Positions 1 to 16,952 of a DNA stretch of 16,952 nt are shown in pieces. A model generated the notes under the pieces. The model was not told the origin of the DNA. It was given only the letters and a program-made list of their open reading frames with translations, and did not search any database. Source of the stretch: Synechococcus sp. (GTDB lineage: Bacteria > Cyanobacteriota > Cyanobacteriia > Thermostichales > PCC-7336); NCBI GenBank assembly GCA_051439425.1, contig JBFRWD010000024.1, forward strand, positions 1 to 16,952, read 5' to 3'. Made by a program: the position numbers and the translations under genes. Each line of letters opens with the position of its first letter. The first letter of the stretch is position 1.

Positions 1-57
1 ACATAATGGAGTCTACTACAAGGAGAAACGATGCTTAGGAAGGTAACCAATTAGTCA

Positions 58-267
58 CTAATCTTCGTAAATCAAACATTCGGGGGCTTCAGGATGTTCA
101 TCACAGTAGATGTCTAAACTGCTGGGAGGTGATTTATGGCTGCTAGCGGCCAATACTTCCTCAACTGCATCCCAAGCAGCTCGGCAGTGAGGATCGTTCT
201 CACCATACGTAGTGCAAATGGAACGTGCTTGCTCTAGTTCTTTACTGACGACTTCCGAAAGACTCAT
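58..267 (-). CDS. cp12: CP12, redox-regulated Calvin-cycle scaffold protein (GAPDH/PRK binding)
   Basis: 69 aa with an N-terminal Cys pair (C18/C28), core AWDAVEE motif and C-terminal YCDEHPEAPECLIYED carrying the second Cys pair. Confidence 0.95.
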   Translation of the reverse strand: MSLSEVVSKELEQARSICTTYGENDPHCRAAWDAVEEVLAASSHKSPPSSLDIYCDEHPEAPECLIYED

Positions 268-625
268 GGGCTTAGTTCCTGTCGGGTTCGATTTACTTAG
301 CCTAACTCGCGAAACCGAGGAAGTTTATACGCTTAATAACAGCTACAGATACGTGAACAACACGAAAAAAAAGTAACGTACTGACATATTTTTCGGTCAG
401 TTCTGGGTGATGTTTGCTTGAACATTGGGTGGTGCGAAAAAGAGCAGTCGTTAAAGTCCTAAGCAACCCAATCGGACTTTAGAAATTCTCCCAGTCTATT
501 CAACAGCGCTTTGTGTAGAGGGAGGGAGTGTCGTCAAGGCCAAGCCTGCGGATTGTGCGGGGGGTACGATGCCCTCAATTCACCAAAGCTGGCACACTAT
601 TAGAGTCGATCGCGAGTAAGTAGAC

Positions 626-2098
626 GTGGCCCTGACCATATTCAATTCACTGACCCGACAGAAGGAGCCGTTTGTTCCCCTTAGCGAATGCGAATCCTCT
701 ACCGGAGCTGGACAGGGTTCTCGTGACGTCAAGATGTATGTCTGCGGAGTCACTGTCTACGACTTCTGCCACTTGGGCCACGCTCGCACCTATGTTACGT
801 GGGATGTGGTGAGGCGGTACCTAGCCTGGAAAGGGTATACCGTCACATACGTTCAAAACTTTACGGATGTAGACGACAAAATCTTGAAGCGGGCACGGGA
901 ACGGGGCTCGAACATGCAGGCGATTTCGGAAGAATTTATCGATGCCTATATGGAGGATATGGAACGGCTAAATGTGATGCCTGCCGATCTCTATCCCAGA
1001 GCAACGCGATCGCTGTCAGCTATCTATCAACTGATTCAAGATTTAGAACTAAAGCAATTTGCCTATCAGGTCCGCGGACATGCAGAAGGGCAGGATGTCT
1101 ACTACGCTGTGCGCAAGTTTAACGGGTATGGCAAGCTTTCCGGTCGCAAACTGGAGGACATGCAAGCAGGGGCCAGCGGACGAGTGGATACCGAAGCTAT
1201 CCAAAAGCGCGATCCGTTTGACTTTGCATTATGGAAGTCTGCCGAACGCTCTGAGGAGGGGTTCGAGTCGCCGTGGGGATGGGGGCGACCGGGATGGCAT
1301 ATTGAATGTTCGGCAATGGTGCGGGAGACGTTGGGCGAACGGATCGATATTCATGCTGGTGGAGCCGACCTGAAATTTCCCCACCACGAGAATGAAATAG
1401 CACAGTCGGAACCGCTGGGAGGAGAACCGTTTGCCAAATATTGGATGCACAACGGGTTTCTGAATATCGACGGCGAGAAGATGTCGAAGTCACTCGGTAA
1501 CTTCAAAACCATTCGAGATGTGTTGGAAACTTACGAGCCGATGGCCCTACGCCTGTTCTTCCTACAGACTCAATATCGCAGTCCGATTGACCTAACGGAC
1601 GAGAGCCTGACGGCAGCAACCAGCGCTTGGAATACGCTGTCCACAGCATTAACCTTTGCTCAAACTCTCGACCTGGAGGGAGTCAAGCCGGAATCTGAGG
1701 CGATCGCGGCGGCAGAGACGGCCCTCGATGATGATTTCAACTCCCCCGGCGCTCTAGCTGTAGCTTTCGATCTGGCGAAAACCTTGACGAAGGAAAATAA
1801 TCAGCTCAAACACACTGGAGCAGGGACCCTCGATGCGGCTACGCTGACCGCAAAAGCGCAGGCTTTGGTCGCGATCGCCAACATTCTAGGTTTAACGGTG
1901 GAAGGGGTCAGCGACAACGAACCATCGGCGCCCGATTCCTTCACAGATGCCCAGATTCAAGAGCTGCTCGATCGCCGCAATGCCGCCCGTAAAGAGCGCA
2001 ATTTTGCCGAAGCGGATGAGATTCGCGATCGCCTTAATGCGGAAGGAATCACGATTGTTGATCAAAAGGATGGCAGCAGCCGCTGGATTCGCGCTTAG
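626..2098 (+). CDS. cysS: Cysteine--tRNA ligase
   Basis: MYVCGVTVYDFCHLGHAR (HIGH-type motif), DFALWK, GRPGWHIECSAM, DIHAGGADLKFPHHENE, KMSKS and a C-terminal anticodon-binding region. GTG start. Confidence 0.98.
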   Translation: MALTIFNSLTRQKEPFVPLSECESSTGAGQGSRDVKMYVCGVTVYDFCHLGHARTYVTWDVVRRYLAWKGYTVTYVQNFTDVDDKILKRARERGSNMQAISEEFIDAYMEDMERLNVMPADLYPRATRSLSAIYQLIQDLELKQFAYQVRGHAEGQDVYYAVRKFNGYGKLSGRKLEDMQAGASGRVDTEAIQKRDPFDFALWKSAERSEEGFESPWGWGRPGWHIECSAMVRETLGERIDIHAGGADLKFPHHENEIAQSEPLGGEPFAKYWMHNGFLNIDGEKMSKSLGNFKTIRDVLETYEPMALRLFFLQTQYRSPIDLTDESLTAATSAWNTLSTALTFAQTLDLEGVKPESEAIAAAETALDDDFNSPGALAVAFDLAKTLTKENNQLKHTGAGTLDAATLTAKAQALVAIANILGLTVEGVSDNEPSAPDSFTDAQIQELLDRRNAARKERNFAEADEIRDRLNAEGITIVDQKDGSSRWIRA

Positions 2099-2144
2099 CT
2101 AGAGATAAGCCAAGTTGGGGAAGCTACGGGTAAAGAGAACCGAA

Positions 2145-2158
2145 GGCCCAATCGGGCC
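2145..2158. terminator. Short GC hairpin between the convergent cysS and GNAT genes
   Basis: GGCCC-AATC-GGGCC. There is no strong U-tract, so this is a weak call. Confidence 0.3.
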
Positions 2159-2175
2159 GTATTGTCAGTAGGAAC

Positions 2176-2763
2176 TTATTCAGAGAGCGACTTATACAGC
2201 AAAATCTCTCGGGGGGCACCGAGATAATTCCAAGCCGTCGCCGAACGCCCTTGCATGCTGAATCCAGCGTTTAGATACAGTCGCTGCGCGGCTTTGTTGC
2301 TCTCCAGAACGTGCAGGAATATGCGAGCGCTCCCCCATGTGGCCGCGACTCCTTCGGCCCCCAACAGCAGCTTGGTCGCAACCCCCTTGCGTCGCCAGTC
2401 AGGCAGCACCGCCAGGTTGGCGATGTATGGTGCGCGAGTGGTGTCTGCTGTGCTCGGTTGAGTGGCACTAGTGGTGCGGCGCATACCGATTTCTAGTGTC
2501 CCCGCCAGCTCGTCATTGCACCAGGCTCCCAAGCAGCAGTATTTGGGATTGTTGCCGAGCAGTCGTCGCCGAATGTCCTCGCGAATTCCTAGACGCAACA
2601 CCGGCCACACGAACCTCTGCAACCCGACACGGGGGTGAAACGATAGAGCCAGCACATCTGCGAGCGTATCGAGATCGTCGATAGATGCCGGATAGACCAA
2701 AACCTCCGGCTGCGAATTCGAGCGGGGGAACGTGCGATCGCGGTTGCCGGGATGAACGGTCAT
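2176..2763 (-). CDS. GNAT family N-acetyltransferase
   Basis: PYIANLAVLPDWRRKGVATKLL (acetyl-CoA motif A) and LHVLESNKAAQRLYLNAGF (motif B). ATG at 2763 is preferred over the upstream alternative start at 2793. Confidence 0.9.
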   Translation of the reverse strand: MTVHPGNRDRTFPRSNSQPEVLVYPASIDDLDTLADVLALSFHPRVGLQRFVWPVLRLGIREDIRRRLLGNNPKYCCLGAWCNDELAGTLEIGMRRTTSATQPSTADTTRAPYIANLAVLPDWRRKGVATKLLLGAEGVAATWGSARIFLHVLESNKAAQRLYLNAGFSMQGRSATAWNYLGAPREILLYKSLSE

Positions 2764-3182
2764 TGAGGCCTGCAGGCAAATGGGAACGAGCAAGAATGCC
2801 GCATGAATAATTTCACTGTAGCTCTGACAGGATACTTGTGTGGCTGATAGCTGTCCTCACTCTAGCGATGATTGTTCGAACTCCTTGAACTATCGGGTAG
2901 GAGAGTTAACTGCCTGAAGAGACGCAGAATATGTTCGGAAGCGCGATCGATGTCTCACATACCTGACGTTCTCATTCAAAACACATTAAAGTGGGAAAGC
3001 TATCGCCGGCTCTAAATTCACGATGCTTTAGTCAGTCTGCCTGCAGCTTTGCTTGCTTTTAGGTTTGCTTGCTTTCAGATTTACTATCTATTTATCGCGT
3101 TCTTGCCCTGCCGAGCGTTGGTGTCATCAAAATCTCATCAAAACCTACAGATTGCTTGCGAGCGATCGCTGCTCTTCCTTCC

Positions 3183-4310
3183 ATGACCCATTCCACAACC
3201 CTTTCTACGGCTTCTGTCGGCCCGCTCGCCACCCCCGGCTCCAAAGTTGTCGTGGGAATGTCGGGCGGCGTCGATAGCTCGACTGCTGCTGCGGTTTTAC
3301 ATCAGCAGGGATACCAAGTGGAAGGGGTGACCCTGTGGTTGATGAAAGGTAAGGGACAGTGTTGTTCGGAAGGCATGGTCGATGCCGTGCAAGTGTGCGA
3401 CCAGTTGGGTATTCCCCATCACGTCGTCGATTCGCGCGAGCTATTTGAAGCTAGCATCATCCGTTATCTTGTAGATGGCTATGCAGAGGGCACCACACCG
3501 CTCCCCTGCTCCCGCTGCAACACCACGGTCAAGTTTGGCCCGATGATCGATTACGCCCGCGAGCAACTGGGCATCGAGACCATTGCCACAGGCCATTATG
3601 CTCGCATTCAATATTCGCCCGATCGCGATCGCATGCAATTATTGCGCGCTCGTGATCGCAACAAGGATCAGTCTTATTTCCTTTATGACTTGAGTCAGCA
3701 CCACTTATCTCATGCCATGTTCCCGCTGGGAGACTGGGAAAAGTCTGAGACTCGCACGGTAGCAGCCGATTTGAACCTGCACACTGCCGATAAACCCGAG
3801 AGTCAAGACTTGTGCCTGGTGGAAGCACATGGCTCGATGCAAACCTTTCTCGATCGGTACATCCCTCCGGCGCAGGGAGAGATCGTCGATACAGCTGGCA
3901 ATGTTCTGGGGAACCACGAGGGAGTCCACCATTACACCATCGGTCAACGCAAGGGGCTGGGGGTGGCTGCGGCCCAGCCGCTGTACGTGATTGCATTAGA
4001 TGCCGCCATGAACCGAGTGGTGGTCGGGCCCCGGGAAGACGCAACTCAACCGGAGGCGATCGCCGAGCGCGTCAATTGGGTGTCAATGGCCCAACCCAGC
4101 GCAGCAATTCGGGCAGATGTCCAAATTCGCTATCGATCTCGTCCCGTTCCAGCCACTATTACACCTCTGCCAGACAAAAACGGACAGCTCACCCGCACTC
4201 GAATTGTGTTTGACGAACCTCAATTTGGCGTCACCCCCGGACAAGCAGCCGTGTGGTACGACGGAGATGTCTTGCTGGGAGGTGGTTTGTTGGAGCGATT
4301 TACTGACTGA
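3183..4310 (+). CDS. mnmA: tRNA U34 2-thiouridylase MnmA
   Basis: [14 protein letters not shown]-loop, [39 protein letters not shown] and [12 protein letters not shown] at 3183 is the likely start (the ORF is open from 3069). Confidence 0.97.
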
Positions 4311-4362
4311 CGTTAGTAGTCTGTCCGGCTTCCAGAAGTAAGGGCAATCTTGCCGCTCGATC

Positions 4363-4467
4363 TATGGCTTTCTGCAATCAGCTATGGAGAATACTCTAGC
4401 CATGTTTCTCGGTAAATCGAAGATTTGAGCTGTCCTCACACTCCAGACCTTACAGCGGATTGCCATG
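4363..4467 (-). repeat. Dispersed ~105-bp inverted-end repeat, copy 1 (inverted relative to copies 2-4)
   Basis: The reverse complement of the core (4374-4463) reads GCAATCCGCTGTAAGGTCTGGAGTGTGAGGACAGCTCAAA...TTCTCCATAGCTGATTGC and aligns with the copies at 5851, 11865 and 15747. Confidence 0.9.
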
Positions 4468-4715
4468 CAAGAGAATCTGATGTCCTGATACAGGTATTCC
4501 ACTGTAGTGAAGCGAACTTGGTATTGGTGCGATCAGGAGCGACCTCGATAGAGAAATAGGGTGATTGTCTTTGTGATTCAATTTGAAGCTATTTCTCATC
4601 CCCGTATCTCTTATCGGATGTGAATGTCGAGTTCAATCTCGTCAAAGCCAGCTCTATTTTGGCGCTGTCACAGTATCTGAGAATGGCATCTTCGAACCCA
4701 TAATTCAGATACCCA

Positions 4716-4755
4716 AAAGTCCCCTGCAATCGCTGTGCGTGCAGGGGATAAAAAG
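4716..4755 (-). terminator. Probable intrinsic terminator for the minus-strand DUF760/small-ORF transcript
   Basis: 9-bp stem TCCCCTGCA (4720-4728) / TGCAGGGGA (4740-4748). On the minus strand it is followed by CTTTT. Confidence 0.6.
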
Positions 4756-4942
4756 TTATGTCGTTTGACTACCACGAGCTATCTGCAGGTTGACTGATGC
4801 AACTGCAGTGATTGTGGTGACGCGAACAACCGATGCACATCCGAAGAGGGTGAGCAAAGAGGAGTGTAGTTGGCTGTAAGGTAGGGTCAAAGCTGTCCTT
4901 GCGACAATTGTGGGTGCAAAATCTATGGCACGAACAACGTCA

Positions 4943-5095
4943 CTATTTACCAGCTTGTTTCTCTAACTTAGAGATTGCCATTTGCAAAGATTTCAGAACG
5001 GGGTCAGCGTGAGGATTCTGACTTTGCTTGAGCAGCTGATTGTACCGAGCCTTGGCTGTGGCTAATTTGTCTTGAACTTTACTGGTGGCAGGCAT
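4943..5095 (-). CDS. Small basic, probably helical hypothetical protein (50 aa), not in the ORF track
   Basis: Hand translation gives MPATSKVQDKLATAKARYNQLLKQSQNPHADPVLKSLQMAISKLEKQAGK*. An SD-like GAGGTG lies 5 nt before the ATG, the stop is a tandem TAG TGA, and the ORF is co-oriented ~95 bp downstream of DUF760. Confidence 0.7.
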   Translation of the reverse strand: MPATSKVQDKLATAKARYNQLLKQSQNPHADPVLKSLQMAISKLEKQAGK

Positions 5096-5191
5096 ACTAA
5101 CACCTCAATTGATTGAAAAAACTTTACCCAAATTTTGACGAAATGGATCGCCAATCTGAAGAAATTAATTCTAGACGAGAATCACCCAAGA

Positions 5192-5572
5192 CTAACTGTC
5201 TCTGGCTATACCATCCTGTGAATTATTTGCTTCAGAAATGCCATCCTCGGAGCGAAGTCCAAATGCATGTTCGAGCTGTAGTTTTTGCTCCTGCGTGCGC
5301 AGATAGTAACCACTCATCATGGCTCCAGTCAGTAACTGAGCCAAACTCTCGCGGCTAGTTACGACCTGAACTCCAAACTGCTCGGATGGCAGGGTGCCCA
5401 GCATACCGCGAATGTGGTGAGAAAGGATCTCTAATGCGTCTTCAGAAACCTGCTGGGCAAGGGTTTGAGCATTTTGTTGCTCTTGAGCCTTCAAATATTG
5501 CCACAATTGGTTGTCTGCGCCTGGGGCGCGGAGATTGTTGCTCTCAGATTGAGGATTGCTGGGGAAAGACAT
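5192..5572 (-). CDS. DUF760 family protein
   Basis: NQLWQYLK...GMLGTLPSEQFGVQVVTSRESLAQLLTGAMMSGYYLRTQEQKLQLE matches the cyanobacterial/plastid DUF760 pattern. Confidence 0.9.
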   Translation of the reverse strand: MSFPSNPQSESNNLRAPGADNQLWQYLKAQEQQNAQTLAQQVSEDALEILSHHIRGMLGTLPSEQFGVQVVTSRESLAQLLTGAMMSGYYLRTQEQKLQLEHAFGLRSEDGISEANNSQDGIARDS

Positions 5573-5687
5573 GGTTCGTCCTCAGGGGGCCAACAAGGGC
5601 GTGCTTGGTCTGGCCATTGCCTAGAAATATGTGCATTACGCTGATGTGTATACAGTGCCTATTCGCTCTGTAATGTCACCTTAACGA

Positions 5688-5745
5688 GTTGCCATTTCTG
5701 TTTCGGTGGGAGTTGCCGTACCGCTGGAGTGGTAGGTTGCCGAAC
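5688..5745. promoter_or_regulatory. Phased direct repeats upstream of DUF760 (candidate regulator sites)
   Basis: GTTGCC at 5688, 5712 and 5736, an exact 24-bp period. The second and third extend to GTTGCCG(T/A)AC. Confidence 0.35.
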
Positions 5746-5846
5746 AGCGATGGATTGTGCGCAGTTGCGTATACTCTATTGCCCACTGCAATCAATATTC
5801 AGTTCGCCAGCTGAAGCAGAGGCCATACCACTGCAGACATTTCAGC

Positions 5847-5951
5847 CATAGCAATCCGCTCTACGATCTGGAGTGTTGAGACGGGTAGAATCCTTTATTG
5901 ACGAGGAACAGTACTCAGGAAACTCTCCATAGCGGATTGCCGATCGCCATC
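5847..5951 (+). repeat. Dispersed ~105-bp inverted-end repeat, copy 2
   Basis: Core 5851-5940: GCAATCCGCTCTACGATCTGGAG...AACTCTCCATAGCGGATTGC, with perfect 10-bp inverted ends. Confidence 0.9.
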
Positions 5952-6233
5952 TGTTTAACCCAGACTGCGCTAGGAACTCTTTGTCCAAACTGAAATGGCA
6001 AACGTTGTATGTCAATGCCCCAATCGATGTTCCCAGACTAAGCAGCGATCGTTCCCACACCCATTAGCCGGCTCGCATTCGCCAAATCCAAATACGATTG
6101 AGCCAGTCTCTGCCAGCAAAAAGTCACGGGCAGTCGTTCCCAAGCGCTACCCCCCCAAGCCTGCAGCAGCACATCTAGTGCGGATGACATCCTTCATCGG
6201 CAGGCTGAAAGACAACAAGAAGCAATTCACGAA

Positions 6234-6275
6234 TGACCAATGACTAATGACTGGGGACAATCAACCAAAGACCAA
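6234..6275. repeat. STRR2-like tandem heptamer array
   Basis: Six in-register heptamers: TGACCAA TGACTAA TGACTGG GGACAAT CAACCAA AGACCAA. The consensus is the reverse complement of STRR2 TT(G/T)GTCA. The array abuts the yajQ stop. Confidence 0.65.
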
Positions 6276-6278
6276 TCC

Positions 6279-6770
6279 CTAACGATAATTCGTAAACTGC
6301 AACGGAACCGGATAATCCTCCTGTCTCAACATTTGGATTACATCCTGCAAAACATCTTTATCCTTAGCCGATACCCGCAGCAAATCCCCCTGTATAGAAG
6401 CCTGCACTTTCTTAAAGGTGTCGCGAATTTGCTTGCTTATCTTTTTAGCCAGATCTTTATCAATTCCCTTTTGCAAGGTAACGGCTTGACGCATGCGGCT
6501 TCCACCAGCAGTTTCAGCCGCCTCGAACTTGAAAATCTTCTGCGACAACCCGCGCTTCGATGCCTTGGTCCGCAAAATATCCTGAATGGAATTGAGCGAC
6601 ATGCGGGTGTCCGTCTCGATGGTGAGTGATGTATCCCCCAAGTCTATGGTGCTGTTTGTGGGCTTAAGATCGTAGCGGTTCTTGATTTCACGCATTGCCT
6701 GATCGACTGCGTTCACTAGCTCTTGGCGATCGAACTCGCTGACTACATCGAAAGAATAGCTAGACGCCAT
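6279..6770 (-). CDS. yajQ: YajQ family nucleotide/c-di-GMP-binding protein
   Basis: [51 protein letters not shown] and the C-terminal LQFTNYR; 163 aa. Confidence 0.96.
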
Positions 6771-7139
6771 TAATTATCCCAAATTCTTAACGTGCGTTCC
6801 CCATCCTATCTCGCGATCGCAGAAGCACGGTGAGGATCGACTTTGAACGCGTGTTTAAATTCGTTCGTAAGCAGTGCTTTGCCCCCAGATCTCCTAACAG
6901 TGCAAAAGCAACCCTCAAAAAAGTCAAAAAATGGTCAACCTGTCCCCTGCAGCACTCGAATGGTTTGAGTAGAGTGATGAACTGAGGTGCTGCTATCCCC
7001 CGTTCGGTTCTCCCATTTCTGGCCCTTTAGCATTGTTGATATTGGCATTGATATCTGGCCGAGCAGAAATGAAGACAGTGCGGCAGTCAGCGACGCGAAT
7101 ATGCAATGTTGTCGAGCGAGTTGGTAGGACGCAAGAATT

Positions 7140-9281
7140 ATGAGCGATGAACGCCAAGGCTTAAAAACGTTGAGTGCAGCGATGTTGGGCTTAGGAATGA
7201 TGGGAGCCAGCGTCGCATTCTTGCAAACGTCATTTGAGCTTGATTTTTCGACGGGGCTGCCCGTACGAGCGCAGTCATCTCCATTGACTGTCGATACGGG
7301 CCGTGCTGAAACCACCAACCGACATTCCAACGCGGCCCTTTCCAATGCCAATAGAAATACGGATCGCAGCACTGCGAGTCGTGCCTACGTGCAGGCCACC
7401 GAAGCACTAGCTTTGGGTCGCAGCACGTTAGCCCTGCAATTGCTGGAGGGAATGGAAGACAGCCTGCCATCGTTGGCCGATCAAATTGTGATGTTGCGGG
7501 CGTTAGCCTACGAACAAGCCGATAGTCCGGTCTCTGCCGATCGAGCTTGGATGCAGTTGCTGGAGGACTATCCCAGCAGCTCTTTGATTCCGAGAGCGCT
7601 ACGGGGATTGGGACGGGTGGACGAGCTGCGATCGCGGTATTACGACCACCCGGTGACCGCCGAATACTTGCAAGAGGCGATCGGGAGCCAGACCCAGAAC
7701 TTCACCTACATTCGTCATTTGGCAGACATTGCTCCCGACACTGACGAACTAACGGTGCATCTGAACCGCTGGCGGGATAGCAACGGAGCGAGTTTTACGG
7801 CCGAGGATTATCAAATTATCGCAGATGCCTATTGGGAACAAAAAGAATTCGGCAAGGCATCGCGAGCCTACCAATCCGCTCCCGCGACTGCTCTCAATCT
7901 CTACCGGCTAGGTCGTTCCCACCAAATTTCGCGCGAGCACACACCTGCGATCGCAGCTTACCAGCGGCTACTCTCGCAATTCTCCGATGCGCCAGAGGCC
8001 GGTGAGGCTCGTCTCAAGCTGGCCGAACTTGTCGACACCGCCACTGCCATCTCGCTCTTGAGACAGGAGGCCGACCGCACTACCAATAGTTCACCCGCAG
8101 CGCTGCAGCAGCTGGCGGCCCTGTACTCGCGGGCGGGCAATCGACCGGCAGCCGAGTCCACGCGACAAGAGTTGTGGCAGAACTTTCCTCAGAGTCAAGC
8201 CGCCGCAGAAGTTGCATGGGCAATTGCATCGCAACGGGCGAATGCCGGTAATTGGGCAGGGGCAGTCGCGGTAGCCCAACCGGTGGGGACTCAACAGCCC
8301 ACAACAGAGTGGGGGGCCCAACTGAATTTTTGGGCGGGGCGATGGCTGAGCGCGCAAGGGGATTCGGCTGGGGCAACAGCTGCCTATCGACAAGTGTTGC
8401 AGCATGCTCGCTCCAGTTACTACGGCTGGAGGGCCGCAACATTATTGGGGCTGCCTGCAGGTGATTTTTCCAGCGGGCGATCAGTGGTCTCGCTACAGTA
8501 CCAACCTGCAATTTTGCAGTTACCGCAGGTTTCGGAGGCGGTGCAATCTCTGCATTCCGCTGGGGCGGCGGACGATGCCTGGCAGCGCTGGCAATGGGAA
8601 AACTACGATCGCCCCGAGACGACTCAATCTCTGTTTTCCCGTGGGGTATTGCAAAACCGAGGCAGCAACTATCTCGATCGCTTGCAAGGCATTAATACAG
8701 TTGCCAGCCTGATTCCCAAAGCAGAAGGCGGTGATGCCATTGCTCTACAGCTTCAGCGGCGTCCGGATTTTTGGCAGACCGTGTATCCCTTGCATCATTA
8801 CGACACGCTGGTAACGGAAGCTGAATCCTTCAGCCTTAATCCGTTAGTTTTGGCGGGATTGATTCGACAGGAATCTCGGTTCGAGCCGGAAATTGTCTCC
8901 CGTTCGGGGGCTTTGGGATTGACTCAGGTGATGCCAGCGACGGGGGCGTGGATTGCCGATCAAATGGGACGGCAAACCGGGTACAACTTGAGCACTGCCA
9001 ACGACAACTTACACTTTGGGGCGTTTTATTTGGATTACACCCATCGTCGCTACCAGGATAATTCCATGTTGGCGATCGCCAGCTATAATGCCGGCCCCGG
9101 AAACGTTGCTCAGTGGACGCAGCGATACAATCTGTCAGATCCCGATTTGTTTGTGGAGCAGATTCCCTTCCCTGAAACGCGTAAGTATGTCAAAGCCGTG
9201 TTGGGCAATTACTGGAACTACTTGCAAATCTATGCCCCCAACACCGATAACCTGGCGTCACGTTTGGCAGACATCTCCTAA
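7140..9281 (+). CDS. slt: Soluble lytic transglycosylase (Slt70-like) with TPR/helical N-terminal region
   Basis: N-terminal hydrophobic segment and helical repeats. The C-terminal SLT domain has GLIRQESRF (catalytic Glu), GALGLTQVMPATG, ASYNAGPG and FVEQIPFPETRKYVK. Confidence 0.92.
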   Translation: MSDERQGLKTLSAAMLGLGMMGASVAFLQTSFELDFSTGLPVRAQSSPLTVDTGRAETTNRHSNAALSNANRNTDRSTASRAYVQATEALALGRSTLALQLLEGMEDSLPSLADQIVMLRALAYEQADSPVSADRAWMQLLEDYPSSSLIPRALRGLGRVDELRSRYYDHPVTAEYLQEAIGSQTQNFTYIRHLADIAPDTDELTVHLNRWRDSNGASFTAEDYQIIADAYWEQKEFGKASRAYQSAPATALNLYRLGRSHQISREHTPAIAAYQRLLSQFSDAPEAGEARLKLAELVDTATAISLLRQEADRTTNSSPAALQQLAALYSRAGNRPAAESTRQELWQNFPQSQAAAEVAWAIASQRANAGNWAGAVAVAQPVGTQQPTTEWGAQLNFWAGRWLSAQGDSAGATAAYRQVLQHARSSYYGWRAATLLGLPAGDFSSGRSVVSLQYQPAILQLPQVSEAVQSLHSAGAADDAWQRWQWENYDRPETTQSLFSRGVLQNRGSNYLDRLQGINTVASLIPKAEGGDAIALQLQRRPDFWQTVYPLHHYDTLVTEAESFSLNPLVLAGLIRQESRFEPEIVSRSGALGLTQVMPATGAWIADQMGRQTGYNLSTANDNLHFGAFYLDYTHRRYQDNSMLAIASYNAGPGNVAQWTQRYNLSDPDLFVEQIPFPETRKYVKAVLGNYWNYLQIYAPNTDNLASRLADIS

Positions 9282-9286
9282 GAGCC

Positions 9287-10147
9287 ATGCCCGTCAGGTA
9301 TTCCTTCTGGACTAATCGCCCTCGTAACGTTAGGCACCGGGACTACCAGAACTATCTGGGTCTGCGGTTTGGCACCTTTATGTTGGGCGGTTTGGGTTTT
9401 TGCATATTTCTGATGACTGTTTTTGGTGTCACCCTGCAAACCTCATCAGAATTAGCAGCATTGTCGGGCCTCTCCATCTCAGAGGCCTTGGCTTGGGAGG
9501 GAGGTAGTAACGATCCGGTTAAAATCGAGGGATTTTTGTTGGCAGAGAGCCCTTACGCCATGCCAGATGATGAGTCTCTCAGAGTTATTCGGGGGGAATT
9601 GCTGATTGCCGCGCGGAGCGGCAGTTCTGAGGAACGCGTTCGAGAGGAGCTGTTTCGTTGGGATCGTGCTGCCGATATCGTGACCCTGTCGGATGGCAAT
9701 ATCACCATTCCCCTTGCGTTTAACCTCGACGTTCTTCCCACTGTTGACGACCGCTCTGCCCGAGCCCGAGTTCTGTGGGTCGGGGAAACTAGACGCTCTC
9801 GTCCCTTGGAGGTGGAATACGAAGAGCAAATATTTCCCCTTACCCCAGCTATTTGGGAAGGTGTGGAATCCGTATTTGTCGATGTCACCCGACGATACCT
9901 AGTACAGGGGGAATTGGTGACGGTTGTAGCAGGTATCGACACCTCAAGCGGTTCGGCCCAATTGGTCGATCCACTGGGAGATCGTCTGCGGGTGCACTGG
10001 GGTAATGAGGCAGACATCCTCCGCACCAATCAGCAAGCTAGACGCACGATGGGAATGGTTGCCATCCTCATGCTTGTAGGCAGCTATCTTCTGTACCGAA
10101 AAGCCGATGAGATGTATCGTCAGTTTGAAATTCTGTCCAATCAATAG
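9287..10147 (+). CDS. Hypothetical membrane protein with two TM segments (possibly GIDE/BAM-like)
   Basis: Long ORF starting 5 bp after the slt stop. Hydrophobic segments near residues 25-50 and 256-270 flank a ~200-aa soluble domain. Confidence 0.75.
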   Translation: MPVRYSFWTNRPRNVRHRDYQNYLGLRFGTFMLGGLGFCIFLMTVFGVTLQTSSELAALSGLSISEALAWEGGSNDPVKIEGFLLAESPYAMPDDESLRVIRGELLIAARSGSSEERVREELFRWDRAADIVTLSDGNITIPLAFNLDVLPTVDDRSARARVLWVGETRRSRPLEVEYEEQIFPLTPAIWEGVESVFVDVTRRYLVQGELVTVVAGIDTSSGSAQLVDPLGDRLRVHWGNEADILRTNQQARRTMGMVAILMLVGSYLLYRKADEMYRQFEILSNQ

Positions 10148-10429
10148 GACAGGCTCTTGTACAGCCCCCAGCGATGGCATCGTCAAATGAACTGAGACTC
10201 AACGAAAATCAGCACTGTTGTTCTTGGACGACCTACTTAGGTGATGAATGACGCTACTGTATTTCGACAATTCGAATCATGCCAGTTCTCGATTAGCTCA
10301 TTTTTCCCCATATTCTGTTGCCGAGAGTGTGTATTGATGGGGAGGAAAGTGACCTTATATCGGCTCCATTGCGGCTAAACATCGCTGTGTTTGATTTTTT
10401 TGGGAGGGGGTAAGCGTCTATTCGTATGC

Positions 10430-10924
10430 TTATGTCGTTTTATCAATAACTTTATAGTCCAGATCTTTGTTTGTCATTCCAGTACCTATGCGGCTATTCA
10501 TCACATCTTTGATTAGAAATATAACCTTCAATGCTAGAGTTCGTTTTCCTGTCGTCAACCCATCAACGGCTGCCTTCATAATCTCCAACAAGTTATCGAT
10601 CTCCTCCTCGGTTTCCTGCGATAGTAACTTATCTGAATTTGTGAATATTAGTAAGTAGGTATTGCAATTTTCCAAACACCATAATTTTTCAGCTAAAGAA
10701 TCATTCAACGCATCCCAATTTCGACCGAAATAGGAGGGGAAGTCTAACTGTACATATGCTTCTTCCATCAATTCGGCTTTTGTTGACGAGCGAGAACCAT
10801 CCAGCAATGCCTTGGCTGGCTCTAGACCCTTAAGGTCTGAAATCAATTCCGATGCAGATTCCAGGCTCTCGTCCACCAAAAAGAAATCAGCTTCCTCAGC
10901 ACCGATCTGTTGTGTGATTCCCAT
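10430..10924 (-). CDS. Barstar family ribonuclease inhibitor (immunity protein)
   Basis: LLDGSRSSTKAELMEEAYVQLDFPSYFGRNWDALNDSL is the barstar signature (FP.YFG.NWDAL.D.L); the protein is acidic. ATG 10924 has AAGGAG upstream (alternative GTG start at 10945). Confidence 0.9.
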   Translation of the reverse strand: MGITQQIGAEEADFFLVDESLESASELISDLKGLEPAKALLDGSRSSTKAELMEEAYVQLDFPSYFGRNWDALNDSLAEKLWCLENCNTYLLIFTNSDKLLSQETEEEIDNLLEIMKAAVDGLTTGKRTLALKVIFLIKDVMNSRIGTGMTNKDLDYKVIDKTT

Positions 10925-11025
10925 CTTCTCGTCCACTCCTTTCACTGTTTCTGATGCTCGGTGATGACTGGAATTTACCTAAGAATTTGAAGCATAGAAC
11001 TAGCGGAGATCACCATGCCTGTTGC

Positions 11026-11676
11026 TCAGGTTAACTCCTCAAACGATCCCTCTGCGTAATGCGCCCCCGTGTACCATATCCGTCCATTATCTCCAACAAC
11101 TATTCGTTCTGCGTCTCTGCCTCCCGATTCTGGCTTTGGATTGACGTCATATTCTGTAAATGAAGTCGGAATGTTTTCGTCACCCGCCTTCGTTAATTGT
11201 GCTTTGAGTTCTATTCCTTTATGAGGCTGATAATGTCGCATTCCAACCTCGTAGCCTGAGCTGAGGTCAGAGCCTGTGGTCAATTTCTGGGCTGCCACTT
11301 TATCCGCCGGTTTAACCATCTGGATCGGAAGCTGCAGAAACGCTTGGACTGGTTGAGCGACGTCGTAGGTTTGGCGCTCGAGCTGTTCTTGCTGATAGTC
11401 AGATTTGTACCGATCTCTAGGTTCATCGATCGCAATTTTCATCTGCAATGGCTGAAGCTCAACCGCATTTCCCGGATTGATTTTCATGGTCTTCAGGCTG
11501 TGGCCCGTGCGCCTCACAGTCTCTGACTTCGCCATCGTCTCTTCATGCAACTGCTTGGCTTCCTCAAGCGCTTCTGGTTGAGGTGCGGGGGCAAACGGCC
11601 TTGAGGCTATGGTGCTCTGTGGTGTTGCAGACGATTGAGAAGAAATAGTCTTCTTCTGAGGCTGATAAGTACTCAT
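11026..11676 (-). CDS. Polymorphic-toxin-like protein: low-complexity leader plus C-terminal barnase/RNase Sa-family ribonuclease
   Basis: C-terminal TEYDVNPKPESGGRDAERIVVGDNGRIWYTGAHY keeps the E, R, R and H catalytic set of microbial guanyl RNases. A barstar gene lies directly downstream. ATG at 11676 (ORF open from 11682). Confidence 0.85.
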   Translation of the reverse strand: MSTYQPQKKTISSQSSATPQSTIASRPFAPAPQPEALEEAKQLHEETMAKSETVRRTGHSLKTMKINPGNAVELQPLQMKIAIDEPRDRYKSDYQQEQLERQTYDVAQPVQAFLQLPIQMVKPADKVAAQKLTTGSDLSSGYEVGMRHYQPHKGIELKAQLTKAGDENIPTSFTEYDVNPKPESGGRDAERIVVGDNGRIWYTGAHYAEGSFEELT

Positions 11677-11860
11677 GGCCAAGCTAGGAGCAGGAGAACC
11701 TAGATATTGCGAACAAGACAGCGGCGAACCACCGTCTCCTTGCGAATCAGCGAGAACGCGATCGAATAGGATTGGATCGCATCTGAATTAATGTTGAAAT
11801 CCTCCGCCTTTCCTTCTCTACCTGTAAGTAGACAAAAGTCTATTCCAAGACTTACGCAGG

Positions 11861-11966
11861 TATAGCAATCCGCTGTCAGGTTTGGAGAACAAAAACAGCT
11901 CAAAACCTTGGTTGGCCAGGAATAATGACCTGAAGAACTCTTCAGAGCTGATTGCCAAAGGCTATA
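11861..11966 (+). repeat. Dispersed ~105-bp inverted-end repeat, copy 3
   Basis: TATAGCAATCCGCTGTCAGGTTTGGAG...ACAGCTCAAA...GAACTCTTCAGAGCTGATTGC-CAAAG-GCTATA. Confidence 0.9.
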
Positions 11967-12037
11967 GCAATGCTTATGAGTTAGCTTGACGCTATCCAAG
12001 CGATGGGTCTGACTCGCCATCAAAAATTTGGAGTTCT

Positions 12038-12994
12038 CTATCTGGCTGTAACCGCAACGCTCAAATCCCGGAACATCGGAGTGCTCAAATAGCGCTCGCC
12101 AAAACTAGGTTGCACCATCACGATTAACTTGCCAGCGTTTTCAGGTTTGCGGCCTACTTGAATCGCCGCTGCCAAGATTGCCCCGGTAGAAATCCCCGAT
12201 AGCAGGCCCTCTTCCCGTGCCAATCGCCGTCCATATTCAATACTGGTGTCATCATCGATGGCAACGACTTCGTTGATGATCGAGCGATCGAGCACGTCAG
12301 GCACGAACCCTGCTCCAATTCCTTGGATTTTGTGGGACGATGGCCGTCCTCCACTCAGAACTGCGCTGGAACTGGGCTCTACAGCAACAATCTCGATGTC
12401 TGGCTTACGCTCTTTTAAGTACTGACCGACCCCCGTAATGGTGCCTCCGGTGCCAACTCCCGCCACAAAGATATCGACAGTTCCATCCGTGTCTTGCCAA
12501 ATTTCGGGGCCGGTGGTGCGGTAATGAATAGCCGGATTTGCTGGATTCGTAAATTGCCCCAGCATCACGGCATTGGGAGTCTTGCGGACAATTTCTTCTG
12601 CTTTCCAGATGGCTTCTCCCATGCCTCCACCTCCGCGCACCAGCTCGACCTCGGCCCCATAAGCCTGCAGCAAAAGCTGACGTTCTACACTCATGCTCTC
12701 CGGCATGGTGATGATGAGTCGGTATCCTTTTGCTGCTGCTGCCATTGCCAGTCCCACCCCTGTATTGCCTGAAGTGGGCTCAACCAATACCGTCTCGCCT
12801 GGGACCAACGTACCGGCTTGCTCGGCCGATTCAATCATGTTGACAGCAATGCGATCTTTGACTGATGCTGCGGGGTTGAAACTTTCGAGTTTGACAGCTA
12901 ACCGAGCCAAACACCCTTCAGACTGCGGAATGGTGTTGAGTTGCACGAGAGGGGTTCGTCCGATCAGTTGCGTAATGTTGTCGGCAATGTTCAT
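12038..12994 (-). CDS. cysK: Cysteine synthase A (O-acetylserine sulfhydrylase)
   Basis: [16 protein letters not shown] (PLP lysine), [25 protein letters not shown] and [10 protein letters not shown]. Confidence 0.97.
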
Positions 12995-13041
12995 GGATGG
13001 CAGAGCGGGGTAGTGACGCGGTGGAGGGAAGAAAAATCGGT

Positions 13042-13560
13042 TTAGGAGATGGACTGAGCTGGGGTGGTTTCAACTGGGCTGGGGGCAAGGCGATCGACGA
13101 ATAGGATGCCGTTTAGGTGGTCGATTTCGTGCAGCAAAATTCGGGCTGTGAAATCAGTGGCGAGATATTCCTTGCGCTGTCCGGCAGCATTATAGGCTGC
13201 GACTCGAACCCACTCCGGGCGGTAGACTTCTCCTCGCCGCTCGGGCACGCTCAGGCATCCTTCCATAAAGCTGCAGGAAGATTGAGAGCGGTCCAAAATT
13301 TCTGGATTAATAAGTATCTGAAGTGGAATGTCTGGGATATCTGGGTAGCGGGGATTGGATTGGCATTCGATCACGATCGCCTGAATCGAACGAAAGACCT
13401 GCGGAGCGGCAATGCCCACGCCATCACGTTCTCTCAATGTATCGATTAAGTCTGTCAGAAAAGCCTGGAATGCTGGGGTTGGAATCTCCTCAACCAAAAC
13501 TGGTTGCGCCACTTGGCGCAGGATTGGTTCACCGATTTCTGCGATTGGGAGACAGGTCAT
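13042..13560 (-). CDS. def: Peptide deformylase
   Basis: All three motifs are present: [13 protein letters not shown] and HEIDHLNG. Confidence 0.96.
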
Positions 13561-13727
13561 GCTCGCAGGTTATGATTTGCCTCTCAATCCTAACTCCGAA
13601 CTTCCATTGAGGTGGGTGATGGTTTGGTAGGGCTAACGACCAATTCTGGAAGGCAGGAGAGTTTCAGCGGCGATCGCTCGGTCAATGTTCATTTGAAAGG
13701 TTTTGCTTGCCTGGGGCAAGTGATGTT

Positions 13728-15350
13728 TCAAACCGATCGGCGGCTTGCCGCTGTTTCGGCAATTTCAATGCAATTTCGTCCATTGGCCTTGGCTTGGTAC
13801 AGTGCGCGATCGGCCATTTCGATCAAGACAGAAGGCGCATCATCTTGGCTAGGGATGATGGTGCCAATTCCTTGGCTCACCGTAAGTGTGGAGTTGAGAG
13901 GGGAGCCATCGTGGCGAATATTGGCGAGAGCAATCGCCTGCCGAATCGCTTGAGCAATTTTGAGGCTATCAACATCGTGACTGGTGGTCGAGCGGCCAGA
14001 ACTTAGCAAAATGGCAAATTCTTCTCCCCCGTACCTGGCTACGATACCAACGCTTTTGGGAACGGCCCGCTCAATGGTTTGGGCGACCAACCGTAGACAA
14101 TCATCCCCTGCTTGGTGACCGTAGGTGTCGTTGTATCGCTTGAAAAAATCAATATCAAGCAAAATGAGGGTCAGGGGGGTTTGAGCAAGATGAGCCCGCC
14201 GCCATGCCCGATCCAAATCGCTATCAAAATGATAGCGATTGGCTAGATTCGTCAAGCCGTCAGATGTTGCCAGTAATTGCAGGCGGGCGTTGGCGTTACG
14301 CAATTCGGATGTTCGTTCTTCGACCTTGATTTCTAGTGTCTGAGAGTAGTTGGCTAATTGCTGATTTTGGGCTTCGAGAGTCGAGGAATAGCACTGAAGC
14401 TCCCGCACCATCAAGTTGAATGTGTCGGCCAGGACCTCTATTTCATCCCCCGTCTTCAGACTAAGGGTGTTACTAAAATCGCGATTTCGCACTTGCTCTG
14501 CTGCGTCGGTCAGGGTTTTAAGCGGGGTGCTTAACCAGCGGGCAATAACGGCTGCTATGAGAATAGACAGGCATAGGCTAATGCCAATAATGGCAAAACA
14601 AATATTGCGCAGCCGAGCTAAGTTGTTGAGCTCGCTGGTGACTAGCATGTCCAGTCCCAATACGGCGATGGTCCCTCCCGAGGCATCCTTAATCGGAACT
14701 GCTGCCGTAATAGATGTGTAGAAGGCATCGGAGTAAAAGGACTCCGATACCTGACTGTTTCCTGCGAAGGCGTTGGCGAAGATAGGGGACGTGGGCCTGT
14801 ACAGATTGCCGATGGGATTGCCAGGCCACTCCTCTCCTTCAGGTTCGGGGGCAAACGATGAAAGGAATTTGATGACGCCCAAATCGGGGGACTGTGGGGT
14901 TCGAATGGCAATGTACGGCAGTACGGCGTTGGGGTAATTGAGAAATTCCTGCGGGTAGAACTCTTGTAGAGGATCGACGCGATCGCGACTGGCTCGATTA
15001 ATGACTCTCAGCGCTTGGCTGAGACGCTGAAATTCTGGAGTTTGATGGTAGCGTTCGATATCCCTCTCTGACAGGCTATTGAGAAATGCTCCGGATTCCA
15101 GCTCTGCGATATCGCTGGCTGTGATATGAGAATCGCTATCGATTTCCGCACTTAATTCGACAATATCGTTCCGCATTTGTTCATCAATTAGAAATGCCCC
15201 AATTTGGGCCATATCTTTTAGCCGATAATTGATTTGTGTCAGTAAAAGATGACGTGTGTTGCGGTAAACGTACACCACACTGACACTGGTTAAACCAACA
15301 GTCAGACTGGAAATTGCAAGAGCTAACTTAAGACTAAATGAAAAGCGCAC
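13728..15350 (-). CDS. Membrane-bound sensor diguanylate cyclase (TM-periplasmic sensor-TM-HAMP-coiled coil-GGEEF)
   Basis: Two TM segments, HAMP (PLKTLTDAAEQV...DEIEVLADTFNLM), DGLTNLANR, DIDFFKRYNDTYGHQAGDDCL, ARYGGEEF and ADRALYQAKANGRN. GTG start. Confidence 0.93.
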   Translation of the reverse strand: MRFSFSLKLALAISSLTVGLTSVSVVYVYRNTRHLLLTQINYRLKDMAQIGAFLIDEQMRNDIVELSAEIDSDSHITASDIAELESGAFLNSLSERDIERYHQTPEFQRLSQALRVINRASRDRVDPLQEFYPQEFLNYPNAVLPYIAIRTPQSPDLGVIKFLSSFAPEPEGEEWPGNPIGNLYRPTSPIFANAFAGNSQVSESFYSDAFYTSITAAVPIKDASGGTIAVLGLDMLVTSELNNLARLRNICFAIIGISLCLSILIAAVIARWLSTPLKTLTDAAEQVRNRDFSNTLSLKTGDEIEVLADTFNLMVRELQCYSSTLEAQNQQLANYSQTLEIKVEERTSELRNANARLQLLATSDGLTNLANRYHFDSDLDRAWRRAHLAQTPLTLILLDIDFFKRYNDTYGHQAGDDCLRLVAQTIERAVPKSVGIVARYGGEEFAILLSSGRSTTSHDVDSLKIAQAIRQAIALANIRHDGSPLNSTLTVSQGIGTIIPSQDDAPSVLIEMADRALYQAKANGRNCIEIAETAASRRSV

Positions 15351-15742
15351 GGGATAAATATCGGCAATTTCACGCTAGTGGCTAAGGCAACTGTAACCCG
15401 ATATTCGAACAACAACCAACACGGTTATGGGTAAAGAAAAGCATTCTAATTCAGTGTTATTTCGGATGTACCTGCTTGAAAATCGACTTGTCTGCCGGCT
15501 TCTTTTTCAAGTGTCATATGTGCCACTCAAATCGTTATAGGGTTGGTGGGTTTGACTATAGTTGTTTTGAGACTTGCTTATTTCGGGGCATTTTTTTTTG
15601 AGGGATGTATAAAATCTGTGTCCCAGATGATTGGAGGGACCTGCTTGGATTCGTGATGGTTTTGAGTGTGAGGGATTGCCGTCCAGTGCTGAGGCTGTTG
15701 CGCTTGTAGAGTCAGAGCAACCATCGATCGCAGTTGTGCTTG

Positions 15743-15847
15743 TATAGCAATCCGCTGTAAGGTCTAGAGCCGGGAGACAGCTCAAAGTCTTAATCTACAA
15801 GGCGAAATAATTGGAGAACTCTCCATAGCGGATTGCCTGGCGCTATA
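15743..15847 (+). repeat. Dispersed ~105-bp inverted-end repeat, copy 4
   Basis: TATAGCAATCCGCTGTAAGGTCTAGAG...ACAGCTCAAA...TGGAGAACTCTCCATAGCGGATTGC-CTGGC-GCTATA. Confidence 0.9.
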
Positions 15848-15916
15848 GCTCTAGCGTTCGTCACTCGATCGCCCCTTGGCGCAAGACCGGTTCGGCAGGC
15901 TAGAACGGGCTCACTA

Positions 15917-16810
15917 TTACCCTTCGCTAGCGCTCAAATCTTCAATAACTTGCTGAAGTTCGGACTCGCCAACACGATAGATTTCGTTGCAGAAATGGCA
16001 GGTTCCTTCGGCTCCACCATCCTTTTCAATCATGTCCCTGAGCTCGACTGCACCGAGCAGGCGTAGTGCTCTCAACATGCGATCGGCACTACAGGGGCAG
16101 TTAAAGCGAATCATCTGGGTGTTGGGGGCTACTTGCAGATCCCAATCTCCCAATAAGTTCTCAAGGATATCTGTCAACCCCATCCCCGATCGCAGCAGTG
16201 GTGTAAAGCCCGTTAATCCAGAAAACTTGGCTTCCATGTCGGCAATTAGGTTGTCAGGGGCGCCGGGGAGGAGTTGAATGAGCAGGCCACCCGCTTGCTG
16301 CACCCCTTCACTATCCACAAACACCCCCAACAAGACAGCAGATGGAGTTTGTTCCGAACGGGCTAAGTATTGAGTAACATCATCCCCAATCTCGCCAGAC
16401 ACGAGTTGAACGGAGCCGCTGTAGGGATAGCCAAAGCCCAAATCGCGAATGACATGCAGCGAGCCATTTCGCCCCACAGCACCGCCGACATCCAACTTGC
16501 CCAGCTTGTTAGGAGGCAACTCTACCGTCGGATTTTGCACGTAACCACGAACGGTACCGTCGGTTCCCGCGTCAATCCAAACCTTGCCCAGAGGGCCGTC
16601 CCCCATAAATTGCAAGTTAATTCGGGCATCCAATCGCTTCATCCCTGTGGACAAGAGGAGGCCAGCAGTCATGGCTCGCCCTAAGGCGGCTGTGGCTACA
16701 TACGATAATTTGTGGCGTCGACGGGCTTCTTCGCACAACTGGGTCGAGATTGCGGCAACTGCTCTAACATTGCCATTGGCTGCTGTTGCCCGAATGAGAT
16801 GATCCGCCAC
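15917..16810 (-). CDS. hslO: Hsp33 redox-regulated chaperone
   Basis: MADHLIRATA N-terminus, GDGPLG, LVSGEIGDDVTQYLARSEQTPS and the zinc motif CPC...CHFC. Confidence 0.97.
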   Translation of the reverse strand: MADHLIRATAANGNVRAVAAISTQLCEEARRRHKLSYVATAALGRAMTAGLLLSTGMKRLDARINLQFMGDGPLGKVWIDAGTDGTVRGYVQNPTVELPPNKLGKLDVGGAVGRNGSLHVIRDLGFGYPYSGSVQLVSGEIGDDVTQYLARSEQTPSAVLLGVFVDSEGVQQAGGLLIQLLPGAPDNLIADMEAKFSGLTGFTPLLRSGMGLTDILENLLGDWDLQVAPNTQMIRFNCPCSADRMLRALRLLGAVELRDMIEKDGGAEGTCHFCNEIYRVGESELQQVIEDLSASEG

Positions 16811-16952
16811 AAGTCCTCCGCTGAAACATCCGCGATGTCTGGAAATCGAACGTTCATGTCGTTTGAGTTTAACACTTCGTTACATGGATGTTGGAGAATG
16901 TCAATTTAGTCCATCGTTCCATGCTTGTATGGGGGGGGGGGTGCTTAATGGG

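Follow-up and report, generated by a model that had tools for sequence, protein, structure and literature searches.

A barnase-type RNase with a cargo-like leader, and its barstar: a probable effector-immunity module encoded in trans to a cyanobacterial contractile injection system

Overview

The genome of Synechococcus sp. carries a gene pair, coding for a barnase-like toxin and a barstar-family protein, that is probably an effector-immunity module encoded in trans to the machine it would serve, a cyanobacterial contractile injection system (CIS) of either the extracellular (eCIS) or the thylakoid-anchored kind. The pair lies in the stretch of DNA analysed here (the window), which is an entire contig (C24; 16,952 bp) of a 182-contig assembly. 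All the remaining genes of this contig are housekeeping genes, in accordance with the remark in an earlier, sequence-only reading that it holds no injection-system genes. That reading took the toxin for a stand-alone cargo supplied in trans, an interpretation that our searches support: the leader resembles those of DUF4157 proteins and the genome has both a CIS and related leaders, from which we infer loading into particles.

The toxin gene and its RNase domain

The toxin gene was located on the minus strand at 11026..11676 and the barstar gene on the same strand at 10430..10924, as had been read correctly from the ORF list. Translation of the former from its ATG gives a product of 216 aa plus stop with a Pfam Ribonuclease match, while an alternative start at a TTG two codons further 5′ (11682) would yield 218 aa beginning with MAM, an N-terminus also found in several of the leader paralogues described below. 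The pair is intact in related strains sequenced in two other studies, with no gap in the toxin gene other than an in-frame one of 3 nt at position 11630. With a GC content of 0.50 the toxin gene resembles the genome as a whole (0.514), and only the barstar gene is lower (0.41), so that composition gives no clear sign of a foreign origin.

The RNase domain (residues 118-216; 11029..11325, minus strand), delimited by pLDDT, structure match and profile alignment, begins at the conserved PIQM junction. The toxin matches the Pfam Ribonuclease family (PF00545) with 28.9 bits (cut-off 24; E 1.8e-6) over residues 165-209, a match that covers the second half of the model only (positions 52-93 of 98). 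The model of the domain has a pLDDT of 80-95 and aligns with barnase and binase structures over 81-86 residues, spanning chain residues 3-110, with an rmsd of 3.2-3.6 A and a VIA-align Z of 5.5-6.0, which is below 8 and modest by itself. A Foldseek search with the whole toxin model found nothing at E<=0.001, and at an E of 0.015 its top rows were all barnase, binase or RNase Sa2. The toxin had no match at E<=1 in a single-sequence search against PDB sequences, so that a profile search was needed, and NCBIfam assigned no family to it.

In the profile alignment (profile E about 0.07-0.3) a Glu, two Arg and a His(-Tyr) of the toxin fall in register with residues of binase and RNase Sa. These putative catalytic residues are E175, R187, R191, H206 and Y207, and they are invariant across nine homologues; following the barnase literature, we take the Glu, the two Arg and the His-Tyr to be the catalytic set. 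The C-terminal domain is a predicted RNase of the barnase/RNase Sa type, and the intact-looking nuclease that had been recognised from the letters is upheld in its identity by Pfam, fold and catalytic residues, but not in its extent, the folded domain being of about 99 aa (118-216) instead of ~70 aa.

The barstar gene and the predicted complex

The barstar gene codes for 164 aa plus stop from an ATG whose Met is the same in the homologues P0101 and P0102. Its product matches the Pfam Barstar family (PF01337) with 65.9 bits (cut-off 23.4; E 3.2e-18), NCBIfam giving sub-threshold noise only, and it is a long form in which extensions flank the Pfam domain (residues 40-128) on both sides. The conserved helix FPSYFGRNWDALND aligns to LPEYYGENLDALWD of the known barstar, which is the helix that binds barnase, and its conserved Tyr and two Asp presumably play the same roles in the inhibitor helix.

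The predicted toxin-barstar complex scored 0.84 against 0.00 for the best control, a value that for such a textbook pair may mirror likeness to solved complexes; of 157 solved complexes 116 attained that mark, as did 2 of 215 mismatched pairs. Contact agreement between model runs was at least 94% and the pLDDT of the partner at least 87. In the model, the toxin would be held through E175, R186-189, R191 and H206-Y207, that is, through its active site, by Y65, D71 and D75 of the barstar.

The two genes had been described as co-oriented and about 100 bp apart, and the spacer from the toxin stop to the barstar ATG (10925..11025, minus strand) measures 101 nt from the ORF coordinates. Nothing resembling a terminator was seen in it on the minus strand, and in a promoter and terminator scan of 10150-12100 sites were no more frequent than in shuffled sequences, which makes the scan uninformative on operon structure. 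A barstar ORF was present directly 3′ of the related RNase in all 18 of 18 loci. Among 11 host ORFs scanned for the scaffold carrying the RNase tip, three had eCIS_core (L035, L037 and L038), one had RHS with PT-HINT (L049) and seven had Ribonuclease only, so that one tip occurs on different scaffolds with an immunity gene directly 3′, as is expected of a polymorphic toxin-immunity system. Such systems are said to have been described in 2012 by Zhang, Aravind and colleagues, with the PVC-metallopeptidase (DUF4157) as one class of pre-toxin domains. Orphan modules of Rhs/CDI systems usually lack a delivery part, whereas the toxin here retains a complete start codon and its leader. The sequence-only reading had concluded from the dedicated immunity protein that the toxin acts in bacterial cytoplasm. 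This conclusion stands for the producer, whose cytoplasm has to be protected, as in the case of secreted barnase, but the presence of a barstar does not show the target to be bacterial.

The leader family

The first 117 residues of the toxin (11326..11676, minus strand) form a hydrophilic leader (mean hydropathy -0.93) that is predicted to be disordered, with a modelled pLDDT below 50 throughout, an aromatic residue (Y4) within the first 8 aa and a charge of +2 over residues 6-21. No hydrophobic signal was found in residues 1-60, where the highest 15-aa Kyte-Doolittle window is -0.03, and the earlier statement that the toxin has no hydrophobic signal peptide is borne out. The leader carries SRPFAP (S25-R-P-F-A-P30), GHSL (G58-H-S-L61) and QPLQMK (residues 75-80, with P76-L-Q-M-K80), and PIQM (P117-I-Q-M120) stands at its junction with the RNase. 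Of the motifs listed beforehand, SRPFAP, GHSL and PIQM were recovered, but the GDKYEQEADRVA part is degenerate here; it is degenerate also in both paralogues that adjoin sheath and tube genes. The family consensus that had been put forward agrees with the data, which read SRPFAP..RFGH(H/S/N)(F/L)..PPIQPKLTIGxPGDKYEQEADRVA.

A profile of 82 leaders from other organisms, with no sequence from this genome included, matched the toxin with an E of 4.7e-19, aligned to residues 1-94, and ranked it 1st of 25,751 ORFs of its own genome. Only four ORFs of the genome match the leader, and with this foreign profile the toxin is the highest-scoring of the four. A profile made from the genome's four leaders (A1) matched 91 protein clusters at E<=1e-3, of which 85 were matched at the N-terminus (from residue 23 or earlier) and 57 have eCIS_core (DUF4157) directly after the leader. 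Calpain, Tse2-type ADPRT, NS_2 endonuclease and a kinase-like tip are found at the C-termini of other leader proteins, so that the search returned what had been anticipated, DUF4157 proteins that share this N-terminal part and vary at the C-terminus. Judged by these profile matches, the leader is a real sequence family whose similarity goes far beyond chance. It also diverges faster than the RNase, since between the toxin and P0003 67 of 95 leader residues are identical (71%) and 96 of 99 in the RNase (97%). A literature word search on the leader motif strings found no paper among those covered, although the family could have been described in other wording or in other papers.

The same observations bear on whether we are dealing with a conventional secreted barnase-barstar pair such as those of Bacillus or Streptomyces, whose N-terminal similarity would be low-complexity noise. 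Some related RNase-barstar pairs, those of the Nitrospira loci L041-L046 for instance, do have plain or hydrophobic N-termini. However, the toxin has no signal peptide, the leader match at E 4.7e-19 is built on position-specific motifs and is not compositional, and it extends to just four ORFs in the genome. The lack of a signal peptide and the profile match contradict a secreted pair, an explanation that we find hardly credible and have rejected.

Injection system genes and leader paralogues

The searches for eCIS genes and for paralogous leaders that had been proposed were both positive. On five other contigs (C33, C71, C97, C150 and C153) the genome has two sheath, five tube and two cap genes and two genes for Afp15-like AAA ATPases, which are of the AAA+WHD type and include one of 700 aa on C150, together with VgrG-like, PAAR, gp25 and Baseplate_J genes. 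Besides the toxin there are three further leader proteins, two of them encoded directly 3′ of sheath and tube genes. The toxin gene is separated from the nearest CIS gene by over 5 kb in one direction and over 10 kb in the opposite one, a distance known only as a lower bound because the window is the whole contig.

Leader proteins are encoded within CIS loci on contig C33 of this genome and in three others (G127, G251 and G252), and in G127 and G252 their genes are embedded among those for baseplate, ATPase, cap and sheath. They also occur outside CIS loci, as do two of the four in this genome and three of the four in G252. In the latter, a closed genome of the same genus in which an orphan position is the rule, the three genes concerned are separated from the closest cap gene by 181 kb, 197 kb and over 1.6 Mb, and no CIS gene was found in their 9-kb neighbourhoods. 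A prediction that looks at the 3′ end of a CIS operon, or next to it, would miss the toxin and equally these three genes of G252; adjacency to the operon is a criterion for prediction and no mechanistic requirement. In 250 sampled genomes of the phylum the leader was present in 10, all 10 of which carry the CIS cap gene Pvc16_N. In one family (f7) the cap gene was found in 8 of 8 genomes with the leader versus 13 of 24 without it. All these co-occurrence counts are drawn from related genomes, which are not independent. The cap gene occurs in 29 of the 250 genomes, and a CIS does not need the leader, as 19 of these 29 are without it.

These 19 genomes would also suit an explanation in which the leader directs the toxin to a route other than the CIS, such as an unknown secretion system or a lysis-dependent release, its association with CIS being indirect. 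Nevertheless, the toxin has no Sec- or Tat-like hydrophobic segment, every leader genome has a cap gene, and the leader genes of G127 and G252 sit amid those of the machine. For the thylakoid-anchored CIS of Anabaena sp. PCC 7120, moreover, mass spectrometry of CIS preparations revealed DUF4157 proteins, which are thought to be cargo of the tube lumen (PMC8894136, in the part drawn on here), a comparison that is made by DUF4157 and not by the leader. A route outside the CIS is in our opinion highly unlikely. The putative effectors of this other cyanobacterial system, Alr3311 and Alr3312, have DUF4157 and are encoded in the cluster, according to the same part of that paper, whereas the toxin here has no DUF4157 and lies in no cluster, and the CIS of its own genome may be thylakoid-anchored or released.

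Genomic context and loss of the DUF4157 core

The pair lies in a 1868-bp stretch (10167..12034) that is replaced by 159 bp between orthologous flanks in a genome of the same genus (G253). When positions 9287-12994 of the window were compared by BLAST with this genome, query positions 1-880 and 2749-3708 matched 159 bp apart. A dispersed repeat of ~105 bp 5′ of the toxin gene (11861..11967) has at least 35 other copies in the genome, at 70-87% identity, and many in G253, and a repeat of ~200 bp 3′ of the barstar gene (10176..10374) has six other matches in the genome (two on C108 and one each on C77, C152, C9 and C1). The island with the toxin-barstar pair thus has an insertion-like context.

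The absence of the DUF4157 HExxH core, noted from the letters, was confirmed, since the toxin has no eCIS_core match at E<=1 in the Pfam scan and no HExxH anywhere in its sequence. It falls outside the DUF4157/eCIS_core family (PF13699), though the nearest relatives of its leader and of its tip are members. Among the 91 leader clusters 34 are without eCIS_core, and of the 20 of these that are at least 250 aa long, 19 have no H[ED]xxH; one locus of the RNase family (L038) has kept only the second half of the domain. Comparison of these sequences indicates that loss of DUF4157 recurs among leader proteins.

An island and a missing core could also be what is left of a DUF4157-RNase effector from which the core was deleted, the pair now being stranded and unloaded, either as a selfish cytoplasmic, toxin-antitoxin-like element or in decay. 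The degenerate GDKYEQEADRVA motif and the low identity of the leader to P0003 relative to that of the tip (71% versus 97%) would be expected of such a remnant, as would the absence of the 1.9-kb stretch from G253 and the dispersed repeats at its borders. On the other hand, the toxin ORF is intact, with its start codon and three core motifs retained, and scores above the three other paralogues of the genome with the foreign leader profile, and the same degeneracy is seen in two paralogues beside sheath and tube genes. Both genes are preserved, with the in-frame gap only, in the strains of the two other studies, and at least 19 other long leader proteins do without the core. We consider a stranded remnant unlikely, although far from negligible, and favour a trans-encoded module of the CIS as the explanation for the pair.

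Comparison with known systems

The comparisons that follow are limited to the parts of the cited sources drawn on here. In AlgoCIS, loading requires a disordered N-terminal domain but neither DUF4157 nor the C-terminal domain (bioRxiv 10.64898/2026.05.27.728243). As in the toxin, the disordered N-terminal domain of these cargos precedes an effector domain that varies; within one system the leaders resemble each other, and loading depends on an Afp15-type AAA+ protein. However, the AlgoCIS cargos Cgo1 and Cgo2 have kept DUF4157 and have their genes within the CIS cluster, whereas the toxin has no core, lies outside any cluster and is followed by an immunity gene; AlgoCIS moreover comes from a different phylum, with a leader that has no sequence relationship to the cyanobacterial family described here. 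The Photorhabdus PVC payloads Pdp1 and Pnf, which have N-terminal signal or packaging domains (cited in PMC11297309 and in the PROCIS preprint), are likewise devoid of DUF4157 and are addressed by a disordered, hydrophilic N-terminus together with an Afp15/Pvc15-type ATPase, but their leaders have no sequence similarity to the one here, and these sources mention no immunity gene for them.

DUF4157 has been used as a marker of eCIS-associated toxins (EATs) (Geller 2021, PMC8213781; Danov 2024, PMC11297309), in which a toxin tip stands behind a DUF4157-type N-terminal region and some of which have adjacent immunity genes. The N-terminus of the toxin is EAT-like in being hydrophilic, disordered, aromatic in its first 8 aa and net positive over residues 6-21. 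No specific conserved signal sequence was detected in EATs in the portion of Danov et al. 2024 (PMC11297309) drawn on here, and EATs are predicted by closeness to eCIS core genes; in our case, it is a sequence-conserved leader that flags the cargo far from the locus. The pair resembles barnase-barstar and RNase Sa-barstar (PDB 1brs and 1ay7, among others) in its fold, in the catalytic Glu/Arg/Arg/His-Tyr and in the two Asp of the inhibitor helix. It differs from them in the weak sequence similarity, in the long, 164-aa barstar and in the 117-aa leader that replaces the Sec signal.

Proposed mechanism and implications

We propose that the toxin would combine a cargo-loading leader of the lineage (~117 disordered residues) with a barnase-type RNase tip, of a kind that relatives bear behind DUF4157/eCIS_core, the core having presumably been lost here. 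The toxin would fold in the cytoplasm of the producer with its active site blocked by the barstar, until the Afp15-like AAA+ ATPase of the CIS recognised the leader, pulled the toxin off the barstar and fed it unfolded into the lumen of the tube. Contraction could then deliver the RNase, which would degrade RNA in the target cell.

A further step could be imagined, in which the leader and the hydrophobic-Gln-(Met/Lys/Arg) junctions (QPLQMK and PIQM) are a portable address with a processing site, and core-less effectors undergo maturation in trans through the zincin of a DUF4157 cargo loaded alongside them, for example the 448-aa protein of contig C33. The pattern [ILV]Q[RKM] occurs 447 times in 92 proteins (P0001 and its 91 matches) against 96 +/- 10 in shuffles, an excess that stems largely from homologous conserved positions and so is no independent evidence for a cleavage site. 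Maturation in trans seems to us quite unlikely. If it were true, toxins encoded at dispersed chromosomal sites would serve a single CIS, the DUF4157 core would be a shared maturation protease and not a module of each toxin, and loading would also require the Afp15-like ATPase to remove a barstar that is bound very tightly.

By analogy, the toxin may be the natural counterpart of the engineered AlgoCIS cargo that still loads after deletion of DUF4157, which makes its 117-aa leader a candidate for a minimal loading tag. The trans-encoded module also raises the question of how a toxin held by its barstar is handed over to the loader. Effectors of eCIS are usually predicted by their closeness to structural genes, whereas a lineage-wide leader would mark cargo wherever it is encoded, and much of the arsenal of a CIS may lie outside its loci.

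The toxin and its barstar

The toxin gene (11026-11676, minus strand, 216 aa) is followed after a 101-nt spacer by the barstar gene (10430-10924, minus strand, 164 aa), whose product matches Barstar PF01337 at 65.9 bits against a Pfam cut-off of 23.4, bearing out the sequence-only reading of a co-oriented barstar about 100 bp downstream of a 216-aa protein. The barstar ATG start is backed by two homologues (P0101 and P0102) with the same first Met, and an alternative toxin start, a TTG at 11682, two codons upstream, would give the N-terminus MAM... found in several paralogues. The toxin matches Ribonuclease PF00545 at residues 165-209 (28.9 bits, cut-off 24). The DUF4157 HExxH core is missing, as had been noticed: eCIS_core (DUF4157) gives no Pfam match in the toxin even at E<=1, and HExxH is absent from its whole sequence.

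In the AlphaFold2 model, built from an input alignment of nine sequences, residues 1-117 have pLDDT <50 and no secondary structure, and residues 118-216 reach 80-95. This folded part superposes on whole barnase and binase chains (residues 3-110) with Z 5.5-6.0 over 81-86 residues and an rmsd of 3.2-3.6 A, and the best Foldseek rows are all barnase, binase or RNase Sa2, at a weak E of 0.015. In a profile of nine homologues, FTEYDVN...GGRDAERIVVG...YTGAHY pairs with the catalytic half of binase and RNase Sa. Residues E175, R187, R191, H206 and Y207, which we take to be the barnase general base, two phosphate-binding arginines and general acid-Tyr positions, are invariant in all nine. Given the fold match and the invariant aligned catalytic residues, the nuclease looks intact and about 99 residues long; the proposed barnase/RNase Sa type thus holds, and the proposed size of about 70 aa does not.

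The conserved barstar block FPSYFGRNWDALND aligns with the barnase-binding helix of barstar, both aspartates included. When toxin residues 118-216 were modelled in complex with the barstar, the score was 0.84, a level that 116 of the 157 solved complexes and 2 of the 215 mismatched pairs attained (best control 0.00), with runs agreeing in at least 94% of contacts and partner pLDDT of at least 87; the modelled interface joins toxin E175, R186-189, R191 and H205-209 to barstar residues 63-75. Since RNase-barstar is a textbook pair, this pass may only mirror likeness to solved complexes. Independent support for the pairing comes from linkage, as a barstar ORF lies directly downstream of a related RNase tip in 18 of 18 loci of other genomes, where a long barstar form of roughly 160-200 aa is common. 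The immunity gene had been read as implying toxicity in bacterial cytoplasm: what the barstar shows is a need to protect the producer, and a bacterial target does not follow from it.

Genomic setting of the pair

The window is the entire contig C24 (16,952 bp), which otherwise encodes CysS, GNAT, MnmA, DUF760, DUF520, an SLT-TPR transglycosylase, a family-less 286-aa protein, CysK, Def, a GGDEF protein and Hsp33, and thus, as first described, no injection-system genes. Because the assembly is fragmented, "orphan" means only that the 5 kb to one side of the pair and the 10 kb to the other hold no contractile injection system (CIS) gene. In the same-genus genome G253, the orthologues of the 286-aa gene and of cysK are separated by 159 bp, against 1868 bp here (10167-12034), a stretch that contains the pair and has two dispersed repeats at its borders. 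One of about 200 bp (10176-10374), downstream of the barstar gene, has six other matches, on contigs C108 (two), C77, C152, C9 and C1. The other, of about 105 bp (11861-11967; also 4362-4466 and 15742-15849), has at least 35 other copies in this genome, one of them (C33:53462-53560) just downstream of the gene for the 448-aa leader protein on C33, and many in G253; it is common in intergenic DNA, and its bordering position therefore proves little. Both genes are tiled by contigs of runs X2 and X8, from two other studies, with identities mostly around 90-96%, and the X2 contigs also span both junctions with the flanking genes. Inside the two genes, a single length change is listed for these contigs, a 3-nt gap at 11630 that keeps the frame. 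Run X1, which may be the source sample, was left uncounted.

A conserved leader family

A search for paralogous leaders had been suggested, and three further proteins of the genome resemble toxin residues 6-112 in their first 100 or so residues. Two are on C33, downstream of and on the same strand as a sheath and three tube genes: a 546-aa protein (C33:55067-56707, minus) with no DUF4157 or other Pfam family, and a 448-aa protein (C33:53578-54924) carrying eCIS_core. The third (C135:3406-5529, minus, 707 aa) has no Pfam family behind the leader. The C-terminal part of the 546-aa protein has an AHSRG stretch that by eye is like a hydrolase nucleophile elbow. R26-P-F-A29, G58-H59, L61, P76, Q78 and I83 are invariant in the four leaders, whose profile detected no fifth leader ORF in the genome (next match E 0.025).

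Against 1.84 billion cluster representatives, this profile matched 91 proteins of 109-1046 aa (E<=1e-3), the match beginning at residue 23 or earlier in 85 and at residues 42-105 in the other six. By Pfam, 57 have eCIS_core behind the leader. Among the other 34, 25 have no family and nine another domain (Ribonuclease, calpain C2 in three, actin-fragmin-kinase-like, Tse2-type ADP-ribosyltransferase, NS_2 endonuclease and two weak matches); 20 of the 34 are at least 250 aa long, 19 of them without any H[ED]xxH. The leaders are thus found, as suggested, on DUF4157 proteins with diverse C-termini. Their consensus, ...SRPFAP...PDLQTQLExAxRFGH(H/S/N)(L/F)...PPIQPKLTIGxPGDKYEQEADRVAxQVV, is exactly the one given in the sequence-only reading. 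To avoid circularity, a second profile of 82 leaders was built without the copies from this genome, P0003 (a relative at 84%) or the six matches at internal positions; on it the toxin ranks first among 25,751 own ORFs of at least 50 aa (E 4.7e-19), followed by the three paralogues (E 7.8e-18 to 1.4e-12) and then a DUF4157 protein on C71 (E 0.0045). Ten leader clusters were looked up, and the four with named sources are all cyanobacterial. Judging by these profiles, the leader is a real, conserved family; a literature search with its motif strings found no description of it.

Linkage of the leader to injection systems

CIS genes, supposed to be encoded elsewhere, are present in this genome. C33 and C71 each have a sheath gene, and tube genes number five over C33, C71 and C153. 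C71 and C150 each encode a Pvc16_N cap and an Afp15-like AAA+WHD ATPase, C153 a VgrG-like hub together with PAAR and CIS_tube proteins, and C97 gp25 and Baseplate_J. The C71 DUF4157 protein (C71:402-2228, minus, 608 aa), at the second CIS locus, lacks the RPFAP leader, and the genome's two CIS systems therefore seem to use different cargo N-termini. Between the C33 tube genes and leader proteins lie a RelA_SpoT-domain protein (347 aa) and a family-less 182-aa protein (C33:57281-59030, minus; locus L028, 12284-14030), which could be further effector or immunity genes; exported alarmone synthetases are reportedly the topic of a published paper (PMC12691689). On C153 a Ser/Pro/Thr/Gln-rich protein of 2078 aa without a Pfam match (C153:7871-14107, plus; L032) is encoded with a tube gene on one side and the genes for CIS_tube, PAAR and the VgrG-like hub on the other, a position that suggests a tape-measure-like or linker role.

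Among 250 other genomes drawn evenly from the phylum, 10 matched the leader profile and 29 the cap family, and all 10 leader genomes are among the 29, although the sampled genomes are related and this co-occurrence overstates independence; within the richest family, a cap gene is present in 8/8 leader genomes versus 13/24 others. On complete or large contigs, leader genes are embedded in the CIS loci. One locus (G127) reads gp25, Baseplate_J, two leader+eCIS_core proteins, ATPase, cap, sheath and tubes, and in G251 3 kb separate a leader gene from a cap gene. In G029 the order is cap, ATPase, an inserted type III CRISPR-Cas cluster and a leader+eCIS_core protein; the insert (L034, G029:C1:1138001-1158000) encodes Csx3, a Cas10 palm and RAMP proteins.

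Four leader+eCIS_core genes are present in the closed same-genus genome G252. One adjoins ATPase, cap, sheath and tube genes, and the other three lie 181 kb, 197 kb and >1.6 Mb away from the nearest cap gene, with no CIS gene in their 9-kb neighbourhoods. Orphan cargo is thus normal in this genus. The surroundings are housekeeping genes, or an integrase and IS110 transposase: of the three orphans (L064-L066), L064 and L066 lie beside DUF4351 proteins and L066 also beside a phage-type integrase and the IS110 transposase, neighbours which suggest that these effector genes may be mobile. The cap and sheath proteins of the G252 locus are by eye close orthologues of those on C150 and C33, and we therefore infer that the leader of the toxin belongs to the C150/C33 system rather than that of C71. 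The 707-aa leader protein on C135 (locus L030) is a second orphan in the genome; its gene is followed on the same strand by one for a 151-aa YbjN-family protein (C135:2945-3400, minus; PF10722), which could be a chaperone or immunity partner.

Origin of the toxin

Apart from P0003, the nearest relatives of the RNase tip are the DUF4157-RNase fusions P0004, P0008, P0009 and P0010, which share with the toxin the junction A-P-[IV]-Q-M-[VA]-K-P (Q119 and M120 invariant), and the nearest leaders too are mostly within DUF4157 proteins. In a Scytonema hyalinum MAG record, a 237-aa protein (L038:5959-6669) has a leader-like N-terminus and the RNase tip, is followed by a barstar and, of eCIS_core, retains just the second half (profile positions 46-76 of 79); it looks like a halfway form in the loss of DUF4157. 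With these relatives, the simplest history is that a leader-DUF4157-RNase ancestor lost its core. An RHS/PT-HINT protein and proteins whose N-termini are plain carry the same tip too, which thus behaves as a polymorphic-toxin module. In the toxin and the 91 leader matches (92 proteins), [ILV]Q[RKM] occurs 447 times versus 96 +/- 10 in shuffles, much of this excess being conserved homologous positions. The tripeptide is concentrated in the 100-200 residues that precede HExxH, as in repeated ...EEELQMKP... units, and in the toxin it stands at residues 77-79 and 118-120; any role of it in processing or as a junction is a guess.

Comparison with known cargo

According to the AlgoCIS preprint (bioRxiv 10.64898/2026.05.27.728243), loading of Cgo1 and Cgo2 needs their disordered N-terminal domain but neither DUF4157 nor the C-terminal domain, and N-terminal cargo domains are alike within one system and not across systems. 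These data are the key published support for the proposed loading mechanism, in which the leader would be a tag read by the Afp15-like ATPase. In Geller et al. (2021, PMC8213781), DUF4157 is both a core domain of eCIS and a marker of toxins, and pairs of toxin and immunity genes are mentioned next to eCIS operons; Weiss et al. (2022, PMC8894136) detected two DUF4157 proteins in Anabaena CIS preparations by mass spectrometry. Danov et al. (2024, PMC11297309) give N-terminal features of eCIS signals, which the toxin shares, and report that no specific conserved sequence was detected. Leader homology, the genome's own CIS genes and leader-CIS co-occurrence support the idea of a stand-alone effector of an injection system encoded elsewhere, into which it would be loaded. 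The toxin is thus supported as a candidate CIS cargo that naturally lacks DUF4157, is encoded outside the locus, has a paired immunity gene and is marked by a conserved cyanobacterial leader.
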